DNA of 64,000 bases from Escherichia phage SF. The position numbers and the translations under genes were made by a program. The notes beneath the pieces were generated by a model. The model worked only from the letters and a program-made list of their open reading frames with translations. It did no database searches and was not told the DNA's origin. The stretch lies in the sequence record MH359124; one strand, 5' to 3'. Shown here piece by piece: positions 1 to 64,000 of the stretch. How positions within the stretch are numbered: the stretch's first letter is position 1; the number at the start of each line of letters is the position of its first letter.

Positions 1-233
1 CAATGATGTCTGCCTGGAGTGCTGTAGCTTCACGCTATAACATTACGGAAGAACAACAGAAAGAAATATTTAAAGAACTCCCTTTATTTGAGGATATGGT
101 TGCTGGTGATTCAGGTGGCAGCCCTCAAGCTATTGCATCAGGAACAACTACAGGTGCAGTCGTAAATAAAGGCCCAGAACAAATTCCTTCCAAGAAAAGA
201 AAGCGAATTAAAGTAAATATTAATAAGTTGTGA
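1..233 (+). CDS. 3' end of an upstream gene running off the window start (possibly helicase gene 41 or a 61.x ORF); partial
   Basis: Open frame from the window edge to a stop at 233, 40 bp upstream of primase gene 61; identity not recognisable from the 76 aa tail. Confidence 0.35.
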   Translation, partial: MMSAWSAVASRYNITEEQQKEIFKELPLFEDMVAGDSGGSPQAIASGTTTGAVVNKGPEQIPSKKRKRIKVNINKL

Positions 234-272
234 TATGATGGCCTTATTAATTTAAGGCCTCTGGAGAATACT

Positions 273-1295
273 ATGGCTGAATGGATAGATAATGAATTTG
301 CTTATCGTGCGTTTTCTCACCTACCTCGTTTTAGACAAATCAATAATTCAAGCACATTTAAATTAACATTTCGTTGTCCAGTTTGTGGCGACTCCCAGAC
401 CGATGCAATGAAAGCTCGCGGATGGTATTATGGCGGTACTCCTGGTAATGTACATTGTTATAATTGTCAATACCACAATACAATTTCCGGATACTTAAAA
501 GAGTATGATGAAGAGCTTTATCGCGAATACCTAATGGAAGTTCGTAAAGAAAAAGCTAGAATGGAACCAAAGATTGAAAAGGTTCCTGAACATAAACCAG
601 AACCGGAGAAAAAGACTATAAATTCTTTGCCGTCTTGTTCTCGTCTGGACAAGCTGCCTGAAGAGCATCCTATTGTGAAATATGTTAAGTCTCGATGCAT
701 TCCTAAAGAATCATGGAACAGATTATGGTTCACATTAGAATGGCCTAAATTGGTCAACAAGATTCAACCTGGTACGTATAAGAAAGAGATTCCCGAACCA
801 CGTTTAGTGATTCCTATTTTTAATAAAGACGGGAAGGCTGAGTCATTCCAAGGACGTGCACTTCGTAAAGATGCTCCTCAGAAATATATCACTATTAAAG
901 CGTTCGAGTCTGCAACAAAAATTTATGGTGTTGAACGTGTTAAGGAAGGAGACGTCTGGGTAATGGAAGGCCCTATTGATAGTTTATTCATACCCAATGC
1001 AATCGCTATTACAGGCGGCTCAATAGATTTAGATGTGGTACCATTTAAAGAACGTCGGGTATGGGTAATGGATAATGAACCTAGGCATCCAGATACTATA
1101 GCTCGCATGAAGCGATTAGTTGATGCAGGCGAACGTGTTATGTTCTGGGACCGAGCTCCATGGAGATCAAAGGATGTGAACGATATGGTAATGAAAGAAA
1201 ATGCAACACCACAAGAAATTTTAGAATATATGAAACAGAATATTTCAAGTGGGTTGCATGCTAAAATGAGATTATCTCGTTATTCTAAGATTTAA
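273..1295 (+). CDS. 61: DNA primase gp61
   Basis: 340 aa; N-terminal Cys4 zinc ribbon (CPVCGD...CYNC) and overall match to recalled T4 gp61; GGAGA SD before ATG. Confidence 0.9.
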   Translation: MAEWIDNEFAYRAFSHLPRFRQINNSSTFKLTFRCPVCGDSQTDAMKARGWYYGGTPGNVHCYNCQYHNTISGYLKEYDEELYREYLMEVRKEKARMEPKIEKVPEHKPEPEKKTINSLPSCSRLDKLPEEHPIVKYVKSRCIPKESWNRLWFTLEWPKLVNKIQPGTYKKEIPEPRLVIPIFNKDGKAESFQGRALRKDAPQKYITIKAFESATKIYGVERVKEGDVWVMEGPIDSLFIPNAIAITGGSIDLDVVPFKERRVWVMDNEPRHPDTIARMKRLVDAGERVMFWDRAPWRSKDVNDMVMKENATPQEILEYMKQNISSGLHAKMRLSRYSKI

Positions 1296-1489
1296 ACAAG
1301 CCCTATAATAGCAAATGCCAAATCAACTACGGTATCCAATGGAACAGAAGGAACCATAACACCATGGGCAACTAACAATGGCGCAATCCCGAAGTTCCAT
1401 GAAATAATGCCACCTACAACTATTGCAGCGATAGCAGTTTTCTTTTTATTGCCTTTAATAGCGTTGATTAACGATGGAAGTTTAAACAT
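1292..1489 (-). CDS. small hydrophobic membrane protein, unknown function
   Basis: 65 aa, two hydrophobic segments; strong SD AAGGAG 5 nt upstream of ATG on minus strand; sits in the 61-56 intergenic gap. Confidence 0.5.
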   Translation of the reverse strand: MFKLPSLINAIKGNKKKTAIAAIVVGGIISWNFGIAPLLVAHGVMVPSVPLDTVVDLAFAIIGLV

Positions 1490-1578
1490 AATATCTCCTT
1501 AGTTACCTATTATTTATTACGCTTTATAAAATTAATGTTAGAATTAACTTCTCTTATACTGAATTGAAAGGAAAAATA

Positions 1579-2100
1579 ATGGCGCACTTTAACGAATGTT
1601 CACAACTTATTTCTGGTGTTGATAAAGCAGAAGAAGCTTATTTTAATGCTCTGATTCATGAAGATAAAGACCCATTGCAGGTAATGCTTGATATGCAGAA
1701 ATCTTTACAGGTTCGTCTGGCAAATGACAAGCCTGAACATAACAAACATCCTGATGAATTGGCCACTGCTGGCGATGTTGTTGATTGGCTGCGTAATCAG
1801 AAAGATTATATCGATGATGAATTCCGTGAACTGCTGACTTCACTTGGTGGTATGAGCAATGGTGAAAAAGCCGCTAGCTCTGTATGGAAGCCGTGGAAAG
1901 CACAACATGCTGAATATCGAAATCGACGTATCGATGAACTGTCTCCTGAAGACCAGCTTGAAATTAAATTCGAGATGATTGATATCCTCCACTTTGTTCT
2001 GAATATGTTCCAAGGCCTAGGTCTTTCCGCTGAAGAAATCTTTAAACTTTACTACTTGAAAAACCAACACAACTTTGAACGCCAGGATAATGGTTACTGA
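1579..2100 (+). CDS. 56: dCTPase/dUTPase gp56
   Basis: Start moved from track TTG (1564) to ATG 1579 (MAHFNEC...); strong match to recalled T4 gp56 (PLQVMLDMQ, ETAGDVV, EDQLEIKFE, EEIFKLYYLKN). Confidence 0.9.
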   Translation: MAHFNECSQLISGVDKAEEAYFNALIHEDKDPLQVMLDMQKSLQVRLANDKPEHNKHPDELATAGDVVDWLRNQKDYIDDEFRELLTSLGGMSNGEKAASSVWKPWKAQHAEYRNRRIDELSPEDQLEIKFEMIDILHFVLNMFQGLGLSAEEIFKLYYLKNQHNFERQDNGY

Positions 2101-2107
2101 TTAGGGT

Positions 2108-2115
2108 TATAAATA
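2108..2115 (+). promoter_or_regulatory. T4-type late promoter TATAAATA upstream of soc
   Basis: Exact TATAAATA about 30 bp upstream of soc ATG. Confidence 0.6.
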
Positions 2116-2146
2116 CACCTGTAATTAAACAACAAAGGAGTTAATT

Positions 2147-2383
2147 ATGGGTGGTTATGTAAACATCAAAACCTTTACACGTCCGGCTGGTGAAGGCAAA
2201 GAAGTTAAAGGTATGGAAGTTTCTGTACCGTTTGAGATTTATTCAAACGAACATCGGATTGCAGATTCTCATTACCAAATCTTTCCATCAGAAAAGGCAG
2301 CATATTCTACTGTAGTTTCTGATGCAGCTGATTGGAAAACTAAGAATGCTGCAATGTTTACCCCTACACCAGTAAGCGGTTAA
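2147..2383 (+). CDS. soc: small outer capsid protein Soc
   Basis: 78 aa; GYVNIKTF...HYQ.FPSEKAAYSTV matches recalled T4 Soc; late promoter upstream. Confidence 0.85.
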   Translation: MGGYVNIKTFTRPAGEGKEVKGMEVSVPFEIYSNEHRIADSHYQIFPSEKAAYSTVVSDAADWKTKNAAMFTPTPVSG

Positions 2384-2391
2384 ATAATTTA

Positions 2392-2418
2392 AGGAATCCT
2401 TCGGGATTCCTTTTTTTT
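2392..2418 (+). terminator. rho-independent terminator (UUCG loop) after soc
   Basis: aggaatcc-ttcg-ggattcct hairpin followed by T8. Confidence 0.6.
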
Positions 2419-2427
2419 GTTTCTAGA

Positions 2428-2457
2428 GTTTACAACCACTAAAAACTGTGTTAAGAT
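2428..2457 (+). promoter_or_regulatory. T4 early-type promoter (GTTTAC -35, degenerate -10)
   Basis: GTTTAC then about 17-18 bp to TAAGAT; precedes ORF 2486. Confidence 0.4.
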
Positions 2458-2485
2458 ATTCTTACTTACTCAAGAGGAGAACAAT

Positions 2486-2713
2486 ATGTTAAATCGTTGG
2501 ATTAAACCTAATAACACATTAGGTGCTTTGATTGCTCAAGAAGTTTCGTTGAAATACGGTCTTGGATATTATGATGATGTAGTCGTACACTCGTTCATGA
2601 TGGATGGCGAAGACGTCAAATTTAATGCCGAAATCCGTTGGGACGATGGTGGTGTTCGTTTTGTTCGAGGAACAATTAATGCTTACGATGCTGAAGAAGT
2701 TGTTTGCTGTTAA
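2486..2713 (+). CDS. hypothetical protein
   Basis: ATG 2486 with GAGGAG SD (track ORF 2417 trimmed); 75 aa. Confidence 0.5.
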   Translation: MLNRWIKPNNTLGALIAQEVSLKYGLGYYDDVVVHSFMMDGEDVKFNAEIRWDDGGVRFVRGTINAYDAEEVVCC

Positions 2714-2726
2714 ACCAGGCGAAGGT

Positions 2727-2927
2727 ATGATGCCTATTCCTGATACACACGAAAAAAGTTGGGAATATATCGGTGACGGAATGATGGAAGAAGTTGTTCG
2801 TCCAAAAACAAAACAGGTTAATGCTTCAAGCTCTTCAAGTTATAATCATTCATACGTATCATCTTGGCCTGGTGATTCCGGGTCAAGTTATTCTGATTGT
2901 GGTTCAAGCTCAGGGAGCTGTGAATGA
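2727..2927 (+). CDS. hypothetical protein with Ser-rich low-complexity C-terminus
   Basis: ATG 2727 after GAAGG SD, immediately after the previous stop; 66 aa. Confidence 0.35.
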   Translation: MMPIPDTHEKSWEYIGDGMMEEVVRPKTKQVNASSSSSYNHSYVSSWPGDSGSSYSDCGSSSGSCE

Positions 2928-3103
2928 ACAGAATAGTAAAATGGTTTAAAAGCTGGAATGATGGAGTCGGACCAGAAGATTGGTTAGATGTTTTTGAAGA
3001 GAAAATGGTCAAAGAACTCCAGAAACATGAAGAGAAGCTCGTCGAAGATGAAGGCGAACGTATTGTAAAACTTTATATGGGTGAACCATCGAGGAAATTA
3101 TAA
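2924..3103 (+). CDS. hypothetical protein
   Basis: ATGA start/stop overlap with upstream ORF and TAATG overlap with downstream ORF, typical T4 gene packing; 59 aa. Confidence 0.35.
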   Translation: MNRIVKWFKSWNDGVGPEDWLDVFEEKMVKELQKHEEKLVEDEGERIVKLYMGEPSRKL

Positions 3104-3567
3104 TGGATGCTATGCTATTTAAAATGTATTTGCTTGAAGCCAAGTCGTTTAAACATATACCAGTAGAAGATAAGACTCCACTAGAAATAGCTATTCTCAT
3201 TAACAAATGTCTAAATAATCCGCAATATATCGTAGAAGAATTCTGCAAATTGCAGATTCCTAAAGGTTACAAAATTCGTGTAGAGCGAGTTGGAGCTATT
3301 ACTCGTTCTAAAAATTCTCCGTTTAGTCTTGAAGAAGGCATAAAGGACTTAGGTTATGAATCTACGGAAAATGCCGTTTATGTGAATCCAGAAAAGCGTT
3401 TAGATTTGTTTGAAAAGCGAGACCATAAGTATTTTGCCAAAAAATACTTTATTACGTCATTAGCAGATTTAATCCATTTGCAACGAGCTATTTGGAAATT
3501 TTTTAAGACAAAAGGTGTAGCGCTAGAAACATTCTCCGAACCTGCTAGTTTTTATCTCGGTGAATAA
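3103..3567 (+). CDS. hypothetical protein (soc-modB interval)
   Basis: 154 aa ORF, translationally coupled to neighbours. Confidence 0.5.
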   Translation: MDAMLFKMYLLEAKSFKHIPVEDKTPLEIAILINKCLNNPQYIVEEFCKLQIPKGYKIRVERVGAITRSKNSPFSLEEGIKDLGYESTENAVYVNPEKRLDLFEKRDHKYFAKKYFITSLADLIHLQRAIWKFFKTKGVALETFSEPASFYLGE

Positions 3568-3748
3568 TATGGACTTGATGAGTATGTTTGATGAGCCTGA
3601 AGTTGAGGCTCCTAAAGTGCATCGTAGTGAACTTGTTGATGAACTAGATAGTATTATACAACGTCACGGCTTTAGTTTACCTGTTGAAGCCCTGAAAGAC
3701 CTTGCCTCTTATTATGACGACCCTCCACCATGGAGTCCTTGGAAATGA
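3560..3748 (+). CDS. hypothetical protein
   Basis: 62 aa, overlapping start with upstream stop. Confidence 0.4.
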   Translation: MNNMDLMSMFDEPEVEAPKVHRSELVDELDSIIQRHGFSLPVEALKDLASYYDDPPPWSPWK

Positions 3749-3964
3749 AAGAGAAATTTAAAGAGAAATTCTTACTAGAAATCAAGGAAAAAGACTTTGA
3801 GACATGGTATCGAATGGTGAAAGGGTTGACATTGCTTTTTAAAGCATCCTTATTCATGTTAGAACAACCTGGTCCTGATGGACCTTTAGTAGGAAAGCTT
3901 AAAAAGTAGTTTACATTCCCTCCTCTCGTGTTATGATAGGCTTATCTTTAAATGGAGGTCTATC

Positions 3965-4546
3965 ATGACATGTCAATCTGAACTTCAAGAACGCGAATAC
4001 CTAACAAATCTGATTGATAGCAAATTCACCCGCCAAGAACAAAACATTCTCTGGGCTTGCACAGATTCTAAGGAAGACCCGGATTTCCACTATGAATTAG
4101 ACCATCTTGTTCGTAAGCATATGACTTCTACAGTACCAGTAGAACTCTACCGCGGTGTAACTCCAGAAGAAGTAGAACGTCTTTCCCTTCTTTCTGTTGG
4201 ATGTCATTGGTCTCCTGGACGAGTAACATCATTCACAACTGATTTCAGTACAGCTCGTCAATTCTCCGGGAGTTGGGAGTATCAGACGTACACTATTCTT
4301 AGTCTCAGGAATGCTCCATTCATTTTTGATTACTACCAAAACATGGTTAACATTGTACTTGCCGGAAAGAACCCTAAGCATGTTATGGAAGAAACACGTG
4401 TTGACGTCCTAGATATGATTGAATCTGAACAAGAGTACATGGTCTCAGGTATCTCTAGATTTGAGATTGTGGAAATTGAAGACTTAGAATATGACCCTTT
4501 ATCTCAGTTATACAAAATCATTCATTTAAAAATGTTGAATTTTTAG
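3965..4546 (+). CDS. modB: ADP-ribosyltransferase, ModB-like (R-S-E class)
   Basis: 193 aa; YRG (Arg), TSFTT (STS), ESEQEYM (catalytic Glu) motifs; paralog of next gene; position as in T4 modB-modA-srd-dda. Confidence 0.7.
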   Translation: MTCQSELQEREYLTNLIDSKFTRQEQNILWACTDSKEDPDFHYELDHLVRKHMTSTVPVELYRGVTPEEVERLSLLSVGCHWSPGRVTSFTTDFSTARQFSGSWEYQTYTILSLRNAPFIFDYYQNMVNIVLAGKNPKHVMEETRVDVLDMIESEQEYMVSGISRFEIVEIEDLEYDPLSQLYKIIHLKMLNF

Positions 4547-4576
4547 TGTACAAACTCTTCCGACGATGATACTATA
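4546..4576 (+). promoter_or_regulatory. early-type promoter (GTGTAC -35 / TACTAT -10)
   Basis: GTGTAC, about 18 bp spacer, TGATACTAT; upstream of modA-like ORF. Confidence 0.4.
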
Positions 4577-4603
4577 CTTTTATCAACCACAGGAGAAACC
4601 TAA

Positions 4604-5212
4604 ATGTTTATGCCGTATAATGAATGTGAAATTGAGGAAATGGTTCGACGTGCTCAATGCCTGGATTATCAAGATATGCTTCAGTACAAAATCGATGAGC
4701 AATTCAGTGACATTGAACAAAGTGTACTATGGCAGTGTATGGAAAACAAGCCTGATAGCATCCAACAAGATTTAAGTGCAATCGTTCGTAGAAATTGGTC
4801 TTCTTCAGTTCCTGAGACAATGTATCGTGGAATCTCTAAGAAAACTATGGCCACACTCGATGATAAAGGCATTGGTAGTATTATTAAATTTGACAGAGTA
4901 ATGAGCTTCAGCCCAGTGTTCGGTGTAGCACGTAACTTTGCTTCATATAATTTTTACGGAACATTTAATATGTTCTGCATCAAAGATGCACCATTTGCTT
5001 TCAACTTCCGTGAACATATGCTTAATATGATTCTGGCTGCACCATCTTGCGAGTTCAATGGAGCTTTCCCTGAAGCGACAAGACGGTCTAATGCTAGACT
5101 TATATCTGACGAATGTGAATTTATGCTCCCTATAGGGACTACACTGCGTGTAGATTCTATTATTCAAGATGGACGTTATACAATCTGGAATCTGTCTATT
5201 GTCGGTTACTGA
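4604..5212 (+). CDS. modA: ADP-ribosyltransferase, ModA-like (R-S-E class)
   Basis: 202 aa; MYRG, MSFSP, SDECEFMLP motifs; paralogous to preceding ORF. Confidence 0.7.
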   Translation: MFMPYNECEIEEMVRRAQCLDYQDMLQYKIDEQFSDIEQSVLWQCMENKPDSIQQDLSAIVRRNWSSSVPETMYRGISKKTMATLDDKGIGSIIKFDRVMSFSPVFGVARNFASYNFYGTFNMFCIKDAPFAFNFREHMLNMILAAPSCEFNGAFPEATRRSNARLISDECEFMLPIGTTLRVDSIIQDGRYTIWNLSIVGY

Positions 5213-5286
5213 CTGGATTGGAATAACCGGATGGAACTCAGAACCATTATAACACATAAAAAATTAAAGCATTTTACGAAAAAAGT

Positions 5287-5316
5287 GTGTACACTACCTG
5301 AGGGCATGATATTATA
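5287..5316 (+). promoter_or_regulatory. early-type promoter
   Basis: GTGTAC, 17 bp spacer, TGATATTAT, followed by the conserved TAGACCTATCA cassette. Confidence 0.45.
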
Positions 5317-5364
5317 GACCTATCAGCTAAATGACCTAACGTCCGTAAGACAGAGGAAAATATT

Positions 5365-6111
5365 ATGTTATCAAATAATAAAATTAACAAAATCAATCGT
5401 CGTCTTGACCACACCAGAGCTTCTGCGAAGAGACGCTCTAAGGATTTTAACTTAGATTTTAATTACCTTAAAAACATCCTTGATCAAAAGGTCTGCGCTT
5501 ACTCAGGTGAATCTTTCAATAACTCTGTTGAAGGTGAGAAATTATCCTTAGAACGTTTTAATAACGATATCGGCTACATTAAAGGTAATGTTATCCCGGT
5601 TAAGAAAAAATATAACACGGCTCGTTCTGATTTAACATTAGAAGAACTTATTGATAAACGTGATGCCATTGCAAGACGTATCGCTAATCCTTCTGCCCGT
5701 AAAGTAGAGAAACTTAATCTCGACGAGAAGAAATGGGCCCAAATTAAAAAGGTTTATGGTACTATTTTAAAAATCCGAGCAAAACGTGAAAATCGTGTTA
5801 AGCATATGGCGAACATGATGAAAAATCAACCTTTATCTAACGAATCTAAACTTAGAATTGTTGCTTTGAAAGCACGCATTAATGGCTCACATCAAGCAGA
5901 AGGCCATGAACTTACTAAACTCAACGTTCTTCTTAAAGGCTCTGACTGGAAAACTAAAACTAAATTAACTGACGCTGAATCGCTTTTCGATACATATGAT
6001 AAAGTTATCCAAGGTCTGCAACGTTTTGAAAAGATCGGTTTCATTGGTAAATTAAAATTGAAACGTGGCTTACCACTTAGCGCATCATTATTCCAACTGA
6101 TTAAAGGTTAA
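5365..6111 (+). CDS. srd: Srd-like protein (called by position and size)
   Basis: 248 aa basic protein located between modA and dda.1/dda as T4 srd is; sequence not independently recognised. Confidence 0.45.
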   Translation: MLSNNKINKINRRLDHTRASAKRRSKDFNLDFNYLKNILDQKVCAYSGESFNNSVEGEKLSLERFNNDIGYIKGNVIPVKKKYNTARSDLTLEELIDKRDAIARRIANPSARKVEKLNLDEKKWAQIKKVYGTILKIRAKRENRVKHMANMMKNQPLSNESKLRIVALKARINGSHQAEGHELTKLNVLLKGSDWKTKTKLTDAESLFDTYDKVIQGLQRFEKIGFIGKLKLKRGLPLSASLFQLIKG

Positions 6112-6113
6112 TT

Positions 6114-6425
6114 ATGGTTTATGTATATGCAATAGTTTATCGAGATATGGAAGGATTTACTGTCCCGGTTCCACTTGATGAGCATCGTCCTGCAGTATTT
6201 TTTAGAAAGGATATTGCAGATAAAGTTTTCGATACTTTGAAAACACAGTATAAAACAGATTTAAAAATGGGAGTTCTAAGAATGGTCGAAACTCCGCGTA
6301 AGTTCTGGTTTAATAAGCTTGAAATGAAACACGTTAAACTAGATGCGGAGACGCAAAGATTGTATCAACGAATCCTGGATACAGGCCGTATTGTTAGTAT
6401 TCCAATTGCAGGGACTTTACGATGA
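6114..6425 (+). CDS. hypothetical protein (dda.1 position)
   Basis: 103 aa; ATGA overlap with dda start. Confidence 0.5.
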   Translation: MVYVYAIVYRDMEGFTVPVPLDEHRPAVFFRKDIADKVFDTLKTQYKTDLKMGVLRMVETPRKFWFNKLEMKHVKLDAETQRLYQRILDTGRIVSIPIAGTLR

Positions 6426-7735
6426 CATTTGATGATTTGACTGAAGGTCAGAAAAACGCCTTCAACGTTGTTATGAACGCCATTAAAGAAAAGAAACATC
6501 ACGTAACTATTAATGGGCCTGCTGGCACAGGTAAAACAACCCTTACTAGATTCATCGTTGAAGCCCTTATTTCTTCTGGAGAATCAGGTATTATTTTAGC
6601 AGCCCCTACACATGCTGCTAAAAAGGTTCTAAGCAAACTTGCGGGTCAAGAAGCATCGACTATTCATAGCATTCTTAAAATCAACCCAACTACATACGAA
6701 GAAAACGTATTGTTTGAACAGAAAAAGGTCCCCGACTTAGCCTTGTGCCGTGTACTGTTATTTGATGAAGCGTCAATGTGCGACCGTTCTCTGTTTAAAA
6801 TAATGTTAGCTAGTATCCCTAAATGGTGTACAGTAATTGGAATCGGCGACCGATGCCAGATTCGTCCGGTAGACCCAGGCGAATCAACTGCGTATCTAAG
6901 TCCTTTCTTCACTCACAAAGACTTCGTGCAATGCAACCTTACAGAAGTTAAACGTAGCAATGCACCAATTATTGATGTTGCGACTGATATTCGTAATGGT
7001 AAATGGATTTACGATAAAGTAGTTGATGGACACGGTGTTCATGGATATACAGACCTTAAATCGTATATGATGAACTATTTTAACGTCGTTAAAACTCCTG
7101 AAGACCTTTTCGAAAATCGAATGATGGCATTCACAAATAAGTCGGTGGACAAGTTAAATTCAATTATTCGCCGAAAACTTCTTGAAACAGAAAAACCGTT
7201 TATTAAAGACGAGGTCATTGTTCTACAAGAGCCATTTACTAAGACATATAAGCTAGATGGTAAAAATATGACCGAAATGCTTTTCAATAACGGCCAATTC
7301 GTTCGTATTCGAGATGCTGTAGAAACGTCTACATTCGTTAAAGCACGTGGTGTTTCAGGCGAATATATGATACGATACTGGAATCTTACAGTAGAAACAT
7401 ATGGGGATGATGAAGAATACATCCGCGAAGATATAAAGGTTATTTCTTCTGAAGAAGAGCTTTATAAATTCAATTTGTTTTTAGCTAAGACCGCAGAAAC
7501 ATACAAATTTTGGAATAAAGGTGGTAAAGCTCCATGGAGCGAATTCTGGGATGCTAAACGTATGTTCACTAAGGTGAAGGCACTACCAGTATCAACCTTC
7601 CATAAAGCCCAGGGTATGTCTGTTGACACAGCCTTTGTTTATACACCGTGTATCCATTATGCCGATTCAGAATTAGCTAAACAGTTATTGTATGTCGGCA
7701 CAACTCGTGGTCGTTTTGACGTCCATTTTATTTGA
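6422..7735 (+). CDS. dda: Dda DNA helicase (SF1B)
   Basis: 437 aa; Walker A GPAGTGKTT, near-colinear with recalled T4 Dda from the first residues (MTFDDLTEGQKNAFN...). Confidence 0.95.
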   Translation: MTFDDLTEGQKNAFNVVMNAIKEKKHHVTINGPAGTGKTTLTRFIVEALISSGESGIILAAPTHAAKKVLSKLAGQEASTIHSILKINPTTYEENVLFEQKKVPDLALCRVLLFDEASMCDRSLFKIMLASIPKWCTVIGIGDRCQIRPVDPGESTAYLSPFFTHKDFVQCNLTEVKRSNAPIIDVATDIRNGKWIYDKVVDGHGVHGYTDLKSYMMNYFNVVKTPEDLFENRMMAFTNKSVDKLNSIIRRKLLETEKPFIKDEVIVLQEPFTKTYKLDGKNMTEMLFNNGQFVRIRDAVETSTFVKARGVSGEYMIRYWNLTVETYGDDEEYIREDIKVISSEEELYKFNLFLAKTAETYKFWNKGGKAPWSEFWDAKRMFTKVKALPVSTFHKAQGMSVDTAFVYTPCIHYADSELAKQLLYVGTTRGRFDVHFI

Positions 7736-7744
7736 GAGAAAATT

Positions 7745-8422
7745 ATGAGCACTGATGTTATTATAGATTTTGAAACATTCGGCAATACATCAAAAGCGGC
7801 TGTTATTGACCTTGCGGTTATTGCATATAATTCCGACCCTGAAGTTGTTGAATCATTTGAAGAACTTGTTCAACGAGGTAAGCGAATTAAATTTAATCTA
7901 GCTTCTCAGAAAGGGAAGCGAGTTTTCGCTAAATCTACTATGAAATGGTGGAAAGAACAATCGGCTGAAGCACGTAAAAACTTGGCTCCGTCTGAAGACG
8001 ATGTCACTACGCTTGAAGGCATTAAAATCTTTTTAGATTATTGCCGAGCTAATAAAGTTGACCAATGGAAATCACAGATGTGGTGCCGTGGTATGAGCTT
8101 TGACTTCCCGATCTTGGTCGATTTGATTCGTGACCTCTATCGTGATGAAGGTGTTCCTGAACCAGAGATTGATACTGATAAATTAGAACCGGTTAAATTC
8201 TGGGCTCAACGCGATATTCGTACGGCAATCGAAGCTTACTCGTTGACACGAGGATTAAGTATGTGTCCATTACCGATAGGTACGCTAAAAGGATTCGTTG
8301 CCCATGATAGTATTCATGATTGTGCTAAAGATATTTTGATGTTAAAATATGCTCAGCGTTATGCGCTTGGTCTTGAAGATGTCCCTGAGAATCCAGACCC
8401 GTTAAGTGTAAAACAGCGATAA
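7745..8422 (+). CDS. dexA: exonuclease A (DexA)
   Basis: 225 aa; IIDFET, CRGMSFDFPILVDLIRD, GFVAHDSIHDCAKDILM match recalled T4 DexA. Confidence 0.9.
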   Translation: MSTDVIIDFETFGNTSKAAVIDLAVIAYNSDPEVVESFEELVQRGKRIKFNLASQKGKRVFAKSTMKWWKEQSAEARKNLAPSEDDVTTLEGIKIFLDYCRANKVDQWKSQMWCRGMSFDFPILVDLIRDLYRDEGVPEPEIDTDKLEPVKFWAQRDIRTAIEAYSLTRGLSMCPLPIGTLKGFVAHDSIHDCAKDILMLKYAQRYALGLEDVPENPDPLSVKQR

Positions 8423-8427
8423 AATCA

Positions 8428-8457
8428 GTTTACAACCAAGGACGGTTGGAGTATAAT
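8428..8457 (+). promoter_or_regulatory. early promoter (GTTTAC -35, TATAAT -10)
   Basis: GTTTAC, 18 bp, TATAAT; shares CCAAGGACGG(T/A)TGGAGTATAAT with promoter at 8986. Confidence 0.55.
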
Positions 8458-8488
8458 CTTTCTATCTTAACCAAACAGGAAAAACATT

Positions 8489-8983
8489 ATGAATATCAAT
8501 ACTACGGCTACTTACATCCTGAAAGACGAAAAACAAATCAACTGGTACGGTGCTTCAGTGCGAGCTTATGAAAAGTTTTGTGAAATTTTAGGTGCCACTC
8601 AAGGTAATAGTTTCACTATTGTTAACTTCATTAAACAAGCTGAAGGCCCTTGGTTATTCTTAGAAATTAAAAATTCATATGGTACAATTTCTACTACTGC
8701 CATTCCAAGCACCGACTTTGAACTCTTGATTGAAGAAGTAGAACCCGTTAAAGACATCTGTATTGATATGGATATCGCTTGTATGTACGGTACTCTGATT
8801 AAGCATATTGAGCCTACTGATTTATTGTGTAAATATGTTTCAATTCGACGCCCATTCGCTGGTCCAGTAAATGGATGGGTAACTGACCAATGGATTGAAG
8901 ACGGTGTTGAACTTCTGAACGTTGTTCACGCAAGTGATTTTAGTGTAGTTCCACGTAGTGCTGTGGTTAATATCCTTAATTAA
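8489..8983 (+). CDS. hypothetical protein, member 1 of a tandem paralog family
   Basis: 164 aa; C-terminal GWVTDQWIEDGVELLNVVHASDFSVVP matches the conserved C-terminus of the next two ORFs. Confidence 0.6.
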   Translation: MNINTTATYILKDEKQINWYGASVRAYEKFCEILGATQGNSFTIVNFIKQAEGPWLFLEIKNSYGTISTTAIPSTDFELLIEEVEPVKDICIDMDIACMYGTLIKHIEPTDLLCKYVSIRRPFAGPVNGWVTDQWIEDGVELLNVVHASDFSVVPRSAVVNILN

Positions 8984-8985
8984 TG

Positions 8986-9015
8986 TTGTACATCCAAGGA
9001 CGGATGGAGTATAAT
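8986..9015 (+). promoter_or_regulatory. early promoter (TTGTAC -35, TATAAT -10)
   Basis: Near-duplicate of the promoter at 8428. Confidence 0.5.
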
Positions 9016-9046
9016 GAATTCAATTTAACAAAGAGAGAGAGAAATT

Positions 9047-9502
9047 ATGATTACTATTGGTGAAATTAAGCGTGTATCAATTGCATCCCGGTCTAAAGCC
9101 GCAGGTCGTCTGGTTGAAGTTATCGGACTTCGCACAAATGGCATGGGACGTATTAAAGAAGTTAAAGTTCGAATCATTCCTAGTTTTGGACGTCAGGATA
9201 CTCAGTACGCTTACGTAAGTCCTAAATTCTTGGAAACTCCTGTGAGCGCTCATTTTGCTTCCACTGAACCTAATGTACAGTTCAAATGGGCCCTTTGCAA
9301 AGGCGTTGAATTCCAGACTGATAAAGAATTTGACTTCATCGATGAATACGGTTATCCAAGCAAAACTGATACTATGTGTGGCTTCATTAGTGACCAATGG
9401 GTTGAAGATGGTGAAAAGTTATACAATATCGTATTCTTAGGTGACTTCCGAGTTGTTAAAGAATCTGAAATCACTCGCTATGTGTCTCCTCGTAAAGCTT
9501 AA
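9047..9502 (+). CDS. hypothetical protein, paralog family member 2
   Basis: 151 aa; VSIASRSKAAGRLVEV N-terminus and GFISDQWVEDGEKLYNIVFLGDFRVV C-terminus shared with next ORF. Confidence 0.6.
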   Translation: MITIGEIKRVSIASRSKAAGRLVEVIGLRTNGMGRIKEVKVRIIPSFGRQDTQYAYVSPKFLETPVSAHFASTEPNVQFKWALCKGVEFQTDKEFDFIDEYGYPSKTDTMCGFISDQWVEDGEKLYNIVFLGDFRVVKESEITRYVSPRKA

Positions 9503-9511
9503 GGAATTATT

Positions 9512-9931
9512 ATGAATATTGTAAATCTCTCTACAAGTGATTACGTATATGTATCTGTTGCTTCTCGCTCTAAAGTTGCTGGGAAGTTGGTTGAAGTTCT
9601 TTCTGTAAGTTGTGGACTCTTTAGTCCACATCAAGTTAAAGTTCGTGATGCTGATGGCAACATTGGCTACGTCTCAAGCCAATTCATTGAACCAGAAGAA
9701 AAAGCGTTCAAATGGGGACTATGCAGATCGGTTTCTGTTGAAAAAGACCATGAATTCACTATTGCTGCGGCAACTGATGGAACGCCGTGGAAAACTAAGC
9801 AAATCGCCGGATTTATTAGTGACCGTTGGGTAGAAGATGGTGTTAAGCTTTATAACATCGTTTTCGCTGGACAGTTCATGGTAGTTCCTGAATTCCAAAT
9901 TAAAAAATATAGCCCAGCTGCTTTCGCATAA
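9512..9931 (+). CDS. hypothetical protein, paralog family member 3
   Basis: 139 aa; VSVASRSKVAGKLVEV and GFISDRWVEDGVKLYNIVFAGQFMVV motifs. Confidence 0.6.
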   Translation: MNIVNLSTSDYVYVSVASRSKVAGKLVEVLSVSCGLFSPHQVKVRDADGNIGYVSSQFIEPEEKAFKWGLCRSVSVEKDHEFTIAAATDGTPWKTKQIAGFISDRWVEDGVKLYNIVFAGQFMVVPEFQIKKYSPAAFA

Positions 9932-9935
9932 AGTT

Positions 9936-9986
9936 GTTTACTTCTCCTCTGGTTTTGATATTATAACCATATCAACCAGAGGAGAA
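9936..9986 (+). promoter_or_regulatory. early promoter embedded in a 13-bp perfect inverted repeat (PeSL-like cassette)
   Basis: GTTTAC at 9936; arms TTCTCCTCTGGTT (9942-9954) and AACCAGAGGAGAA (9974-9986) flank TGATATTATAA; right arm contains the SD of ORF 9991. Confidence 0.55.
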
Positions 9987-9990
9987 TAAT

Positions 9991-10515
9991 ATGTTAGTTT
10001 ACCGCGTAGAACGTAGTTTTTGTACTCAACGTGAATCATTACCAGGAATTGCTATCGAAGACGGTAAAGCCGTCAGAATTTGGGAAACCTCTTGGAATAA
10101 AGAACCTCGTTCGCCATACGGTTGGTCGGGCACCGACAACTCTGAAGAAACATGGGAGTTCCTTGATAAGCATGGAATACTCTCAGGTAACTTCTACCAT
10201 CATGGCGACAACTACAATGTCTCTAATCGTCCTACAGTAAATGAAGACAAACTCCTTGAACAAAATATCTTAAGATACTATAGAATTGAGCACACATTTG
10301 AATTGAGTGAAGATTGGGCTCAAGGGTTCTATTTTGGATTTGAAAGTGTTGACGCGGTTTATGCATGGTTTGATGACCAGGTGGATGTTGAACTCTTGAA
10401 AGCTAAAGGATACTACATAGCGGTCTATGAAGCACCTGATTTCATCCTCGGAAGTTGTCAATTAATGTTTAGACGTTCATTGGCAGAACAAGTTGATTTT
10501 ATTTTGCTAAAATGA
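9991..10515 (+). CDS. hypothetical protein
   Basis: 174 aa, ATG with GAGGAG SD. Confidence 0.55.
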   Translation: MLVYRVERSFCTQRESLPGIAIEDGKAVRIWETSWNKEPRSPYGWSGTDNSEETWEFLDKHGILSGNFYHHGDNYNVSNRPTVNEDKLLEQNILRYYRIEHTFELSEDWAQGFYFGFESVDAVYAWFDDQVDVELLKAKGYYIAVYEAPDFILGSCQLMFRRSLAEQVDFILLK

Positions 10516-10549
10516 TGTACAACAACTATGGTCTATGATACTATAGACC
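10515..10549 (+). promoter_or_regulatory. early promoter with stem-loop (GGTCTAT/ATAGACC)
   Basis: ATGTAC, 18 bp, TACTAT; 7-bp inverted repeat around the -10. Confidence 0.45.
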
Positions 10550-10572
10550 TATCAAAACAAGAGGAGAATATT

Positions 10573-10800
10573 ATGAAACGTCAAATCATTAAAAACGTAA
10601 CTACTGATTCAAACATCGATGAGTTTGAAGATGTTCTGTTTAATCCTGATTTAGTTGTTGTACAGAAAAACTGGACCGAATTTTTATGCTACACTGAAGT
10701 GGTTTACGTTTACGAAAAACTCGGCGATGAAATGCCTATCTATGGTATCTTCCGTGAAATCACTGAAAATGGTACAACTTATTGGAAGGAAACTTACTAA
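10573..10800 (+). CDS. hypothetical protein
   Basis: Start moved to ATG 10573 after GAGGAG SD; 75 aa. Confidence 0.45.
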
Positions 10801-11210
10801 TGGCTAATAAATTCCGCGTTAACTCATGGTACCAATTTATAGATAAACGTGCCCAAGAAGAGTTTATTAAAGACCACACTGATAATGGGATTTATGCACG
10901 ACGTCTTGGCATGGAACCATTTAAAGTATTAGATGTTGACCATCTTGGACGTCCTACTAAAATTGTGACATCTACTGGCACGGTTGGATACGCAACAGGC
11001 GGTGATATCCTTGATGAAAACTTTATCTGGCTCTCCACGAATGAATCAGAGTTCTTTGACGAAGTTGAAAATCCATATCAAGCGTCCGAAGAGCAAGATT
11101 CTGGTAAACTTGACGAATTGTCTGAATTTCCAGTGATGACGATTACTATCGAAAATAACGACCAGGCATGGTCTTTGTATCAAATGTTGAAAGCACATTT
11201 TAAGGAATAA
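10800..11210 (+). CDS. hypothetical protein
   Basis: ATG 10800 overlapping upstream TAA; 136 aa. Confidence 0.5.
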
Positions 11211-11212
11211 TA

Positions 11213-11392
11213 ATGCCATTATACGACTATAAATGTCAATCTGAAGATTGTGGCCATGAATATGAAAAAATTAAAAGAATTTCTGAACGAGAAAACGATG
11301 TTTGCCCTGAATGTCATCGTTTGTCTACTCGTCGGGTTTCTGCTCCTAAACATGTGAACGGTGGTTTTTACGACTTACTTAAGAAGGGATAA
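11213..11392 (+). CDS. small zinc-ribbon protein (CxxC...CxxC)
   Basis: 59 aa; CQSEDC ... CPEC pattern; tightly packed between neighbours. Confidence 0.45.
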   Translation: MPLYDYKCQSEDCGHEYEKIKRISERENDVCPECHRLSTRRVSAPKHVNGGFYDLLKKG

Positions 11393-11394
11393 TT

Positions 11395-11820
11395 ATGGCT
11401 TTTAAAGGTTTTGAAGTTGGTAAGAAATATCGTATTATCAAAGGACAGGAAGATAATTTCTTGAGAATTCTTAATACGACTGGTAAACGTCTTAATACTA
11501 ATCTGCATACTACTTTATTGTCCAAAGATTTTATTGTGGAAGAGATGATTGGTTACGGCGTTTCGGTTATTGCCGTAGAAGCCGTAGGCGATTATGGCCG
11601 AACTATTCATAGTATGCAAGGTGATATTCTGCTTTATGGTGCAGAATTTAAATTCTTTGAAGAAGTTCCGGAACCAGATACATCTGTCGATTTCAAAAAA
11701 GGCTCTGTAGAATTTGTTGACGGTTCGGTGATCGTATCAGGTGATGTGGTCATTACAGTTAAAAGTGAACAAGGGCGTTTGGCTGCAATTGATGCACTTC
11801 AGAAAATTAAATTTAAATAA
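11395..11820 (+). CDS. hypothetical protein (immediately upstream of gene 39)
   Basis: 141 aa ORF followed by a terminator. Confidence 0.5.
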   Translation: MAFKGFEVGKKYRIIKGQEDNFLRILNTTGKRLNTNLHTTLLSKDFIVEEMIGYGVSVIAVEAVGDYGRTIHSMQGDILLYGAEFKFFEEVPEPDTSVDFKKGSVEFVDGSVIVSGDVVITVKSEQGRLAAIDALQKIKFK

Positions 11821-11838
11821 GGGCTTCGGCCCTTTTTG
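11821..11838 (+). terminator. rho-independent terminator (GGGC-UUCG-GCCC + T5)
   Basis: gggcttcggccc followed by ttttt. Confidence 0.55.
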
Positions 11839-11883
11839 CTTTAGATTTCGGATGATAGAATACCTTCATAACGAGGAGACGAC

Positions 11884-13701
11884 ATGATTAAAAATGAAAT
11901 TAAGGTATTGTCAGACGTAGAACATATTAAGAAACGTAGTGGCATGTATATTGGTTCTTCGGCCAAAGAAGCCCATGAGCGTTTTTTGTTTGGTAAATAT
12001 CAACAAGTTGAATATGTTCCTGGTCTGGTTAAATTAATCGATGAGATTATTGACAACTCGGTTGATGAAGCTATTCGTACATCATTTAAGTTTGCAAATA
12101 AAATTGATGTGCAAATTAAAAATAATCAAGTTTCGGTGGAAGATAACGGACGTGGTATTCCTCAAGGTTTAGTTACTGACCAAACAGGTGAACAAATTCC
12201 TGGGCCTGTAGCAGCCTGGACTATTCCAAAGGCTGGCGGTAACTTTGGTGATGACTCTGAACGTAAGACCGGTGGTATGAACGGCGTCGGGAGTAGTTTA
12301 ACTAATATCTTCTCTACGTTGTTTACAGGCATCACGTCAGATGGCGAAAATGAAATCACTGTTAACTGTTCAAACGGAATGGAAAACAAATCATGGTCTT
12401 CTAAGAAATCTAAAGGTAAAGGCACTAAAGTAATCTTCACTCCTGATTTCTCTTCATTTGAAGAGCATAATTTATCTCAAATTTATTTAGATATTACTTT
12501 AGACCGACTTCAAACATTGGCAGTCGTTTATCCTGATATCAAGTTCACATTTAATGGTAAAAAGGTTGATGGTAATTTTAAACGATTTGCTAAACAATTT
12601 GGCGAAGATAACATCATTCAAGAAAATGATAAAGTCTCTATAGCATTCACAACATCACCAGATGGCTTCCGTCATTTAACTTATGTGAATAACATCCATA
12701 CTAAAAATGGCGGTCATCACGTTGAATGTGTAATGGATGATATCTGCGAACATCTTTTGCCTGGTATTAAAAAGAAATATAAGGGTATTGAAGTCACTAA
12801 AGCTCGTGTTAAAGAATGTCTCACAATGTTGATGTTTATTAGAGACATGAGCAACATGCGTTTTGATTCTCAGACTAAAGAACGTTTAACGTCAACGTAT
12901 GGCGATATTCGTAATCATATCCAATTAGATACTAAGAAAATTGCTCAGGCACTTCTTAAAAACGAAGCCTTGATTATGCCTATTGTTGAAGCAGCATTAG
13001 CTCGTAAATTGGCAGCAGAAAAAGCTGCAGAAACTAAAGCAGCTAAAAAGGCAACTAAAGCTAAGGTTCATAAGCATATTAAAGCTAACCAATGTGGTAA
13101 AGATGCAGATACGACATTGTTTTTAACAGAAGGTGATTCTGCAATTGGTTATCTCATTGATGTTCGTGACCGTGAACTACACGGCGGATTTCCATTACGT
13201 GGTAAGGTGATGAATAGCTGGGGTATGTCATATGCTGATATGATGAAGAACAAAGAGCTCTTTGATATCTGTGCTATCACAGGTCTTATTCTTGGTGAAA
13301 AGGCAGAGAATACGAACTATCGTAATATTGCAATTATGACCGATGCCGATCATGACGGTCTTGGAAGTATTTATCCGGCTTTGCTTGCTTTCTTTAGTAA
13401 TTGGCCTGAATTGTTTGAACAAGGACGTATTCGCTTTGTTAAAACGCCTGTAATTATTGCACAAATTGGCAAAACTCAAAAATGGTTTTATACTGTAACT
13501 GAGTATGAAGAAGCTAAAGATACACTGCCTAAGCATAGTATTCGATACATCAAAGGATTGGGCTCCCTTGAAAAGTCAGAATATCGTGAAATGATTCAGA
13601 ACCCTGTGTACGACGTAGTTAAACTTCCTGAAAATTGGAAAGAACTCTTTGAAATGTTGTTGGGTGATGATTCAGAACTTCGTAAAGAATGGATGTCCTA
13701 A
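11884..13701 (+). CDS. 39: DNA topoisomerase II large subunit, undivided gp39+gp60
   Basis: 605 aa; N-terminal GHKL ATPase region matches recalled T4 gp39 and C-terminal part (IAIMTDADHDGLGSIYP...LRKEWMS) matches T4 gp60 in one continuous frame. Confidence 0.9.
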   Translation: MIKNEIKVLSDVEHIKKRSGMYIGSSAKEAHERFLFGKYQQVEYVPGLVKLIDEIIDNSVDEAIRTSFKFANKIDVQIKNNQVSVEDNGRGIPQGLVTDQTGEQIPGPVAAWTIPKAGGNFGDDSERKTGGMNGVGSSLTNIFSTLFTGITSDGENEITVNCSNGMENKSWSSKKSKGKGTKVIFTPDFSSFEEHNLSQIYLDITLDRLQTLAVVYPDIKFTFNGKKVDGNFKRFAKQFGEDNIIQENDKVSIAFTTSPDGFRHLTYVNNIHTKNGGHHVECVMDDICEHLLPGIKKKYKGIEVTKARVKECLTMLMFIRDMSNMRFDSQTKERLTSTYGDIRNHIQLDTKKIAQALLKNEALIMPIVEAALARKLAAEKAAETKAAKKATKAKVHKHIKANQCGKDADTTLFLTEGDSAIGYLIDVRDRELHGGFPLRGKVMNSWGMSYADMMKNKELFDICAITGLILGEKAENTNYRNIAIMTDADHDGLGSIYPALLAFFSNWPELFEQGRIRFVKTPVIIAQIGKTQKWFYTVTEYEEAKDTLPKHSIRYIKGLGSLEKSEYREMIQNPVYDVVKLPENWKELFEMLLGDDSELRKEWMS

Positions 13702-13725
13702 GCTCCTTCGGGAGCTTCATTTTAA
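13701..13725 (+). terminator. putative terminator hairpin after gene 39
   Basis: agctcc-ttcg-ggagct followed by a T-rich tract. Confidence 0.45.
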
Positions 13726-13743
13726 TTTTAATAAGGCTTAATT

Positions 13744-14844
13744 ATGAAAGTTATGTTTATCCCATCTCGTGCAGTCCCATTTAATCCTGACCGTGTACAA
13801 GGTGGTCTTGAAGCAGTACATTTAAATGTGCTGAAATATTTAGTTTCTATTGGTGCCGATATTGATTATATCGGTTTTGATAATGACACGTTTGGTGACT
13901 GGAAAGTTACACACCACCCTGTTGGACATCTGACTAAATTCAGTCTAGGTATGAGTTATACTATGGCTCGTAAGATTGTTGAACTAGCCGGCATCCATGA
14001 ATACGATTTTGTTGTTACTATGGAACCGACTAAACTAACCGTTCAGGCAATTAAAGACGCAGGTCTCTCTAAAGTTCATAAGAATTTTATGGCAACACCA
14101 TTTGAACCTGTATCTCGTGGCATTGTTCAAATTTGGGACCAGACTATTCAAATTCATAAGAATGGTGGTAAGAGTTATGCTCCTACTAAAGCCTTCCGTG
14201 AATTTGAACGCAAATATTGTTATATGACTTCAGGTCTGACTGACAAAATTGATTATGATTATTGGCGAGCAAATCCGTTGTTTGAAGCCGAAGATTATCC
14301 GGTTATTTGTTTGAATGAGAAACCTGAAGTTCTTCCTGCGACTGATCTGATTATTAGTGCACAACGTTATGACACTAAAATGCGTCGTACTGATGTTGCT
14401 CTTGAAGCGATTAAAGCACTAGGCGAAAATGGTGTAGGATACTGTCCAAGCAAATGGGCACCACCAGCTAAATATCCTGTTATTATTGATGCTCCACACA
14501 GTGAAATCATGGAACGTCTTAAAACAGCTAAAGCACTTATTAATACGTGTCCTGACACAGGTACGGTAGAGAATAGTTCTATTGAAGCCATCTCTAAAGG
14601 TGTCCCTGTAATCCAGTTAGTTTTTAAGGATTATCCTCATGCGACATTCGAATACGACCCAGATACTGTGCGTGTAGAAATTGATTCCTCTACTCCTAAG
14701 AAAGAAGTAGTTGCGCTTTACACAAAAGCTGTATTAGAATTCACTGACACATACGAAGCTCGAGTTAAACGTGCTGAAGCAGTATGGAAGAAGTATAACC
14801 GAGATGCAGTTGTTGCGATGTGGGATAAAATCTTCACAGCGTAA
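13744..14844 (+). CDS. putative GT-B fold glycosyltransferase (GT4-like); function inferred from motifs only
   Basis: 366 aa; N-terminal MKVMFI...GGLE and C-terminal TGTVENSSIEAISKGVPVI resemble GT4 donor-binding motifs; not similar to recalled T4 alpha-gt or beta-gt. Confidence 0.5.
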   Translation: MKVMFIPSRAVPFNPDRVQGGLEAVHLNVLKYLVSIGADIDYIGFDNDTFGDWKVTHHPVGHLTKFSLGMSYTMARKIVELAGIHEYDFVVTMEPTKLTVQAIKDAGLSKVHKNFMATPFEPVSRGIVQIWDQTIQIHKNGGKSYAPTKAFREFERKYCYMTSGLTDKIDYDYWRANPLFEAEDYPVICLNEKPEVLPATDLIISAQRYDTKMRRTDVALEAIKALGENGVGYCPSKWAPPAKYPVIIDAPHSEIMERLKTAKALINTCPDTGTVENSSIEAISKGVPVIQLVFKDYPHATFEYDPDTVRVEIDSSTPKKEVVALYTKAVLEFTDTYEARVKRAEAVWKKYNRDAVVAMWDKIFTA

Positions 14845-14860
14845 ATCCTGAATAGCCTGA

Positions 14861-14911
14861 GGCACTATTACACATAAGATGATAGATTATATGGTCTTTA
14901 GTAATAGTGCC
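14861..14911 (+). promoter_or_regulatory. inverted-repeat cassette (11-bp arms) with -10-like element upstream of ORF 14937
   Basis: GGCACTATTAC (14861-14871) and GTAATAGTGCC (14901-14911) flank TAGATTATAT. Confidence 0.35.
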
Positions 14912-14936
14912 CTAGGAATCTACTGAAGAGAATATT

Positions 14937-15137
14937 ATGAGAACATATAACGTGGACTTGGAACTTTTTGATAAAGCTGTGCTCCGGGAATTCCGGCTTA
15001 TCCAAAGGTTTTTTGATATCGAGTCAGCTGAAGCCTTTAAAGAACGCTTTAAGGAAATTCGATATAAAATACAAACCGATACAGCTACTAAAGAAGAACT
15101 TCTTGAAGTAGCAGAAATTTTTAAACGTAACTTGTGA
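14937..15137 (+). CDS. hypothetical protein
   Basis: 66 aa, predicted helical, charged. Confidence 0.45.
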   Translation: MRTYNVDLELFDKAVLREFRLIQRFFDIESAEAFKERFKEIRYKIQTDTATKEELLEVAEIFKRNL

Positions 15138-15149
15138 TGAGAGAAAAAT

Positions 15150-17363
15150 ATGATTATTGAAACGGCTAAAGAAACGATTATCGGTTCAGGCGGTAAGAGC
15201 ACAGCATTTACTATTCAAGGCAATAGCAAAGTTTATAAGATTTTGTCTAATGACCTTTATACAAACAAAGAATTGGCTTGTGTACGTGAATTAATCACAA
15301 ACTGTATTGATGGACAAATTCTTAATGGTTGCACTGATAAGTTTATTGTTCAGGCTCCAGGTCGTTTAGACCCACGTTTTGTAGTTCGAGACTTTGGTCC
15401 TGGTATGAGTGATTTCACCATTCGAGGTAATGACGAAGAGCCAGGAATCTATAACTCATATTTTGCTTCAACTAAAACATCGAGTAACGATTTCATTGGT
15501 GGATTCGGACTCGGTTCTAAAGCTCCACTAGCATATACTGATACGTTTAACATTACTTCTTATCATAATGGTGAAGTTCGTGGTTACGTAATCTACCAAG
15601 ATGACACGGGTCCACAAATTAAGCCAACATTTGTAGATAAGATGGGTCCTGATGACAGGACCGGCGTTGAAGTAGTTGTGCCTGTTAACCCAGAAGATTT
15701 TGAAAAGTTCGCATCCGAAATTGCTTATGTTATGCGTCCTCTCGGCGATATTGCAGAAGTTCGTGGTGTTAAAGATATCAAATACTTCCCAGAATTTGAT
15801 GATGTTTATTTAGCCAAGGAAGCTCCATGGGGTGAACGTGGTAATATCATGGCTGTTTATGGTGGTATTGTATATCCAATCGGAAGTGTTATTAAAGAAC
15901 AAACATGGATGATGACGCGATGCACTACAGCTTATATTAAATTCCCTATGGGTGAACTAGATGTAGCCCCGTCTCGTGAAGCATTGTCATTTGATAAACG
16001 TACAGTAGCAAATATCCATAAACGCGTTGCAGAAATCGATGCAAAATTATTTGCTGAAGATTCTAAGAAATGGATTGATTGTGAATATCCACGTCATGTA
16101 TTCCGTGAAATCGATTCTCTTGGTTACTCTGCTCGTAAATACATGGAAAAAGCTGGTTCTAATATTGAATCACTGAAATATTCTAAAGAACAGCTAACTT
16201 ATTCTGAGTTGTACAAACGTTTTAAAATGGGACCTGAATGGTGCAACCTTGGCGTTGTATATGATATCGTTTCAGACCCACGGCTTCGTCGTATTCGTGA
16301 AAGCGGAAGCTCGTCTTCAACTATTTCAATTAATAGCCTGCTAGGTATTAGTCGTAAGCATATTGATATTGTTATTGACGATGTGAAAGGCCGCGTACCA
16401 ATGATGCGTGCTCTGAACGATGCTTTGACTTCCACCGATGCATCAACACTCGTTGATAAGGTTCCTTCCGGATGGGGTAGTAGCGTATTATTCATTAACC
16501 CAGAAGACGAAGTTGCAATGAAACTTCTGGAACGATTAAAGGTTATTTTCGCTGGTGATAGCCTTAAATTTTATAAGACCTCCGAAATTCTTGCATTGGT
16601 TAAACCGTGGATTGAAGTTAAAGAACGTTCATCACAGCCTCGTCCTAAATCACCGAGTGCTCATCGGTTCTTTAAGAATGAAAACGATGTTTGGGTATCA
16701 GAAGATCTCTTTATTCCGGCCGGTAAAGCTGATGAGATTCAAGGTTATGTTGTAATTCGTAATCGTTCTAACGCTGAATGTCTTGACGCAGATAAAGGTT
16801 GGTTGAACTATGATTCTAGTTTCTTGACTCGTATTGCCGATTTGTCAGGTATTAAAGAGTTCACTGTAGTTCGCCCACAGATTGCTAAGAAAGTTCGTAA
16901 ACTTGGTGAAGTAGAATGCTTGTTCGAAAAATCAATTAATGACTATATTATGCTAATCGATAAAGTAGATTATGATGAGTATGTATCACCAAGTCGTAGA
17001 GCACAGCCTTATTTGAATCATATTACTCGTAATGAAGAGCTTAACTTCCTCAGTAAGTATTTTAGCTCTAAGAACAAAGAAATCAGTAAAGATTTTGCAA
17101 AACTTTCAACAGTAAATAATCGTTGGGGATGGAATCGATTCGCAGGTGCTGATAACAGAGACCTGAACAGGAAGTTAGAATTGTGTGCTAAAATTTTCGA
17201 TAAGCTTAAAGATAATGCTTACGATAATGATGATAAAATGGTTATTGAATTTGAAACCAATTATCATATTGTGTCAGAATACATGGGACGACGTGGTACT
17301 CTTTCTAAAGAACAGGTCGCTCAAATCGTTAAATTCATGAAGGCCGTGGAAGCGGCCAAATAA
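15150..17363 (+). CDS. rIIA: rIIA protein
   Basis: 737 aa; N-terminal region (VRELITN, GRLDPRFV.RDFGPGMSDF, NDFIGGFGLGSK, IYGGIVYPI) closely matches recalled T4 rIIA. Confidence 0.9.
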   Translation: MIIETAKETIIGSGGKSTAFTIQGNSKVYKILSNDLYTNKELACVRELITNCIDGQILNGCTDKFIVQAPGRLDPRFVVRDFGPGMSDFTIRGNDEEPGIYNSYFASTKTSSNDFIGGFGLGSKAPLAYTDTFNITSYHNGEVRGYVIYQDDTGPQIKPTFVDKMGPDDRTGVEVVVPVNPEDFEKFASEIAYVMRPLGDIAEVRGVKDIKYFPEFDDVYLAKEAPWGERGNIMAVYGGIVYPIGSVIKEQTWMMTRCTTAYIKFPMGELDVAPSREALSFDKRTVANIHKRVAEIDAKLFAEDSKKWIDCEYPRHVFREIDSLGYSARKYMEKAGSNIESLKYSKEQLTYSELYKRFKMGPEWCNLGVVYDIVSDPRLRRIRESGSSSSTISINSLLGISRKHIDIVIDDVKGRVPMMRALNDALTSTDASTLVDKVPSGWGSSVLFINPEDEVAMKLLERLKVIFAGDSLKFYKTSEILALVKPWIEVKERSSQPRPKSPSAHRFFKNENDVWVSEDLFIPAGKADEIQGYVVIRNRSNAECLDADKGWLNYDSSFLTRIADLSGIKEFTVVRPQIAKKVRKLGEVECLFEKSINDYIMLIDKVDYDEYVSPSRRAQPYLNHITRNEELNFLSKYFSSKNKEISKDFAKLSTVNNRWGWNRFAGADNRDLNRKLELCAKIFDKLKDNAYDNDDKMVIEFETNYHIVSEYMGRRGTLSKEQVAQIVKFMKAVEAAK

Positions 17364-17372
17364 GGAAACATT

Positions 17373-18308
17373 ATGTACAATATCAAATGCTTGTCCCAAG
17401 AAGAACAGTTAGAAGCTTACAACCTGGTCAAATCAGGCAAATGGACCCGTAAAGAAATTGCCGATTACTTCGACATTTCAACAGATACTCTTCGTAAGAT
17501 TGTTAAGAATTTTAAAGCTGAAGAGAAAGCAGCTAAATTTGAAGACGAAGAACAGGTCCCAGAAAATAATGAACCTATTATTACAGGTCATCGTCCAGAA
17601 ATCGTATGGAACGCGTCATCTAAATTTATTTCAATCATTGAAGGACGCGTAGCATACAATGCGACCCCATCAAGTCATGCAAATTTTGAAGAAATTAAAG
17701 CTAATTTGGTCGCAGGAAACCTTAGTAAAGCTGTCGAACTTATTAACATCAAGAAAGCTATTACTAAGTTTGTTGACGGTAATGTTACTATTGAAGGTGG
17801 TAGTTTATTTTATCAAGGTATAGAGATTCGTTCAGGACTGGTTAATCGTATTATTGATTCCATGGAAAAAGGCGAAGACTTTAAATTCTATCTGCCGTTC
17901 CTTGAAAACCTGTTAGAAAACCCAAGCGAAAAAGCTGTACAACGTTTATTCGACTTCTTGGTTGCAAACGATATTGAAATCACTGAAGATGGGCATTTCT
18001 ATGCGTGGAAAGTAGTTCGTAAAGACTATTTAGATTGCTATAGCGGTACATTTGATAACTCGCCTGGTAAAGTTGTTTCAATGCCTCGTACTCGTGTTAA
18101 CGATGATGATACTCAAACCTGCTCCCGTGGTCTACATGTTTGTGCTAAATCATATATTCGTTACTTTGGTTCTAGCTCAGATAAAGTTGTTAAGGTTAAA
18201 GTTCATCCACGTGATGTTGTATCTATCCCAGTTGACTATGGCGATGCTAAGATGCGTACTTGTCGTTATGAAGTAATTTCAGACGTTACTGAATTATTTG
18301 CAGAATAA
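17373..18308 (+). CDS. rIIB: rIIB protein
   Basis: 311 aa; MYNIKCL..., C-terminal third nearly identical to recalled T4 rIIB (FDFLVANDIEITEDG, VVSMPRTRVNDDDTQTCSRGLHVC). Confidence 0.9.
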   Translation: MYNIKCLSQEEQLEAYNLVKSGKWTRKEIADYFDISTDTLRKIVKNFKAEEKAAKFEDEEQVPENNEPIITGHRPEIVWNASSKFISIIEGRVAYNATPSSHANFEEIKANLVAGNLSKAVELINIKKAITKFVDGNVTIEGGSLFYQGIEIRSGLVNRIIDSMEKGEDFKFYLPFLENLLENPSEKAVQRLFDFLVANDIEITEDGHFYAWKVVRKDYLDCYSGTFDNSPGKVVSMPRTRVNDDDTQTCSRGLHVCAKSYIRYFGSSSDKVVKVKVHPRDVVSIPVDYGDAKMRTCRYEVISDVTELFAE

Positions 18309-18313
18309 TAATT

Positions 18314-18337
18314 GGGGACTTCGGTCCCCTTTTTTCT
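18314..18337 (+). terminator. rho-independent terminator after rIIB
   Basis: ggggac-ttcg-gtcccc followed by T6. Confidence 0.6.
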
Positions 18338-18349
18338 TTAGGGGTAATT

Positions 18350-18637
18350 ATGATTCATCCATTTGACGTATCAGAATCCAAAATTGCTAATCTTCGTGGT
18401 CATCATAAGTGTAAATCAGTTTATTGCGCTAAATTGGTAAAACATCCTGGCGATGCACACTACGGCTGGTTAGAATGCGACGAAGTTGTTATTGAAATTC
18501 CGCCTGTAGATGCAGAATATCTTGAAGAAGGTGATCGCATTTATTTTGGCGAACTACACATCAGAGGTATCTATGGTAAAGACGAACTTGGGGCTGTTGA
18601 GACTGAAGAATCTTCCGACATTTATCCTGTCGAATGA
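18350..18637 (+). CDS. hypothetical protein (rIIB-ndd interval, denB region)
   Basis: 95 aa, His/Cys-containing; ATG right after terminator. Confidence 0.45.
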   Translation: MIHPFDVSESKIANLRGHHKCKSVYCAKLVKHPGDAHYGWLECDEVVIEIPPVDAEYLEEGDRIYFGELHIRGIYGKDELGAVETEESSDIYPVE

Positions 18638-18653
18638 GTTTTTGACTAGTGAA

Positions 18654-19130
18654 ATGAAGGTGAAGATTGCTGACACTGCTCGGTATTCCCTGAGCCAAAA
18701 TCCTGGCCAAAACAAAGAAGATGTAGTTCGACGTTGTAAGGTTGCGGTCTTTGCAGAGTATGTAGTAGCAAATTGGCTAGACGGATATGTTAATAAAGGT
18801 ATTGAAGACGTAGAAGACCCATACACGTATGCATGGGACGTGTTAGCCCATCCCAAGTATTGCGGAATTCGTGTAGAAGTCAAGACACACCAGATAGATT
18901 CTAAATGGATTTCGGTTACCACAGGATACAGTGGTGATTATCCGGGTGGTAATGGAATCAATATAGGGCCCTTCTTGAACCATCGAGTCGCAGACTGCAT
19001 TATTATATTAGATGTCAAAGAAACCTCACCTGACGTCTTCTCTTATTCTATAAAGTTCGTGGGAGACCATGAAGACCTAAAGAAAATCGTCCGCAAGAGC
19101 AACTACAACGGGTGGTATCTTCATCTTTAA
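18654..19130 (+). CDS. hypothetical protein (possible denB-region product)
   Basis: Track ORF 18510 trimmed to the first ATG after the upstream stop; 158 aa; weak SD. Confidence 0.4.
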   Translation: MKVKIADTARYSLSQNPGQNKEDVVRRCKVAVFAEYVVANWLDGYVNKGIEDVEDPYTYAWDVLAHPKYCGIRVEVKTHQIDSKWISVTTGYSGDYPGGNGINIGPFLNHRVADCIIILDVKETSPDVFSYSIKFVGDHEDLKKIVRKSNYNGWYLHL

Positions 19131-19142
19131 TTTCATAAAAGT

Positions 19143-19180
19143 GTTTACAACTAAGTAGGACTATGATACAGTAGTCCTAT
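19143..19180 (+). promoter_or_regulatory. early promoter with stem-loop (TAGGACTA/TAGTCCTA)
   Basis: GTTTAC at 19143; 8-bp inverted repeat around TGATACAG. Confidence 0.5.
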
Positions 19181-19198
19181 CTAAAAGAGGATAGCATC

Positions 19199-19462
19199 AT
19201 GAAATTTAAATTTTTCTACGCAAAACATAAAGTAACAGGCGAATTTGTTTCAATGTACAACACCGCAGATGATGAAGGGATGATTTATACCCATTTAGGC
19301 CTATCTCATTGGGACTCAGACGTGCCTTATATGTCATCTGAAGCCGAAATAACTCGTCTGGTTAATGGACATATGAACGACCATTTTAGTGTTATTCTTT
19401 CTAAAGACCTTAAAGAGGTTATCAACAAAGGATATATGGAACTCGCGGAAGTTGAGATATGA
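19199..19462 (+). CDS. hypothetical protein
   Basis: 87 aa; AAGAGGA SD. Confidence 0.5.
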   Translation: MKFKFFYAKHKVTGEFVSMYNTADDEGMIYTHLGLSHWDSDVPYMSSEAEITRLVNGHMNDHFSVILSKDLKEVINKGYMELAEVEI

Positions 19463-19651
19463 GCTCTAAAATGTGGATAGGAATATGGTTTCTTAGTATC
19501 CCTATGATTTGTATAATATTTTCAATTGCATTGAGGTACTTATGAAAAATGCACTTATTGTACTAAGAACAATTTGCGATACAGGTTTTTACATCGCATG
19601 TTCGTTCACTGGAACATGGTTGGCTTTAACATATTTTAATGTAATTTAATT

Positions 19652-19690
19652 GTTTACAACACAGTAGGATTATGGTATAGTAGTCCTATC
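19652..19690 (+). promoter_or_regulatory. early promoter with imperfect stem-loop
   Basis: GTTTAC at 19652; TAGGATTATGGTATAGTAGTCCTATCAAAACA cassette. Confidence 0.45.
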
Positions 19691-19709
19691 AAAACACGAG
19701 GAAAACAAA

Positions 19710-19910
19710 ATGGCTAAGCTTTTTAAAGATGTTGAAATTGGTGAAAAATTTGTCCTGAATAATGGTCAGCAGCTTATTCGTGTAGCTTCTATAGCCGGAC
19801 AAACTCATAACTGCATAGCCCCAACGTGTTGGACCCGATTCTTTATTGAGGATGACACCGAATGTTTAACTGTTGAAGAGCTTTTTGAACGTTCTGATAT
19901 AACCGAATAA
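19710..19910 (+). CDS. hypothetical protein
   Basis: 66 aa, Cys-containing. Confidence 0.5.
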   Translation: MAKLFKDVEIGEKFVLNNGQQLIRVASIAGQTHNCIAPTCWTRFFIEDDTECLTVEELFERSDITE

Positions 19911-19912
19911 AA

Positions 19913-19948
19913 TTGTACAAACTCTTGAGAGCAGAGTATAATGCTCTC
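19913..19948 (+). promoter_or_regulatory. early promoter (TTGTAC -35, TATAAT -10) within GAGAGCA/TGCTCTC inverted repeat
   Basis: Homologous to the cassette at 48659. Confidence 0.5.
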
Positions 19949-19986
19949 ATGGATTACAAAAACATTAATCAATTGAGGAAATTAGC

Positions 19987-20433
19987 ATGTCCAAATATTT
20001 AACTCGTAAAGACCTTCTGGCAGTTGGCGGTGAAGTTGTTGCAGTAGTTCGTAATGGCGAATACGGTTCTGAAGTTTCTAAAGAGTTTCGTTCTCGTGAA
20101 GGTTTTTACTTCTTTGTTAAAGGTTCATCTGATTGGCGTCAAGTAGCAGCACGATTCTTTGTAGGACGTCAACGTTCTAAACAAGGGTTGGATGCAATTC
20201 TTTCTCACATTCGTCAAGGCCGTTCGCAACTAGCCCGTACTATGGGCACTAACAATATTGAATATGATGTAATCTTTGTTGCAGCTAAGAACATGAAACC
20301 ACTGACCACTGGTTATGGTAAAGGACAATTGGCTCTGGCATTCACTCGCAATCATACATCAGAATATCAAACACTCACTGAAATGAACCGTCTTCTGGCA
20401 GATAATTTCAAATTCATTCTGCAGAGTTATTAA
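19987..20433 (+). CDS. ndd: nucleoid disruption protein Ndd
   Basis: 148 aa; [59 protein letters not shown] match recalled T4 Ndd. Confidence 0.85.
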
Positions 20434-20486
20434 TTTATATAGGCCTATTAAGTTAGGCCTTTAATTTATTTTTGAGGTAATTAAAA

Positions 20487-20636
20487 TGGTAACATGGATT
20501 ATTGCATTGTTGTGTTGGTCGTTTTTATTCATTAACACTTTAGTTACAGGCGAAACAACAGTATTTCAACAGGCTGTATCACAAGGTACCTTAGCGGTCT
20601 TAGCTCTTTTTAACGTATTAAAAGGCGAGCAATGAT
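20487..20636 (+). CDS. small hydrophobic peptide (49 aa)
   Basis: Below the track cutoff; hand-translated MVTWIIALLCWSFLFI...; position upstream of gene 52 as for T4 stp/ac. Confidence 0.3.
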
Positions 20637-20771
20637 TAAGAAAATCTTAGCAGGAGCCTTCGGGCTCTTGTTGTTGCTTACGGTCCTGTACTACGGTGTG
20701 ATGTTTGGGCTAATCCAAGTAGTGCTTTTCATTTCAGATGTTATAATGGCTATTCGTTCATTAATATGGTG
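20634..20771 (+). CDS. small hydrophobic peptide (45 aa), possibly Ac-like
   Basis: Hand-translated MIKKILAGAFGLLLLLTVLYYGVMFG...; immediately upstream of gene 52. Confidence 0.3.
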
Positions 20772-20776
20772 AAAAT

Positions 20777-22102
20777 ATGCAATTGAATTCTCGTAATCTA
20801 AAAAGTATTATTGATAACGAAGCCTTAGCATATGCGATGTACACCGTTGAAAACCGTGCAATCCCAAACATGATTGATGGATTTAAGCCGGTTCAACGTT
20901 TTGTGGTTCATCGTGCGTTAGATTTGGCTCGTGGTAATAAAGAAAAATTTCATAAACTTGCGTCAATTGCAGGCGGTGTTGCAGATTTAGGTTATCACCA
21001 TGGTGAATCTTCTGCACAAGATGCAGGTGCATTGATGGCTAACACATGGAACAACAACTATCCACTGTTAGATGGCCAAGGCAACTTTGGTTCTCGAACA
21101 GTCCAAAAAGCTGCAGCATCTCGTTATATTTTTGCTCGTGTAAGTAAAAATTTCTATAACGTATATAAAGATACTGAATATGCTCCAGCTCATGAAGATA
21201 AAGAACACATTCCACCAAAATTCTATCTTCCTATTATTCCAACAGTTCTTTTGAATGGCGTCTCTGGTATTGCAACCGGTTACGCAACAAATATTCTGCC
21301 TCATAGTTTTAAATCAGTCAAAAAGGCTGTATTACAAGCTCTTCAAGGTAAAAATGTCACTAAGCCAAAAGTTGAATTCCCGGAATTCCGTGGTGAAGTA
21401 CATGAAGTTGATGGGCGTTATGAGATTCACGGAACATATAAGTTCACATCCCGAACTCAAATGCAGATAACTGAAATCCCATATAAATTCGACCGTGAAA
21501 CGTATGTGAGTAAGGTTCTTGACCCATTGGAAGACAAAGGTCTAATCTCATGGGAAGATGATTGTGGTGAACACGGCTTTGGGTTTAAGGTGAAGTTCCG
21601 TAAAGAGTACTCGCTTCCTGATGATGAAGAGCTACGTCATGAAAAAATCATGAAAGATTTTAGTCTCATCGAACGTCGTTCGCAAAACATCACAGTGATT
21701 AATGAAAAGGGTAAATTAGCGGTCTATGATAACGTAGTGGACTTAATCAAAGATTTTGTTGAAGTCCGTAAGACTTATGTTCAGAAACGTATTGACAACA
21801 AAATCCTTGAATCTGAAAAAGCATTTAAACTGGCTTTTGCTAAGGCACACTTCATCAAAAAAGTTATTACAGGTGAAATTGTGATTCAGGGCAAGACTCG
21901 TAAAGCTTTGACTGAAGAGCTAGCACAAATCGAAATGTATAAAGAACATGTCGATAAACTGGTAGGCCTTAACATCTTCCATATCACTTCCGACGAAGCA
22001 CGTAAACTAGCAGAAGAAGCTAAGGCTAAGAAAGAAGAAAATGAGTATTGGAAGTCTACTGATGTTGTGACAGAGTACACTAAAGACTTGGAGGCACTTT
22101 GA
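20777..22102 (+). CDS. 52: DNA topoisomerase II medium subunit gp52
   Basis: 441 aa; GyrA/ParC-like N-terminus (AYAMYTVENRAIPNMIDGFKPVQR), same size as T4 gp52. Confidence 0.92.
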   Translation: MQLNSRNLKSIIDNEALAYAMYTVENRAIPNMIDGFKPVQRFVVHRALDLARGNKEKFHKLASIAGGVADLGYHHGESSAQDAGALMANTWNNNYPLLDGQGNFGSRTVQKAAASRYIFARVSKNFYNVYKDTEYAPAHEDKEHIPPKFYLPIIPTVLLNGVSGIATGYATNILPHSFKSVKKAVLQALQGKNVTKPKVEFPEFRGEVHEVDGRYEIHGTYKFTSRTQMQITEIPYKFDRETYVSKVLDPLEDKGLISWEDDCGEHGFGFKVKFRKEYSLPDDEELRHEKIMKDFSLIERRSQNITVINEKGKLAVYDNVVDLIKDFVEVRKTYVQKRIDNKILESEKAFKLAFAKAHFIKKVITGEIVIQGKTRKALTEELAQIEMYKEHVDKLVGLNIFHITSDEARKLAEEAKAKKEENEYWKSTDVVTEYTKDLEAL

Positions 22103-22178
22103 GTGCCCTAGCCTTAGGATTTCTCGGTGCAATAGCTGCACTAGTGATTTGGCTGTATTGGTTGGACAAACATGATTA

Positions 22179-22199
22179 GGGAGCTTCGGCTCCCTTTTG
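22179..22199 (+). terminator. rho-independent terminator after gene 52
   Basis: gggagc-ttcg-gctccc followed by T4. Confidence 0.55.
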
Positions 22200-22221
22200 T
22201 GCATTTTTTTCTCACAAAACA

Positions 22222-22250
22222 GTTTACTTTTGCTTCAAACATGATATTAT
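22222..22250 (+). promoter_or_regulatory. early promoter, copy A of a duplicated cassette of about 75 bp
   Basis: GTTTAC, 17 bp, TATTAT; cassette AGTTTACTTTTGCTTCAAAC.TGATATTATAGACCTATCAAAACAAA...TTGGAGAAATAAAATGTCTAAA. Confidence 0.5.
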
Positions 22251-22289
22251 AGACCTATCAAAACAAAACAACCAAATTGGAGAAATAAA

Positions 22290-22505
22290 ATGTCTAAAAT
22301 GAAATTAACCCAAAACACAACTACTCGTTTCGGTAAAGTTAAACCTGGTATGAATGCTCCCCGTAAAGCACTTGTTGAAGAATTAAATTTCTTAGAAGTT
22401 GAAATCAATTCTTTAGTGGTTCGCGGTTCAAATGGACATCATTTAGAAAAGCTTCGTTCTAAAAAGGCAAAACTTATTGGCCTTATTAAAGAAATGAGTT
22501 TGTAA
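22290..22505 (+). CDS. hypothetical protein
   Basis: 71 aa, basic; begins MSK like the following motA. Confidence 0.5.
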   Translation: MSKMKLTQNTTTRFGKVKPGMNAPRKALVEELNFLEVEINSLVVRGSNGHHLEKLRSKKAKLIGLIKEMSL

Positions 22506-22543
22506 ATTTTACCAGGGCTTTTGGAAAAAGAGCCCAAAATAAA

Positions 22544-22572
22544 GTTTACTTTTGCTTCAAACGTGATATTAT
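22544..22572 (+). promoter_or_regulatory. early promoter, copy B of the duplicated cassette
   Basis: About 90 percent identical to the cassette at 22222; precedes motA. Confidence 0.5.
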
Positions 22573-22609
22573 AGACCTATCAAAACAAATACTAATTTGG
22601 AGAAATAAA

Positions 22610-23242
22610 ATGTCTAAAGTTACTTACATCATCAAAGCTTCTGAAAACGCTCTGAATGAAAAAACTGCTGCAATAATGGTTTATGTCATTAAGAACAACT
22701 TCACCACGGCTGCCAATGTCCGTGAAGCTCTGGAAGCGGAATACAATGCATCGGTTGTTAACTCTAACATTGGTGTATTGATTAAGAAAGGTTTAGTCGA
22801 AAAATCCGGTGATGGACTTGTAGCAACAGGCGAAGCAATGGATATTATCCAAAAAGCTGCAGACCTCTTTGCCCAAGAAAATGCTCCAGAACTTCTTCAG
22901 AAACGTAACACTAGAAAAGCACGTGGAGTTACTCCTGAAATGCACGAATTAGCGAACTTTGTTTTTGAAAATATTAAAGATAAAGTTGAAGTTAAAGAAA
23001 TTGGTGAAAACCGTAGTAACTTGGAAGTTCGATTTGCAAAACGAGTTCTAGGTATTCGTCAGATCGAAATTCGTCGAAATGGTTCTCTTAGAATCTTTGC
23101 ATACAACATGTCAGAAACTGAATCAAAGCTGTTTACTTCTCTTGAAAATGATGTTAAGATTAAGATCGGTGGTAAATATACATACATTGACTTCCCTAAT
23201 GTGTCCAAAGAAATCATTACCCTTGTAACTAACGTACTGTGA
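22610..23242 (+). CDS. motA: middle-mode transcription activator MotA
   Basis: 210 aa; MSKVTYIIKAS, NSNIGVLIKKGLVEKSGDGL, QENAPELL match recalled T4 MotA. Confidence 0.85.
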   Translation: MSKVTYIIKASENALNEKTAAIMVYVIKNNFTTAANVREALEAEYNASVVNSNIGVLIKKGLVEKSGDGLVATGEAMDIIQKAADLFAQENAPELLQKRNTRKARGVTPEMHELANFVFENIKDKVEVKEIGENRSNLEVRFAKRVLGIRQIEIRRNGSLRIFAYNMSETESKLFTSLENDVKIKIGGKYTYIDFPNVSKEIITLVTNVL

Positions 23243-23252
23243 GGAATACATA

Positions 23253-23582
23253 ATGAATAAGCTGAATATTATTAACGAACTTCGTAAATGTGCAGAACCT
23301 ACTCAGGAAGGATGGGATATTTGGTACCACGGGGCTTATTTAGGGACAATTGTAAAGATTAAAGCAGGCCAATATATGATTATTCGTGAAAATAATGACG
23401 CACCATTTGGCCTTCGTAAAAACTACATGGCAGCGATCAGTTCATTTGTTGATGCAGCTTACGAAATCTATAAAGAAGATTATAAAGAATATCAGCAGTC
23501 ACAACCGGTTATTCGTTCGATTGGTGTAAATAAACAAGCACAAAAATCTATTTGGCAACGTATTAAGGAATGGTTTAAATGA
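23253..23582 (+). CDS. hypothetical protein
   Basis: 109 aa. Confidence 0.5.
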
Positions 23583-24040
23583 AATCATTTAAAGAACGTT
23601 TAGAGCTATTAGATTTGGCCTTGTCTCGTGAGACTCCTGAAAGTCTAGCAGAAAAATTCCAGTCCTACGGTTATAATTATTCTGCTGATGATATAATGAA
23701 TGAAGTTCCTGAAATCTGTTGGCAAACGTGCTATTGGAATAATGACCAAAAAGTTCAACGTGTTATAGTATGTGCAGCTAATAGGTTTAAATTGAAGAGT
23801 GGTGGAACTCTGGTTATTCCTGGAGTTCGTCATTACTCTAAAGATATGGCTGAAGTACTTGATATAGTTGGTCCTCAATTAGTCTCGCAACAAGTTTGTG
23901 GCGACGACCAAGGCTTTATCGACCAATACTCTAACTACTGGACTCGTGAAGAAGCAATGATTATTGCAACGTATGCTGGACAGGTACGTATTGAACGTGG
24001 CGGAAGTGAGAAAGAACTTTATTCAGAGGACCTGTATTAA
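23579..24040 (+). CDS. hypothetical protein
   Basis: 153 aa; ATGA overlap with upstream gene. Confidence 0.5.
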
Positions 24041-24321
24041 TGAATATTAAACAACTCCAGAAAGATGCTATTGAATCACGTATCCAAGATATCAAACGTC
24101 TTAATCATATGATGGAAGAAAACTATGGTATGTATGCTAATCAGCCCGGTTGGGACGCTTTAGACCATCCTTATTTGGTTAATTTATGTAAAGGTGATAC
24201 GTTAGCAATTATTCGTGATGGGTTAAAACCTTTCTTGCGTGACATGTATATTAAAATGAACGAAGAAATTATTAGCTCGTTGCAATATCAATTAAGGAAA
24301 TTAGATGATGAGAATAATTGA
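24040..24321 (+). CDS. hypothetical protein (Arn-sized, motA-asiA interval)
   Basis: 93 aa; position where T4 carries the anti-restriction gene arn; sequence not recognised. Confidence 0.45.
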   Translation: MNIKQLQKDAIESRIQDIKRLNHMMEENYGMYANQPGWDALDHPYLVNLCKGDTLAIIRDGLKPFLRDMYIKMNEEIISSLQYQLRKLDDENN

Positions 24322-24532
24322 TTCTAAAATAGATTATTTTAATTCTGTTAATGATAAGAATAAAGCTTTAATTCGCCACTTTATTACTGAGATGGGATAT
24401 ACCGACTCTAAAGATTTGAAAGAGCACATTATCGAATGTTCTGTGGCTAAAAAGTTTTCTTTTACCGATAAATGTTTAAATGAGGTTATAAATCATTATG
24501 AACAATCTTGTAGCAAAACACGATTTCAATAA
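24305..24532 (+). CDS. hypothetical protein
   Basis: 75 aa. Confidence 0.4.
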   Translation: MMRIIDSKIDYFNSVNDKNKALIRHFITEMGYTDSKDLKEHIIECSVAKKFSFTDKCLNEVINHYEQSCSKTRFQ

Positions 24533-24606
24533 GGCTTCTGTTCATAAGGACAAGAAGAAATCAGAACTTCAATCTAAACGCAAACAAAAACATAAGGGTA
24601 AAGACT

Positions 24607-24906
24607 ATGTTTACTAAAATCAAAGAAAATCCTGCCACTGAACTTGTTATTCGATGCGAAGAACTTGCAGAGCTTTATCAGGTTAACCGAGAAGTATATC
24701 GTAGCGTTGTTGCAGATATGGCAGACGAAGTATGTTCTCGTATTCCTTTTAGTGTTGATTTCAATCACATGAAGCCTGGTGAAATCACTATTGTATTTGG
24801 TTCTGACTATACCGAAGAACGGGCTCTTAATGCCTTAGAATATGAAATGTCATTCTTCGACATACAGGACTATATTGATAGTTATAAGGAACGATATGAG
24901 CCATAA
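24607..24906 (+). CDS. hypothetical protein
   Basis: 99 aa. Confidence 0.45.
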   Translation: MFTKIKENPATELVIRCEELAELYQVNREVYRSVVADMADEVCSRIPFSVDFNHMKPGEITIVFGSDYTEERALNALEYEMSFFDIQDYIDSYKERYEP

Positions 24907-25103
24907 TCTTCAGAACGTAGTAGAGGCAGAACGTGAGCGTGAGGCTTTAGTCTATAATGAACTATTAGCCACGTTCTTGGCCTTACACTCATACGAACAG
25001 GAAGACTACACTGATTACGTTAAAAGTGTAGAAAAAGCTGTTTACAATCATCATTGTTAATGGTACTATACTCGTATCAACCAAATGGAATGAATAAAAC
25101 GGT

Positions 25104-25376
25104 ATGAATAAAGATATTGAAATTGTACGTGAAATTATTACTGTTGCTTCTATTTTGATTAAATTCTCGAGGGAAGATATTGTTGAAGACCGAGCAAATT
25201 TCATCGGATTCTTGAATGAGATTGGAATTAAAAAAGATGGTCGGCAGCTAAATCAGAATTCGTTCAGAAAACTAATTACAAATTTAACTGCCGAAGAAAA
25301 GAAAACACTGATTAGTGAATTCAATGAAGGTTTTGAAAATATTTATCGCCATTTGACGATGTATTCTAACAACTAA
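25104..25376 (+). CDS. asiA: anti-sigma70 factor AsiA
   Basis: 90 aa; VREIITVASILIKFSREDIVE.RANFI.FLNEIG...LNQNSFRK, near-identical to recalled T4 AsiA. Confidence 0.9.
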   Translation: MNKDIEIVREIITVASILIKFSREDIVEDRANFIGFLNEIGIKKDGRQLNQNSFRKLITNLTAEEKKTLISEFNEGFENIYRHLTMYSNN

Positions 25377-26036
25377 TTATTTAGCCCGCCCTAATATCCT
25401 TGCTGCTTGGTTGCATATTGCAGCCAAGCGTTCTTCATTTAACACATCCGACCCCTTATACCAATACATAGAAACAGTTCCCGCATATATGTTATCCAAA
25501 TTGAAGTAAGGACAACTATACATATACGCCAGTTCTGGAGTTTTTGATTTGGTGGGTAAGAAAGCAAAATCTGTTTTAGAAGTAAAGTGAAGTCCACTTA
25601 AATGGACCGAATATTCTGCTGTCGTTTTATCAACAGGAAATCCTCCCATAGATTTTTCAGTTACTGTGCTAGGTAACTTACCTTCATACGCAATAAGGTC
25701 GACGAAATAATTTAGATTTTTAGGTCTGAAAGAATACACCGAACTAAAATCCGCCCTTGATGTGACGTGGACTATTTGTAGTTGTTCTAAAGCCGCAGAT
25801 TCAAATCGTGTATTTCTTTCTTTTTGAATTACTTCTGTGTAAGTATCATATTTCGACCTCACGTAATAATCCATAAAAATATTCCCTTTGTACCATATTA
25901 GTGCCATTAGGAACAAAAGAACTACAACAGCAACTCTGGAAATAAGAATATTTCCAGAGGCGTTATCTTTGAAAATGCGGTCTAGCAACCCAAATAAAAT
26001 ATCACTAGGCGAAAATGATACTTTTGGTGCTGCCAT
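25377..26036 (-). CDS. t: holin T
   Basis: 219 aa; MAAPKVSFSPSDILFG, single N-terminal TMD, C-terminal YMYSCPYFNLDNIYAG...AARILGRAK match recalled T4 holin. Confidence 0.9.
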   Translation of the reverse strand: MAAPKVSFSPSDILFGLLDRIFKDNASGNILISRVAVVVLLFLMALIWYKGNIFMDYYVRSKYDTYTEVIQKERNTRFESAALEQLQIVHVTSRADFSSVYSFRPKNLNYFVDLIAYEGKLPSTVTEKSMGGFPVDKTTAEYSVHLSGLHFTSKTDFAFLPTKSKTPELAYMYSCPYFNLDNIYAGTVSMYWYKGSDVLNEERLAAICNQAARILGRAK

Positions 26037-26066
26037 AGACCCTCCTTTTAAGGATATTTATTCAAA

Positions 26067-30186
<4,120 letters not shown>

Positions 30187-30194
30187 AAGTCCTC

Positions 30195-30851
30195 TTAATA
30201 ATAGCCGAAATCTTGAACAGAATCCTTAATAACAATTTGGTCAAATCGTGGAACATGCGAGGGTTGAGATGCAGGATTCTGTGAGAAAAAGTTTGGGGCG
30301 GTTAGCGCCCCGGTCATCGTATCTCCTGAACGGAGTACACGACTGTTTGCATTAGCATTAACTGTATTTATTTGACTATCAACATAATCTTTGCGAGTAA
30401 GGTCGTAATTATTTAAAGGTGCTAACGTTGTGGCTCTGAATTGAGATGCTTCAATAACGCCTTTAGAACTTATATTACCGGTGCGAGTATCAATTACAAC
30501 AGTTCTTTCACCTGTACCTTGAGATGATTTAAACCCAATACCATACCACGAAACAATATCCATGTTTGTTTGGTCGAATGTCGCGGCGTCACCGCCACCA
30601 GAAAAAATACCATTTGTTTGGTCATCTGATGTTTTGACTGCAACACCTTCGTTAAAGATTACCTTTTTGAGATATGTCCCACCATTTGCTTTAGATACGA
30701 AATCGTTATCAGCCGCTTTTGGCTTGTTATATTCGGTGTATAATTTAAATGTTTTATATAGGATGTCATCGCCAGCTGGCATTAAAGGAAAATTGCCTTG
30801 ATGCCATATGACGGAACCACCAACTGTACTTCCGGCTTTTAAATCGGCCAT
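30195..30851 (-). CDS. 36: long tail fiber distal connector gp36
   Basis: 218 aa; MADLKAGSTVGGSVIWHQGNFPL and C-terminal NPASQPSHVPRFDQIVIKDSVQDFGYY match recalled T4 gp36. Confidence 0.9.
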   Translation of the reverse strand: MADLKAGSTVGGSVIWHQGNFPLMPAGDDILYKTFKLYTEYNKPKAADNDFVSKANGGTYLKKVIFNEGVAVKTSDDQTNGIFSGGGDAATFDQTNMDIVSWYGIGFKSSQGTGERTVVIDTRTGNISSKGVIEASQFRATTLAPLNNYDLTRKDYVDSQINTVNANANSRVLRSGDTMTGALTAPNFFSQNPASQPSHVPRFDQIVIKDSVQDFGYY

Positions 30852-30877
30852 TTCGTGTCTCCTTATTAATATTAAAG

Positions 30878-30885
30878 TATTTATA
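30878..30885 (-). promoter_or_regulatory. late promoter (TATAAATA on minus strand) upstream of gene 36
   Basis: Plus-strand TATTTATA about 27 bp upstream of the gp36 ATG. Confidence 0.55.
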
Positions 30886-30889
30886 CGCG

Positions 30890-30910
30890 AAAAGGAGACC
30901 GAAGTCTCCT
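30890..30910 (-). terminator. putative terminator after gene 35 (minus strand)
   Basis: aggagac-uucg-gucuccu hairpin followed by a short T run on the minus strand. Confidence 0.4.
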
Positions 30911-32035
30911 TTATTCTGTGTACTCTTTAAATTCCTGCCCAAATACCTTACCTGTGTCGTTAGATAACTGAGTAGGCAAGTCCATTATATCATTACCGGT
31001 TAATGATTCATCAATGTAATTAACACGAATACCGTTTATACCAAACTCGGCTGGTTTTGCTATACTTCCGTTACATGATACTTCAGTGAAAATAACATTT
31101 CTTAGTCCACCTTGACCGACTGAGGCCGTACGGTAACAATATACTGTAAAGCCATCAGCTTCAGCTGGTATTTCAACATATTCTTCATATAGCTTCCACT
31201 CCCCGGCAGTTCCATCAAAGTTTATATCTTTAGATGATATAGGAGAGCTAGATGGAGACTTAAAGAAACGAATTGAAAGTCTTGTGGTTCCTTCCTCTAA
31301 TAATTCTTCATCAGCCATTAATTGAAATTTCAAATAAAGAAAATCTGTAGGCTTTAATCCATAGTTTGCGATAGGAGTAACAAGGGATGATGTAGGCATC
31401 CTTTTTATTTCATTGTTAGTTCCTCCAACAGGAGATAAAAACGTTTCTAGAGCTTCATATGTACGTCTAGGATAGCCGGTAGCACCTATATCAGCAATAG
31501 AGTCATATACAATATCTAATGGAGTTGCGTAATCAGAAATTGTTTTCTTATTACTGTATTTTATGTGTTCTAATGCAATAGTATTTTTACCTGAAACATA
31601 AAACGCTGAATATGAAATATCAACAAGACTAGCAACTTCAATTGACGGTATAACTGAACTCCCAGCAGCTTTAAACCATTCAATTATTTCTGGTGGCAAA
31701 TTAAATTTGTTATTAGAAATAAATGCGAAAATGAAATTATCTGCGTATGTATTAACAAACGAAATAAATGCAGCTGAAGTTGCATTATTTGTAGGCGCAA
31801 AATTGTATAATTTACTATCAACTATAGTTCCATTTTCAGGATTTATCACCCTAACATTTAGTCCAATACCAAAAGACTGCAACCCTAAAGGCTCGTTTTG
31901 GAACAAAATGTACGGATTAGTTGTTGAAAGCGGGCATGAACCCGCTATACTTAGCTTAAATCTAACTGAATTGCTTTCCGATAAAAACGGCGTTTGGACG
32001 TATCCCTGTCCAAACCTTGCCATAAATTTTTCCAT
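30911..32035 (-). CDS. 35: long tail fiber proximal connector (hinge) gp35
   Basis: 374 aa; MEKFMARFGQGYVQTPFLSESNSVR...; C-terminal GKVFGQEF. Confidence 0.85.
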   Translation of the reverse strand: MEKFMARFGQGYVQTPFLSESNSVRFKLSIAGSCPLSTTNPYILFQNEPLGLQSFGIGLNVRVINPENGTIVDSKLYNFAPTNNATSAAFISFVNTYADNFIFAFISNNKFNLPPEIIEWFKAAGSSVIPSIEVASLVDISYSAFYVSGKNTIALEHIKYSNKKTISDYATPLDIVYDSIADIGATGYPRRTYEALETFLSPVGGTNNEIKRMPTSSLVTPIANYGLKPTDFLYLKFQLMADEELLEEGTTRLSIRFFKSPSSSPISSKDINFDGTAGEWKLYEEYVEIPAEADGFTVYCYRTASVGQGGLRNVIFTEVSCNGSIAKPAEFGINGIRVNYIDESLTGNDIMDLPTQLSNDTGKVFGQEFKEYTE

Positions 32036-32043
32036 ATAACCTC

Positions 32044-35000
32044 TTATTCAACCCATATAAATTTAACTGTTTTGTTAACCGGGTCTGGAACAATTCTCAC
32101 ATTTCCTAATTGTAAGAAGTCTCGAATAGTAAGGTTTCCAATAACAGCATTATCAGATGGGATAGCACCGACATCGCTAGGTGAAGGTGGGTTGCCACTA
32201 TCAAATACCATTGCAAATGAAGTCCAAGCATCTTTATTTTTCTGCCAGGTACGAGTATATCGAATGCTACCACCATTTGCACCTGTAGGATAACAAATCC
32301 AATCCTGATAAAGCGAATCTAAGCTATTGCCGAATTGAGTCAAAGTACCAGGATATTTAATTTCTTGGTCACGGTTACCTTTGTTATCACGCGTCCAGTA
32401 TCCAGGGAATTGGCTATATACAGCAGAATCGTTAATGTCAATAGACCAAAAACCTACAGTAGAAGCTGTTGGTTTATCGGTATAAACAGTGGCAGTTTTA
32501 ACGCCGTTAGAAATAATTCTGCTATTTACAGTTAGCCCACCGGTAGTTATTGTTGCACCACATGTGATTTGAACACCGTTGTCAAGACGAACTAATCCTG
32601 TGGCATTGTTAATCGTGATCGGGCGTAAGTTATTAAACGTCCCGGTCTGGTCACCTGAGTTAGTTAATGCAATATAAGAACTGTTACCAGCATTATAAAG
32701 CATAACACCATAGTTACCGTTAATAGCTCTGAATGCAATAGGAGAACTAGAAACAATTTCGCCTGTAGCACTAATAGGCCCAGTAAAGGTAGAAACACCT
32801 GTAACATTTAACCCATTCGTAGAAACAATACCTGTTGAATAAAGTGTTCCATTAATATTAAATGATACTCTATTATCAGCAGCGCGCTGAGAATAGAAAT
32901 GGTATCCGGTTTCGTCACCCGCTTCAAATACTGTATCACGGGCACCATCTGTAGCGCTATTACCCCATGCTCTAACAACGAAATTCTCTTTATTACTAAG
33001 AGATTGGGTTCCTTTAGTGAAAATTATTTCGGAACCGCTAGAGTCATTAAGAGTTAATCTACGAGTAACAGATGCTTCGGAACCAAAAGAAGCAGTGCTT
33101 GTAGATACTAAAGGAGCACTCAGGTTGGTCTGTTTAGTAAGGCTTAAAGAACCATTAACCGTCTGGTCGATGTCTCTACGGATGAACTGAAGAGAATCTA
33201 GACCATCTAACAAATTACTATCAGCTGCTTTAGCTTTCAACGGTAAGTAGTTAGCAAGTACACGGTTTAATTCATATGGAGAAATAGCATAACTATTTTT
33301 CTCGTATAGCTCTAAGTTCTGTGTAGAACCGACTGTATCATTACCAACGAATGTAATTGAACCGGATGAAGTTTTAACAAAACCTCTTATCGCCGTAGTA
33401 GCAGCCCATGTTGGTTCACTCTGCACAATCCATTTTAAATTCTTAGGTGATACAGCAGTATTAGCAGAAGTTCCTGTTACAGTTTCAGCCTGCGTAGCGA
33501 CCTTAATCACGCCTTCAGACGTTTCAGTGGACTTAGTCCCTAAAAGCTTTTTAGGAGTAATAAGAACATCATCTAAAGTTCCTGCATTAGATTCTGCCTG
33601 GGTCGCTACGCGAAGTGTACCACGTTGTGTTTCATTTGCTTTAGAAATATCAAGAGTATAATGGTTCCACAAGGTTCCTTCTTCAATAAGTCCGGAATCA
33701 GAATTAACACTGGTACGGTCAGAAGAATCAAAATGAGTTTTAATTTTCAGTGGAGTCGAGATACGAGTATCATCAGTTCCAGTATCAAATTCAACTTGCG
33801 TAGCAATTTCGGCTATGCCAGATAATCCTTCCGTAGCTTTCCTATCATTTAACGTCTTAGGCGTTACTGCTCTAGTATAATCAGTTCCAGTGTTAGTTTC
33901 TGCTTGCGTAGCAATTTCAATTAAACCAATACGTCCATCAGTAGAAGTTTTCTTATGCAGAGTTTCAGGGGTAACTACAGCATTAGCCCAACCGGCTTGT
34001 GATTCGCCAGCGATAACTTCACTTTCAATAGCAAGAATTACTGCACCCTGCTGAGTAGGGGTAGCTTTATACTGGTCAAGAGCCTTTGGAGAAATAGTTA
34101 AATTATCTACGGCTTTGTTATAAACGTTAGTCCCAGCATTACCACGAATAGTAGCAGCTGTAGTACCAGTCGTAGATGTGTATTTTACAATACCAGATAA
34201 AACTTCAGAACCTTGACGGCCATCCAATTTCTTAGGAGTAATAATAGTGGTGTCATCTGTTCCGGCATTAGTTTCAGCCTGAGTTGCAACTTCAGCAACA
34301 CCTCTACGGGTTTCAGTTGCTGTACGTTCGTTCAATTTCTTAGGAGAAATAATCAAGTCGTCTTGGAATGCAAAATCGGTATTCTGGTTAACTTGTGCAG
34401 TTGTTGCAATACGAGCAATACCACGACGAGTTTCAGTTGCTGTACGATTTGCTAATGTTTCCGGAGTAATAGCCAGTTCTTTACCAGGAGCATTTTCTAA
34501 ATCGACATTTGCTTGCGCTTGAGAAGCAAGAGCAATAACACCTAAACGAGCTCGAGTGGTATTGCTCGATGCATCGACTCGTTCGACGGTTACGGTGTTT
34601 TGTTGAACTACCCAATATTTTGTTTCAGATGAATAATCTTCTATATAAGCTAACTCAAGTACAGGTACATACGAAGTATCACCATTAAATTCTAGCTCAC
34701 TAACAGAAACCCATTGTGCATCAGGTGGATACTCCGAACGTTTTGGGAACTGTAATAAAGAAATACTGCTAGCAATTGTATCGCCTTCAGCAGCTTTAAT
34801 TTTTACAGTTTGCCCTTTACGCATATAATTCAACGATATTTTAACAGTATCGCCAGACAAAATATCTGTAGGCAAAGTAAGATTTACCGTCGAGATTGTA
34901 TCATTATTAGTTCCAAAAACAAGAACTTCTTCATTAGGGCGTAAATCAGTATCATTACGAACTATACGTAAACGAGATTTCTGGTCACCTTCCCAAACAC

Positions 35001-35877
35001 GCCATAAACTATTGGCAGAATCATAAACAAAGAATGCTTCCGCAGTATTACGTCCTTCTGCTACATGAACACCAGCTTCTCGTATAGAAGTTGTATCATC
35101 GTAAGTTTTGACAATTGTGTGATATAATGGGTTTAATTTGTCTAAAACCACTAAATTAATAATATCGCCATTATTAGCATTACGAGGCAATGTAATATTA
35201 ATAGGAGCGGCTGATGTAAAACGTCGAATGATAAAATCATTAGGTTGCGCTTGATATGGCGTAGCAGGAGTTACTGTGACTGCATTACGTTCGTAATCAG
35301 AAACATACATTTGCCATAGGCGGTTGCTAAAAATGAAGACCATTTTAGATTTTGGGTGCGTCATTAAAACTGAACGAACCTGTTGTCCTCTAAAGTTTAC
35401 AATACTTTGAGCCGCTGCAGTAATTTGAACTTTTACATAGCCTACTCTACCGCCAATATCAGATAAAATAACTGTATCGCCATCTAAAGGATTTTGAGGC
35501 AAAGTGAAATTAATATCAGTGCCAGCTGAAGTATCAACCGCAATAGAGTTACCTACTGATAATTGGAAATCTCCGCCTTGAACTGTAATCCATTCTGCAT
35601 CTGTACGAGTTGCCTTCCATTTAGCCAAAGAGAAAGGGCCTGCCGGAGCTGGAATATCGCTTAAAGCTTGATAAAAACGATTATCATAAAGAACAATAAA
35701 ATCTTTTGTATACGCGCGCGTCTCGTCATAATTCTGTACGGTGTTTTCTTGCACCAAAAAGTCAACGTTCACGCCATCGGTGCCAACTGTGCGGTCAGCA
35801 AGCGCAACGTTAACTATCTTATCACCGCCTGCGTCAAGACCATCTTCGGCCCTGAACTTACGTTTGATGTCAACCAT
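32044..35877 (-). CDS. 34: long tail fiber proximal subunit gp34
   Basis: 1277 aa; long stretches colinear with recalled T4 gp34 (FRAEDGLDAGGDKI.NVALADRTVGTDGVNVD, repeated ATQxE/TPKKL motifs, C-terminal NVRIVPDPVNKTVKF). Confidence 0.92.
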   Translation of the reverse strand: MVDIKRKFRAEDGLDAGGDKIVNVALADRTVGTDGVNVDFLVQENTVQNYDETRAYTKDFIVLYDNRFYQALSDIPAPAGPFSLAKWKATRTDAEWITVQGGDFQLSVGNSIAVDTSAGTDINFTLPQNPLDGDTVILSDIGGRVGYVKVQITAAAQSIVNFRGQQVRSVLMTHPKSKMVFIFSNRLWQMYVSDYERNAVTVTPATPYQAQPNDFIIRRFTSAAPINITLPRNANNGDIINLVVLDKLNPLYHTIVKTYDDTTSIREAGVHVAEGRNTAEAFFVYDSANSLWRVWEGDQKSRLRIVRNDTDLRPNEEVLVFGTNNDTISTVNLTLPTDILSGDTVKISLNYMRKGQTVKIKAAEGDTIASSISLLQFPKRSEYPPDAQWVSVSELEFNGDTSYVPVLELAYIEDYSSETKYWVVQQNTVTVERVDASSNTTRARLGVIALASQAQANVDLENAPGKELAITPETLANRTATETRRGIARIATTAQVNQNTDFAFQDDLIISPKKLNERTATETRRGVAEVATQAETNAGTDDTTIITPKKLDGRQGSEVLSGIVKYTSTTGTTAATIRGNAGTNVYNKAVDNLTISPKALDQYKATPTQQGAVILAIESEVIAGESQAGWANAVVTPETLHKKTSTDGRIGLIEIATQAETNTGTDYTRAVTPKTLNDRKATEGLSGIAEIATQVEFDTGTDDTRISTPLKIKTHFDSSDRTSVNSDSGLIEEGTLWNHYTLDISKANETQRGTLRVATQAESNAGTLDDVLITPKKLLGTKSTETSEGVIKVATQAETVTGTSANTAVSPKNLKWIVQSEPTWAATTAIRGFVKTSSGSITFVGNDTVGSTQNLELYEKNSYAISPYELNRVLANYLPLKAKAADSNLLDGLDSLQFIRRDIDQTVNGSLSLTKQTNLSAPLVSTSTASFGSEASVTRRLTLNDSSGSEIIFTKGTQSLSNKENFVVRAWGNSATDGARDTVFEAGDETGYHFYSQRAADNRVSFNINGTLYSTGIVSTNGLNVTGVSTFTGPISATGEIVSSSPIAFRAINGNYGVMLYNAGNSSYIALTNSGDQTGTFNNLRPITINNATGLVRLDNGVQITCGATITTGGLTVNSRIISNGVKTATVYTDKPTASTVGFWSIDINDSAVYSQFPGYWTRDNKGNRDQEIKYPGTLTQFGNSLDSLYQDWICYPTGANGGSIRYTRTWQKNKDAWTSFAMVFDSGNPPSPSDVGAIPSDNAVIGNLTIRDFLQLGNVRIVPDPVNKTVKFIWVE

Positions 35878-35911
35878 GGTAGTCCTCTTATCATTATGTG
35901 TTCTATTTTAC

Positions 35912-35919
35912 TATTTATA
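35912..35919 (-). promoter_or_regulatory. late promoter (TATAAATA on minus strand) upstream of gene 34
   Basis: Plus-strand TATTTATA about 35 bp upstream of the gp34 ATG. Confidence 0.55.
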
Positions 35920-35997
35920 AATGAGTAAAAGACTATTTACGCTTTCGAACTAGTATGTTACTATGATCTAAGTTGACTAACTGAACAAGAGGTTCAT

Positions 35998-36915
35998 ATG
36001 GATTTAGAAATGATGTTGGATGAAGATTACAAAGAAGGTATTGCACTTGCTGATTTTAGTAACATTGCATTAGCAGCCGCATTAAACAACTTTGAAGACG
36101 GCGATAAAATTACTGTTCCGATGGTTCGACATGTAATCTTGAATTCAATTCGTAAAAACGTAGTTATGTTCCGTAAGCAAGGCTATACAAAATTTGTATT
36201 GTGTATGGATAATGCTACTTCAGGTTATTGGCGACGCGACTTTGCTTACTATTACAAGAAAAATCGTAAAACTGATCGTGAAGCTTCAAAGTGGGATTGG
36301 GAAGGATATTTTACTGCACTTCATCAAGTCGTTGATGAGATTAAGAAATACATGCCATACGTTGTAATGGATATCGACAAGTATGAAGCGGATGACCATA
36401 TCGGTGTATTAACTAAATATTTGTCATTAGCTGGACATAAGGTATGTATTGTTGCATCAGATGGTGACTTTACACAATTACACAAATATCCTAACGTTAA
36501 ACAGTGGTCGCCGCCACAGAAAAAATGGGTTAAAATTAAGAACGGTTCTGCTGAAATTGATTGCATGACTAAAATTCTTAAAGGTGACCGTAAAGACGGC
36601 GTTGCATCTGTTCGAGTTCGCGGCGACTTCTGGTTTACCAGAGTTGATGGTGAACGAACTCCGAGCATGAAAACAACGATTATTGAAGCGATTGCTAATG
36701 ACCGTTCTCAAGCCGAAGTATTATTAAGTGCAGAAGAATATAAACGGTATCAAGAAAATTTGGTTCTCATTGATTTTGATTATATCCCTGATAATATTGC
36801 TTCAACCATTATAGAGTATTATAACTCATATAAACAACAACCTAAAGGCAAGATTTATTCATACTTTGTAAAATCTGGTCTTTCTAAATTAACAAGTGTA
36901 ATTAACGAATTCTGA
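35998..36915 (+). CDS. rnh: RNase H (5'-3' exonuclease/flap endonuclease)
   Basis: 305 aa, same length as T4 RNase H; divergent from gene 34 as in T4. Confidence 0.88.
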   Translation: MDLEMMLDEDYKEGIALADFSNIALAAALNNFEDGDKITVPMVRHVILNSIRKNVVMFRKQGYTKFVLCMDNATSGYWRRDFAYYYKKNRKTDREASKWDWEGYFTALHQVVDEIKKYMPYVVMDIDKYEADDHIGVLTKYLSLAGHKVCIVASDGDFTQLHKYPNVKQWSPPQKKWVKIKNGSAEIDCMTKILKGDRKDGVASVRVRGDFWFTRVDGERTPSMKTTIIEAIANDRSQAEVLLSAEEYKRYQENLVLIDFDYIPDNIASTIIEYYNSYKQQPKGKIYSYFVKSGLSKLTSVINEF

Positions 36916-36922
36916 GGTAAAC

Positions 36923-37192
36923 ATGGCTAAGAAAGAAGCAGTTGAATTTAATCAAGATGTGCATGGTGAAGAACTGGCTAAACTAGTCAAGGAAGCTTCC
37001 GATAACAAACTTAAAATTTCTGGTTATAATGAACTGATTAAAGACATTCGTACTCGTGCTAAAGAAGAGCTTGGCGTCGATGGAAAAATGTTTAATCGTT
37101 TGTTAGCTCTTTATCATAAAGACGCTCGTGACCAATTTGAAGCTGAAAACGAAGAGGTAGTCGAGCTTTATGACACAGTTTTCACTAAGTGA
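36923..37192 (+). CDS. dsbA: dsDNA-binding late transcription enhancer DsbA
   Basis: 89 aa; position rnh-dsbA-33-59-32 as in T4. Confidence 0.8.
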   Translation: MAKKEAVEFNQDVHGEELAKLVKEASDNKLKISGYNELIKDIRTRAKEELGVDGKMFNRLLALYHKDARDQFEAENEEVVELYDTVFTK

Positions 37193-37508
37193 TATTAAAC
37201 CGGTTGATGAGGCCGGTTTATCTGAACAAGAATTAGCGGTAAAACACGATAAAGATGATATCGCTAAATTGCTTGACCGACAAGAAAACGGATTCATTAT
37301 CGAATCCATGGTTGAACAATTTGGTATGTCTTATTTAGAAGCAACAACTGCTTTCTTGGAAGAAAATTCTATTCCAGAAACACAATTTGCTAAATTTATT
37401 CCTACAGGAATTGTTGAAAAAATTACAAGCGAAGCAATTGACGAAAACATGCTTCGCCCATCAGTTGCTCGTGGTGAAAAAACTAATACGTTAGATTTCT
37501 TATTATGA
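37170..37508 (+). CDS. 33: late transcription co-activator gp33
   Basis: 112 aa; MTQFSL...LLDRQENGFIIE...NTLDFLL matches recalled T4 gp33. Confidence 0.85.
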   Translation: MTQFSLSDIKPVDEAGLSEQELAVKHDKDDIAKLLDRQENGFIIESMVEQFGMSYLEATTAFLEENSIPETQFAKFIPTGIVEKITSEAIDENMLRPSVARGEKTNTLDFLL

Positions 37509-38158
37509 TTAAAATACGCATGCCTCCTGATGGAGAACGTTATATTAACGGAAAATCGGTATACAAACTATACTTGATGTGCAAACAACATTTTAATGGT
37601 CGGTATGACGTAATCAAATATAACTGGTGCATGCGTGTTTCGGATAATGCGTATCAAAAACGCCGAGATAAATATTTCTTTGAAAAACTAGCAGAGAAAT
37701 ATAAATTGAAGGAACTCACCTTGATATTCATAAGCAACTTAGTTGCTAACCAAGACGCATGGATTGGTGAGATATCAGACGCTGATGCATTAGTTTTCTA
37801 TAGGGAATATATTGGACGTCTCAAACAAGCCAAGGAGACGTTTGCTGAAGATGTACGTAACATCTACTATTTCAGTAAGAAAGTTGAAGTTAGTGCGCTT
37901 CAAGAGATATTTGATTATAATAACAACGTTCAGTCGAGCTACATATTCAAATTGCTACAAAGCAATATAATTTCATTTGAGACTTTCTTATTGTTGGACT
38001 CGTTTTTGAATATTATAGATAAGCACGACGAACTCACCGATAACTTAGTCTGGCAAAATTATTCTACCAAATTAAAGGCATATCGAAAACTACTTCAAAT
38101 CGATGGAAATGCTGCTAAGAAATTGTTCATAGAAACAATCAAATCATGTAAGTATTAA
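37505..38158 (+). CDS. 59: helicase loader gp59
   Basis: 217 aa, T4 gp59 size, between 33 and 32. Confidence 0.85.
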   Translation: MIKIRMPPDGERYINGKSVYKLYLMCKQHFNGRYDVIKYNWCMRVSDNAYQKRRDKYFFEKLAEKYKLKELTLIFISNLVANQDAWIGEISDADALVFYREYIGRLKQAKETFAEDVRNIYYFSKKVEVSALQEIFDYNNNVQSSYIFKLLQSNIISFETFLLLDSFLNIIDKHDELTDNLVWQNYSTKLKAYRKLLQIDGNAAKKLFIETIKSCKY

Positions 38159-38187
38159 GCTTTATTTCTTGTGTGTTAAAATTACTT

Positions 38188-38195
38188 TATAAATA
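38188..38195 (+). promoter_or_regulatory. late promoter TATAAATA upstream of gene 32
   Basis: Exact TATAAATA about 80 bp upstream of the gp32 ATG. Confidence 0.5.
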
Positions 38196-38203
38196 AATCA
38201 TAC

Positions 38204-38275
38204 CAGCTACGAGGTATAAGTGTCGTAGCAACCAACTGTAAAATTTAATTAATAATCTAAATAAAGGCAAATAAA
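38204..38275 (+). promoter_or_regulatory. gene 32 translational operator: leader hairpin/pseudoknot plus unstructured A/U-rich tract
   Basis: Stem GCTACGA...TCGTAGC (38206-38229) followed by AAAATTTAATTAATAATCTAAATAAAGGCAAATAAA before the ATG, as in the autoregulated T4 gene 32 leader. Confidence 0.55.
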
Positions 38276-39175
38276 ATGTTTAAACGTAAAAGTACCGCAG
38301 ACCTCGCAGCTCAGATGGCTAAACTGAATGGTAACAAAGGTTTCTCTTCAGAAGATAAAGGTGAATGGAAGCTGAAACTCGATGCATCCGGTAATGGTCA
38401 AGCGGTAATTCGTTTCCTGCCGGCAAAAACAGATGACGCACTTCCGTTTGCAATTCTTGTTAACCACGGGTTCAAGAAAAACGGCAAATGGTATATTGAA
38501 ACCTGTTCATCTACACACGGCGATTATGACTCTTGTCCGGTATGTCAGTACATTAGTAAAAATGATCTGTACAATACAAACAAAACAGAATATTCTCAAC
38601 TGAAACGTAAAACTTCTTATTGGGCTAATATCCTGGTTGTTAAAGACCCACAAGCTCCAGATAATGAAGGTAAAGTATTCAAATACCGTTTTGGTAAAAA
38701 GATTTGGGACAAAATCAATGCAATGATTGCAGTCGATACTGAAATGGGTGAAACTCCTGTTGATGTAACTTGCCCATGGGAAGGTGCTAACTTTGTGCTG
38801 AAAGTTAAACAGGTTTCTGGTTTTAGTAACTACGACGAATCTAAATTCCTGAATCAATCTGCGATTCCAAACATTGATGATGAATCTTTCCAGAAAGAAT
38901 TGTTCGAGCAAATGGTTGACCTTTCTGAAATGACTTCTAAAGATAAGTTCAAATCGTTTGAAGAATTGAATACTAAATTTAATCAAGTTCTTGGTACTGC
39001 CGCTCTTGGTGGTGCTGCAGCCGCAGCAGCTTCTGTTGCAGATAAAGTTGCTTCTGACCTTGACGATTTTGATAAAGACATGGAAGCCTTTAGTTCTGCA
39101 AAAACTGAAGATGACTTCATGAGTTCCTCGTCTTCTGACGATGGCGACCTCGATGACCTGTTAGCTGGTCTATAA
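38276..39175 (+). CDS. 32: single-stranded DNA-binding protein gp32
   Basis: 299 aa; [19 protein letters not shown]..., zinc-binding H/C cluster, acidic C-terminus. Confidence 0.95.
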
Positions 39176-39181
39176 TAAATT

Positions 39182-39204
39182 GGGAGACTTCGGTCTCCCT
39201 TTTG
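39182..39204 (+). terminator. rho-independent terminator after gene 32
   Basis: gggagac-ttcg-gtctccc + TTTT; identical hairpin recurs at 54283. Confidence 0.6.
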
Positions 39205-39230
39205 AGTATCTGTAAATTGCCAAAAAAGTT

Positions 39231-39260
39231 GTTTACTTCTTCCCTAGATGTGATATTATA
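39231..39260 (+). promoter_or_regulatory. early promoter
   Basis: GTTTAC, 17 bp, TGATATTAT. Confidence 0.5.
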
Positions 39261-39288
39261 GTTCTATCAACAACATGAGGAAATCAAA

Positions 39289-39681
39289 ATGGAAATCGGA
39301 AAATCTTATATCATTAACCCTTTGTTTAAAGACGACTTTGTTCAAGAAGCGCCACACAATAACGCTAAGATGTTAAAATTGATTGAACTCCATGGGCCTA
39401 GTTTTGTTGTAAACGGAATGGAACCTGATTATGATAGCGATACGCCAAACGTAGTAAGTGTAACTATGGAAGACGGTACTGTATGTTCTGCCGCTGGTGA
39501 AATTGAAACTTATTTTGAGATTTATTATGATGAGTTCAAATACTTTACTGAGGTAGATTTAGTAAAGTCTCAACCTACTAACAAAGGTATAGCTTTAGGT
39601 GTAACAAAAATACATTGTATCGTAGATGAAACCAACGTCGACGAAATCATCAAACTTTTGCAAAAAACTTTTAAAAAGTAG
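39289..39681 (+). CDS. hypothetical protein (32-frd interval)
   Basis: 130 aa. Confidence 0.5.
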   Translation: MEIGKSYIINPLFKDDFVQEAPHNNAKMLKLIELHGPSFVVNGMEPDYDSDTPNVVSVTMEDGTVCSAAGEIETYFEIYYDEFKYFTEVDLVKSQPTNKGIALGVTKIHCIVDETNVDEIIKLLQKTFKK

Positions 39682-39718
39682 TTTATAACAAGATAGGGCT
39701 ATGTTATAGTAGCCCTAT
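39681..39718 (+). promoter_or_regulatory. early promoter with stem-loop (TAGGGCTA/TAGCCCTA)
   Basis: GTTTAT -35-like; 8-bp inverted repeat around the -10. Confidence 0.45.
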
Positions 39719-39744
39719 CAAATAAAAGTAAAGAGGAGAATAAA

Positions 39745-40927
<1,183 letters not shown>

Positions 40928-40942
40928 TTATATAGGTGTTAA

Positions 40943-41803
40943 ATGAAACAATATCAAGATTTGATTAAAGATATCTTAGAAAATGGCTATGAAACAGACG
41001 ACCGTACAGGTACCGGCACTATTGCTCTATTCGGAACTAAATTGCGATGGGACCTTACTAAAGGATTTCCTGCAGTAACAACCAAGAAGCTTGCATGGAA
41101 AGCTTGTATTGCCGAGCTATTATGGTTCATGTCTGGTTCTACCAATGTTAATGATTTGCGTATTCGTACTCATGGTAGTCTTATTCAAGGTAAAACTATT
41201 TGGGACGACAACTATGAAAATCAGGCAAAAGACCTTGGATATCATAGCGGCGAACTTGGTCCTATTTATGGTAAGCAATGGCGTGATTTTGGTGGTGTAG
41301 ACCAATTGGTCAAAACTATTGACCGTATTAAAGCTCTTCCTAATGATCGTCGTCAAATAGTTTCTGCATGGAACCCGGCCGAAATTGACCAAATGGCTCT
41401 TCCTCCTTGTCATATGTTCTATCAATTTAACGTGCGTAATGGGCATCTTGATTTACAATGGTATCAACGCAGTGTAGATGTTTTCTTGGGTCTGCCATTC
41501 AACATTGCCTCGTACGCTGCCTTGACACATATTGTAGCGAAGATGTGTAACCTTATCCCAGGTGATTTAGTGTTCTCAGGCGGCAACACGCATATCTACA
41601 GCAATCATGTAGAACAATGCAAAGAAGTTCTTCGTCGTGAACCTAAAGAGTTGTGTTCTCTTGAAATTAATTGGCCTAGTAATTTTGAGAATTGGCCTAC
41701 AAAAATCCAAATGGACTGGGTTACTGGAACGATGACACATTCTGATTTCGTTCTTAAAAATTACGAATCTCATCCAACTATCAAAGCTAAAATGGCGGTA
41801 TAA
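40943..41803 (+). CDS. td: thymidylate synthase, uninterrupted
   Basis: 286 aa continuous ORF; TDDRTGTGT, catalytic PPCH, FNIASYA motifs. Confidence 0.95.
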   Translation: MKQYQDLIKDILENGYETDDRTGTGTIALFGTKLRWDLTKGFPAVTTKKLAWKACIAELLWFMSGSTNVNDLRIRTHGSLIQGKTIWDDNYENQAKDLGYHSGELGPIYGKQWRDFGGVDQLVKTIDRIKALPNDRRQIVSAWNPAEIDQMALPPCHMFYQFNVRNGHLDLQWYQRSVDVFLGLPFNIASYAALTHIVAKMCNLIPGDLVFSGGNTHIYSNHVEQCKEVLRREPKELCSLEINWPSNFENWPTKIQMDWVTGTMTHSDFVLKNYESHPTIKAKMAV

Positions 41804-42058
41804 ATGATTTTACGTTTTATTAATTCATATGGCACCACAATTTTTGAAATGAAAAATCCTACCGAACTGGATATCCCTTCACCGAATAGTGAAATCACAG
41901 TTAAAGGTGAACGATTCATTTGCTATTCACACGAACGAATTTATGAATATCGTGAATTTTGTGGTGGTTATGGTATGGAAAAAGAACCATTGGTTTATTT
42001 CGATATCACGGTCTTGACACCTAAAGAATACGAAAAAATTATTGCTGATGATAATTAA
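41804..42058 (+). CDS. hypothetical protein
   Basis: 84 aa immediately after td. Confidence 0.45.
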   Translation: MILRFINSYGTTIFEMKNPTELDIPSPNSEITVKGERFICYSHERIYEYREFCGGYGMEKEPLVYFDITVLTPKEYEKIIADDN

Positions 42059-42145
42059 CGCTTCAGTTTAAAAGTGTATAATAAATTAACGGGATAAATA
42101 CTATCCCGTTTGGAGTAATGTCTATCAACCTATACTGAGGAATAT

Positions 42146-44401
42146 ATGCAAGTAACTAAGAGCAGTGGGGTATCCCAAAATTTTGATGCACAGAAAATTA
42201 TTCAAGTTTTAACTTGGCAATGTGAAGGAACACAAATTGACCCATATGAATTGTATGAAGAAATTAAGACACATCTTGTCGATGGGATGAGCACCAAAGA
42301 TATTCAGAAGATTTGTATTAAAGTTGCAGCTAACTTGATTTCTGTCGAAGAACCTGATTATCAGTATGTCGCTGCCAAAGGGCTAATGTTTGCACTTCGT
42401 AAAGATGTATATGGGCAGTTTGAACCGCCTGCTTTTATAGACCATATTTCTTATTGTGTTAATGAAGGCAAATACGACCCTGAGCTGTTGTCTCAATATT
42501 CGGCAGAAGAAATCATTTATCTCGATTCACAGATTAAACATGAACGAGACTTTGACCTGACTTATGCTGGTGCTATGCAGCTTAAAGAAAAATATCTAGT
42601 TAAAGATAAAACAACTGGGAAGATTTATGAAACTCCACAGTTTGCTATCATGGCTATTGGCATGGCCTTACACCAAGACGAAACTCATGACCGTTTGAAA
42701 CATATTATTCGTTTTTATGATGCCGTTTCTACTCATCAAGTTTCATTGCCAACCCCAATTATGGCAGGTGCTCGTACTCCAACTCGCCAGTTCTCTAGTT
42801 GTGTAGTTATTGAAGCCGGTGATTCGTTAAAATCTATTAACAAAACTTCAGCATCAATTATTGAATATATTTCTAAACGAGCTGGTATCGGTATCAACGT
42901 TGGTATGCTTCGTGCAGAAGGTTCTAAGATCGGTACGGGTGAAGTTCGACATACAGGTGTTATTCCATTCTGGAAACATTTCCAAACTGCAGTAAAATCT
43001 TGTTCTCAAGGCGGTATTCGTGGTGGTGCTGCTACAGCGTATTATCCGATGTGGCACTTAGAAGTAGAGAACCTATTAGTTCTGAAAAATAACAAAGGTG
43101 TGGATGAAAACCGTATTCGACATATGGACTACGGAATTCAGATTAATGACCTTATGATGGAACGCCTTGGTAAAAATGATTATATTACTTTATTTAGCCC
43201 TCACGAAATGTCAGGCGAACTATACTACTCGTTCTTTGAAGATCAAGATAAATTCCGTGAGCTTTATGAGAAAGCTGAAAAAGACCCAACAATCAGAAAG
43301 AAAAGAATCAAAGCACTAGAACTCTTTGAATTGTTCATGACTGAACGTTCTGGTACTGCTCGAATTTATCCACAGTTTGTTGATAACACGAATAACTACA
43401 CTCCATTTATTCGTGAAAAAGCTCCAATTCGTCAGAGTAACTTATGTTGTGAAATCGCTATTCCGACTAATGATGTGAATGGTCCTGATGCTGAAATTGG
43501 TTTATGCACGTTATCTGCTTTTGTATTAGATAAATTTGATTGGCAAGACCAAGATAAAATTAATGAACTTGCTGAAGTACAAGTACGTGCACTTGATAAC
43601 CTGTTAGACTATCAAGATTATCCGGTTCCAGAAGCTTTAAAAGCTAAAAAGCGTCGAAACCTCGGTGTTGGTGTGACGAACTATGCCGCATGGTTAGCTT
43701 CTAACTTTGCTTCATATGAAGACGCTAATGATTTGACTCATGAATTGTTTGAGAGATTGCAATATGGCCTTATCAAAGCTTCAATCAAACTCGCCAAAGA
43801 AAAAGGATGTTGCGAGTATTATTCAGACACTAAATGGTCTAGAGGCGAATTACCTATCGACTGGTACAATAAAAAGATTGACCAAATCGCAGCCCCGAAC
43901 TACGTCTGTGACTGGGAAGAACTTCGAGCTGAACTCAAAGAACACGGAATTCGTAACAGTACACTCAGTGCTCTCATGCCATGCGAATCAAGCAGCCAGG
44001 TCTCAAATAGCACAAATGGTATTGAACCACCTCGTGGTCCAGTAAGTATTAAAGAATCTAAAGAAGGTAATTTCCGTCAAGTAGTTCCTAATATTGAACA
44101 CAACATGGGTCTTTATGACTATGCGTGGAAACTTGCTAAGAAAGGTAATAAACCTTATTTGACCCAAGTTGCTATCATGTTGAAATGGGTGTGCCAATCT
44201 GCTTCTGCTAATACTTACTATGACCCTGCAGTATTTGAGAAAGGTAAAGTGCCAATGTCAGTAATGCTTGACGATCTGCTTTACTTCTGGTACTTTGGCG
44301 GAAAAAATCTCTACTATCATAACACTCGCGACGGGTCAGGTACAGATGACTATGAATTAGAAACACCTAAAGCTGAAGATTGTTCTGCTTGTAAGCTTTA
44401 A
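42146..44401 (+). CDS. nrdA: aerobic ribonucleotide reductase large subunit NrdA
   Basis: 751 aa; class I RNR motifs (SNLCCEI active-site region, C-terminal CxxC tail). Confidence 0.95.
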   Translation: MQVTKSSGVSQNFDAQKIIQVLTWQCEGTQIDPYELYEEIKTHLVDGMSTKDIQKICIKVAANLISVEEPDYQYVAAKGLMFALRKDVYGQFEPPAFIDHISYCVNEGKYDPELLSQYSAEEIIYLDSQIKHERDFDLTYAGAMQLKEKYLVKDKTTGKIYETPQFAIMAIGMALHQDETHDRLKHIIRFYDAVSTHQVSLPTPIMAGARTPTRQFSSCVVIEAGDSLKSINKTSASIIEYISKRAGIGINVGMLRAEGSKIGTGEVRHTGVIPFWKHFQTAVKSCSQGGIRGGAATAYYPMWHLEVENLLVLKNNKGVDENRIRHMDYGIQINDLMMERLGKNDYITLFSPHEMSGELYYSFFEDQDKFRELYEKAEKDPTIRKKRIKALELFELFMTERSGTARIYPQFVDNTNNYTPFIREKAPIRQSNLCCEIAIPTNDVNGPDAEIGLCTLSAFVLDKFDWQDQDKINELAEVQVRALDNLLDYQDYPVPEALKAKKRRNLGVGVTNYAAWLASNFASYEDANDLTHELFERLQYGLIKASIKLAKEKGCCEYYSDTKWSRGELPIDWYNKKIDQIAAPNYVCDWEELRAELKEHGIRNSTLSALMPCESSSQVSNSTNGIEPPRGPVSIKESKEGNFRQVVPNIEHNMGLYDYAWKLAKKGNKPYLTQVAIMLKWVCQSASANTYYDPAVFEKGKVPMSVMLDDLLYFWYFGGKNLYYHNTRDGSGTDDYELETPKAEDCSACKL

Positions 44402-44454
44402 GACTTTTTATTATAATTTACTCATGGATGAGTTAAACTAAGTGAGAAAATATA

Positions 44455-45633
44455 ATGAGTACAGTTTTTAACACACAACAAGTCGATGTTTTGAATGAAC
44501 CGATGTTCTTTGGTTCTGGTCTTGGTCTCGCACGTTACGATATTCAGCGTCATAAAGTTTTTGAAGAACTTATAGAAAAATCCTTGTCATTTTTCTGGCG
44601 CCCTGAAGAGGTAAACTTGATGTTGGACTCTGCGCAGTTCAATAAGCTTCCTCAGTTCCAACAGGACATCTTTACAAACAATCTTAAGTATCAATCATTA
44701 TTGGATTCTATCCAAGGCAGGGCCCCATCTGCGGTACTTATGGCACTGATTTCTGACCCTTCATTAGATACATGGGTTGCAACATGGACATTCAGTGAAA
44801 CTATTCACTCTCGTTCGTATACTCATATTATGCGAAATCTTTATACAGACCCATCTAAGGTATTTGATGAAATTGTATTAGACGAAGCAATCATGAAACG
44901 AGCTGAATCAATAGGTAAATATTACGATGATGTTCTAGTCAAGACTCGTCATTGGGAAAACCAGAAAGAATTCACGGAACTAGCCAAAGCGTCAATTGGT
45001 GCAGACCTTCAATTAAAACGTGCTATTAAGCAAGAAGCCGCTGCTAAGCGTGATTTAATGAAGTCTCTTTATCTCTGTTTGCATGTTATCAACGCCTTAG
45101 AAGCTATTCGTTTTTACGTATCATTTGCATGTACTTTCAACTTCCATAAAAATATGGAAATTATGGAAGGTAATGCAAAGATTATGAAGTTCATTGCTCG
45201 TGACGAACAACTCCACCTCAAGGGTACTCAGTACATTATCCGTCAACTTCAATCTGGTACTGATGGTGATGAGTGGGTTCAAATTGCTAAAGAATGTGAA
45301 CAAGAAGCAGTTGACATTTTTATGGAAGTAAATAGTCAAGAGAAGGAATGGGCTGCACACCTCTTTAAAGATGGTACATGTCCAGGTATCAATACGCAGA
45401 GTATGTGTGCTTTTGTTGATTACTTGACTGTGTCTCGTATGAAACAGTGTGGTTTGCCATGCCCAATCACTGATGCTCCGACCAAGCATCCGTATCCTTG
45501 GATTCGTGAATATCTGAACTCTGATTTAGTTCAAGCAGCTCCTCAGGAAGTTGAAATCAGTTCTTATCTTGTCGCACAAATTGATAATGATGTAGACCAA
45601 AATGTAATCAATTCATACAAAAAATATTTCTAA
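44455..45633 (+). CDS. nrdB: ribonucleotide reductase small subunit NrdB, uninterrupted
   Basis: 392 aa continuous ORF; di-iron/tyrosyl radical protein features. Confidence 0.93.
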   Translation: MSTVFNTQQVDVLNEPMFFGSGLGLARYDIQRHKVFEELIEKSLSFFWRPEEVNLMLDSAQFNKLPQFQQDIFTNNLKYQSLLDSIQGRAPSAVLMALISDPSLDTWVATWTFSETIHSRSYTHIMRNLYTDPSKVFDEIVLDEAIMKRAESIGKYYDDVLVKTRHWENQKEFTELAKASIGADLQLKRAIKQEAAAKRDLMKSLYLCLHVINALEAIRFYVSFACTFNFHKNMEIMEGNAKIMKFIARDEQLHLKGTQYIIRQLQSGTDGDEWVQIAKECEQEAVDIFMEVNSQEKEWAAHLFKDGTCPGINTQSMCAFVDYLTVSRMKQCGLPCPITDAPTKHPYPWIREYLNSDLVQAAPQEVEISSYLVAQIDNDVDQNVINSYKKYF

Positions 45634-45637
45634 GGAC

Positions 45638-45656
45638 GGGACTTCGGTCCCACTTT
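45638..45656 (+). terminator. putative hairpin after nrdB
   Basis: gggac-ttcg-gtccc followed by a weak T-tract. Confidence 0.35.
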
Positions 45657-45659
45657 ATT

Positions 45660-46070
45660 ATGAAAGATATTGCCGCCGAATATTCCTTTATTAAATATAC
45701 AGAATTGGAGCTATTAGAAGATGCAACAATTAAAACAGTTGATGTCCCTAATAAGAAAAATGTCATATACGCTATTGCTATAGATGACGAGCTTGTGTAT
45801 ATTGGTAAAACCAAGAATTTAAAGAAACGCATTAACTATTATCGAACAGCCATAAATCGAAAAGACCAGACTTCAGATTCAAGAAAATCACTTATGATTT
45901 TGGATGCCTTAATGCAAGGCAAAAAGGTTGAATTCTGGGCCCGCCAATGTTTTGACCTTTCAGTCACCAACGAACTTGGTTCAATGACTATCGCAACAAT
46001 GGACCTTGAAGAACCGCTTTTTATCAAAAAGTTCAACCCGCCTTGGAATATCCAACATAAGAAAAAGTAG
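45660..46070 (+). CDS. denA: endonuclease II (GIY-YIG family)
   Basis: 136 aa; YSFIKYTELEL, VIYAIAIDDELVYIGKTKNLKKRINYYRTAINRKD, C-terminal PLFIKKFNPPWNIQHKKK, closely matching recalled T4 DenA. Confidence 0.9.
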   Translation: MKDIAAEYSFIKYTELELLEDATIKTVDVPNKKNVIYAIAIDDELVYIGKTKNLKKRINYYRTAINRKDQTSDSRKSLMILDALMQGKKVEFWARQCFDLSVTNELGSMTIATMDLEEPLFIKKFNPPWNIQHKKK

Positions 46071-46099
46071 TTTACACGCCACAAGGATTGTGGTACAAT
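46070..46099 (+). promoter_or_regulatory. early promoter (GTTTAC / TACAAT)
   Basis: GTTTAC, 18 bp with CCACAA/TTGTGG inverted repeat, then TACAAT. Confidence 0.45.
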
Positions 46100-46116
46100 T
46101 TAAAAAAACTAACTGA

Positions 46117-47250
<1,134 letters not shown>

Positions 47251-47252
47251 TG

Positions 47253-47285
47253 GTTTACAAACACCAAGGAAGGTGTTACTATGGT
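47253..47285 (+). promoter_or_regulatory. early promoter with AACACC/GGTGTT stem
   Basis: GTTTAC, then inverted repeat around TACTAT-like -10. Confidence 0.4.
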
Positions 47286-47312
47286 TTTTATCAACATCAC
47301 GAGGAGAAAATT

Positions 47313-47813
47313 ATGAATATGCAATTGATTACTAACGATATGGTTGTGGCAGCATTTGGTGATTCTACAGATGGAATCCGGGTCTTTAAGAAAGGCCGTG
47401 CAGTTGGTTATCTTACTGACCTCCGTGTTACACTGGCCAAAAATCTTAAAAAGAAAGTAAAACAAAAAGAGTATTCCACCAGATACGCTGAAGAGAAACG
47501 CGAAGCGATGCCAGAAGCAGTTAATGCTATGGTAGAATTTCTTCAAAACAATTTGACTAAATATGACGCTAATGTGTTCATTAATATTAGTCAACCAAAC
47601 GTACATATCGCAGGTATAAAATTCTACATTATTTGCGACCCTCTTACCGACAAATTCAACCGCCTCGGAATTTCAAGTCCGTATCATACAGCAGAAGAGT
47701 TGTGTGTATTGTTTGAATCGTACAAAATCCAGTGTGATGGTCCGAAAACCGTTCTTATCAATGGATTATCCCGAGATGAAATCATTGAGATTATTAAAAC
47801 ATGCTTAAAGTAA
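47313..47813 (+). CDS. alc: Alc, host transcription terminator on dC-DNA
   Basis: Start moved to ATG 47313 after GAGGAG SD; 166 aa; MNMQLITNDMVVAAFGDS.DGIRVFKKG..., VLINGLSRDEIIEIIK match recalled T4 Alc. Confidence 0.8.
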   Translation: MNMQLITNDMVVAAFGDSTDGIRVFKKGRAVGYLTDLRVTLAKNLKKKVKQKEYSTRYAEEKREAMPEAVNAMVEFLQNNLTKYDANVFINISQPNVHIAGIKFYIICDPLTDKFNRLGISSPYHTAEELCVLFESYKIQCDGPKTVLINGLSRDEIIEIIKTCLK

Positions 47814-48157
47814 ATCCGATTTATGCTATAGTAGCAGCTTTTGCTCTAGTTTCTACTGTAACAATAATGGTCTTAAACAACAAAGTTGATTCGTTGAATA
47901 CCGAATTAGCTTCTGTCAAAGAGACAGCTAAAAACAATGCTAAAGTATTAGACGACTTCAAGGTTCAATATCAGTCAATCGAAGAAATGACTTATAAGAA
48001 CCGTGTTTTAGTTGACCAACTTAAGGCCGAAAATGAAAAGCTCCGTAAGGATTCGAAGAAGAAGAACGTGGTGGCAAGTAAGCCAGGATTGGTCGAAAAA
48101 CAAATCAACAGGTCCTTCGATTCCTTTGCAGAAGACCTCAGGAAGCTCTCAGAATGA
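47801..48157 (+). CDS. inner-membrane spanin component (i-spanin)
   Basis: 118 aa; N-terminal TMD (IYAIVAAFALVSTVTIMVL) followed by charged coiled-coil; immediately followed by a lipoprotein gene. Confidence 0.65.
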   Translation: MLKVNPIYAIVAAFALVSTVTIMVLNNKVDSLNTELASVKETAKNNAKVLDDFKVQYQSIEEMTYKNRVLVDQLKAENEKLRKDSKKKNVVASKPGLVEKQINRSFDSFAEDLRKLSE

Positions 48158-48444
48158 TTAAATTAACCGCAGTTGTATTATCTATTGGCATTTTAGCCGG
48201 ATGTGCCCAGGATGTGCCCTTAAGCCCTAAAGAAACTTTACATCCGCCATGGCCTGAATCTATTGGTGAATATAACCAGAAATGGCAAGTAAAGGTTATT
48301 GATGGTAATCCGTGGGTTGGAATGCCGTTTGAAGACTCTCAAGAATTTCGTATCTGGTTAAACGACGTAAAAAGATATGTACATGACCAGAAGACTATGA
48401 TATGTTATTATCGTAGTGGTTTAAAAGAGGAAAAATGTCAATGA
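48154..48444 (+). CDS. outer-membrane lipoprotein spanin component (o-spanin)
   Basis: 96 aa; signal peptide with lipobox LAGC, Pro-rich, Cys near C-terminus; ATGA overlap with i-spanin. Confidence 0.65.
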   Translation: MIKLTAVVLSIGILAGCAQDVPLSPKETLHPPWPESIGEYNQKWQVKVIDGNPWVGMPFEDSQEFRIWLNDVKRYVHDQKTMICYYRSGLKEEKCQ

Positions 48445-48659
48445 CTAAAGAACAGCATGAATACCTTAAAGGACTTATCTATGACTCTGAAATGGCGGCC
48501 ATGATTTACGGGCGACAGATTCAACGATTAGAATCTTTGCCTCCGACTAATGACCGCTTGTTAGTTCAGTCTCGTGCTAATCTGAAAAATGAATATCAGA
48601 ATAAGTGGGCGGTAGCGACTAAAGCTCTTCATGAGTATATTGAATCTTTAGTAAAATAG
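48435..48659 (+). CDS. hypothetical protein
   Basis: 74 aa. Confidence 0.45.
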   Translation: MSMTKEQHEYLKGLIYDSEMAAMIYGRQIQRLESLPPTNDRLLVQSRANLKNEYQNKWAVATKALHEYIESLVK

Positions 48660-48694
48660 TTTACAAACTCTCGGGAGCAGAGTATAATGCTCCT
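48659..48694 (+). promoter_or_regulatory. early promoter (GTTTAC / TATAAT) within GGAGCA/TGCTCC inverted repeat
   Basis: Homologous copy of the cassette at 19913. Confidence 0.5.
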
Positions 48695-48716
48695 ATGGAT
48701 AATTGAGGAAATCTAA

Positions 48717-49015
48717 ATGAAAACATTACTAGAGAATTACATCAAACGGTCTGATGAGTATATTGATATCTGTCGTGGAATGTCACTTGCCAATTATGAC
48801 AAAGATGCAGCAAAGGCACTAGATGAAGCAGGTAAAGCTCTTCGTAAAGCGGCTAAAGAAAAAGGGTTGGATTTACAACAACTCAAAAGTCATATGATTA
48901 AATTTATTTCTTCAAACGTTAGAAGTAAGTCAATTAATAAAAACGTTGCTGAAATTAATAAAGACCGTCGCGAGCATAACATTCGTATTCTTGAAACTTT
49001 CTTAGGAATAAAATA

Positions 49016-49016
<1 letters not shown>
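48717..49016 (+). CDS. hypothetical protein
   Basis: 99 aa. Confidence 0.45.
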
Positions 49017-50102
<1,086 letters not shown>

Positions 50103-50103
<1 letters not shown>

Positions 50104-50294
50104 TGAAACGATTATATGAAGTGATTGAGGCTATCGAACAGCATAAAGAATATTTGTTTGTAGCCTGGCCTTTAGTAAACGGACAGTTCGGTATTGATGT
50201 GCTGGACTATGAGCATGAAGAACGTTTGGACGGCGGTATATTTGATAACGTTGACCGGGCAATTGAATGGTTAAATGAAAACTATGTACGATAA
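50103..50294 (+). CDS. hypothetical protein
   Basis: 63 aa. Confidence 0.4.
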
Positions 50295-50499
50295 ACATCA
50301 TGAAATCGAAGATGAAGCATACAAAATGCTTCGTAAACTAGTGGGACTTAATATGAGTTCTACATTAATCAACAAGCTTACTGAAATTCGTAACGACTTG
50401 AATACTCGTTACAAAGGCGAATATCATATAGAGTTTGTTCCTGTAGGTGAACCGACCGAGCAATTTGTTGTTCGAGTTAAAGTAAATACTGTACACTGA
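50275..50499 (+). CDS. hypothetical protein
   Basis: 74 aa. Confidence 0.4.
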   Translation: MKTMYDKHHEIEDEAYKMLRKLVGLNMSSTLINKLTEIRNDLNTRYKGEYHIEFVPVGEPTEQFVVRVKVNTVH

Positions 50500-50506
50500 G
50501 GTAATT

Positions 50507-50782
50507 ATGTTCCCTAAATATTCTGAAATTGTAAAGGTCGTTTTTAGCCAGATTATCGCAAATCATTTCTTTGATAAGCCGGATACGGCCACCGAGCTTA
50601 AGATCCACTCTGAACTACTCTACGTTTTGAATACGCTGGTGCCCGACCAAGTGGATTCTGTGTCTGTTACACTGTTGCCAAGCTCGGCTCATGTGATTGT
50701 TGTGTTTGGACTTGACGCTGATCTAGTAATTCAATGTGAAGTTGATTTCGATTCACAAGAAATTAAATGTTTTGCAATTTAA
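50507..50782 (+). CDS. hypothetical protein
   Basis: 91 aa. Confidence 0.4.
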   Translation: MFPKYSEIVKVVFSQIIANHFFDKPDTATELKIHSELLYVLNTLVPDQVDSVSVTLLPSSAHVIVVFGLDADLVIQCEVDFDSQEIKCFAI

Positions 50783-50820
50783 GTTTACAACACCGTAGAG
50801 TTGTGATACTATAACTCTAC
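50783..50820 (+). promoter_or_regulatory. early promoter with stem-loop (GTAGAGTT/AACTCTAC)
   Basis: GTTTAC at 50783; 8-bp inverted repeat around TGATACTAT. Confidence 0.5.
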
Positions 50821-50840
50821 CAACAAATGAGGAAATAGAA

Positions 50841-51077
50841 ATGCTAAGTGAAAACCCAATTACAGTACACGAATTTCAGATTAAAGTAAAAGAATTTGCT
50901 CAAGCACTCATCAATAAAGTGTCTGAACGTTTCCAAGATGCAACATTACGAGTTATTCAAGAATCTCCACGTTCTTTTCTCATAATCGTTAATCCTAAAG
51001 ATGGTGACCAAATTACTAATCTTAAATTAGGCAGTGATGGTCTTGTTGAAGCAACTCGAGTATATGGAACACTATAA
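50841..51077 (+). CDS. hypothetical protein
   Basis: 78 aa. Confidence 0.45.
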   Translation: MLSENPITVHEFQIKVKEFAQALINKVSERFQDATLRVIQESPRSFLIIVNPKDGDQITNLKLGSDGLVEATRVYGTL

Positions 51078-51197
51078 TGAGAGCTATCTCATTACTATCG
51101 AGAATGGTCATAAATCTGAGCACTACCAACTTAGCCTGTCTAATCCGGTTAAAGGTATTGTTGAATCAGAATCTGTTTATATCTCCTAAGGATTGTT

Positions 51198-52190
51198 ATG
51201 TTACCTGTCGTCAGAAAACTTATTTCTCCAAAAGAACTGGCTGAGATTATTCCTTTGTCGGAAGCTTACGCATCACAAGTGGCTTCTCATCGCGAACAAG
51301 TTAATTCGATTATGAACGGTGAAGACCCACGCAAACTTATTGTTGTAGGTCCTTGTTCAATTCATGACCCTATTGCTGCTGTTGAATACGGCAAACGTCT
51401 GGCTGAACTTCAAACTCGTCTTCCTAATGTTCTGTTAGTGATGCGCGTTTATTTTGAAAAGCCTCGAACTACCGTAGGTTGGAAAGGTCTTGTAAATGAT
51501 CCATATCTTGACGGAAGTTTTGATATGAACCACGGTCTTATAGTTGCACGAACATTGTGTCGTAAACTTCTACGTATGGGACTTCCATTAGCAACTGAAG
51601 TATTAGACCCATTCACGATTAAGTATCTTTCTGGTATTTTCTCATGGGTTGCTATTGGCGCCCGTACGACTGAAAGTCAGACACATCGTGAAATTGCTTC
51701 AGGTCTACCGATGTGCGTAGGCTTCAAGAACGCAACCAATGGTTCTATTAAAGTAGCTACAGACGCGATGTATAGTGCCGCCTGGCCTCATCGGTATATG
51801 GGTATGGACGTCGATGGTACTGTAGGCATTGTTGAAGCTGAAGGTAATCAGAATACGCATATCGTATTGCGTGGCGGGACTAACGGCCCGAACTATCATT
51901 CTTCTGATATTCAAGAAGCTTCTAACAAAGCAAGTGCATTAGGTCTGAATCATTATGTAATGGTTGACTGTAGCCATGCAAACGCTGATGGGTATTATAG
52001 CAATCAAATTGGTATTGGTAAAAATTTAGCAGCTAATGATTTGGTCAAAGGAATTATGATAGAATCATTCCTACATGAAGGAAATCAAAAAATTTCTGAT
52101 AATATGTCCTATGGCGTTTCCATTACCGATGCGTGCATCAGTTGGGAACAAACTAAAGAGCTGTTAACTTATATTAATAAGGTTCAATAA
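51198..52190 (+). CDS. 3-deoxy-D-arabino-heptulosonate-7-phosphate (DAHP) synthase, class I (AroG/AroF-like)
   Basis: 330 aa; VVGPCSIHDP, VMRVYFEKPRTTVGWKGL, AIGARTTESQTHRE, DCSHAN, IMIESFLHEGNQ, SITDACISWE match the E. coli AroG catalytic/metal-binding regions; N-terminus shorter than AroG. Confidence 0.85.
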   Translation: MLPVVRKLISPKELAEIIPLSEAYASQVASHREQVNSIMNGEDPRKLIVVGPCSIHDPIAAVEYGKRLAELQTRLPNVLLVMRVYFEKPRTTVGWKGLVNDPYLDGSFDMNHGLIVARTLCRKLLRMGLPLATEVLDPFTIKYLSGIFSWVAIGARTTESQTHREIASGLPMCVGFKNATNGSIKVATDAMYSAAWPHRYMGMDVDGTVGIVEAEGNQNTHIVLRGGTNGPNYHSSDIQEASNKASALGLNHYVMVDCSHANADGYYSNQIGIGKNLAANDLVKGIMIESFLHEGNQKISDNMSYGVSITDACISWEQTKELLTYINKVQ

Positions 52191-52771
52191 TGAAAGCTAG
52201 CACATATCTTCAAATTGCTTATTTGATTTCTCAAGAATCAAAATGTTGTTCATGGAAAGTTGGTGCCGTCATTGAAAAAGATGGACGCATTATCTCTACT
52301 GGATATAATGGTTCACCGGCCGGTGGCGTTAACTGTTGTGAACATGCATCTGAAAATGGTTGGTTGAAGAATAAACCAAGCCCGGTCATCGTTGCTGGCC
52401 ATAAAGAAGGCACTACAGCATTTGGACGGGTAGATAATTTTGTTTTAGCTAAAGAACATCGGGCCGCTCATAGTGCATGGTCTGCTAATAATGAAATCCA
52501 TGCAGAATTGAATGCAATTTTGTTTGCAGCTCGTAAAGGTAATTCTATTGAAGGTGCTACGTTATATACGACGCTTTCTCCGTGTCCTGATTGCACTAAA
52601 GCTATTACGCAGTCAGGTATTAAAAAGGTTGTATACGCAGAATTATATGATCGATCTCCTGAAAATTGGGCAGACATTCTAAAACAAGCCGGTATTGAAG
52701 TAATTCAGTACTCTCGTAATAATCTTCGTTCTCTGAATTGGGAACAAATCCGAAACTTTTGTGGTGAATAA
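52190..52771 (+). CDS. cd: dCMP deaminase
   Basis: 193 aa; zinc-binding H.E and PCxxC motifs (CEHASENG...SPCPDCTKAI). Confidence 0.92.
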   Translation: MKASTYLQIAYLISQESKCCSWKVGAVIEKDGRIISTGYNGSPAGGVNCCEHASENGWLKNKPSPVIVAGHKEGTTAFGRVDNFVLAKEHRAAHSAWSANNEIHAELNAILFAARKGNSIEGATLYTTLSPCPDCTKAITQSGIKKVVYAELYDRSPENWADILKQAGIEVIQYSRNNLRSLNWEQIRNFCGE

Positions 52772-52772
52772 T

Positions 52773-53069
52773 ATGATTTTAACTGAACAAGAAACTATGG
52801 TTCTTCGTGAACGTATTAAAACTATTCTGTCTGTAGGCGTTCATTGTGTTGTATTTGAAAAGGCTAACGGCGAGGTACGCACTATGTTTGCTTCTCGCGA
52901 TGAACTTGAAGTCAAATATGAAAATAACAATCCAGCAACAGAAGTTCGTTATGAACCTCGTGAATCAGTTCGAGCATTCGACACCAAGTTAGGTCAGTGG
53001 CGTTCTTTCCGCCTTGATAAAGTAATTTCGGTTGATGGTACTCCGGTAGAACGTTTGCTTCTTATGTAA
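52773..53069 (+). CDS. hypothetical protein
   Basis: Start moved to ATG 52773; 98 aa. Confidence 0.5.
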   Translation: MILTEQETMVLRERIKTILSVGVHCVVFEKANGEVRTMFASRDELEVKYENNNPATEVRYEPRESVRAFDTKLGQWRSFRLDKVISVDGTPVERLLLM

Positions 53070-53126
53070 TATGCTTTACGAATAGTATGGTATTATTAAT
53101 CTATCGTCAAACAACAAGGAAATAAG

Positions 53127-53459
53127 ATGTCTGAAGTACAACTCCCAATTCGTGCTGTTGGTGAATATGTCATTCTGGTTTCTGAACCCGCTCAAGCAGG
53201 TGATGAAGAAGTTACCGAATCAGGACTTGTGATTGGTAAACGTGTTCAAGGTGAAGTTCCTGAACTATGTGTAGTTCATTCTGTAGGTCCTGATGTTCCT
53301 GAAGGTTTTGTTGAAGTCGGTGATTTGACTCCACTACCAGTTGGACAAATTCGAAATGTTCCGCATCCATTTGTGGCTTTAGGTCTTAAACAACCTAAAG
53401 AAATTAAACAGAAATTCGTAACATGCCACTATAAAGCTATTCCGTGCCTTTATAAGTGA
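53127..53459 (+). CDS. 31: co-chaperonin gp31 (GroES-like)
   Basis: 110 aa; almost identical to recalled T4 gp31 ([34 protein letters not shown]...). Confidence 0.95.
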
Positions 53460-53467
53460 TATAAATA
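53460..53467 (+). promoter_or_regulatory. late promoter TATAAATA upstream of rIII
   Basis: Exact TATAAATA immediately after gene 31 stop. Confidence 0.45.
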
Positions 53468-53583
53468 ACTATATGAAGAGAACACTCTTCTAAGCGGTAG
53501 CCTACAACTGAGAGACTTGTCGAAAGAAGGTGAAATTCAGACGAACGTGGCTACTAAATATTATCTCGAATTGAGACTTTAAA

Positions 53584-53832
53584 ATGATTAAACAATTACA
53601 ACACGCTCTTGAACTGCAACGCAACGCATGGAATAACGGTCATGAAAACTATGGTGCATCCATTGATGTTGAAGCCGAAGCTCTTGAAATCCTGCGTTAT
53701 TTCAAACATCTGAATCCTGCTCAGGCTTCTTTGGCCGCTGAACTGGAAGCTAAAGATGAATTGAAATATGCTAAGCCTCTGGCTTCTGCCGCACGTAAAG
53801 CAGTTCGTCATTTTGTTATTACCCTTAAGTAA
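53584..53832 (+). CDS. rIII: lysis inhibition accessory protein RIII
   Basis: 82 aa; MIKQLQHALELQRNAWNNGHENYGASIDVEAEALEILRYFKHLNPAQ matches recalled T4 RIII. Confidence 0.88.
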   Translation: MIKQLQHALELQRNAWNNGHENYGASIDVEAEALEILRYFKHLNPAQASLAAELEAKDELKYAKPLASAARKAVRHFVITLK

Positions 53833-53910
53833 GTTAAATCGAGGAGCCGTCGAATTGTCTGATTAATGATTTGCGAATCATTATAGTTTTAAGACCCCAA
53901 CAATTTTACG

Positions 53911-53939
53911 GTGTACCTCTTGAATGTATTTTGTACTAT
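53911..53939 (+). promoter_or_regulatory. early-type promoter inside a 265-bp noncoding gap
   Basis: GTGTAC, 17 bp, TG-n-TACTAT; followed by about 155 nt of leader before the next ATG. Confidence 0.4.
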
Positions 53940-54096
53940 CACGCGTCAGAAAAAGGTTATCTGTCTAAGTCGTGGTTGGTATGATGACGAGGTTTATGGT
54001 TATCCTGTCGTTAAATATCCAAAACCTATGTTCCCCTTGAGGGCTTGCGCAGGCAATGTCAATAAGTCCTGCATTTTCATTTAAAGAGAATTTATA

Positions 54097-54276
54097 ATGG
54101 CAAAACAAGCTAAAGCAAAGAAAGCAGTTGAAAAGAAAGTTGATGGTACCTCTAAACGCGCTGGATACAAGCGTGGGTCGAACTCTCGTATTAATCAAAC
54201 AGTTGAGAAGATCATGCGCAGAGCACGTGCAGTTCTTCGAGATGATGCTTCTCGTTTTGGAAAGGTTGTTGCATAA
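54097..54276 (+). CDS. small basic protein (59 aa), unknown
   Basis: Below the track cutoff; hand-translated MAKQAKAKKAVEKKVDGTSKRAGYKRGSNSRINQTVEKIMRRARAVLRDDASRFGKVVA; followed by a terminator. Confidence 0.4.
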   Translation: MAKQAKAKKAVEKKVDGTSKRAGYKRGSNSRINQTVEKIMRRARAVLRDDASRFGKVVA

Positions 54277-54282
54277 TTTTAG

Positions 54283-54304
54283 GGAGACTTCGGTCTCCCT
54301 TTTG
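54283..54304 (+). terminator. rho-independent terminator
   Basis: gggagac-ttcg-gtctccc + TTTT, identical to the hairpin at 39182. Confidence 0.55.
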
Positions 54305-54335
54305 TGTGTTTAGGGCAGAAAAAGTTTAAAAAGAT

Positions 54336-54365
54336 GTTTACTCTCCTATAGGATGTGTTACTATA
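54336..54365 (+). promoter_or_regulatory. early promoter
   Basis: GTTTAC, then GTTACTATAGAC cassette. Confidence 0.45.
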
Positions 54366-54405
54366 GACTTGTACCACCTAATCAATAAAACAACCGGAGA
54401 ATAAA

Positions 54406-54777
54406 ATGAACACTATCAATTTAAATGCTACAGTTAAATGCCATGACCATGATGGATATAAATCTCAAGTTGTTAACGAGTTACAGTGGATGGTTCGTTC
54501 AGTTCAAGGTGATGTAGTTTATTGTACAACTCCTGATGGCCCTTCAGACGATTTTTGTTATCATATCGAAATCGAAAACTTTTTCACTGGTGAAATTTAC
54601 CGTCTGAATTCTACAGTTTATGGTTGTATTCGTTCTAAAACTTACGAAGACGAAGAGACTGGTTACTCTGAAGATGTTGTATGGTACGAAAATGCCAGAA
54701 ATCGCGCAGAGGCATTAATCGAGAAGATTAAAGCAAAAGGTGTTATTGATTCAGCTAAGTGGACAAAAATCAAATAA
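54406..54777 (+). CDS. hypothetical protein
   Basis: 123 aa, Cys/His-containing. Confidence 0.5.
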   Translation: MNTINLNATVKCHDHDGYKSQVVNELQWMVRSVQGDVVYCTTPDGPSDDFCYHIEIENFFTGEIYRLNSTVYGCIRSKTYEDEETGYSEDVVWYENARNRAEALIEKIKAKGVIDSAKWTKIK

Positions 54778-54781
54778 AAAT

Positions 54782-54821
54782 GTTTACTTTGGTACAGGTT
54801 TTGTTATTATAGACCTGTACC
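54782..54821 (+). promoter_or_regulatory. early promoter with 9-bp stem (GGTACAGGT/ACCTGTACC)
   Basis: GTTTAC at 54782; inverted repeat around TTGTTATTATAG. Confidence 0.5.
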
Positions 54822-54851
54822 AACAAACAACTTAAACATCTGGAGAATAAA

Positions 54852-55217
54852 ATGAACTACATCAACTTTGAACGCAAATATGTTTCTAACGGTATCGCCG
54901 GTTCTATTGATACGATTTGCTTATGGAAACATAAAAATGGTTCAGTATGTGAAATTGAGCAGTATATGACTCCTAATTACGTTTATATGCGATTTGAAAA
55001 TGGCATCACGGTTTCAATCACAATGGACGGTTCCAACTTCAAAATTGCATTAGATGACGATTTCCGTCAACGTGATTTAGGTACTCATCCTTGCTGGAAT
55101 GGTGATAATCGTAAACTTCTGGTTAAAACTTGGATTCGTCATATCCTGAGTAACCGAGCTAAACCTGAACATCTCGAAGCAATCTTTGATGTAGTTCTTA
55201 ACGAATTCGATATCTAA
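54852..55217 (+). CDS. hypothetical protein
   Basis: 121 aa. Confidence 0.5.
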   Translation: MNYINFERKYVSNGIAGSIDTICLWKHKNGSVCEIEQYMTPNYVYMRFENGITVSITMDGSNFKIALDDDFRQRDLGTHPCWNGDNRKLLVKTWIRHILSNRAKPEHLEAIFDVVLNEFDI

Positions 55218-55228
55218 TCTTAAAAATG

Positions 55229-55248
55229 GAGGCTTCGGCCTCCTTTGA
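55229..55248 (+). terminator. putative terminator hairpin
   Basis: ggaggc-ttcg-gcctcc + TTT. Confidence 0.45.
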
Positions 55249-55258
55249 GGAAAATATT

Positions 55259-55546
55259 ATGTTTATGACCACTTATTTTGATACTCGTAAAAATTTCTGT
55301 GAAGTTGTTTTCTCTAAAGCTGGTAAAGATGTTCCTGCCGACAAACAACCTACTCGTGAATCTATTAAGGCTTATGCTGATGTTGTATGCCCGGTAGAAT
55401 TCCGTACTGTTAATGGACGTGATACCCTAGCAATCACTAAGCTCAACCGTGACATCAATATCGACCCAAGTGTCGCCCGTGAAGTCAATACCTCTGACAT
55501 CTATGGTGGTAATGTTAAAGCCCATGGCTTTCAGATGAGGTTCTAA
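55259..55546 (+). CDS. hypothetical protein
   Basis: Start moved to ATG 55259 downstream of the hairpin; 95 aa. Confidence 0.45.
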   Translation: MFMTTYFDTRKNFCEVVFSKAGKDVPADKQPTRESIKAYADVVCPVEFRTVNGRDTLAITKLNRDINIDPSVAREVNTSDIYGGNVKAHGFQMRF

Positions 55547-55740
55547 TGCAACTATTCTTATCACAAACAGTCAAGTTAAAAGGTGTAGGTATTCCTGGAA
55601 TGATTTCAAAGGTTCTACCTGCTTTTAAATTAGGTAATGTTATTATTAAAGAAGCCTACACCGTCTTATGGGTCGATGGAACTGAAGACGTTCGCATGGG
55701 TGGTGAACTGTCTGTAATCAAATGTTTAAAGCGAGGATAA
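55546..55740 (+). CDS. hypothetical protein
   Basis: 64 aa. Confidence 0.4.
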   Translation: MQLFLSQTVKLKGVGIPGMISKVLPAFKLGNVIIKEAYTVLWVDGTEDVRMGGELSVIKCLKRG

Positions 55741-55741
55741 T

Positions 55742-55960
55742 ATGCTTAAGAAATTGATTCAGAAATTATTAGGTACGGAAATGATCGAAGTTACTTATCG
55801 TGTAACAGACGTTTTTCCATATTATGCAGAAAACCGTTTAGAACCATACGTTACGTCAATTAAAATGCCTAAAAATGATGGAAATTTATCTATCGAAGAC
55901 CGTATACCTGGATACGGCCATTGGGCTGATGTTGAAATTATAAGTGTTAAAGATGTCTGA
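55742..55960 (+). CDS. hypothetical protein
   Basis: 72 aa. Confidence 0.4.
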   Translation: MLKKLIQKLLGTEMIEVTYRVTDVFPYYAENRLEPYVTSIKMPKNDGNLSIEDRIPGYGHWADVEIISVKDV

Positions 55961-56411
55961 ATTAGAAATAAGAAGCAATTTCAAATGGCCGTCATGTGCA
56001 TTAAGTAACTTTGCTCAATGGCCTTTCGTTATGGATGGTATTCAATTCGGAGGACTTGAAGGATTTCTCCAAGGATGTAAGGTGAAAAATGTTGAACAAC
56101 AAAGACGTATATTTGGGTTGTCTGGATTGGCTGCACAGCAAGCTGGAAGGTCTTATGCAAGAGCTCAGGACCGTGGGACTCTCTTCTGGTTAGGAGTTCC
56201 ATTTTCAAGATACTCCGAAGCGTGGAAAGAATTATACACAAATGCATATTTTGAAGCCGCGATCCAAAACAAGGGGTTTCGTGATGCCTTACAAGCCTCT
56301 AAAGGAAAAATTTTGAAGCACAGCATGGCCAGCCACCTAACAAAAGATGATACAATACTAACCGAAGCTGAATTTATTGATGTGTTAAACCTATTAAGAG
56401 ACTCTTTATGA
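55944..56411 (+). CDS. NADAR (YbiA-like, DUF1768) domain protein; putative ADP-ribose/N-glycoside hydrolase
   Basis: 155 aa; LSNFAQWPF..DG..F...E.FLQ pattern resembles the E. coli YbiA core (FSNFAAWPI..DG..W.TSEHYFQ). Confidence 0.55.
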   Translation: MLKMSELEIRSNFKWPSCALSNFAQWPFVMDGIQFGGLEGFLQGCKVKNVEQQRRIFGLSGLAAQQAGRSYARAQDRGTLFWLGVPFSRYSEAWKELYTNAYFEAAIQNKGFRDALQASKGKILKHSMASHLTKDDTILTEAEFIDVLNLLRDSL

Positions 56412-57223
56412 AACCTACTATTTTGACTGATATTGATGGTGTATGTTTAAGCTGGCAATCTGGACTTCCTTATTTTGCCCAAAAATATAATCTTCCATTA
56501 GAACATATTTTAAAAATGATTCAGGACGAAAAATTTATTTCTCCTGGTAAACTATTCAATACCGACGATAACCTCGGTAAACAATTAATAGAAAAATATA
56601 ATCGCTCTGATTTTATTCGTTACTTAGCGCCTTATTCGGATGCTCTTCGAGTTATCAATAAATTAAAAGAAGACTATAATTTTGTAGCCGTGACGGCGCT
56701 AGGTGATTCAATTGATGCTCGATTGAATAGACAATTTAATTTGAATGCTTTGTTCCCAGGTGCCTTTTCTGAAGTAATGATGTGTGGTCATGATTCTTCA
56801 AAGGAACAATTATTCGAACTAGCTAAAACAAAATATAACGTGATTTGTTACGTTGACGATTTAGCTCATCACTGTGACCATGCAGCAGAAATTCTTAATG
56901 TACCGATTTATTGGTTGGCTCGTGGTGAACGTGATGCCATTCCTCGTACTGCACAACGTGTACACACGTGGGATGATATTGAATCTCGTTTGGTTCCACC
57001 CGAGCATAATTCAGATTCAGATCGTGAAGACCTTTTAAAACGATTGGCGGATTTGCTTAAAGAATCTGGTACAACAAGTCCAGGTGCATGGCCTAATCAA
57101 ATTGGCGGTCCGTCGAATCCGTATACCTGGCGAACCCCAGGACCAACCGATATGCAGCCATGGTGGACGATTCAAAACTTTCCTTTAGATTCGTCCAAAT
57201 GGACTTGGTCTACAAATTGTTAA
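56408..57223 (+). CDS. HAD-superfamily phosphatase (putative 5'-nucleotidase-like) with Trp/Pro-rich C-terminal tail
   Basis: 271 aa; HAD motif I DIDGV near N-terminus, downstream VDD motif; ATGA-coupled to the NADAR ORF. Confidence 0.5.
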   Translation: MKPTILTDIDGVCLSWQSGLPYFAQKYNLPLEHILKMIQDEKFISPGKLFNTDDNLGKQLIEKYNRSDFIRYLAPYSDALRVINKLKEDYNFVAVTALGDSIDARLNRQFNLNALFPGAFSEVMMCGHDSSKEQLFELAKTKYNVICYVDDLAHHCDHAAEILNVPIYWLARGERDAIPRTAQRVHTWDDIESRLVPPEHNSDSDREDLLKRLADLLKESGTTSPGAWPNQIGGPSNPYTWRTPGPTDMQPWWTIQNFPLDSSKWTWSTNC

Positions 57224-57232
57224 GGGTTAATT

Positions 57233-57502
57233 ATGTTTGTAGTTCATGATATTACAGATGGCAAAAACACAACGCGTGACTACGGTCACGTTAACATGTT
57301 CTTTCGAGACTGTCCATTGTTTCGTTCAGTAAAAGACGCAGAAATATTTAAAGAGTGTGTTGAACAAGGGTTCATCTACATTTCAGAATATTATGTTGAA
57401 GGTCTCGGTAAATGGATTACCACTTATCAGAAAACGCTGAAATCGCTTCTAGATGAAGTGGCTTATAATAGAACCGTAACCAAAATCGAGGACATCAAAT
57501 GA
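57233..57502 (+). CDS. hypothetical protein
   Basis: 89 aa; ATGA overlap with ligase start. Confidence 0.45.
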   Translation: MFVVHDITDGKNTTRDYGHVNMFFRDCPLFRSVKDAEIFKECVEQGFIYISEYYVEGLGKWITTYQKTLKSLLDEVAYNRTVTKIEDIK

Positions 57503-58992
57503 TTTTAGATATTTTAAACCAAATAGCTGCGATCGGTTCTACTAAAACAAAACAAGAAATCCTTAAGAAAAATAAGGACAACAAATTACTTGAACGTGTG
57601 TATCGTTTAACATATGCACGTGGTATCCAGTATTATATTAAGAAATGGCCAGGACCGGGTGAAAGGTCTCAAGCATATGGTCTTCTTGAATTAGATGACA
57701 TGTTGGATTTTATTGAGTTCACATTAGCCACTCGTAAACTCACTGGTAATGCCGCAATTAAAGAGCTCATGGGTTATATCGCTGACGGTAAACCTGATGA
57801 TGTAGAAGTCCTTCGTCGTGTAATGATGCGCGACCTTGAAGTAGGTGCTTCAGTGTCTATCGCGAATAAGGTGTGGCCTGGACTTATTCAATTGCAACCA
57901 CAGATGTTAGCATCTGCATATGATGAGAAATTGATTACTAAAAATATTAAATGGCCCGCATTTGCCCAATTAAAAGCAGATGGTGCTCGTTGTTTCGCTG
58001 AAGTTCGCGATGATGGTGTTCAATTCTTTTCTCGTGCCGGTAACGAATACCATAGTCTTACTCTATTAGCGGATGAACTAATGGAAATGACTAAAGAAGC
58101 TCGTGAAAGACACCCTAATGGGGTTTTAATCGACGGTGAATTAGTTTATCATTCATTTGATATTAAAAAGGCTGTGAGCTCAGGAAATGACCTGTCGTTC
58201 TTATTTGGTGATAATGAAGAATCTGAAGAAGTACAAGTTGCAGACCGTAGCACTTCAAATGGTCTAGCAAATAAATCTCTTCAAGGGACTATTTCTCCTA
58301 AAGAAGCGGAAGGTATGGTTCTTCAAGCCTGGGACTATGTTCCTTTAGATGAAGTCTATTCTGATGGCAAAATTAAAGGTCAGAAATACGATGTTCGTTT
58401 TGCTGCTCTTGAAAATATGGCTGAAGGCTTTAAGCGAATTGAGCCAATTGAAAATCAGTTAGTTCGTAATCTTGACGAAGCTAAAGTGGTTTATAAAAAA
58501 TATGTCGACCAAGGTCTTGAAGGTATTATCCTTAAAAACCGTGATTCATATTGGGAAAACAAACGCTCTAAGAACCTAATTAAATTTAAAGAAGTTATTG
58601 ATATCGCTTTAGAAGTTGTAGGATACTATGAACACTCTAAAGACCCTAACAAATTAGGTGGTGTCGAACTCGTATCACGTTGTCGTCGTATTACAACCGA
58701 TTGTGGTTCAGGGTTTAAAGATACAACTCATAAAACAGTTGACGGTGTAAAGGTTCTTATTCCTTTAGACGAGCGTCATGATTTGGACCGTGAACGATTA
58801 ATGACCGAAGCTCGTGAAGGTAAATTAATCGGACGTATCGCTGATTGTGAATGTAATGGTTGGGTTCATTCTAAAGGCCGTGAAGGCACTGTAGGTATTT
58901 TCCTTCCAATTATTAAAGGGTTCCGTTTTGATAAAACAGAAGCGGATTCATTTGAAGACGTATTTGGACCGTGGTCCCAGACAGGTTTATAA
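57499..58992 (+). CDS. 30: ATP-dependent DNA ligase gp30
   Basis: 497 aa; MILDILNQIAAIGSTKTKQEILKKNKDN, adenylation motif around AQLKADGAR, C-terminal EDVFG; colinear with recalled T4 ligase. Confidence 0.95.
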   Translation: MILDILNQIAAIGSTKTKQEILKKNKDNKLLERVYRLTYARGIQYYIKKWPGPGERSQAYGLLELDDMLDFIEFTLATRKLTGNAAIKELMGYIADGKPDDVEVLRRVMMRDLEVGASVSIANKVWPGLIQLQPQMLASAYDEKLITKNIKWPAFAQLKADGARCFAEVRDDGVQFFSRAGNEYHSLTLLADELMEMTKEARERHPNGVLIDGELVYHSFDIKKAVSSGNDLSFLFGDNEESEEVQVADRSTSNGLANKSLQGTISPKEAEGMVLQAWDYVPLDEVYSDGKIKGQKYDVRFAALENMAEGFKRIEPIENQLVRNLDEAKVVYKKYVDQGLEGIILKNRDSYWENKRSKNLIKFKEVIDIALEVVGYYEHSKDPNKLGGVELVSRCRRITTDCGSGFKDTTHKTVDGVKVLIPLDERHDLDRERLMTEAREGKLIGRIADCECNGWVHSKGREGTVGIFLPIIKGFRFDKTEADSFEDVFGPWSQTGL

Positions 58993-59180
58993 TGAAAGCT
59001 TATTTAGAAACAGTAGTTGTCACTAATAAAGACGGTAGTGATGTTTCCACCTCTTGTTCACAAATTGTATTAGATTTTCCTAATAACGATTCCTATCATA
59101 TTTTTATGGACAATTTTGATATGTACGAAAAAGGCCCTAATTTTGAAGTTTATCGTACTTTGCTCCCTATTGTGGATTAA
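58992..59180 (+). CDS. hypothetical protein
   Basis: Start moved to ATG 58992 overlapping ligase stop; 62 aa. Confidence 0.4.
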   Translation: MKAYLETVVVTNKDGSDVSTSCSQIVLDFPNNDSYHIFMDNFDMYEKGPNFEVYRTLLPIVD

Positions 59181-59204
59181 GAGCCTTCGGGCTCTTTTTT
59201 TTTG
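59181..59204 (+). terminator. rho-independent terminator
   Basis: gagcc-ttcg-ggctc + T9. Confidence 0.6.
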
Positions 59205-59239
59205 GCATAAATATAAATTATTACTAAAAGGAAAACACT

Positions 59240-61327
59240 ATGTCTGAACAATTAAATGAAGTGTTTGAATCTGAAGGCAGTCTTCCTGTCGTCAATTTGA
59301 ACCCTAAAGCTAAAGTTCCACAAGTCTGGAAGATTGGTGATATTGATACAAACATCGTAGTTCGCTTATTCTCTTACCTTTCTGAAGGCGATGCTGTAAA
59401 ACAAGTTAAACTTGGCGACAAATACGCTCATGTTGTTATTATGAGTCTGTCTGAAAAGGGTAATCTCGCTGAATTGAAAAATGGCCTTGGTCCTGCTCCT
59501 ATTGATGCAATCAACACCATTTTCAATACAGTATATGAACAAGTTAAAGCTCTTCGTATGGATGCAGTTCTGTTCCGATTCCCTACCAAGAAATTGAAAG
59601 GACGTGGACAGCAACTTCAAACTCTTCTTGCTCGTTTAGTTTCTACTAAAACCGGTGGCCGTTTTAAAGTATTGTCGGCAATGTATCAATTCACAGGTAA
59701 ACACACCTATGTGATGATGGTTCGTAAAAATGCTAACATTGAAGATATTAAAGGCATCCCTAACATTAACACAGAGTTGTACACGAAAGTAGATTCTGAT
59801 GTTGGCGAAGTTTATGTGAGTAAAAAGACTGGCGAAAAGGTCACCAAAGAAACGGCTATCGCTGGTTCTATTGCTGCGGTAGAAGAAAAACGTAAAGATA
59901 AGCCTGTTATTGCTCGTACTAAAATTTCTCGTCGTGCTATTGCAGCAAGTCAATCTTTAGAAGCTGACCGTCAAGAAGGTGAGTTATTCCAGAAATACGA
60001 AAATTCTGCTAAAGAAGTTAGCGGCCCAGCTACAGCCGAATTACTTCCTGAAGCATATGAAATCGTACTAGCCCAAGCATCGTCCACAGCAAAAGGCACT
60101 TTAGTTGCTGATATCGAAAATAAGATTTATAATCGCATTGATGAATCCTTTAGATTTGCTGATGAAGTTTCTTATGGTGGTGTTATTAAACCAACTTTAG
60201 AAAAGTTTGCTAAGAAAATTAAAACTGAAAAAACAACATCTGTTAAAGCATTAGCTGCTTTTGTTGAAGCTGCAAATGAAATTGCAGACTCTATTAAAGA
60301 CGAATGGTTTGAAGATTTTAGACGTGATAATTTCCAACTGGCCGACGACGTTTTAGCTGAAGTATCTGAAAAAACTTGGAAACAACGCAAATCAGCGTTC
60401 TTGTCTAATGTGATGTATACTTATGCACGAGAATCGGCTAGAGGCACCTTTAATATAACAATGAATCGGGACCCTAAACAATACTCTGTTGCTGAAAAAC
60501 GAGCTATTCGTGAATATGCCTCTTCTGCGTATACCGATATCAATAATATGTTGTTAGGTCGTTATAAACCAGATTTTTACGATGTTGCAGATGAAGATGA
60601 AGTTAAACGCGCTATTGATGGTCTTGATTCGGCGTTTTTAAATGGAGACCGTTTACCTGAAGGACTAACGTTATATAGAGCTCAGTCTATCAGAATGCCT
60701 ATTTACGAAGCAATGGTTAAAAATAAGGTATTCTACTTCAGAAACTATGTTTCCACTTCACTAGCTCCTATTATTTTCGGTGGGTTTAAAGAGAACGTTG
60801 CCCTTGGACTTGCTCCTGAAGAAGTTCGCAAAGAGCTTAACATTGATAATAACGACGAAGGTGTTACTATTTCTCCTAGTCAAGTAAGAACAGCTATGCA
60901 TGCACCAGAACAAATCCGTGTTAACGTCGGATGGGCTATTGATGGCGCCCATAAAGTTAACGTGATTTATCCTGGACAGTTGAGTAATCACCCTAACGAG
61001 CAAGAAATTATTTTGCCTAGAGGCATTCTCTTGCAGATAAATAAAATTACAGATGCGTCATCTGACACTGGTGCAGGTTTAGAATCCAACCTTAAATTTA
61101 TTCAAGCTGAAGTCATGTCCTCAGACCAGTTGGACGAAGCTGTCATTTACGATGGTGATGTTCTCATGGAAACAGGCGAGGTGGTTGCTATGACGGGTGA
61201 AATCGAATCGGATGAGCCGGTATCGTTCTCTTCATTTGTAGAAAAAACTAGTGCACCTAAAGGTTTGAAATTGTTAGCATCTTTAATGGATTTAGAATCA
61301 GTTCCGTTTAAATTTGTCCAAGGATAG
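59240..61327 (+). CDS. alt: ADP-ribosyltransferase Alt (virion-packaged)
   Basis: 695 aa; C-terminal third colinear with recalled T4 Alt (YEAMVKN.VFYFRNFVSTSL, ILPRG, KITDAS, LIQAEVM, VIYDGD.LMETGE, KFVQG). Confidence 0.9.
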   Translation: MSEQLNEVFESEGSLPVVNLNPKAKVPQVWKIGDIDTNIVVRLFSYLSEGDAVKQVKLGDKYAHVVIMSLSEKGNLAELKNGLGPAPIDAINTIFNTVYEQVKALRMDAVLFRFPTKKLKGRGQQLQTLLARLVSTKTGGRFKVLSAMYQFTGKHTYVMMVRKNANIEDIKGIPNINTELYTKVDSDVGEVYVSKKTGEKVTKETAIAGSIAAVEEKRKDKPVIARTKISRRAIAASQSLEADRQEGELFQKYENSAKEVSGPATAELLPEAYEIVLAQASSTAKGTLVADIENKIYNRIDESFRFADEVSYGGVIKPTLEKFAKKIKTEKTTSVKALAAFVEAANEIADSIKDEWFEDFRRDNFQLADDVLAEVSEKTWKQRKSAFLSNVMYTYARESARGTFNITMNRDPKQYSVAEKRAIREYASSAYTDINNMLLGRYKPDFYDVADEDEVKRAIDGLDSAFLNGDRLPEGLTLYRAQSIRMPIYEAMVKNKVFYFRNYVSTSLAPIIFGGFKENVALGLAPEEVRKELNIDNNDEGVTISPSQVRTAMHAPEQIRVNVGWAIDGAHKVNVIYPGQLSNHPNEQEIILPRGILLQINKITDASSDTGAGLESNLKFIQAEVMSSDQLDEAVIYDGDVLMETGEVVAMTGEIESDEPVSFSSFVEKTSAPKGLKLLASLMDLESVPFKFVQG

Positions 61328-61356
61328 TTTACAAACACATGGATGTGTGATACTAT
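61327..61356 (+). promoter_or_regulatory. early promoter with CACATG/ATGTGTG stem
   Basis: GTTTAC at 61327, TGATACTAT -10, downstream ATCAACAACATGAGGAAA as in the cassette at 39260. Confidence 0.45.
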
Positions 61357-61385
61357 CATTCCATCAACAACATGAGGAAAACGTT

Positions 61386-61679
61386 ATGAAATCTATGCTT
61401 CGCTTTAATGGTCAAGAACTAGTAGTTGAAGATGTTATCCCAGCGGATGATGCTTTTAACGAAGCTGTGATTGACGAATTGAATCGAGTATTCCCAGGTG
61501 CATTCCATATTGCTATGGAACCTCTTAAAAACTTTCGTGACCCTGAGCACACTGATCAAATTTTTGTCGGTGTAGTGACAGGTCATTTAGAAACAGAGGT
61601 ACCAATGGTCGTATTAGTTAAATACTCTAAAGATGATACTCCATTCCGAGCACCAGCATTCCTTTCATTCCGTAAATAA
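61386..61679 (+). CDS. hypothetical protein
   Basis: Start moved to ATG 61386 after GAGGA SD; 97 aa. Confidence 0.45.
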   Translation: MKSMLRFNGQELVVEDVIPADDAFNEAVIDELNRVFPGAFHIAMEPLKNFRDPEHTDQIFVGVVTGHLETEVPMVVLVKYSKDDTPFRAPAFLSFRK

Positions 61680-61688
61680 ACCCCTAAA

Positions 61689-61711
61689 GGGAGACGTCGT
61701 CTCCCTTTTTC
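61689..61711. terminator. bidirectional terminator between convergent units
   Basis: gggagac-g-tcgtctccc hairpin with T5 on the plus side; lies between a plus-strand stop (61679) and the gp54 stop (61713). Confidence 0.5.
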
Positions 61712-61712
61712 C

Positions 61713-62675
61713 TTATAGTCCTAAAACTCTTGACGCAGAATTCACCACACCTGTCAATGTGTTTATATTAGACACACCTCCAGCAGTCCCACCTAATCTA
61801 GAAAGTCTTGATACTGCACTTCCTAGACCAGAATCGTTCTGATTATTTCCAAACATTCCTGAAACACTACTAATAAGTCCTGATTCCAGCCATTCTAAAG
61901 CAGCCTGTCTATTTACAGCACCTGATTGCATAACACGATAAGCAAATGTTACGTCAAAAACTGTTATTTGGTTATCACCATCATACGTTAACTCAGGAGA
62001 AGAGACACTAACAGGAATACATCCAGTGAACATGACAGCAGTATGTGGTAAACCATTTCGTGCATGTAAATTAACCTGAATATCTGCTTCGACGTCTTGT
62101 GGTAAAGCACGAAGACCTGTTACAGGGTCTTGGACTGAGTTTACCCAGTCTTGCATTGCTCTAAAGTTAGATGCTTCGGAATCCATTCTAAAGCTTATTA
62201 CTAACGGGTCCATTTCACGGCCGGTAATTCGGATGTTCGGGGAGTTATAGTTGAAATCTGTTTCATAAGATAATCGGTTCTCAGGCATTTTTACAGAATA
62301 AATCATTAAACCTGTATTATTATATGCCATATTGAAGAAGTCTATCAGATAAGCTCCTACTGTGAACTCACCTAACAAGCTTTGTACCGTACGTTGACTC
62401 ATTGCTCCAATCAGATATTTACTTACACCTGATTTTCGAATTAATTTCTGTGTTCCTGCTGTAATCAGGGTTGTTACGCCCTGATTGATATCACCTTGAG
62501 TCAATCCTAGCCAATCGGAATCCAACCCTAAGTTATTATAAGCAAAACTACCAATTGACGAAATTAGTGAAGACGATTTGGTCGATGGTGTAGTAGCAAA
62601 TACACAACTAAACATATTGTTTCGTTGGAAATCTGCATTTATAGCTTGGTTATTAAATTCTTCTAAAGAGTACAT
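61713..62675 (-). CDS. 54: baseplate tail-tube initiator gp54
   Basis: 320 aa, T4 gp54 size; N-terminus MYSLEEFNNQAINADFQRNNMFSCVFATTP matches recalled T4 gp54; order 29-48-54 on the minus strand. Confidence 0.85.
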   Translation of the reverse strand: MYSLEEFNNQAINADFQRNNMFSCVFATTPSTKSSSLISSIGSFAYNNLGLDSDWLGLTQGDINQGVTTLITAGTQKLIRKSGVSKYLIGAMSQRTVQSLLGEFTVGAYLIDFFNMAYNNTGLMIYSVKMPENRLSYETDFNYNSPNIRITGREMDPLVISFRMDSEASNFRAMQDWVNSVQDPVTGLRALPQDVEADIQVNLHARNGLPHTAVMFTGCIPVSVSSPELTYDGDNQITVFDVTFAYRVMQSGAVNRQAALEWLESGLISSVSGMFGNNQNDSGLGSAVSRLSRLGGTAGGVSNINTLTGVVNSASRVLGL

Positions 62676-63784
62676 TAGAAAGTCCCCGCATAAAGTGAAG
62701 AACGGTTTAATGTAATAATTTCTCGCATTGTTATCTCTAACGTAAATGTTGACGGTAAGTTAGGAGCAACAGCGAGACCATTAAATTGTCCATTTGGAGT
62801 TTTATCAAAACGTACGCTTTGAATTTGGCATGGGCCAAATACGTCAGTTAATCCATCAAATTTAGACGTATAACCAAAGTTTTTAACCATCCAAATTGTA
62901 GGGTTGCTTACAACTAATACATTTGTTAATGATGCAGTAATCTTTTCAAACAATGTCTTATTTTTTACTGCATCATCTGGCGTCATAGGCTCAATAAACG
63001 TTGAACGGTACCATTCGTCTAAATAACTTTTAATCTCTTGGGCGTACTGTGATTTACCAGTCTCACCATATGAGAAATAGTTAAAATACTGGTAAATGTT
63101 TATAATAGCCATAAGGTCTTCAGTTGAACGTGGAGTTAAATCCCATGTAAAGACTTTAGTACGGTTCTCAGCACCGCCATACATACTACGAGAAGTCGTA
63201 TAAATCTGTTCGTTATTATCAGCCATAAGCCCTTGAGTAATAGAATCTAATGCACCAAAAACTGCAGTAGAAGCAATGTTACTTAAAACACCCGTAGCAG
63301 TACCTCCACCTTTAGTAATAAGGCTATCACCAATATCATTAAAACGGTGTGAAGTTGTATCAACGTCAGATTTGGAACGTGGCAAAAGTATATTAGCAAC
63401 AGGAGTTTTATTTATAGTAGGTTTATTAGCTCCGGCAGGAAGCAACCCATTAGAGAATTTAGTCACTGCATCTTTCACATTATCAGTTAAATCTGATATG
63501 ATACCATTAGATGAAGTGCCGGCGTATGCCGGACGTAAATTCCTGAGGGATCCTGAATCGCGTGCAGACATATTGTACGCGGTAAATAATAATCCATTCT
63601 TATAAAGGTCTGTTACCTGGAAGTCTCCTGTGGAGTCATTTCCGGCTGCTCTTCCTGTAGGAAATTGAGCAACATAAGTTTTAGTAGTTGTTTCGGTTTT
63701 AGTGCTTTGCCCAGCACTTTCTGAGACTGGGATTGCTTTATTTAAATCCTTTGCATCTACTACTATTTCTTTTACACTAATCAT
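62675..63784 (-). CDS. 48: baseplate/tail-tube associated protein gp48
   Basis: 369 aa; called by size and position between 29 and 54. Confidence 0.8.
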   Translation of the reverse strand: MISVKEIVVDAKDLNKAIPVSESAGQSTKTETTTKTYVAQFPTGRAAGNDSTGDFQVTDLYKNGLLFTAYNMSARDSGSLRNLRPAYAGTSSNGIISDLTDNVKDAVTKFSNGLLPAGANKPTINKTPVANILLPRSKSDVDTTSHRFNDIGDSLITKGGGTATGVLSNIASTAVFGALDSITQGLMADNNEQIYTTSRSMYGGAENRTKVFTWDLTPRSTEDLMAIINIYQYFNYFSYGETGKSQYAQEIKSYLDEWYRSTFIEPMTPDDAVKNKTLFEKITASLTNVLVVSNPTIWMVKNFGYTSKFDGLTDVFGPCQIQSVRFDKTPNGQFNGLAVAPNLPSTFTLEITMREIITLNRSSLYAGTF

Positions 63785-63792
63785 AATAATCC

Positions 63793-64000
63793 TTAATTAA
63801 CACCGGTGGCATGGAAAATTCCAGGAGCCGTTGTACTTGTTACAGGGGTCATATTCTGGACTACGGTATTCTTTTTGACGACATTATTTGTGTTACTAAT
63901 AGCCGCTACCGGTTGCTGTTGTTTAGATTCAGAAGCACGTCCTTTCTCTATTGACTGAACTTGTTTTGCTTCAGGAGATTTAGTCGAAGATTCAGGCTTA
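63793..64000 (-). CDS. 29: tail length determinator gp29, C-terminal fragment (gene continues beyond window)
   Basis: Hand-translated open frame on the minus strand from the window edge to TAA at 63795-63793 (...KQQQPVAAISNTNNVVKKNTVVQNMTPVTSTTAPGIFHATGVN*); synteny with 48 and 54. Confidence 0.55.
   Translation of the reverse strand, partial: KPESSTKSPEAKQVQSIEKGRASESKQQQPVAAISNTNNVVKKNTVVQNMTPVTSTTAPGIFHATGVN

Follow-up and report, generated by a model that had tools for sequence, protein, structure and literature searches.

Why would a T4-type phage keep two near-identical promoter and leader cassettes a few hundred base pairs apart, one in front of a 71-aa gene and the other in front of motA, the activator of middle transcription? 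We examined this question in a 64,000-nucleotide stretch of Escherichia phage SF (MH359124; hereafter, the window). The window phage is a Mosigvirus, i.e., an RB69-like T4-type phage, and the 701-nt region of interest is 98-99% identical to that of Mosigvirus phages APCEc01, JS09, HX01 and ATK47. The initial annotation regarded the two copies as recombination substrates that can delete, duplicate or swap the intervening gene (gene A below), in keeping with the view that mobile regulatory cassettes shuffle T4-type genomes. Our analysis supports this interpretation, which in essence has already been published as the PeSL model (PMC2839356, PMC4122927). Taken together, the repeats are probably early (sigma-70) cassettes of the PeSL kind that act as sites of crossover and gene conversion around an exchangeable gene.

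PeSLs were defined in the phages RB49 and phi1, for which promoter and terminator assays and a mini-circle model were presented (PMC2839356, Arbiol et al. 2010). They have also been described in PST/T4 and nt-1/KVP40, where the T4/PST promoter consensus is TTTACW..TAYWAT and the stem-loop lies just upstream of it (PMC4122927, Comeau et al. 2014). In these accounts, about 100 bp are conserved, the copies flank ORFans, close relatives carry a single chimeric copy, and excision and integration through mini-circles is the proposed route of exchange (PMC2839356, PMC4122927).

The duplication in the window is real and non-random. A repeat search of the window returns two segments, 22213-22267 versus 22535-22589 (55 nt, 93%) and 22262-22298 versus 22582-22618 (37 nt, 84%), which are shifted by a 2-nt indel and lie 322 and 320 bp apart. 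Aligned globally, 22213-22298 and 22535-22618 agree at 77/86 positions (89.5%), and the exact blocks common to both cassettes measure 20 nt (22221/22543), 26 nt (22242/22564) and 22 nt (22277/22597). The initial annotation had placed the copies at 22221-22300 and 22543-22620, a few bases off the measured edges, and had separated them by about 320 bp, as we find; it had called them near-identical at about 90%, taking less than about 70% as a refutation, and the observed value lies above that limit. Allowing up to 3 mismatches, the 34-nt core GTTTACTTTTGCTTCAAACRTGATATTATAGACC has just two occurrences in the 64-kb window, and none of 100 dinucleotide-preserving shuffles contains a match. The second places that BLAST reports per record are probably cross-matches between the two copies rather than further cassette copies; the core is found only twice in the window.

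Part of the likeness between the copies is family-wide, since the layout and motifs recur elsewhere. About two dozen window sites have an A-rich stretch, T(T/G)TAC(A/T), a spacer of 16-17 nt and TAnnAT, then a Shine-Dalgarno sequence (SD) and ATG; some 20 of these are sites other than the two cassettes. AGnCCTATCAA often follows TAnnAT at the window's early-promoter-like sites, and TATAGACCTATCAA, downstream of the -10, is not specific to the pair and also turns up at several further early promoters, such as those at 5288 and 10516. When 24 early-promoter-like window sites are aligned locally with one another, the two cassettes nevertheless form the best of 276 pairs: they score 67, the second-best pair scores 54, and the average is 17.3 (sd 7.5). 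Their spacers are identical at 15/16 positions, and spacers vary among the other promoters of the window.

Table 1. Features of the gene 52 to motA interval in the window, and marker combinations of the corresponding cassettes in related genomes. Four markers are listed in the order U (upstream stretch), S (4 nt after the -35), R (A/G in the spacer) and L (leader); the assignment of a cassette to the gene it drives is predicted.
Feature	Position	Strand	Description
gene 52 (topoisomerase II medium subunit)	20777-22102	+	441-aa ORF; conserved left flank
26-codon hydrophobic ORF	22099-22179	+	TTG start overlaps gene 52 stop; position of T4 motA.1
Stem-loop 1	22178-22195	+	GGGAGC-UUCG-GCUCCC, then T-rich run to about 22211
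Cassette copy 1 (P1)	22213-22298	+	Drives gene A; U1, TTTT, A, L1
P1, A-rich stretch	22213-22221	+	
P1, -35	22223-22228	+	TTTACT (GTTTAC at 22222-22227)
P1, TG	22242-22243	+	
P1, -10	22245-22250	+	TATTAT, followed by the leader
P1, SD	22279-22282	+	GGAG
P1, first codons	22290-22298	+	ATG TCT AAA
gene A	22290-22505	+	71-aa ORFan, begins MSKMK
Stem-loop 2	22515-22535	+	GGGCUUUU-GGAAA-AAGAGCCC; stem-loop part of cassette 2
Cassette copy 2 (P2)	22535-22618	+	Drives motA; U2, TTTT, G, L2
P2, A-rich stretch	22535-22543	+	
P2, -35	22545-22550	+	TTTACT
P2, TG	22564-22565	+	
P2, -10	22567-22572	+	TATTAT, followed by the leader
P2, SD	22599-22602	+	GGAG
P2, first codons	22610-22618	+	ATG TCT AAA
motA (activator of middle transcription)	22610-23242	+	210-aa ORF, begins MSKVT; conserved right flank
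P1 of ATK47, ECCR664			Drives gene A; U1, ACGT, G, L1
P1 of BEU50, PECP20, G53			Drives gene A; U1, ATGT, A, L1
P2 of EP02SG, NHEP11			Drives motA; U2, TTTT, A, L1
Single cassette of RB69			Drives motA; U1, ATAT, A, L2
Single cassette of O157tp3, 348Ecol098PP, AV109, p000v			Drives motA; U1, S1-type, A, L1-type
Single cassette of mar005P1			Drives motA; U1, TTTT, A, L1-type

The region reads, in order, gene 52, a tiny hydrophobic ORF, a hairpin with a T-run, P1, the 71-aa ORF, a second hairpin, P2 and motA (Table 1). Both cassettes share the same -35 and -10 hexamers with a 16-nt spacer (17 nt if counted from GTTTAC) and a TG one base 5' of the -10, which gives an extended -10, TGaTATTAT; both would thus be early sigma-70 promoters of the T4/PST type (TTTACW, about 17 nt, TAYWAT). 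An AT-rich stretch lies 5' of the -35, CACAAAACA in P1, where it follows a T-rich run, and CAAAATAAA in P2, and each cassette closes at its 3' end with an SD and a start codon. We also considered the copies as MotA-dependent middle promoters, which have a MotA box (TGCTTYA core) near -30, 11-13 bp 5' of a TAnnnT -10. This reading was rejected: TGCTTCA is present at 22231 and 22553, only 7 bp from the -10, and the heptamer, with 57 occurrences in the window, counts against it.

The leaders of both copies are predicted by RNA folding to be unstructured and both read GGAGAAAUAAA, i.e., the T4 RegB optimum GGAGAAUAAAA plus one extra A. The RegB/S1 site is a single-stranded 11-nt GGAGRAYARAA with GGAGAAUAAAA as the optimum in T4 (PMC1702504, Durand et al. 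2006), and T4 MotA is an early product whose mRNA RegB cuts in the SD GGAG (PMC2988021, Hinton 2010). Since both window leaders match this consensus at 9/11 positions (7 and 8 differ), RegB control of both gene A and motA in the window is plausible.

Each promoter has a stable stem-loop next to it. Stem-loop 1 folds at -12.9 kcal/mol (z = -3.0), consists of GGGAGCUUCGGCUCCC followed by the U-run UUUUGUGCAUUUUUUU, as expected of an intrinsic terminator, and carries a rho-independent terminator annotation in ATK47. We infer that it serves cassette 1 as its stem-loop and is at the same time the predicted terminator of the gene 52 unit. Stem-loop 2 is similarly stable (-12.2 kcal/mol, z = -2.7). 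In Dhakavirus, its counterpart GAGCUCUU-GGAA/GAAA-AAGAGCUC keeps the stem through a double change from A-U to G-C. It ends the gene A module and the gene B module (described below) alike and is, for this reason, part of the cassette rather than of the cargo. Hairpin 2 is followed by AAAAUAAAG with no U-run and was not reported by the terminator scan; a terminator role was rejected on either strand, as neither has a T-run after the hairpin, which counts against the terminator half of the PeSL definition for P2. An Rfam scan of 21900-22800 (E up to 1) returned no known RNA family; a CrcZ match on hairpin 1 was dismissed as chance (18 nt, 13.6 bits versus a gathering score of 95).

The genes on either side of the slot are conserved. 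The counterpart of gene 52 is annotated as DNA topoisomerase II in ATK47, RB69 and T4. The right-hand product matches Pfam MotA_activ (E 5e-39) and MotCF (E 5e-9) and is annotated as MotA in relatives as well, so that the initial annotation was right to see two genes starting with MSK and to recognize motA in one of them. Behind gene 52, the putative 26-codon ORF translates as (L)SALALGFLGAIAALVIWLYWLDKHD and a stop; the same place is taken by motA.1 in T4 and by ATG-started ORFs in dhabil and 348Ecol098PP.

Gene A belongs to phrog_6200 (E 4e-40), a PHROG of unknown function, and has no curated Pfam match. A word-indexed protein search found 8 close relatives, and a HMMER profile search of 1.84 billion representatives gave 5 hits, in which no credible distant relative was seen, the distant hits being multi-stretch matches in long proteins. 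Its AlphaFold2 model (pLDDT 76) has helices at 23-44 and 50-70, from which a disordered basic N-terminus followed by a two-helix hairpin is predicted. The model has no significant fold match in the PDB, where only generic or designed helical hairpins were returned (E > 0.6).

A comparison of public genomes, which the initial annotation had proposed for the 71-aa gene, reveals that the slot between gene 52 and motA can be occupied by gene A, empty or occupied by something else, with at least four cargo states in all (empty, gene A, gene B and an ORF of Klebsiella phage Marfa). By tblastn, gene A is found in 92 records: 74 at >=95% identity, 1 at 88% and 17 at 60-80%. Carriers with >=80% of the query covered comprise 74 Mosigvirus records; the homologues are confined to records at Mosigvirus-level identity and to the 60-80% group, whose checked members (dhabil, JS98 and VR5) are confirmed Dhakavirus with gene A in the same slot. 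Between the two genera, the protein is about 75% identical. An IMG/VR scan recovered JS98 and VR5 only and added no independent loci. The slot is empty, with a single cassette before motA, in T4, RB69, O157tp3 (O157 typing phage 3), mar005P1, 348Ecol098PP, p000v and AV109; all of these except T4 count as cases of deletion or absence of the gene, in line with the earlier claim that it can be deleted. With a 106-nt diagnostic query, we estimate about 14 empty Mosigvirus records of the RB69 type and about 70 others, versus about 74 gene A carriers. About half of the Mosigvirus records thus lack gene A, which makes any tight functional coupling to MotA dispensable.

Gene B is an unrelated 75-aa ORF (phrog_10955) in the slot of Dhakavirus IME281 and Tequatrovirus ES19 (the latter genus confirmed). 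IME281 has it where dhabil, JS98 and VR5 have the gene A homologue, in line with the claim that the gene can be swapped. Of the 168 records in which tblastn finds gene B, 138 show >=95% amino-acid identity, and by coordinates the gene lies directly 5' of the motA promoter in MLP2. In Karamvirus RZH, a relative of gene B resides at another locus, flanked by two promoters that are of a local type and have a +1 block of their own in common. The slot of Marfa holds a different, 30-aa hydrophobic ORF directly before the motA promoter. The Marfa motA promoter and leader are 91% identical to P2 of the window; identity falls to 68.5% in the motA coding sequence and to 65% over the final 380 nt of gene 52.

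Pairwise comparisons of these genomes place the breakpoints inside the repeats, and with deletion and swapping both seen in public genomes, the recombination-substrate claim of the initial annotation is supported. IME281 and dhabil have flanks that are 95-100% identical around an unrelated stretch, which spans about -380 to -100 counted from the motA ATG. Between IME281 and ES19, the stretch from -385 to about -10 is 95-100% identical and the flanks are 55-80% identical. ES19 and T4, in turn, have flanks that are 95-100% identical and differ by an insertion of about 345 bp. P1 of ES19 follows the T4 motA promoter core as far as CTATCAA, where it changes to the leader of gene B; motA of ES19 appears to sit behind a Dhakavirus-type promoter, and the hairpin before that promoter is chimeric and weakened (-6.8 kcal/mol). 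From the breakpoints among IME281, dhabil, ES19 and T4, the exchanged unit appears to be [leader - ORF - hairpin - promoter], with junctions at the -10/+1 block and at the SD/ATG block. As in PeSLs, the copies flank variable ORFs, and the breakpoints of indels and replacements fall in the cassettes.

At a finer scale, the cassettes themselves are mosaics of the four markers (Table 1). All four combinations of S (S1 versus TTTT) and L (L1 versus L2) are found before motA, even though the two markers are about 45 nt apart. The single cassette of RB69 is chimeric, joining the left part of P1 to the leader of P2, and is the product that a crossover in the central 26-nt block would be expected to leave. 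The other empty sites examined all have the P1 leader, and in EP02SG and NHEP11 the P1 leader is found in P2. Private variants are shared between the copies of a genome: NHEP11 has a -10 of TAGTAT in both and VR5 has TTAT in both. Mosigvirus and Dhakavirus each have three lineage-specific bases that recur in both copies. The reshuffled markers and the shared private variants indicate that the copies have repeatedly undergone crossover and gene conversion with each other. P1 and P2 are 85% to 94% identical across the Mosigvirus genomes examined, and the window lies in the upper part of this range because its P1 has the P2-type TTTT.

The flanks tell a similar story. Empty and occupied genomes are interleaved in both flank phylogenies: on the left, mar005P1 (empty) is 0.3% from ATK47 (gene A), and on the right, 348Ecol098PP (empty) is 0.2% from EP02SG (gene A), with a left flank that is 19-20% divergent. 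The state of the slot has therefore changed or been reassorted many times.

These observations suggest the following course of events. P1, placed after the gene 52 terminator, would drive gene A, and P2, placed after the second hairpin, would drive motA. Both promoters would fire immediately after infection, and the GGAG leaders may then be cut by RegB as in T4 motA. An insert with its own hairpin would cut motA off from its resident promoter, so that a viable insertion presumably has to bring a replacement promoter, which would make [leader - ORF - hairpin - promoter] the transferable unit. Homologous recombination is very active in T4-type phages. The exact blocks of 20, 26 and 22 nt could serve as its crossover and gene-conversion sites, whether by way of excised mini-circles or by unequal crossing-over. 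Natural products of this kind are seen among the genomes compared: gene A has been lost or gained at two or more different crossover points, gene B has taken its place, the gene B module has passed from genus to genus together with the promoter downstream of it, and the copies have been homogenized within genomes. Some of the empty sites could be ancestral rather than deletions.

Other explanations would leave the repeats without a role in exchange. Strong early promoters and ribosome sites of T4-type phages might simply reach one consensus with no shared ancestry, and several early promoters of the window do share TTTAC and TAYTAT, some with +1 regions resembling AGACCTATCAA and ribosome sites resembling GGAGAAUAAAAUG. 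Such convergence does not account for the extreme alignment score of the pair or for a spacer match in a segment that is unconstrained at the window's other promoters, nor for the private variants in both copies of NHEP11 and of VR5, the recombinant marker combinations and the chimeric single cassettes. As the sole cause, it is largely refuted and we consider it extremely improbable. Shared ancestry could also be static: the motA promoter would have been duplicated in tandem once, long ago, with capture of gene A, and the arrangement then inherited vertically with inactive repeats. That Mosigvirus and Dhakavirus both have gene A in this slot, at the observed divergence, is compatible with a common ancestor of this kind. 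A static origin is, all the same, very unlikely given the interleaving of gene A presence and absence in the flank phylogenies, at least two kinds of empty-site junction, the exchange of gene B for gene A within Dhakavirus between near-identical flanks, the near-identity of the gene B module across genera and a degree of homogenization that varies by genome.

Selection for co-regulation raises a different question, namely whether the identical leader, SD and start in Mosigvirus are mainly due to gene A needing the same burst and shut-off as MotA, achieved by equal promoter strength, an identical ribosome site and a shared RegB-sensitive GGAG, with recombinogenicity as a by-product. The Mosigvirus repeat does run through the SD and three codons, and the start of gene A goes from MNK in Dhakavirus to MSK; the motA mRNA of T4 is a good RegB substrate, cut in GGAG, and both window leaders lack structure, as RegB sites do. 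On the other hand, gene A of Dhakavirus has a different leader and start, L1 and L2 leaders swap freely between the gene A and motA positions, the RegB consensus is matched only in part, and about half of the Mosigvirus records do without gene A; we regard co-regulation as an improbable main cause. Exchange through PeSL-kind cassettes remains our preferred reading. It can be extended, in a version that we offer tentatively and think rather doubtful, to a P2-type cassette that is the mobile end of an integrase-free system, moving [leader - ORF - hairpin - promoter] units between T4-type genera, possibly as encapsidated mini-circles, and overwriting the native promoter of the essential regulator motA. 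What suggests it is the promoter that came with gene B before the ES19 motA, the roughly 138 records with gene B at high identity, and a cassette far more similar between Mosigvirus and Marfa (91%) than the flanking genes are (65-69%).

As a natural record, the slot shows with unusual resolution how small early genes are gained, lost and exchanged by T4-type phages. Within one short interval between two conserved genes, crossovers can be placed in blocks of 20-26 nt and conversion from copy to copy is visible, and the promoter of a key regulator, motA, is replaceable together with the cargo. In practical terms, Mosigvirus and Tequatrovirus could be engineered at this site, which tolerates insertions and already supplies a promoter and leader. 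Gene A and gene B also stand out as accessory early genes that are dispensable, and their host-specific roles could be probed.

Several known systems invite comparison. By analogy only, the slot resembles integron cassette arrays, in that small promoter-associated slots gain, lose and exchange single-ORF cargo through a conserved flank; unlike integrons, it has no integrase and no attC/attI, exchange presumably proceeds by homologous recombination between promoter repeats, and each cassette has its own promoter. The early promoter of T4 motA is a closer parallel. It also follows the gene 52/motA.1 terminator, has a comparable upstream stretch (TTTTTTCACAAAACGGTTTAC in T4, TTTTCTCACAAAACAGTTTAC in the window), and shares the GGAG SD, the A-rich stretch and the ATG TCT AAA start with the window. 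The T4 spacer, -10/+1 region and leader, however, show no sequence relationship to their window counterparts, T4 has one copy where the window has two, and RegB cleavage is documented for T4 only.

The likeness to PeSLs goes further. Window cassettes and PeSLs alike are intergenic repeats of about 100 bp built from a stem-loop and an AT-rich stretch, together with an early promoter of the sigma-70 type and the SD and start codon of the downstream gene; in both, an ORFan lies between two copies, and close relatives carry one chimeric copy instead. As in T4/PST, the promoter fits TTTACW..TAYWAT and the stem-loop is just upstream. They differ in that motA, one of the two flanked genes, is a conserved regulator and not an ORFan of a hyperplastic region, that the Mosigvirus repeat reaches three codons into both genes, that the hexamers are spaced by 16 rather than 17 nt, and that hairpin 2 has no U-run. 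The window cassettes are known from sequence alone, whereas PeSLs came with functional and mini-circle data. Neither PMC2839356 nor PMC4122927 mentions motA, RB69-like phages or the gp52/motA slot, and our literature search found no paper linking PeSLs with Mosigvirus or RB69. The gp52/motA slot of Mosigvirus, Dhakavirus and Tequatrovirus thus adds a new locus, and a well-resolved one, to a mechanism that has already been published.

The promoter/leader cassette upstream of motA can be followed into another genus: comparing the Marfavirus Marfa, a Klebsiella phage (L017, 901-967), with our Mosigvirus window (22543-22609), we find this non-coding segment to be 91% identical, versus 68.5% for the neighbouring motA coding sequence and 65% for the gene 52 3' end. 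This contrast points either to a cassette under very strong constraint or to one that has recently spread horizontally.

In 348Ecol098PP (L005, 780-945), a Mosigvirus with a single cassette directly in front of motA, the gene 52 3' end, the small ORF that follows it and the terminator are all Dhakavirus-like, which accounts for the 19-20% divergence of this left flank from other Mosigvirus genomes. The cassette and motA are of the Mosigvirus type (0.2% from EP02SG), which places the mosaic boundary where the terminator meets the cassette. Separately, we observe a chimeric hairpin upstream of the imported motA promoter of the Tequatrovirus ES19 (L008, 1132-1168). Its left arm is of the type of P2 (the motA cassette of the window) and its right side is Dhakavirus sequence of the kind upstream of P1, the first cassette; it folds weakly (-6.8 kcal/mol vs -12 to -15 in intact versions).

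The start codon of the corresponding small ORF in the window shares bases with the gene 52 stop (TTGA). This ORF lies where T4 carries motA.1 and where the Dhakavirus dhabil and 348Ecol098PP have ATG-started ORFs, and is not annotated in the ATK47 or RB69 records.

Features of the window discussed in the text
Feature	Position	Strand	Remark
Hydrophobic ORF, 26 codons	22099-22179	+	TTG start
TGCTTCA, MotA-box-like heptamer	22231-22237, 22553-22559	+	spacer of both cassettes
Second tandem promoter/leader cassette pair	54290-54876	+	-35 at 54337 and 54783
123-aa ORF	54406-54777	+	between the two cassettes
121-aa ORF	54852-55217	+	downstream of the pair
Inverted repeat bracketing the -10, examples	19144, 19653, 19914, 48660, 50784, 54783	+	

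The spacers of P1 and P2 both contain a MotA-box-like heptamer, which takes the form TGCTTTA in Dhakavirus and in a promoter of the Karamvirus RZH. As TGCTTCA occurs 57 times in the window, its presence here may be due to chance, and at just 7 bp from the -10 it is wrongly placed to activate a middle promoter; any part in the autoregulation of MotA would be pure speculation.

A second tandem pair ranks next in similarity within the window (local alignment score 54), with copies that are spaced 446 bp apart and share about 80% identity over the stretch between the -35 and a point slightly beyond the ATG. The 123-aa and 121-aa proteins are unrelated (BLASTP E = 13) apart from a common N-terminal start, MN.IN.

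In many early promoters on the + strand of the window, the two arms of an inverted repeat enclose the -10 box (e.g., AGGACT..TACAGT..AGTCCT, GAGAGC..TATAAT..GCTCTC and GGTACAGGT..TATTAT..ACCTGTACC); P1 and P2 lack such a repeat and have upstream hairpins in its place. Arbiol 2010 (PMC2839356) defined a subclass of promoter-early stem-loop (PeSL) cassettes by a stem-loop overlapping the -10, and the repeat-bearing promoters of the window are of this subclass.

Follow-up and report, generated by a model that had tools for sequence, protein, structure and literature searches.

A type I-alpha DAHP synthase gene between pseT and cd of Escherichia phage SF: non-canonical inhibitor pocket, shortened N-terminus and import scar

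The carriage by a virus of one rate-controlling enzyme of host type is exemplified by the cyanophage transaldolase gene talC and by the nucleotide-metabolism genes of phage T4. The logic of a phage-borne DAHP synthase (DAHPS) would be alike, with the host supplying the remainder of the pathway, but the pathway is a different one and the DAHPS case is drawn from sequence. The phage DAHPS gene itself is already known from databases and from at least two papers. The PHROG family phrog_5045, assigned to the auxiliary metabolic gene category, includes the enzymes of phages PHB12, HX01, CIP9, X20, PM2 and KLB31, and the Escherichia phage SF protein described here is a member of this family located in the same genomic slot. 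The KLB31 copy was named in 2025 as an auxiliary metabolic gene for aromatic amino acids, and within the same framing this entry enzyme was the sole amino-acid-related auxiliary gene reported in a related phage (PMC11845039). In the records and papers found there is no discussion of the truncated N-terminus, the regulatory site or the import scar, and a literature search for functional studies of a phage DAHP synthase gave nothing relevant.

Three further groups of enzymes are close enough for comparison. The Escherichia coli isozymes AroF, AroG and AroH (6agm, 1kfl and 1qr7) have in common with the phage enzyme the fold and the metal, PEP and erythrose-4-phosphate (E4P) ligands, and engineered changes in the inhibitor pocket of DAHP synthases abolish inhibition in the laboratory (PMC9529685). 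The lineage of Aeromonas phage HJ05 (with P0121-P0123) also carries a phage-borne I-alpha enzyme, with 11/11 checked catalytic positions kept, but it is only about 37% identical to the phage SF protein, does not belong to a T4-like phage, lies in another genomic context and forms a separate lineage in neighbour-joining (NJ) trees.

Gene identity, active site and locus

The window analysed is a stretch of 64,000 nt of the phage SF genome (MH359124). The open reading frame at 51198..52190 on the plus strand encodes 330 amino acids, and its ATG is the first start codon downstream of an in-frame stop. The first-pass annotation had read this frame as a complete DAHP synthase, and a profile search has confirmed it as a full-length type I-alpha enzyme, with matches far beyond chance to Pfam PF00793 (E=1.7e-74, 250.6 bits, cutoff 25.5), to the aroFGH equivalog model TIGR00034 (426.2 bits against a cutoff of 173.2, exceeded 2.5-fold) and to PRK12755 (454.2 bits, cutoff 343). 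The match to phrog_5045 (604.5 bits) spans residues 1-330 of the protein and positions 8-337 of the 341-position profile. Among the NCBIfam matches at E<=0.01 only DAHPS models were found and none of the KdsA-type (KDO8P synthase) family.

Among solved structures, the best sequence match is E. coli AroF (6agm, E=1.5e-104), and identities to AroF, AroG and AroH are 51, 48 and 44%, respectively. The scores with the AroG-specific model NF006723 (362 bits) and the AroH-specific model NF009396 (385 bits) lie under the respective cutoffs of 568 and 463. In NJ trees the phage sequences form a monophyletic clade apart from AroF, AroG and AroH, and the phage protein lacks the isozyme-clade placement implied by the label 'aroF, Tyr-sensitive' found in some GenBank records.

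The five motifs listed previously (CSIHDP, KPRTT, DCSHAN, ESFLHEGNQ and DACISWE) are all present in the translation, and on alignment the Cys, His, Glu and Asp metal ligands are all kept: C53, H260, E289 and D311 correspond to AroG Cys61, His268, Glu302 and Asp326 and are invariant in 29/29 clade members. The PEP and E4P residues, including the KPRT motif (in AroG numbering R92, K97, P98, R99, T100, G163-A164-R165, K186 and R234), are identical in the phage SF protein and in the same 29 sequences, so that none of the 14 catalytic, metal and substrate ligands varies within the clade. The AF2 model (pLDDT 89.2, pTM 0.90) is a TIM barrel with a beta6a/6b hairpin insertion, the strands of which span residues 198-203 and 209-214, and a Foldseek comparison with AroG and with NmeDAH7PS of Neisseria meningitidis gave TM scores of 0.94-0.95 and rmsd values of 1.6-1.7. 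Judged by these residues, the protein is probably competent for the metal-dependent condensation of PEP and E4P, a judgement made jointly with the role in infection proposed below.

The location between pseT and cd proposed in the first reading is supported by the Pfam matches of both neighbours. Upstream, pseT (polynucleotide kinase/phosphatase, 49204..50103, plus strand) matches HAD_PNKP with 198 bits and AAA_33 with 82 bits, and its product is 90% identical to RB69 PseT; downstream, cd (dCMP deaminase, 52190..52771, plus strand) matches dCMP_cyt_deam_1 with 92.6 bits, and its product is 96% identical to RB69 Cd. It is also correct that T4 has only small open reading frames here, namely cd.5, cd.4, cd.3, cd.2 and cd.1, and the DAHPS gene occupies the slot of cd.1. 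The resident cd.2 homologue (50841..51077, plus strand, 78 amino acids) matches DUF7320 with 121 bits and phrog_1504 with 129 bits, and is 96% identical to RB69 Cd.2. It is followed on the same strand by a leader of 120 nt, read from the sequence (51078..51197), which is identical to that of HX01 at 120/120 nt and is followed by the DAHPS ATG 5 nt after a Shine-Dalgarno-like AAGGA at 51188-51192.

A consensus scan revealed a T4-early-type promoter-like site in the cd.3/cd.2 gap (50783..50812, plus strand; GTTTACA, 17 nt and a TG-extended TACTAT). It is also conserved in RB69, and the T4 record has the early promoter Pe133295 annotated at the equivalent position; the number of promoter-like matches in the region (17) shows no excess over the 15.5 expected from shuffles. 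A promoter within the 120-nt leader was considered and rejected, none being found there, and the sole good site is the one upstream of cd.2. This site likely drives cd.2, a 41-amino-acid frame described below, DAHPS and cd, and DAHPS would thus probably be transcribed early and together with cd. The start codon of cd (ATG at 52190) and the TAA of DAHPS share 1 nt, which suggests that cd translation is possibly coupled to that of DAHPS. No matches were obtained in tRNA and Rfam scans of the 64-kb window.

Inhibitor pocket and N-terminus

Mutations at P150, Q151, S180 and F209 in AroG or its homologues lead to feedback resistance (PMC9529685, PMC10349828). In AroG itself, P150L, S180F and F209A/S confer feedback resistance, Gln151 also plays a part, and the main chain of the inhibitor is bound by S180/S181 (PMC9529685). 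The alignment of the feedback site with the host isozymes has revealed that other residues stand at these four positions across the phage clade (P150I, Q151K, S180P and F209Y in AroG numbering). The phage SF protein has I141, K142, P171 and Y200 at these positions, the canonical set being absent, and the clade has I150 in 28/29 members and K/R151, P180 and Y209 in 29/29 each. The 98 nearest bacterial relatives keep P, Q, S and F at 150, 151, 180 and 209 in 91, 98, 97 and 98 cases, respectively. Among 249 sequences I150, K/R151 and Y209 are confined to the phage clade, except for R151 in one unverified scaffold. A human-fecal 'Bacteriophage sp.' scaffold was left out as evidence because of its uncertain viral origin. 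Pro180 is also present in a bacterial subfamily (53/215 sequences), and therefore S180P by itself proves nothing; an initial view that S180 was invariant in bacteria was dropped when a second database search turned up this subfamily.

The phage changes fall at the same pocket positions as those of engineered feedback-resistant enzymes (AroG P150L, S180F, F209A/S and D146N, AroF P148L and the Corynebacterium glutamicum AroF variants), but several are combined naturally, the residues introduced are others (I, K, P and Y) and D146 and the AroF-P148 equivalent are kept. In the laboratory, single mutations often cost activity or stability, as described in the literature for the Q151A and S180F equivalents of C. 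glutamicum AroF, whereas the phage set is maintained by selection.

The N-terminus had been described as about 10-15 residues shorter than that of AroG; it is indeed shorter, but by 8 residues with respect to AroG and 9 with respect to AroF. The phage clade has 16-20 residues before the reference column, compared to at least 23 in 213/215 bacterial sequences, and the remainder of the total length gap of 20-26 residues is due to a shorter C-terminus and to internal deletions (5 and 3 residues with respect to AroF, 5 and 2 with respect to AroG). The AroF changes N8K and delta-Ile11 bear on the role of this segment; a literature search on both gave nothing relevant. The N-terminal extension completes the inhibitor cavity of the adjacent subunit (PMC10349828). 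The replaced pocket residues, together with the short N-terminus, strengthen the earlier suggestion of a deregulated isozyme, and feedback insensitivity of the phage enzyme is plausible on this comparative basis.

An ordinary feedback-regulated, Tyr-sensitive isozyme of AroF type, providing extra DAHPS capacity after the shut-off of host expression, is unlikely. AroF is the closest solved relative, at 51% identity, and D146, P147, L179 and the confidently modelled beta6a/6b hairpin are kept in the phage clade. Also, Gly, the Tyr-type state (PMC10349828), occupies the Ser/Gly specificity position (AroG 211) in 29/29 clade members. Against such an isozyme stand the replacement across the clade of Q151 and S180, which hold the inhibitor backbone, and of P150 and F209, the shortened N-terminal lid, the scores too low for the isozyme-specific NCBIfam models of AroG and AroH and the tree position outside all three host isozymes. 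AroG K214 (yeast Aro4 K229) was dropped as an extra marker because the position is variable even among canonical bacterial enzymes.

The replaced residues are themselves strictly conserved across the clade, and a functional, possibly ligand-binding pocket therefore fits better than simple decay. It is about an even chance that the pocket, with its I-K-P-Y set and shortened N-terminal lid, has been rebuilt and fixed in this form across at least five genera, giving either a constitutively active enzyme, stable in spite of changes that are damaging in laboratory mutants, or one rewired to a phage-relevant metabolite. The more specific proposal that the re-tuned I-K-P-Y pocket binds another effector, such as an anionic metabolite drawn by the Lys, with flux following a phage-relevant signal, is rather unlikely. 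The conservation of the substitutions (28-29 of 29) across genera that are 57-78% identical and the retention of a confidently modelled hairpin scaffold are consistent with it, and the product of the adjacent cd gene is an allosteric enzyme under the control of phage nucleotides, according to a note in the T4 record. However, the conservation may just as well be due to packing that keeps the enzyme locked in its active conformation, and the HJ05 pocket, also non-canonical and with a probably short N-terminus, carries different replacements (A150, H151, P180 and V209), which points to loss over a shared new specificity.

Import scar, distribution and selection

The leader region includes a frame of 41 amino acids (51064..51189, plus strand) that matches phrog_15876 over its full length and, weakly, positions 44-76 of phrog_1504; it is carried as an annotated CDS in SHSML-52-1 and AV116. 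Its product aligns with residues 45-81 of CIP9 Cd.2 (20/39 identical, z 11.4, 0/300 shuffles) and with other foreign Cd.2 proteins (PEi26, z 7.4; MY02, 18/33, z 8.6), compared to 10/33 and z 2.3 with the resident Cd.2 of phage SF. Judging from these alignments, the frame derives from the 3' half of a cd.2 allele of foreign, Kanagawavirus/Marfavirus-like, type, and this remnant shows that the cassette entered Mosigvirus from a different T4-like phage.

The right junction has an intact motif of cd.2/cd type, ATAATGAAAGCTAGCACATA (52187..52206, plus strand), overlapping the DAHPS stop, and the left junction has a degenerate cd.2-stop/cd-start motif, ATAATGAGAGCTATCTCATT (51074..51093, plus strand), matching the genuine cd start (52187) at 16/20 positions; the motif is single-copy in RB69. 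The 16/20 repeat is real and is probably the microhomology of the left crossover, but an interpretation of the leader as a mere duplicate of the cd start was set aside because the foreign cd.2 remnant explains it better. The recombination scar and the empty sites of RB69 type agree with the first-pass description of the gene as inserted. A recent capture from the host was rejected, since the identity to AroF (51%) does not exceed that to unrelated bacteria and the phage DAHPS clade contains no bacterial sequence. The cd.2 remnant is a clean example of accessory-gene movement among T4-like genera at a fixed locus.

The product is 100% identical to that of the annotated gene of Escherichia phage PHB12 (Mosigvirus) and 98.8% identical to HX01 gp250 (YP_010247097). 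An annotated copy of the gene is found in 211 phage records, all of them with one uninterrupted match over at least 80% of the query. The same slot is kept in at least five annotated T4-like genera, 57-78% identical overall, and in metagenomic T4-like contigs, on which the deepest unnamed clade members also sit; from these sequences, the lineage is confined to T4-like phages. In Mosigvirus the gene is found in about 93% of the sequenced genomes, about 11 records (~7%) being without it, and it is also absent from T4 and RB69.

This distribution bears on a role in sugar metabolism or DNA modification, either through condensation of PEP with arabinose-5-phosphate (a KDO8P-like reaction serving arabinosyl-hmC) or through a drain of E4P into pentose phosphates, which is very improbable. 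DAHPS is a homologue of KDO8PS. Arabinosyl-hmC is produced by Mosigviruses, whose genomes include a gene for an arabinose-5-phosphate isomerase (PMC6024577, PMC13326640), and several DAHPS-positive genera have the isomerase as well. Nevertheless, RB69 has both arabinosyl-hmC and the isomerase but no DAHPS, Acinetobacter phages include 57 isomerase-positive compared to 4 DAHPS-positive records, and Klebsiella phages include 25 DAHPS-positive compared to at most 3 isomerase-positive records. An obligate link to arabinosyl-hmC was rejected on this disagreement with the distribution of the RB69 gp55 isomerase. A KDO8P-synthase-like function was likewise rejected, the E4P-binding KPRT motif and all DAHPS ligands being intact and DAHPS models alone giving matches; DAHPS is not used in the published arabinosyl-hmC pathway, and the E4P sink is speculation.

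The phage DAHPS has been under long-term purifying selection, with dN/dS of 0.16 between CIP9 and PEi26 (Kanagawavirus, dS 0.62) and of 0.14-0.20 or less between genera. Within Mosigvirus the values range from 0.3 to 2.1 on at most 10 differences per pair and are hence uninformative, a recent relaxation being conceivable. A drifting passenger, functional in the donor lineage and now nearly neutral in Mosigvirus, is quite improbable. These within-genus values, the changes G41S and P231S of SHSML-52-1 at sites invariant in host isozymes and the absence of the gene from a minority of Mosigvirus records would be expected from it. The differences are few (4-8 nonsynonymous and 1-5 synonymous) and too recent to judge, whereas the match is full-length and uninterrupted in 211/211 records, the catalytic residues are all kept, purifying selection operates in Kanagawavirus and the cassette has spread to most sequenced Mosigvirus genomes.

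Proposed role in the infected cell and significance

The best explanation, which is considered probable with considerable room for doubt, is that the gene encodes a competent, feedback-insensitive type I-alpha enzyme that feeds the shikimate pathway in the infected cell. The host off-switch by Phe, Tyr or Trp would fail with the loss from the phage pocket of its inhibitor-holding residues, and the shortened N-terminal segment would correspond to the pocket lid normally supplied by the neighbouring subunit. Carbon flow into the pathway would be maintained whatever the aromatic amino acid levels and the TyrR/TrpR control, and downstream host enzymes would convert it into chorismate and then into Phe, Tyr and Trp, and perhaps also into cofactors derived from chorismate. 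The purpose is most likely the supply of aromatic amino acids or chorismate, and these products would serve a Tyr- and Phe-rich phage proteome. Aromatic residues account for 10.2% of the window-encoded proteins, compared to 7.6-7.8% in an E. coli sample, and the Tyr content is 1.5-1.7 times higher than in that sample, an argument that is equally valid for T4. However, T4, RB69 and the Mosigvirus records lacking DAHPS do well without the gene.

If confirmed, the rebuilt pocket would make the phage enzyme a regulatory variant that has so far gone unreported, and metabolic engineers would have a feedback-resistant enzyme ready for use. An enzyme that has escaped feedback control would also offer a template, of natural origin and tested by selection, for the DAHP synthases that engineers now mutagenize. 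The finding raises the question of why strictly lytic enterobacterial T4-like phages keep the entry enzyme of a costly seven-step pathway and, if feedback control has been escaped, the phage would clearly exemplify viral override of an allosteric checkpoint in amino acid metabolism by means of an unregulated isozyme.

Identity and distribution of the phage DAHP synthase

The open reading frame located at 51198..52190 (+ strand, 330 aa) was confirmed as a DAHP synthase (DAHPS) gene. It is full-length, as the first-pass annotation had proposed, and it lies between pseT (49204..50103) and cd (52190..52771; 582 nt, 193 aa), with its stop codon overlapping the cd ATG. The profile search recommended in that annotation gave a strong match to Pfam DAHP_synth_1 (E=1.7e-74, 250.6 bits), and the score against the NCBIfam aroFGH equivalog TIGR00034 was 426 bits (cutoff 173), with scores beneath both the AroG- and AroH-specific NCBIfam cutoffs. 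The protein is 51% identical to AroF, 48% to AroG and 44% to AroH, and the top solved structure by sequence was E. coli AroF (6agm; E=1.5e-104, query residues 7-327 on chain residues 16-344). A confident AlphaFold2 model (pLDDT 89.2, pTM 0.90) was superposed on AroG and on the enzyme of N. meningitidis with TM 0.94-0.95 and rmsd 1.6-1.7 Å. The pseT-cd interval of the T4 record contains cd.5, cd.4, cd.3, cd.2, cd.1 and nothing else, so the DAHPS gene occupies the cd.1 slot.

Over a 4.5-kb region, identity is 96-97% to many genomes of Mosigvirus (RB69-like), including PHB12, HX01, phiC120 and the BASEL phages. A tblastn search revealed the protein in 211 phage records, in each of which 80% or more of the query is matched without interruption: 138 records at 95% identity or more (100% in PHB12), 47 at 60-80% (Klebsiella, Serratia, Enterobacter, Edwardsiella and Erwinia phages) and 26 at lower identity (Proteus, Providencia and others). 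The identity of the gene is already known and catalogued, since most of these records name the product phospho-2-dehydro-3-deoxyheptonate aldolase or DAHP synthase I alpha, the family is listed in PHROGs as phrog_5045 (full-length match, 604 bits; category 'moron, auxiliary metabolic gene and host takeover'), the phiC120 genome paper names the domain in passing (PMC8022965), and a 2025 paper calls the DAHPS of Kanagawavirus KLB31 an auxiliary metabolic gene (AMG) and hypothesises a role in aromatic amino acid supply (PMC11845039). No functional study of a phage DAHPS was found in the literature searched. Some records label the gene 'aroF, Tyr-sensitive', which neither the isozyme-specific models nor the tree supports. 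Two neighbours also bear misleading names in public databases: the gp31.1 WYL_2/SH3-barrel protein (52761-53069) as 'tail fibers protein', and cd.2 of HX01 (3644-3880 of its locus) as 'olfactory receptor-like protein'.

Catalytic and feedback sites

The 14 metal, PEP and E4P ligands checked (C61, R92, K97, P98, R99, T100, G163, A164, R165, K186, R234, H268, E302 and D326, AroG numbering) are identical in this protein and in all 29 members of the phage clade. Alignment of the feedback site revealed that P150 is replaced by I in 28/29 members, Q151 by K/R, S180 by P and F209 by Y in 29/29, and P182 by C, T or A. Among the 98 nearest bacterial relatives, P150, Q151, S180 and F209 are kept in 91, 98, 97 and 98 sequences, respectively. 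In AroG, P150L or D146N confers full feedback resistance, S180F, F209A/S, L175D, L179A and V221A confer resistance too, Gln151 is involved in feedback, and the inhibitor main chain is bound by S180/S181 (PMC9529685). At the N-terminus, AroG/AroF have 8-9 more residues, and not 10-15 as first estimated; 16-20 residues precede the reference column in the phage clade, versus at least 23 in 213/215 bacterial sequences. In AroF, N8K and deletion of Ile11 affect Tyr sensitivity, an effect for which no literature source was found.

A second database search revealed a bacterial subfamily (53/215 sequences, many from Acinetobacter) with Pro at 180, Ala/Gly at 151 and a full-length N-terminus, in which S-P-T-[A/G]-P-S-F replaces the canonical pocket D-P-P-Q-S-P-F. 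Pro180 alone was therefore ruled out as a phage-specific marker. The full signature D-P-I-K-P-x-Y was found only in the phage clade among 249 sequences. Feedback deregulation, already suggested at first pass, is a reasonable reading that now has better residue-level evidence. The pocket replacements speak against a still-regulated AroF-like isozyme, which is disfavoured; given how strictly the replacements are conserved, the pocket may have been re-tuned to a new effector rather than inactivated.

The unrelated 79-kb Aeromonas phage HJ05 also encodes a DAHPS (3899-5062 of its locus, annotated 'hypothetical protein'), with about 37% identity and in a small clade of its own. It keeps 11/11 catalytic positions checked, and its pocket is non-canonical (A150, H151, P180, V209). 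As annotated, its first 65 nt lie within the upstream gene, and a relative (P0123) begins at the internal Met, which is probably the true start and would give a short N-terminus. This lineage is suggestive of a parallel loss of regulation, with a strict convergence argument weakened by the existence of bacterial P180-type enzymes.

Phage lineage and import into Mosigvirus

The protein database search returned a short-form clade (319-343 aa, at least 57% identity) followed by bacterial enzymes (341-385 aa, at most 55%). The 29 clade members were monophyletic in NJ trees, with every sampled bacterial sequence, the three host isozymes too, falling outside; no bacterial donor was visible among these. 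All named members are T4-like phages, and the two deepest unnamed ones sit on T4-like metagenomic contigs, one with the identical order rnlA-alc-spanins-pseT-ORF-DAHPS-cd-WYL_2. The pseT...DAHPS...cd slot is common to Mosigvirus, Marfavirus (MY02), Winklervirus (X20), Bragavirus (PM2) and Kanagawavirus (CIP9, PEi26). Identities to these orthologues are 78/67/68/59% for DAHPS, 84/79/71/65 for cd and 60/66/58/45 for pseT, with the same rank order reported for the three genes. Phage-only monophyly, the common slot and this ranking indicate that the lineage is old within T4-like phages. For CIP9 vs PEi26 dN/dS is 0.16 at dS 0.62, and between genera it is 0.14-0.20 or less, clear evidence of long-term purifying selection; this constraint and the intactness of the gene speak against a drifting passenger, which is disfavoured. 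Within Mosigvirus dN/dS is 0.3-2.1, from too few differences to be interpretable. In Proteus phage PM2 a homing endonuclease gene (2106-2822 of its locus) lies between pseT and DAHPS, so the interval is plastic.

In RB69, which lacks DAHPS, the stop codon of cd.2 directly overlaps the start of cd; such contiguous empty junctions were found in only 11 records, versus about 138 filled. Alignment of empty and filled sites gave an insert of 1113 bp (120-nt leader plus gene), with imperfect direct copies of the junction motif on either side (16/20 positions matching). The leader holds a 41-aa ORF (51064..51189) that overlaps the cd.2 end and leaves a gap of 8 nt to the DAHPS ATG; some records list it as a CDS, and it has its own PHROG family (phrog_15876). 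In the profile search it matched the cd.2 family weakly, over the C-terminal half. Compared directly, it resembles residues 45-81 of Cd.2 from CIP9 (20/39, z 11.4), MY02 (18/33, z 8.6) and PEi26 (z 7.4), and much less the Cd.2 of the same genome (10/33, z 2.3). In the genera of CIP9, PEi26 and MY02, cd.2 lies directly 5' of DAHPS. The ORF thus looks like what is left of a foreign cd.2 allele and not a gene with its own function. The Mosigvirus order is thus a complete resident cd.2, a foreign cd.2 reduced to its 3' half, and DAHPS: the cassette came in from another T4-like phage, with crossovers probably at the microhomology (left) and at the cd start (right). Import also explains why the cd.2-leader-DAHPS segment (50841-52190 vs HX01) is nearly invariant (99.5-100% nt, leader 120/120, dS 0.004-0.02) amid diverged flanks (pseT 90.5% nt, dS 0.25; cd dS 0.07). 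This mosaic is consistent with a recent import spreading by recombination and suggests a recent sweep of the segment; RB69-type empty sites may be the ancestral state or may have arisen by later deletion between the repeats. The cd of RB69 (NC_004928; 8743-9252 of its locus) is annotated with 169 aa ending ...ILKPSWY, versus 193 aa here and in T4, probably owing to a frameshift or a sequencing error close to the 3' end.

Expression and proposed role

A T4-early-type promoter-like site (50783-50812; GTTTACA, 17 nt, TG-extended TACTAT) lies between cd.3 and cd.2, is kept in RB69 and lies at the position of the annotated T4 early promoter Pe133295; an AAGGA Shine-Dalgarno-like sequence precedes the DAHPS ATG by 5 nt. 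Early co-expression with cd is inferred. No tRNA genes or Rfam gathering-level matches were present in the 64-kb window.

An obligate link to arabinosyl-hmC or other sugar chemistry was rejected: RB69 has the modification and an arabinose-5-phosphate isomerase without DAHPS, and the distributions of isomerase and DAHPS disagree in Acinetobacter and Klebsiella phages.

An AMG survey of a related phage reported no other aromatic-pathway gene (PMC11845039). The phage would contribute only the flux-controlling first enzyme, and therefore the later steps, from AroB to AroC and on into the branches, would have to be run by host enzymes. With an enzyme that does not respond to Phe, Tyr and Trp and does not depend on host transcription under TyrR/TrpR control, synthesis of chorismate and aromatic amino acids would continue after host shut-off. 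The proteins encoded in the window contain 10.2% F+Y+W and 4.2% Tyr, versus 7.6-7.8% and 2.5-2.75% in a sample of 50 kb from E. coli treated identically (about 1.3x and 1.5-1.7x), circumstantial support for such a supply role. T4 has a like composition yet no DAHPS. The benefit to the phage may come via amino acids, folate or quinone precursors, or by another route.

Follow-up and report, generated by a model that had tools for sequence, protein, structure and literature searches.

What does a T4-type phage maintain in a stretch of 264 nt, between two of its genes, that encodes no recognizable protein? The question is raised by the DNA of Escherichia phage SF (MH359124), an RB69-like T-even phage of which 64,000 nucleotides, hereafter called the window, were analyzed. 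The rIII gene (82 aa, positions 53584 to 53832 on the plus strand, stop codon at 53830-53832; assigned from the ORF list and from the rIII annotations of RB69 and T4) is followed there by a gap running on the same strand from 53833 to 54096, which forms both the 3' UTR of rIII and the leader of gene 30.9. An initial description made from the bare sequence (the sequence-only reading) had drawn attention to about 265 bp devoid of a credible ORF and to the unusual length of this interval, and both points hold: by a crude ORF survey, the gap is the second longest of the 18 stretches of at least 90 nt without an ORF in the 64 kb, the longest being the 52-ac-stp-ndd region, which contains very small genes.

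The same reading had named conservation in related phages as a check, and a degraded gene as the outcome that would speak against a functional leader. The gap is present in 43 of 43 related loci, where its length ranges from 120 to 416 nt, and 774 phage records match its sequence. Between the window and the Dhakavirus-like relative L033, identity reaches 95.1% in the gap, compared to 89.2% in rIII and 70.7% in 30.9. No ORF of the gap is conserved among the relatives compared: the window has a 57-aa ORF starting with GTG, which in ATK47, T4 and L037 is either shifted in frame or shortened, and no ORF of at least 25 aa exists in the gaps of L022 and L024. Moreover, the lengths of the indels that distinguish relatives are not multiples of three. 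Because no ORF is conserved, indels are not triplets and conservation exceeds that of the flanking genes, the gap is not a decayed gene. A hidden protein gene was also considered, as the region of the pseudoknot described below can be read as ...YDDEVYGYPVVKYPKP... with synonymous-looking CCN variation; this candidate was rejected on account of 1-nt frame-shifting indels in T4 and ATK47, which lie inside the pseudoknot and preserve its stem where a reading frame would be broken, of in-frame stops in several relatives, and of a start codon that is not conserved. That the gap derives from a lost gene or mobile element, is still decaying and has no function now is for us barely credible. Its variable length, the coming and going of its parts and the 97-aa 'ORF D' annotated here in an old T4 entry would fit such an origin; however, 'ORF D' extended 30.9 too far and finds no backing in the final T4 sequence, and against a remnant stand the conservation of the gap above its neighbors, the lack of any shared reading frame and the strong covariation reported below. 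The gap is non-coding, under purifying selection, folded on the plus strand and modular in its layout, and it always contains the pseudoknot.

Downstream, the small basic ORF pointed out by the sequence-only reading is a known gene, 30.9 (54097 to 54276, plus strand), conserved (phrog_1427, E = 2.4e-31) and annotated as gp30.9 in RB69 and T4, to which its 59-aa product is 100% and 96% identical, respectively. Gene 30.9 lies between rIII and 30.8 in the same order in RB69, ATK47 and T4, and also in 43 related loci. The homologues of gp30.9 fall into 65 clusters, all from T4-type phages and all hypothetical, and cover 1005 phage records; no Pfam or PDB relative of the protein was found. It is strongly basic (10 lysines and 8 arginines in 59 residues, pI 11.35), and an AlphaFold2 model of moderate confidence (mean pLDDT 66) is mostly helical, essentially a single helix. 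Nucleic-acid binding, as had been proposed, is a possibility for which only the charge of the protein speaks.

On the plus strand, the gap is a mosaic of conserved RNA modules arranged in the order module C, cassette D, module A (the pseudoknot), hairpin H1, hairpin H2 and a weak Shine-Dalgarno hairpin; these modules are inserted, deleted and shuffled between T4-like phages at sharp junctions. Folded as a whole, the gap is no more stable than shuffled sequence (z = +0.32). A search with the 4227 families of Rfam, using E-value and gathering thresholds, returned no match in the region, in a 71-nt slice of it, in the whole window or in 16 relatives; the best scores in the region were at chance level, and no family reached its gathering score anywhere in the window. 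The covariance-model search of the leader that had been proposed as a check was thus empty as far as known families are concerned, and productive with a model built for the purpose, as described below.

The first module, C (53841 to 53919, plus strand), is an RNA element of four helices: P1 (53841-44 with 53916-19), P2 (53846-50 with 53908-12), P3 (53852-59 with 53899-906) and P4 (53864-71 with 53876-83), with a conserved internal loop of 15 nt, UAGUUUUAAGACCCC. RNAalifold, applied to 13 distinct sequences, gives 25 pairs with 98.8% of cells paired; five pairs are changed on both sides in a compensatory manner, a number matched by 0 of 500 shuffles. Several of the G-U pairs are invariant, and therefore the plus strand is the folded one. 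The inverted repeat reported by the sequence-only reading exists, about 2 nt from the position given for it (53864-53871 with 53876-53883, that is, TAATGATT-TGCG-AATCATTA over 53864 to 53883); it is not a free-standing hairpin but helix P4 of this larger conserved fold, and in L036 it takes the compensating form AUCGAUU/AAUCGGU. The P4 hairpin is AU-rich, with one G-C pair in eight, and is not scored by the terminator scan. A RegB site was discarded, since the sole GGAG (53843-46) is paired within module C and is not kept in module E, a related element presented below.

The main feature of the gap is module A (53980 to 54029, plus strand), in which positions 53986-54029 form a pseudoknot; the sequence-only reading had missed it. 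Stem 1 pairs 53986-92 (GACGAGG) with 54004-09 (CCUGUC), and stem 2 joins bases of the hairpin loop (53995-54001, UAUGGUU) to the tail (54023-29, AACCUAU); the conserved loop bases are UU (53993-94), AU (54002-03) and GUUAAAUAUCCAA (54010-22). Among 28 distinct copies, paired cells make up 82.4%, and both sides have changed in 65 cells; shuffled alignments give 27.7 +/- 3.8, and none of them reaches 65 in 500 trials. The covariation score is 0.432, compared to at most 0.156 for slid controls. Compensatory pairs number 9 of 13 and are found in both stems: 4 of 6 in stem 1 (88.5% paired) and 5 of 7 in stem 2 (77.1% paired). Module A therefore has the two stems, each with compensatory changes, by which an H-type pseudoknot is recognized. 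The covariance model built from it finds a single match in the 64-kb window (70.5 bits, E = 9e-15). One copy is present in each of the 43 rIII-30.9 gaps, one per genome, always on the coding strand; as pattern and covariance-model searches agree that the window, like each of the genomes, has just one copy, a dispersed repeat was rejected. A box C/D or K-turn reading of UAUGAUGA was likewise set aside, relatives having UGUUGA or nothing and snoRNA matches being at chance level, as was a group I intron upstream of the pseudoknot in L061 and L068 (no Rfam match, poor pairwise alignment). The proposal of a structured RNA in the leader is borne out by the plus-strand fold and by the covariation in module C and in this pseudoknot, a previously unannotated element that is absent from Rfam and of which we found no description in the literature searched.

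The pseudoknot occupies no fixed place in the gap. It ends 67 nt before the 30.9 start codon in the window and about 60 to 336 nt before it among relatives, and in some phages it directly follows the rIII stop codon; since this spacing varies, the element fits poorly with a classical translational operator. Further copies are found in the tRNA arrays of Aeromonas phages and of uncultured T4-like phages, between tRNAs or just upstream of them and on the same strand: the pseudoknot fills the 58-nt spacer between tRNA-Asp and tRNA-Pro in L049, ends 8 nt before a tRNA in L145 and L128, and follows tRNA-Pro in Aeromonas phage 44RR2.8t, the contig of which is not among the gp30.9 loci. In L055, it is kept next to a truncated 30.9. 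Copies beside tRNAs speak for an RNA-level role that is independent of a neighboring coding gene. In 596 Gb of bacterial genomes, 17 pattern matches were obtained, close to what the information content of the pattern leads one to expect (roughly 35), and none of them scores as the motif.

It is conceivable from this distribution that the pseudoknot, alone or with neighboring modules, is excised from the primary transcript to give a small stable RNA acting in trans, for instance as a decoy or guide, in the manner of T4 RNA C and RNA D. Within tRNA arrays, processing by RNase P and RNase E would free it, gp30.9 is not needed nearby (44RR), and its place within the rIII-30.9 gap is free. We nevertheless hold this to be unlikely. 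No convincing promoter or terminator bounds such an RNA in the window, where the sequence-only reading had envisaged a separate small RNA and where no terminator or other 3' end precedes gene 30.9, and no target complementary to it was identified. The stable RNAs C and D of T4 (species 1 and 2 of the tRNA cluster) are, like the pseudoknot, non-coding RNAs of T4-type phages, and the copies elsewhere in tRNA arrays add to the likeness, but module A lies here in an mRNA leader, outside any tRNA cluster, and kinship with either RNA was rejected, local alignments being no better than those of shuffled sequence.

A broader proposal, and in our estimate quite an unlikely one, is that the pseudoknot represents a new, phage-specific class of functional RNA, independent of 30.9 and kept in all T-even phages as well as in Aeromonas and uncultured T4-like ones, with module E as a second such RNA. 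In one version it may be the ligand- or protein-sensing domain of a riboswitch-like regulator. The pseudoknot resembles the preQ1-I riboswitch (RF00522) and other small H-type riboswitches in its short hairpin, with base pairs between the loop and the 3' end of an A-rich tail, in its conserved unpaired loop bases and in a total length near 45 nt. Unlike them, it has no Rfam match even when searched as a 71-nt sequence, does not overlap the Shine-Dalgarno sequence, has no bacterial copies that we could find and lies in no evident ligand-related gene context. In another version it may be a stable trans-acting RNA of about 50 nt, freed by the tRNA-processing machinery and serving, for instance, as a tRNA-arm mimic or as a decoy against host RNA-targeting defences.

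Among the remaining modules, cassette D (53929 to 53979, plus strand) is a 51-nt indel module with a small hairpin (CAGA, 53947-50, with UCUG, 53960-63; loop AAAAGGUUA), the stem of which reads CAGC/GCUG in L004. It is present in RB69, L004, L006, L017 and L033-39, missing from T4, L005, L007 and L008, and replaced in L031, L032 and L038 by module E, a related, pseudoknotted module of 137 nt. Downstream of the pseudoknot, hairpin H1 (54033 to 54043, plus strand; CCCC-UUGA-GGG, then a conserved CUUG) has the stem variants CCUC/GAGG and CCCU/AGGG in relatives and varies little within the window's own type. Hairpin H2 (54049 to 54072, plus strand) has a GCAGG/CCUGC stem that closes a conserved loop of 14 nt, CAAUGUCAAUAAGU, and a U-rich stretch comes after it. 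The stem is swapped for GAACUGG/CCAGUUC in L022 and L027, the loop being retained. Support for H2 is thin because covariation is seen in one pair only, and RNAalifold favors a competing helix, GGGCUUG/UAAGUCC, in which there is zero covariation. A terminator/antiterminator switch between H1/H2 and this helix was rejected for the latter reason, and also because the UAAG partner is missing in many relatives. The last element, read from the sequence, is a possible weak hairpin (54074 to 54090, plus strand; UUUUC, 54074-78, with GAGAA, 54086-90) that covers GAGA, the Shine-Dalgarno sequence of 30.9; distant relatives have a stronger counterpart (UCUCC...GGAAGA), as do rIII leaders (CCUC...GAGG). 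For sequences of the window's own type, support is thin for H1 and H2 and for the Shine-Dalgarno hairpin alike.

A parallel layout is found one gene upstream, in the leader between gene 31 and rIII (53460 to 53583, plus strand), which comprises a late-promoter box TATAAATA (53460-67), a hairpin 1, CUUCUAAGCGG, a long hairpin 2 and a Shine-Dalgarno hairpin. This layout is kept in 26 relatives, with a fold z-score of -2.1, and the interior of its hairpin 2 matches, in sequence type, the H2 hairpin that L009, L021, L026 and L041-43 have in their 30.9 leaders.

Such exchanges raise the question of whether the modules act as DNA, the RNA folds being incidental: they would then be cassettes for recombination or shuffling, of the promoter-early stem-loop (PeSL) type, or part of a replication origin. 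The sharp junctions at which modules are shuffled, inserted and deleted, and the exchange of the same hairpin interior between the 31-rIII and rIII-30.9 leaders, are consistent with this, as are the established part of PeSL cassettes in this kind of shuffling among T4-type genomes (PMC2839356, PMC4122927) and an 'ori type 2 repeat' annotated just upstream of 30.9 in one GenBank record. The gap shares with PeSLs (Arbiol 2010; Comeau 2014) the character of short, conserved, intergenic non-coding cassettes subject to indels and swapping and, superficially, a stem-loop followed by a TTTAC-like/TAYWAT-like pair (53864-53939). PeSLs, however, combine a terminator with a strong early promoter and are dispersed in many copies per genome, whereas modules A and H1 were each found once in the window and once per genome in about 420 kb of related DNA, H1 at this locus only, and in IMG/VR the count is one per contig for module A and likewise for module E. 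The stem-loop P4, which belongs to a larger fold, is not called as a terminator, and the promoter is poorly matched: set against the PeSL consensus TTTACW-N17-TAYWAT, the -10 box TACTAT fits, the -35 box TGTACC agrees at 4 of 6 positions, and the matrix score given below falls far short of real promoters. Compensatory changes, loop-to-tail pairing and G-U pairs on one strand point to single-stranded RNA rather than duplex DNA, and we judge a DNA-level role highly improbable. Bacterial interspersed mosaic elements (BIME/REP), found between the genes of operons, offer a further likeness, as mosaics of small structured motifs between co-transcribed genes that are thought to affect mRNA stability and processing; they are highly repeated across a genome, whereas a phage genome has the modules of the gap at a single locus or in two paralogous leaders.

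The sequence-only reading had placed an early-type promoter at 53911-53939, and a sequence of that form is there on the plus strand (GTGTAC, 53911-16, N17, TACTAT, 53934-39), overlapping the 3' strands of P2 and P1. It is a weak match. On a weight matrix built from seven clear, near-identical early promoters of the window, these reach 46-55 (33-46 with each omitted from the matrix in turn) and the candidate -12.9; it ranks 987th of 127,906 positions on the full matrix and 58th on the core hexamers alone. A sigma-70 scan of both strands found no promoter in the gap. The candidate -10 box sits in cassette D and is thus absent from T4, L005, L007 and L008; in L006, the spacing is lost through a 6-nt deletion, and L004 lacks a -35 element altogether. 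A MotA middle promoter and a late promoter were rejected, as neither TGCTT nor TATAAATA occurs within the gap. The 155-nt leader derived from the early-type promoter is not established, because it depends on this weak candidate.

These data also weigh on a scheme modeled on the T4 gene 32 operator, in which 30.9 would be self-contained: transcribed from 53911-53939 with a 155-nt leader, its message would be stabilized by the cassette D hairpin, and gp30.9 would bind the leader pseudoknot to repress its own translation. The -10 box TACTAT and the spacing are the same as those of the neighboring 30.8 promoter, the hexamer rank is high, the predicted start would put the cassette D hairpin at the 5' end, and a very basic protein is encoded downstream of the pseudoknot in all 30.9 loci. 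We consider the scheme very unlikely, given the matrix score and the promoter parts that are missing or mis-spaced in T4 and in L004 to L008. The comparison with gene 32 leads in the same direction. Its autogenous mRNA operator is also an H-type pseudoknot in the leader of a T-even early/middle gene, tens of nt before the start codon, conserved among relatives and upstream of a gene for a protein that looks like a nucleic-acid binder. It has no sequence relation to module A, and is followed by an open AU-rich tract where module A is followed by the folded hairpins H1 and H2, which lie in the interval before the start codon; module A, moreover, varies in its spacing and occurs where gp30.9 is absent, as in tRNA arrays, or truncated, as in L055.

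The 3' boundary of the unit is clear. The strong terminator that had been noted after the ORF is a consensus intrinsic terminator (54281 to 54310, plus strand), made of GGGAGAC-UUCG-GUCUCCC (54281-54300) and a T-run; with a stem of 8 pairs (5 G-C) and a loop of 4 nt, it has the features of rho-independent terminators, is the only one in 53000-55000, and is annotated at the same place in the ATK47 record. The terminator scan found none between 53833 and 54096. A strong early promoter for 30.8 follows (54336 to 54364, plus strand; GTTTAC-N17-TACTAT) and opens the next unit. The strong terminator after 30.9 and the strong 30.8 promoter indicate that the transcription unit ends with 30.9. In T4, the RNA of 30.9 is classed as early (PMC9697503 supplement), and there is no recognizable promoter in the T4 rIII-30.9 gap.

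We therefore favor, with a probability of about 0.6, the view that the gap is a transcribed, structured intercistronic leader, acting in cis to control how the 30.9 mRNA is processed, how stable it is or how much of it is translated. Transcripts would enter from the promoters of gene 31 and rIII, possibly also from the weak promoter at 53911-53939, and the gap would be co-transcribed in a rIII-30.9 message. The pseudoknot, with its conserved loop bases, may be the recognition site of a trans-acting protein or ribonuclease, the binding of which would set the balance between cutting and protection of the message between rIII and 30.9. Together with H1, H2 and the Shine-Dalgarno hairpin, this factor would set the level of 30.9 translation, in a unit that stops at the 54281 terminator; control of processing, stability or translation would be the outcome.

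T4 and its relatives rank with the best-studied viruses, yet according to a 2010 review of post-transcriptional control in T4, neither a riboswitch nor a trans-acting small RNA had been characterized in them (PMC3014915). The locus carries covarying RNA folds that are conserved above the surrounding genes. It provides a concrete, mutable target to understand how T-even phages tune the expression of early operons, and bears on the role of the enigmatic gp30.9 and on the same RNA motif found elsewhere in tRNA arrays. Finally, the shuffling of RNA modules at a single site is a pattern of diversity different from that of the dispersed PeSL cassettes.

In sequence, this region of the window resembles RB69-like T-even phages (genus Mosigvirus); phage PHB12 gives the top match, with 99.4% identity, and RB69 reaches 96.7%. 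The gene order is cd, 31.1, 31, rIII (53584-53832), a 264-nt gap, a 59-aa ORF (54097-54276), a terminator, 30.8 and 30.7. The sequence-only reading had drawn attention to this gap, to an inverted repeat within it and to a basic ORF ending at a terminator, and all are present: the repeat lies at 53864-71/53876-83, the ORF (annotated as gene 30.9 in both RB69 and T4) has 18 K+R among its 59 residues and a pI of 11.35, and the strong terminator 3' of it occupies 54281-54300 plus a T-run. Gene 30.8 then begins with a strong early promoter. A crude ORF survey of the 64 kb left only one stretch longer than the gap uncovered, in the 52-ac-stp-ndd region, where the genes are very small; T4 has an equivalent gap of 244 nt. 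Our best reading, to which we give a probability of roughly 60%, is that the gap works in cis as a structured intercistronic RNA, in which a pseudoknot is the conserved recognition element.

Among 43 loci having both rIII and 30.9, taken from IMG/VR and GenBank, the gap is present in all 43, with a length of 120 to 416 nt, and a sensitive DNA search for its conservation in related phages matched 774 phage records. Its identity to a Dhakavirus-like relative is 95.1%, compared to 89.2% for rIII and 70.7% for 30.9, and Tequatroviruses in which the 5' part fails to align still share 93-97% identity with it in the 3' part. The window's gap holds a single sizeable ORF (57 aa, GTG start, 53911-54084); ATK47, T4 and a third relative (L037) have it frame-shifted or truncated, and the gaps of two others (L022, L024) have no ORF of at least 25 aa. 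This ORF comparison and the higher identity than in the flanking genes contradict the reading of the gap as a degraded gene remnant. The old T4 entry X17657 annotates here a 97-aa 'ORF D' (UniProt '11.1 kDa protein'). It is an over-extension of 30.9: in the final T4 sequence an in-frame stop allows at most 14 codons of extension, and in the window a 1-nt indel shifts that frame.

In alignments the gap is a mosaic of discrete modules, whose presence and order differ between phages. T4, ATK47 and many distant phages have a 31-nt segment, a GGUGAUUCGCUACCUUAGUGCGGCUAG-type hairpin, that separates the rIII stop from the next module (module C in T4 and ATK47); compared with L002 (ATK47) and L003, the window is without this segment at 53833-53840. 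Module C (53841-53919, + strand) has four helices by RNAalifold on 13 distinct copies: P1 (GAGG/CCUC), P2 (GCCGU/ACGGU), P3 (8 bp) and P4, the last being the inverted repeat. In it 98.8% of cells are paired and five pairs are changed on both sides, a result reached by 0 of 500 shuffles; its invariant G-U pairs identify the + strand as the folded one. Cassette D (53929-53979) is an indel missing from T4 and several relatives, and in three loci (L031, L032, L038) a 137-nt module E sits exactly where it would be. Further 3' are hairpins H1 (54033-43) and H2 (54049-72, with a conserved 14-nt loop) and a weak hairpin covering the Shine-Dalgarno sequence (54074-90); within the window's type support for these three is thin, with one covarying pair, and distant relatives have equivalent hairpins with different stems.

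Other elements were seen in these gaps. Module E, outside the window, is a highly structured RNA of about 137 nt (GGCAAGUGCAUGC...GCUAACGGUGUGCAACAGAUAAGAG) found in the rIII-30.9 gap of many relatives (L009:954-1090, L031:940-1076 and 18 others), one copy per genome. RNAalifold gives it 40 pairs, 18 with compensatory changes, a loop-to-upstream pseudoknot covaries by eye (CGAUGG/CCAUCG, CUAUGG/CCAUAG, CAAUGA/UCAUUG), and Rfam gives no match. A small hairpin whose conserved loop reads UGUACG, with GGUAAC after it (L009 ~843-866, also L015, L020 and L045) adjoins the module A pseudoknot in several relatives, and its stem covaries (CCAUG/CAUGG, CUCUG/CAGAG, CUUUG/CAAAG). The ATK47 and ATK48 records carry a 10-nt 'ori type 2 repeat' just 5' of 30.9 (L002:2208-2217, about window 54077-54086), for which we saw no supporting evidence.

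Module A (53980-54029), an H-type pseudoknot, is the sole module found in 43/43 gaps, always in one copy and on the coding strand; a covariance model finds a single copy in the window (70.5 bits, next best 14 bits). Stem 1 pairs 53986-92 with 54004-09 and has compensatory variants (GAC-G-AGG/CCUGUC, GUCGUAG/CUAGAC, GUGG/CCAC), and stem 2 joins seven hairpin-loop bases (53995-54001) to the last bases of the 3' tail (54023-29), again with covariation (GGUU/AACC, AGUAGUU/AACUACU, GAUGG/CCAUC, GUGAG/CUCAC, UUUGGUU/AACCAAA). In 28 distinct copies, aligned by MAFFT with no fitting to structure, pairing holds in 82.4% of cells, and both sides have changed in 9 of the 13 pairs; both-side-changed cells number 65, versus 27.7 +/- 3.8 in shuffles (0/500 reached 65), and the covariation score is 0.432, versus at most 0.156 with partners slid. 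One-nucleotide indels in T4 and ATK47 keep the stem and would break a reading frame, so conservation acts at the RNA level. Almost no variation is seen at the unpaired bases UU, AU and GUWAAA...AAA, a pattern suggestive of specific recognition. Strand-specific covariation, single-copy distribution and conservation all disfavour a role of the modules as DNA-level cassettes, which is very improbable, and a decayed remnant, which we consider scarcely credible.

The pseudoknot also occurs elsewhere. An exact-pattern scan gave one match per viral contig, and several matches are outside the rIII-30.9 context. An uncultured phage (L049) has its copy on the tRNA strand, flanked by tRNA-Asp and tRNA-Pro; in Aeromonas phages 44RR2.8t and 31 the copy comes after tRNA-Pro; other copies stop 8 nt short of a tRNA-Met or tRNA-Lys, or come after a gp52-like gene. 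Copies within tRNA arrays of these Aeromonas phages and of uncultured phages, on the tRNA strand, include L049:6800-6849, L047:2095-2144, L145 (revcomp 79-127) and L128:10-58; in some, a tRNA begins 8-15 nt further on. The 44RR contig is absent among those encoding gp30.9, and in one relative (L055 ~12000-11800, reverse strand) 30.9 keeps only its first ~14 codons before diverging, with the pseudoknot and H1 kept after rIII; the pseudoknot is thus independent of gp30.9. Genomes of bacteria and archaea, 596 Gb in all, gave 17 pattern matches, about the number estimated from the pattern's information content (~35), and none of them scores as this pseudoknot; by these scans it is phage-specific. 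In two uncultured contigs (L068:2456-3305, L061:1138-1360) it is preceded by a long ORF-free stretch, of ~850 nt after a gp52-like gene and ~220 nt after tRNA-Ile; the two have in common a motif AAGGTCAAG..GGTAA, and Rfam gives only a partial tRNA match.

An early-type promoter had been proposed at 53911-53939. GTGTAC-N17-TACTAT is indeed in the sequence, but it is a poor match, far below true early promoters. With a weight matrix built from the window's seven near-identical early promoters, these score 46-55 (33-46 when left out one at a time) and the candidate -12.9, rank 987 of 127,906 positions; its core hexamers alone rank 58th. A sigma-70 scan found no promoter in the gap. The candidate's -10 box is inside cassette D and its -35 element inside the P2/P1 strands of module C, so that this 'promoter' depends on D happening to lie directly against C. 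The seven (A-tract, GTTTAC, N17, TAYTAT, AGAC) lie on the + strand at 3910, 9937, 22223, 22545, 39232, 54337 and 54783, far above every other position of the scan, with a weaker eighth at 5288.

The T4 gap has no promoter recognisable from its sequence, which makes read-through from rIII the simplest source of 30.9 mRNA and the gap an intercistronic leader. A self-contained unit of promoter, leader and autoregulation, possible in RB69-type phages, cannot be general, and we hold it to be improbable. According to a paper on RIII (PMC9409239), early, middle and late promoters all serve rIII; in a T4 time course 30.9 RNA was classed as early and gp30.9 protein was undetected (PMC9697503 supplement). 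In all relatives the gene 31-rIII leader (53460-53583) is laid out along parallel lines: directly behind the gene 31 stop comes a late-promoter box TATAAATA (53460-67), then hairpin 1, CUUCUAWGYGG, a hairpin 2 that varies, and a Shine-Dalgarno hairpin. In T4 and RB69 the inside of hairpin 2 shares its sequence type with the H2 that distant phages have in their 30.9 leader, and this recurrence suggests exchange between the two leaders. A sigma-70-like promoter (TTCAGA-17-TATTAT, 53536-53564) overlaps hairpin 2.

The protein gp30.9 belongs to phrog_1427, a family of unknown function, and has no Pfam domain and no PDB relative. Its 65 homologue clusters come exclusively from T4-type phages, each of them hypothetical or misnamed, and it occurs in 1005 phage records, with enterobacterial hosts throughout among the groups listed. 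An AlphaFold2 model (25 sequences) is mostly helical and of moderate confidence (mean pLDDT 66), the C-terminal helix (residues 30-54) being more confident. That it is a nucleic-acid binder, as the sequence-only reading had it, is a guess from its charge. Many records (for example MK524178, OL964735, OR352946) label it '1,4-alpha-glucan (glycogen) branching enzyme, GH-13-type', which for a 59-aa basic protein is wrong, an annotation-propagation error.

The gap and gene 30.9 were already annotated. The RNA folds of the gap are absent from Rfam, where a covariance-model search of the leader, as the sequence-only reading had proposed, gave no match to the pseudoknot, and they are undescribed in the papers searched, a scope that leaves outside Driukas and Nivinskas 2003 on rIII/30.9 expression (cited in PMC9409239). 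According to a 2010 review, T4 had no characterised riboswitch or trans-acting RNA (PMC3014915). The free spacing of the pseudoknot to both genes and its copies in tRNA arrays argue against a classical translational operator. They favour the view that the pseudoknot would take part in the processing or protection of RNA, or else that a small RNA would be released, a rival reading that we regard as unlikely though worth keeping in mind.

Follow-up and report, generated by a model that had tools for sequence, protein, structure and literature searches.

An intact adfN allele and the neighbouring HAD phosphatase gene 30.2 in the 30.8-to-ligase cluster of an RB69-like phage

Gene 30.3 of the window (the whole stretch of DNA that was analysed, 64,000 nucleotides of Escherichia phage SF, record MH359124) is adfN, present as an intact allele, and gene 30.2, which overlaps its stop codon, encodes a C1-capped HAD phosphatase. 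Both lie in the early gene cluster that extends from 30.8 to the DNA ligase gene in this RB69-like, T4-type phage (Mosigvirus). It is very probable that 30.3 and 30.2, early genes that lie side by side in the T4-type 30.8-30 cluster, are functionally separable. The first-pass annotation had recognized a NADAR protein in the first of the two; this call is correct but already known, AdfN having been published before.

In the explanation that we favor, AdfN would be a free-standing NADAR-superfamily hydrolase that, in a host carrying DarTG1, would release ADP-ribose from the guanines of phage DNA by cutting the N-glycosidic bond, undoing the DarT1 mark so that phage replication could proceed. gp30.2 would be a Mg-dependent HAD phosphomonoesterase with a helical C1 cap, and its substrate class, which we infer, would most likely be a small nucleotide-like phosphoester. 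It would stand outside the anti-DarT mechanism, with the DNA ligase gene as its conserved neighbor. The ATGA overlap between 30.3 and 30.2 would reflect the tight packing and translational chaining seen throughout the cluster, and not a dedicated two-enzyme module.

Organization of the gene cluster

The features of the cluster, together with the ADP-ribosyltransferase genes of the window, are as follows.

3965-4546 and 4604-5212, + strand: two Mod-type ADP-ribosyltransferases (PHROG 832, 'RNA polymerase ADP-ribosylase', ~1e-38), ~51 kb upstream
54281..54300, + strand: terminator-like hairpin, AGGGAGAC-TTCG-GTCTCCCT followed by a T-run, closing the upstream unit just 5' of the 30.8 promoter
54336..54364, + strand: T4 early-promoter-like site (GTTTAC, 17 nt, TACTAT) 5' of 30.8, read from the sequence
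54406..54777, + strand: gene 30.8 homologue, 123 aa (Pfam Phage_30_8, 1e-73; RB69 annotation)
54852..55217, + strand: gene 30.7 homologue, 121 aa (Pfam Phage_T4_Gp30_7, 4.8e-53)
55260..55546, + strand: gene 30.6 homologue (PHROG 2153, 3.6e-48, residues 12-106; RB69 annotation)
55546..55740, + strand: gene 30.5 homologue, 64 aa (PHROG 1690, 3.5e-28)
55742..55960, + strand: gene 30.4 homologue, 72 aa (PHROG 2042, 9.4e-35), its last 8 nt overlapping the adfN start
55953..56411, + strand: adfN (gene 30.3), 152 aa, predicted NADAR-superfamily DNA ADP-ribosylglycohydrolase (Pfam Phage_30_3, fold, identity to T4)
56408..56411, + strand: ATGA overlap of the adfN stop and the 30.2 start, read from the sequence; same junction in T4 and Bas46
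56408-57223, + strand: gene 30.2, whole ORF, predicted HAD phosphatase (ORF coordinates, motifs, fold)
56408..56992, + strand: catalytic domain of gene 30.2, residues 1-195, C1-capped HAD phosphatase
56993..57223, + strand: C-terminal tail of gene 30.2, residues 196-271 (pLDDT, alignment, comparison of tails)
57233..57502, + strand: gene 30.1 homologue, 89 aa, DUF3045 (Pfam DUF3045, 1e-26), with an ATGA overlap with the ligase start
57499..58992, + strand: gene 30, ATP-dependent DNA ligase, 497 aa, 99% identical to RB69 gp30
59179..59196, + strand: hairpin resembling a terminator, with a T-run, 3' of ligase and of an alt.1-like ORF
59240..61327, + strand: Alt ADP-ribosyltransferase (Pfam ADPrib_exo_Tox, 6.3e-28; PHROG 802, 1.3e-261)

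The hairpin at 59179..59196 is probably the end of the transcription unit. A scan also detected a similar promoter-plus-RBS module at 54783-54810, upstream of 30.7, which cross-matches the 54336 site in blastn. The five small ORFs that had been pointed out upstream of the pair do exist and are the conserved T4 genes 30.8, 30.7, 30.6, 30.5 and 30.4. The 30.6 ORF is open from 55226 and its family match begins at residue 12, so ATG 55260 is its likely start. Gene 30.5 is missing in RB69, and the blastn alignment to RB69 is interrupted at 55547-55737.

As first described, two ORFs overlapping by ATGA lie upstream of DNA ligase, on the + strand at 56408-56411. At the junction, CTCTTTATGAAACC, the TGA of adfN (56409-56411) and the ATG of 30.2 (56408-56410) form a 4-nt overlap on the + strand, and a Shine-Dalgarno-like GAG is located 7 nt 5' of it. 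This junction is conserved in Tequatrovirus, in Mosigvirus and in a related group whose gp30.3 is ~86% identical. Overlaps or near-abutments are found at 30.6/30.5, 30.5/30.4, 30.4/30.3, 30.3/30.2 and 30.1/30. The ATGA overlap was rejected as a sign of a dedicated pair because like junctions occur cluster-wide, with an identical ATGA at 30.1/ligase.

gp30.3 is AdfN

The start of gp30.3 had been placed at GTG 55944. This codon lies inside 30.4 and was rejected; ATG 55953 is backed by the alignment of the family, by the Pfam match and by the way the gene is annotated in T4, RB69 and Bas46. The internal ORF 30.3' annotated in T4 was also set aside, being 34 aa in the window versus 75 aa in T4.

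The NADAR assignment is backed by profile, fold and catalytic residues. gp30.3 matched Pfam Phage_30_3 at 1.8e-69 (232 bits, cutoff 36). By itself, the window protein gave no match to Pfam NADAR at E <= 1, and as a single sequence it matched nothing in the PDB or NCBIfam. Pfam NADAR was matched by 24 of 67 members of the gp30.3 family (best 1.5e-7). The family profile was needed to reach E. coli YbiA (2b3w, E 0.0046). The AlphaFold2 model (pLDDT 92, pTM 0.88) returned as its top three Foldseek matches 2b3w (E 1.1e-4, TM 0.68), 8bau and 8bat, the NADAR structures YbiA, PnNADAR and GlNADAR, and beyond these three the Foldseek probability never rose above 0.04.

E36, K43 and H123 are all present in the window gp30.3 and are invariant in 67 homologues. 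PMC11257639 reports mutants of E36 and K43; the phage-type histidine of the last strand is described in PMC11125620 and PMC11543638, and the catalytic residues are defined in all three papers. The window protein is identical to T4 gp30.3 at 147 of 152 residues (96.7%), differing by K11R, E89P, I120V, M125I and H128G, and to Bas46 gp30.3 at 149 of 152. Position 128 falls in a lower-confidence loop of the model close to the catalytic strand. The window adfN does not carry the T insertion found at nt 411 in RB69, and its C-terminal helix is of full length and ends ...LNLLRDSL as in T4. The allele is therefore intact and, judged from its sequence, presumably active. Its neighbors are 30.4 and 30.2, with no adjacent DarT-like ORF of the kind that a DarTG1 operon would have, which makes adfN an antitoxin-like orphan, in agreement with what has been published on AdfN.

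T4 AdfN has been reported as an anti-DarTG1 DNA ADP-ribosylglycohydrolase (Johannesman, Carlson and LeRoux, Nat Commun 2025, PMC11825919), and the counter-defence role suggested for the NADAR gene was therefore already demonstrated experimentally, in the 96.7%-identical T4 orthologue (PMC11825919, PMC11125620). [quoted passage not shown] It de-ADP-ribosylates guanosine and not thymidine, and its phenotype is DarTG1-specific. In T4 transposon sequencing, insertions in 30.3 were lost under DarTG1 (log2FC -7.25, adjusted p 0), and adfN was non-essential without DarTG1. In one test, T4 gp30.3 gave no rescue from DarT1 toxicity in E. coli outside infection, which indicates that the action of AdfN in vivo is context-dependent. 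Bas46 is resistant to DarTG1 though its own AdfA is of the non-functional type. Of the T-even phages tested, RB69 alone is sensitive to DarTG1; with its intact adfN, the window phage is predicted to be resistant, unlike RB69. The NARP3 paper names AdfN only in passing.

gp30.2 and its relation to adfN and DNA ligase

The motifs quoted in the first-pass annotation, ALSNFAQWPFVMDGIQFGGLEGFLQG in the first ORF and TDIDGV in the second, are both present, the latter at residues 7-12 of gp30.2. The HAD motifs are D8-x-D10-G-V (I), T96 (II), K132 (III) and D150-D151 (IV). Across 57 homologues, D8, D10, K132, D150 and D151 never vary, and T96 is kept in at least 90%. The model, confident over residues 1-190, has a Rossmannoid HAD core with a helical, four-helix C1-type cap inserted after motif I. 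The tail consists of one helix followed by a Trp/Pro-rich disordered stretch (pLDDT < 50 at residues 230-271); it is hypervariable across lineages and absent in many. Against curated thresholds, gp30.2 reached 15.5 bits with HAD_2 (cutoff 23.8, E 0.019) and 12.7 with TIGR01428 (cutoff 125). Its scores lie below the thresholds of the HAD models, so membership rests on motifs and fold, and on these the HAD assignment made earlier stands.

The substrate indicated by the four-helix cap is a small one. Pfam has no dedicated model for the gp30.2 family, and the weak Pfam matches among the 57 homologues were to Hydrolase (11), NT5C (9) and HAD_2 (7). The window gp30.2 itself did not match NT5C, and the nine homologues did so at E values of at least 0.002. 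Sequence and profile searches of the PDB gave marginal matches only, with cdN at E 0.18-0.5, and the model is structurally similar to cdN but no closer to it than to other HADs. The invariant W16 aligns with the Phe six residues past motif I of cdN. The weak 5'(3')-deoxyribonucleotidase/NT5C matches and W16 are hints, drawn from sequence, of a nucleotidase affinity. A library of 1.84 billion proteins contained 1098 cluster representatives of gp30.2, and no published function was found in the literature on gp30.2 or on 30.2 with 30.3 in T4-like phages. In five distant 30.2-like proteins (P0261, P0297, P0207, P0251 and P0188), the extra regions gave no Pfam match. gp30.2 is of interest as a widespread protein that belongs to no Pfam family and lies next to ligase in almost every T4-like phage of the sample.

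Gene neighborhoods were compared in samples of 80 and 77 loci, in which the counts ignore relatedness. DNA ligase was downstream of the 30.2 orthologue in 72 of 74 loci, and 30.3 was within 5 kb upstream of 30.2 in 37 of 74 (13 of these 37 without a gap). When loci were anchored on 30.3, a 30.2-family HAD was found within 5 kb in 21 of 80 and none in the remaining 59. In several complete genomes, 30.3 and 30.2 are 55-60 kb apart.

The two genes had been proposed to form a counter-defence or recycling module, in which AdfN frees ADP-ribose and the co-translated HAD enzyme processes ADP-ribose or a phosphorylated derivative, or else is needed for full protection. The overlap retained in T4, Bas46 and relatives, and the gapless arrangement in 13 of the 37 linked loci, would suit such a pair. 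In addition, a canonical Pfam NADAR gene divergently adjoins a 30.2-like HAD gene in an unrelated 27-kb contig (L164), and a distant 30.2-like HAD gene is located two genes 5' of the 30.3 homologue in another locus (L035); judging from these two neighborhoods, a looser functional link between NADAR and HAD proteins may exist. However, when T4 was challenged with DarTG1 in transposon sequencing, under one laboratory condition, insertions in 30.2 were neutral (log2FC -0.12, p 0.61) whereas those in 30.3 were lost, and 30.2 was non-essential, tolerating insertions at 72 of 72 TA sites. The mark is removed from DNA in vitro by purified AdfN alone, and RB69 is rescued by AdfN in trans, but RB69 itself possesses an intact 30.2, and the rescue alone therefore cannot exclude a role for this gene. 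Moreover, most 30.3 loci (59 of 80) have no 30.2-family HAD within 5 kb, 30.3 is missing from the vicinity of half of the 30.2 loci, and ADP-ribose is a pyrophosphate diester and no direct substrate of a HAD monoesterase. With 30.2 insertions neutral, AdfN sufficient by itself, 30.2 tracking ligase and overlaps present cluster-wide, we consider a functional module very unlikely, and no annotation of gp30.2 as part of an anti-DarT function is warranted. It is even less credible, to the point of being hardly tenable, that AdfN reverses or edits marks made by the phage's own Alt, ModA and ModB. These three transferases, to which the first-pass annotation had drawn attention, are indeed encoded in the window, with Alt 2.8 kb downstream of adfN and the Mod-type genes syntenic with mrh (3103-3567; Pfam T4_MRH); a 437-aa ORF at 6422-7735 presumably occupies the position of dda, as judged from T4 gene order. 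Their presence does not point to a link with the pair; alt, modA and modB insertions were neutral under DarTG1 in the T4 transposon data and showed no interaction with it. Alt and the Mod enzymes act on protein arginine or on RNA, and adfN, whose phenotype is specific to DarTG1, is dispensable without it. Iyer et al. described the NADAR genes of T4-like phages as early-expressed together with transferases, but what AdfN has been shown to cleave in vitro is ADP-ribose attached to guanine on DNA, the thymidine-linked form remaining uncleaved.

That gp30.2 serves DNA ligase or DNA metabolism, as a nucleotidase or phosphatase trimming the nucleotide pool or a ligation-blocking phosphate, with adfN adjacent only incidentally, is possible though doubtful. 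Ligase lies 3' of 30.2, often by 2-40 nt, in the 72 of 74 loci counted above, but T4-like synteny is largely inherited, so these are not 72 independent events. The linkage does outlast rearrangement: one locus (L162) has the order ligase, 88-aa gene, HAD, and in another (L163) ligase is 1.4 kb downstream. Distant 30.2-like relatives are found near thymidylate synthase and RNA ligase (L165), near dNK, UDG and RecA (L168) and near UDG and RecX (L170), which together with the weak NT5C/deoxyribonucleotidase affinities of gp30.2 favors DNA metabolism. These contexts share a theme of DNA and nucleotide metabolism and no single consistent partner, and one distant relative (L161) stands in an unrelated bacterial context. 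Against a ligase helper, 30.2 is non-essential whereas ligase is essential, the C1 cap speaks against a DNA end as substrate, and with Pnk a 3'-phosphatase is already available to T4. A broader proposal, which we hold to be unlikely as a whole, is that gp30.2 represents a new HAD clade, specific to phages, whose dedicated task lies in a DNA-linked pathway, combined with docking by its tail and a real coupling to its neighbors. One possible role would be the clearing of a nucleotide- or ADP-ribose-derived phosphoester arising from DNA repair, ligation or de-ADP-ribosylation, and the hypervariable Trp/Pro-rich tail could be a lineage-specific docking module. If this were true, the placement of gp30.2 by ligase, and occasionally by NADAR in unrelated contigs, would reflect a real coupling that one transposon screen did not reveal.

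Comparison with known systems

The window gp30.3 is an orthologue of T4 AdfN. Both are 152 aa long, carry E36/K43/H123 and occupy the slot between 30.4 and 30.2 with overlaps of 8 nt and 4 nt. The window copy differs by its five substitutions, and its phage is a Mosigvirus (RB69-like) whereas T4 is a Tequatrovirus. RB69 gp30.3 is of the same lineage as the window copy, and the flanking DNA of the window is 96.7% identical to RB69 from 55737 onward. In RB69, however, the allele is frameshifted and inactive: the T insertion at nt 411 creates a TGA that cuts off the final helix (15 residues) and disrupts the ATGA junction with 30.2. The window is intact at both.

The NADAR fold of gp30.3 is shared with DarG1 and E. 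coli YbiA (PDB 8bat, 8bau, 2b3w), as is the N-terminal motif xLSNF..PF..DG....sxE.F.Q..K with the catalytic Glu and Lys. The catalytic residue of the last strand is His in gp30.3, Asp in DarG1 and Glu in YbiA, and gp30.3 is only 16-20% identical to the NADAR structures 8bat, 8bau and 2b3w. In a published test, T4 gp30.3 was no substitute for DarG1 in uninfected cells.

gp30.2 shares with cdN and mdN (NT5C; PDB 2jao, 2i7d, 1q92) the C1-capped HAD fold, D-x-D-G-V and the DD of motif IV, and with cdN an aromatic residue six positions past motif I (W16 in gp30.2, Phe in cdN). The 3'-phosphatase domain of T4 Pnk (PseT) is a phage HAD-type DxDxT enzyme tied to nucleic-acid end repair. That domain is capless and acts on polynucleotide ends, whereas gp30.2 carries a four-helix C1 cap.

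Gene run from 30.8 to the DNA ligase

The phage is T4-type, and its nearest relatives are RB69-like Mosigvirus genomes. Across 54300-57600, Escherichia phage PHB12 is 98.7% identical to the window, and RB69 shows 93.8% identity across 94% of the region length. The early gene order, as read from the annotated RB69, Bas46 and T4 records, is 30.8, 30.7, 30.6, 30.5, 30.4, 30.3, 30.2, 30.1 and 30 (DNA ligase). The corresponding ORFs matched Pfam Phage_30_8, Phage_T4_Gp30_7, Phage_30_3 and DUF3045 as well as PHROGs 2153, 1690 and 2042. Terminator-like hairpins flank the run, and T4 early-promoter-like sites lie upstream of 30.8 and of 30.7.

Both ORFs described in the first-pass annotation exist, with the motifs it quoted and an ATGA overlap at 56408-56411. 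Its GTG start at 55944 for the first ORF was rejected in favor of the ATG at 55953 (152 aa), a start that the family alignment and the T4 and Bas46 annotations support and that gives an 8-nt overlap with the end of 30.4. The three ADP-ribosyltransferases that it reported are also present, as Alt and two Mod-type enzymes.

Features discussed in the text
3965-4546, Mod-type ADP-ribosyltransferase
4604-5212, Mod-type ADP-ribosyltransferase
54281-54300, terminator-like hairpin on one flank of the run
55742-55960, gene 30.4
55953-56411, gene 30.3
56408-57223, gene 30.2
59179-59196, terminator-like hairpin on the other flank
59240-61327, Alt ADP-ribosyltransferase

The promoter-plus-RBS modules of 30.8 (54329-54422) and 30.7 (54776-54868) are diverged copies of each other with the common pattern GTTTAC ... 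TA(C/T)TAT ... GGAGAATAAAATG, and they cross-match at 75-79% between the window and RB69 copies in blastn. A perfect GC-rich hairpin (GGAGGC-TTCG-GCCTCC, 55228-55243), followed by a short T-run, is found after 30.7 and before the likely start of 30.6; it may serve as a partial terminator or stabilize the RNA. Gene 30.5 (55546-55740) is present in the window, T4 and Bas46 and absent in RB69; the blastn alignment with RB69 is interrupted exactly over this gene. Against T4-like genomes (the compared locus L004), 30.7 (54852-55217) and 30.3 are much better conserved (~96-97% aa, ~90% nt and ~77% third-codon-position identity) than their neighbors 30.4 (~53% aa), 30.1 (~58% aa, 32% at third positions) and the ligase (~63% aa). 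This pattern suggests strong constraint or a relatively recent exchange between lineages.

Identity of the two gene products

Gene 30.3 is adfN. Its product matched Pfam Phage_30_3 at 1.8e-69. The window protein alone gave no match to Pfam NADAR, which is matched by 24 of the 67 family members (best 1.5e-7). The family profile found E. coli YbiA (2b3w, E 0.0046) across the xLSNF...E.F.Q..K motif. PDB structural matches of the AlphaFold2 model (pLDDT 92) were NADAR only: YbiA, Phytophthora NADAR with ADP-ribose and Geobacter NADAR. E36, K43 and H123 are invariant across the family; mutation of E36 or K43 kills T4 AdfN, and a last-strand histidine is the signature of phage NADARs. T4 gp30.3 has been renamed AdfN (anti-DarT factor NADAR) and is necessary and sufficient against DarTG1, a bacterial defense that ADP-ribosylates phage DNA; the purified protein strips ADP-ribose off DarT1-modified DNA (Johannesman, Carlson and LeRoux; PMC11257639, PMC11825919). 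An independent study found that guanosine-linked ADP-ribose is hydrolyzed and the thymidine-linked form is not (PMC11125620). The NADAR assignment and DarT-countering role proposed earlier were correct, for a gene already characterized.

T4 also has an annotated internal out-of-frame ORF, 30.3', of 75 aa. Its equivalent in the window (56089-56193) has the same start position and only 34 aa, which makes conservation of 30.3' as a gene unlikely.

The product of 30.2 is a HAD phosphatase, as first proposed, although it falls below sequence-model thresholds (HAD_2 scored 15.5 bits, with the cutoff at 23.8). All four catalytic motifs (D8-x-D10, T96, K132 and D150-D151) are kept in 57 homologues, and the AlphaFold2 model, confident for residues 1-190, has a helical insertion after motif I that forms a C1 cap. 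The sequence of the Trp/Pro-rich tail (residues 196-271; 56993-57223) is not kept between T4 and the window phage, and many homologues have no such tail; its residues 230-271 are predicted to be disordered and differ entirely from those of T4. A GIEY..(Q/R)PT end motif occurs in several lineages including T4 and is absent from the window phage. A full-library profile search (E <= 0.001) returned 1098 cluster representatives, mostly stand-alone proteins of 190-220 aa. Literature searches for a function of 30.2 found no report.

Proposed partners of gp30.2

Neither published genetics nor gene neighborhoods support the functional pairing of 30.3 and 30.2 put forward in the first-pass annotation, and we consider such a module very improbable. 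Genetics, biochemistry, comparative genomics and the ordinary nature of the overlap all argue against it. In T4 transposon sequencing, 30.3 insertions are lost under DarTG1. In the HIDEN-SEQ supplementary table that shows 30.3 as depleted, which we recognized as the control-versus-DarTG1 comparison by its match to the main text, mean counts fell from 261.0 to 0.7 for 30.3 (log2FC -7.25, adjusted p 0), whereas those for 30.2 were 271.5 and 249.8 (log2FC -0.12, p 0.61). Insertions in alt, modA and modB were likewise unchanged, and T4 tolerated 30.2 insertions at 72/72 TA sites. The only neighbor affected was the upstream gene 30.4 (log2FC -1.79, adjusted p 0.014). Since 30.4 overlaps adfN, its insertions were probably depleted through polarity, the simplest explanation, or through translational coupling to adfN, but 30.4 may have an independent role under DarTG1. 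AdfN by itself is active in vitro and in trans. RB69 was the phage rescued in trans and carries a 30.2 of its own, so the dispensability of 30.2 can be judged only from the in-vitro and transposon data.

Among 80 viral loci anchored on 30.3, a 30.2-family HAD gene lies within 5 kb in 21 and in none of the other 59. Loci anchored on 30.2 orthologues have the ligase downstream in 72 of 74 cases and 30.3 within 5 kb upstream in 37; 13 of these 37 show no gap, and in the others the genes are separated by up to 1252 nt. By contig ranges, at least nine complete genomes place the two genes 55-60 kb from each other. The 30.3/30.2 overlap is not special in the cluster: 30.4/30.3 overlap by 8 nt, 30.6/30.5 by 1 nt and 30.1/ligase by the same ATGA, and the T4 cluster is chained in the same way. 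Three observations, all of them anecdotes, still favor a weaker link between 30.3 and 30.2. Their ATGA junction is kept in Tequatrovirus, Mosigvirus and a group with gp30.3 ~86% identical. In an unrelated 27-kb metagenomic contig (L164, 4391-5588), a 30.2-like HAD gene and a canonical Pfam NADAR gene of 178 aa divergently adjoin each other, and in another locus (L035) a 30.3 homologue has a distant HAD gene two genes upstream of it. A faint NAPRTase match and a QueC-like gene lie near the L164 pair.

The link of 30.2 with the ligase is stronger than that with 30.3. A distant T4-like contig (L162, 3390-5585) carries the DNA ligase, an 88-aa gene and a 30.2-like HAD gene in the reverse of the window order, which indicates that the linkage survives rearrangement; in L163 the HAD gene comes first and the ligase 1.4 kb further. 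Other distant relatives adjoin thymidylate synthase and RNA ligase; dNK, UDG and RecA; or UDG and RecX. These neighborhoods fit a nucleotide- or DNA-metabolism phosphatase. A role of gp30.2 in a ligase or DNA-metabolism pathway is only tentatively proposed, as less likely than not. Caveats are that synteny among T4-like phages is inherited, that the ligase is essential and 30.2 is not, and that a HAD with a cap is unlikely to act on DNA ends.

Comparison with T4, Bas46 and RB69

The window gp30.3 is identical to T4 AdfN at 147/152 residues and to that of the Mosigvirus Bas46 at 149/152. Bas46 is DarTG1-resistant although its own AdfA is of the non-functional type. RB69 is the only DarTG1-sensitive phage among the T-even phages tested, and a T insertion at nt 411 of its 30.3 makes the protein 15 residues shorter. 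In the alignment this insertion is absent from the window, so that the phage has an intact adfN allele and would be expected to resist DarTG1.
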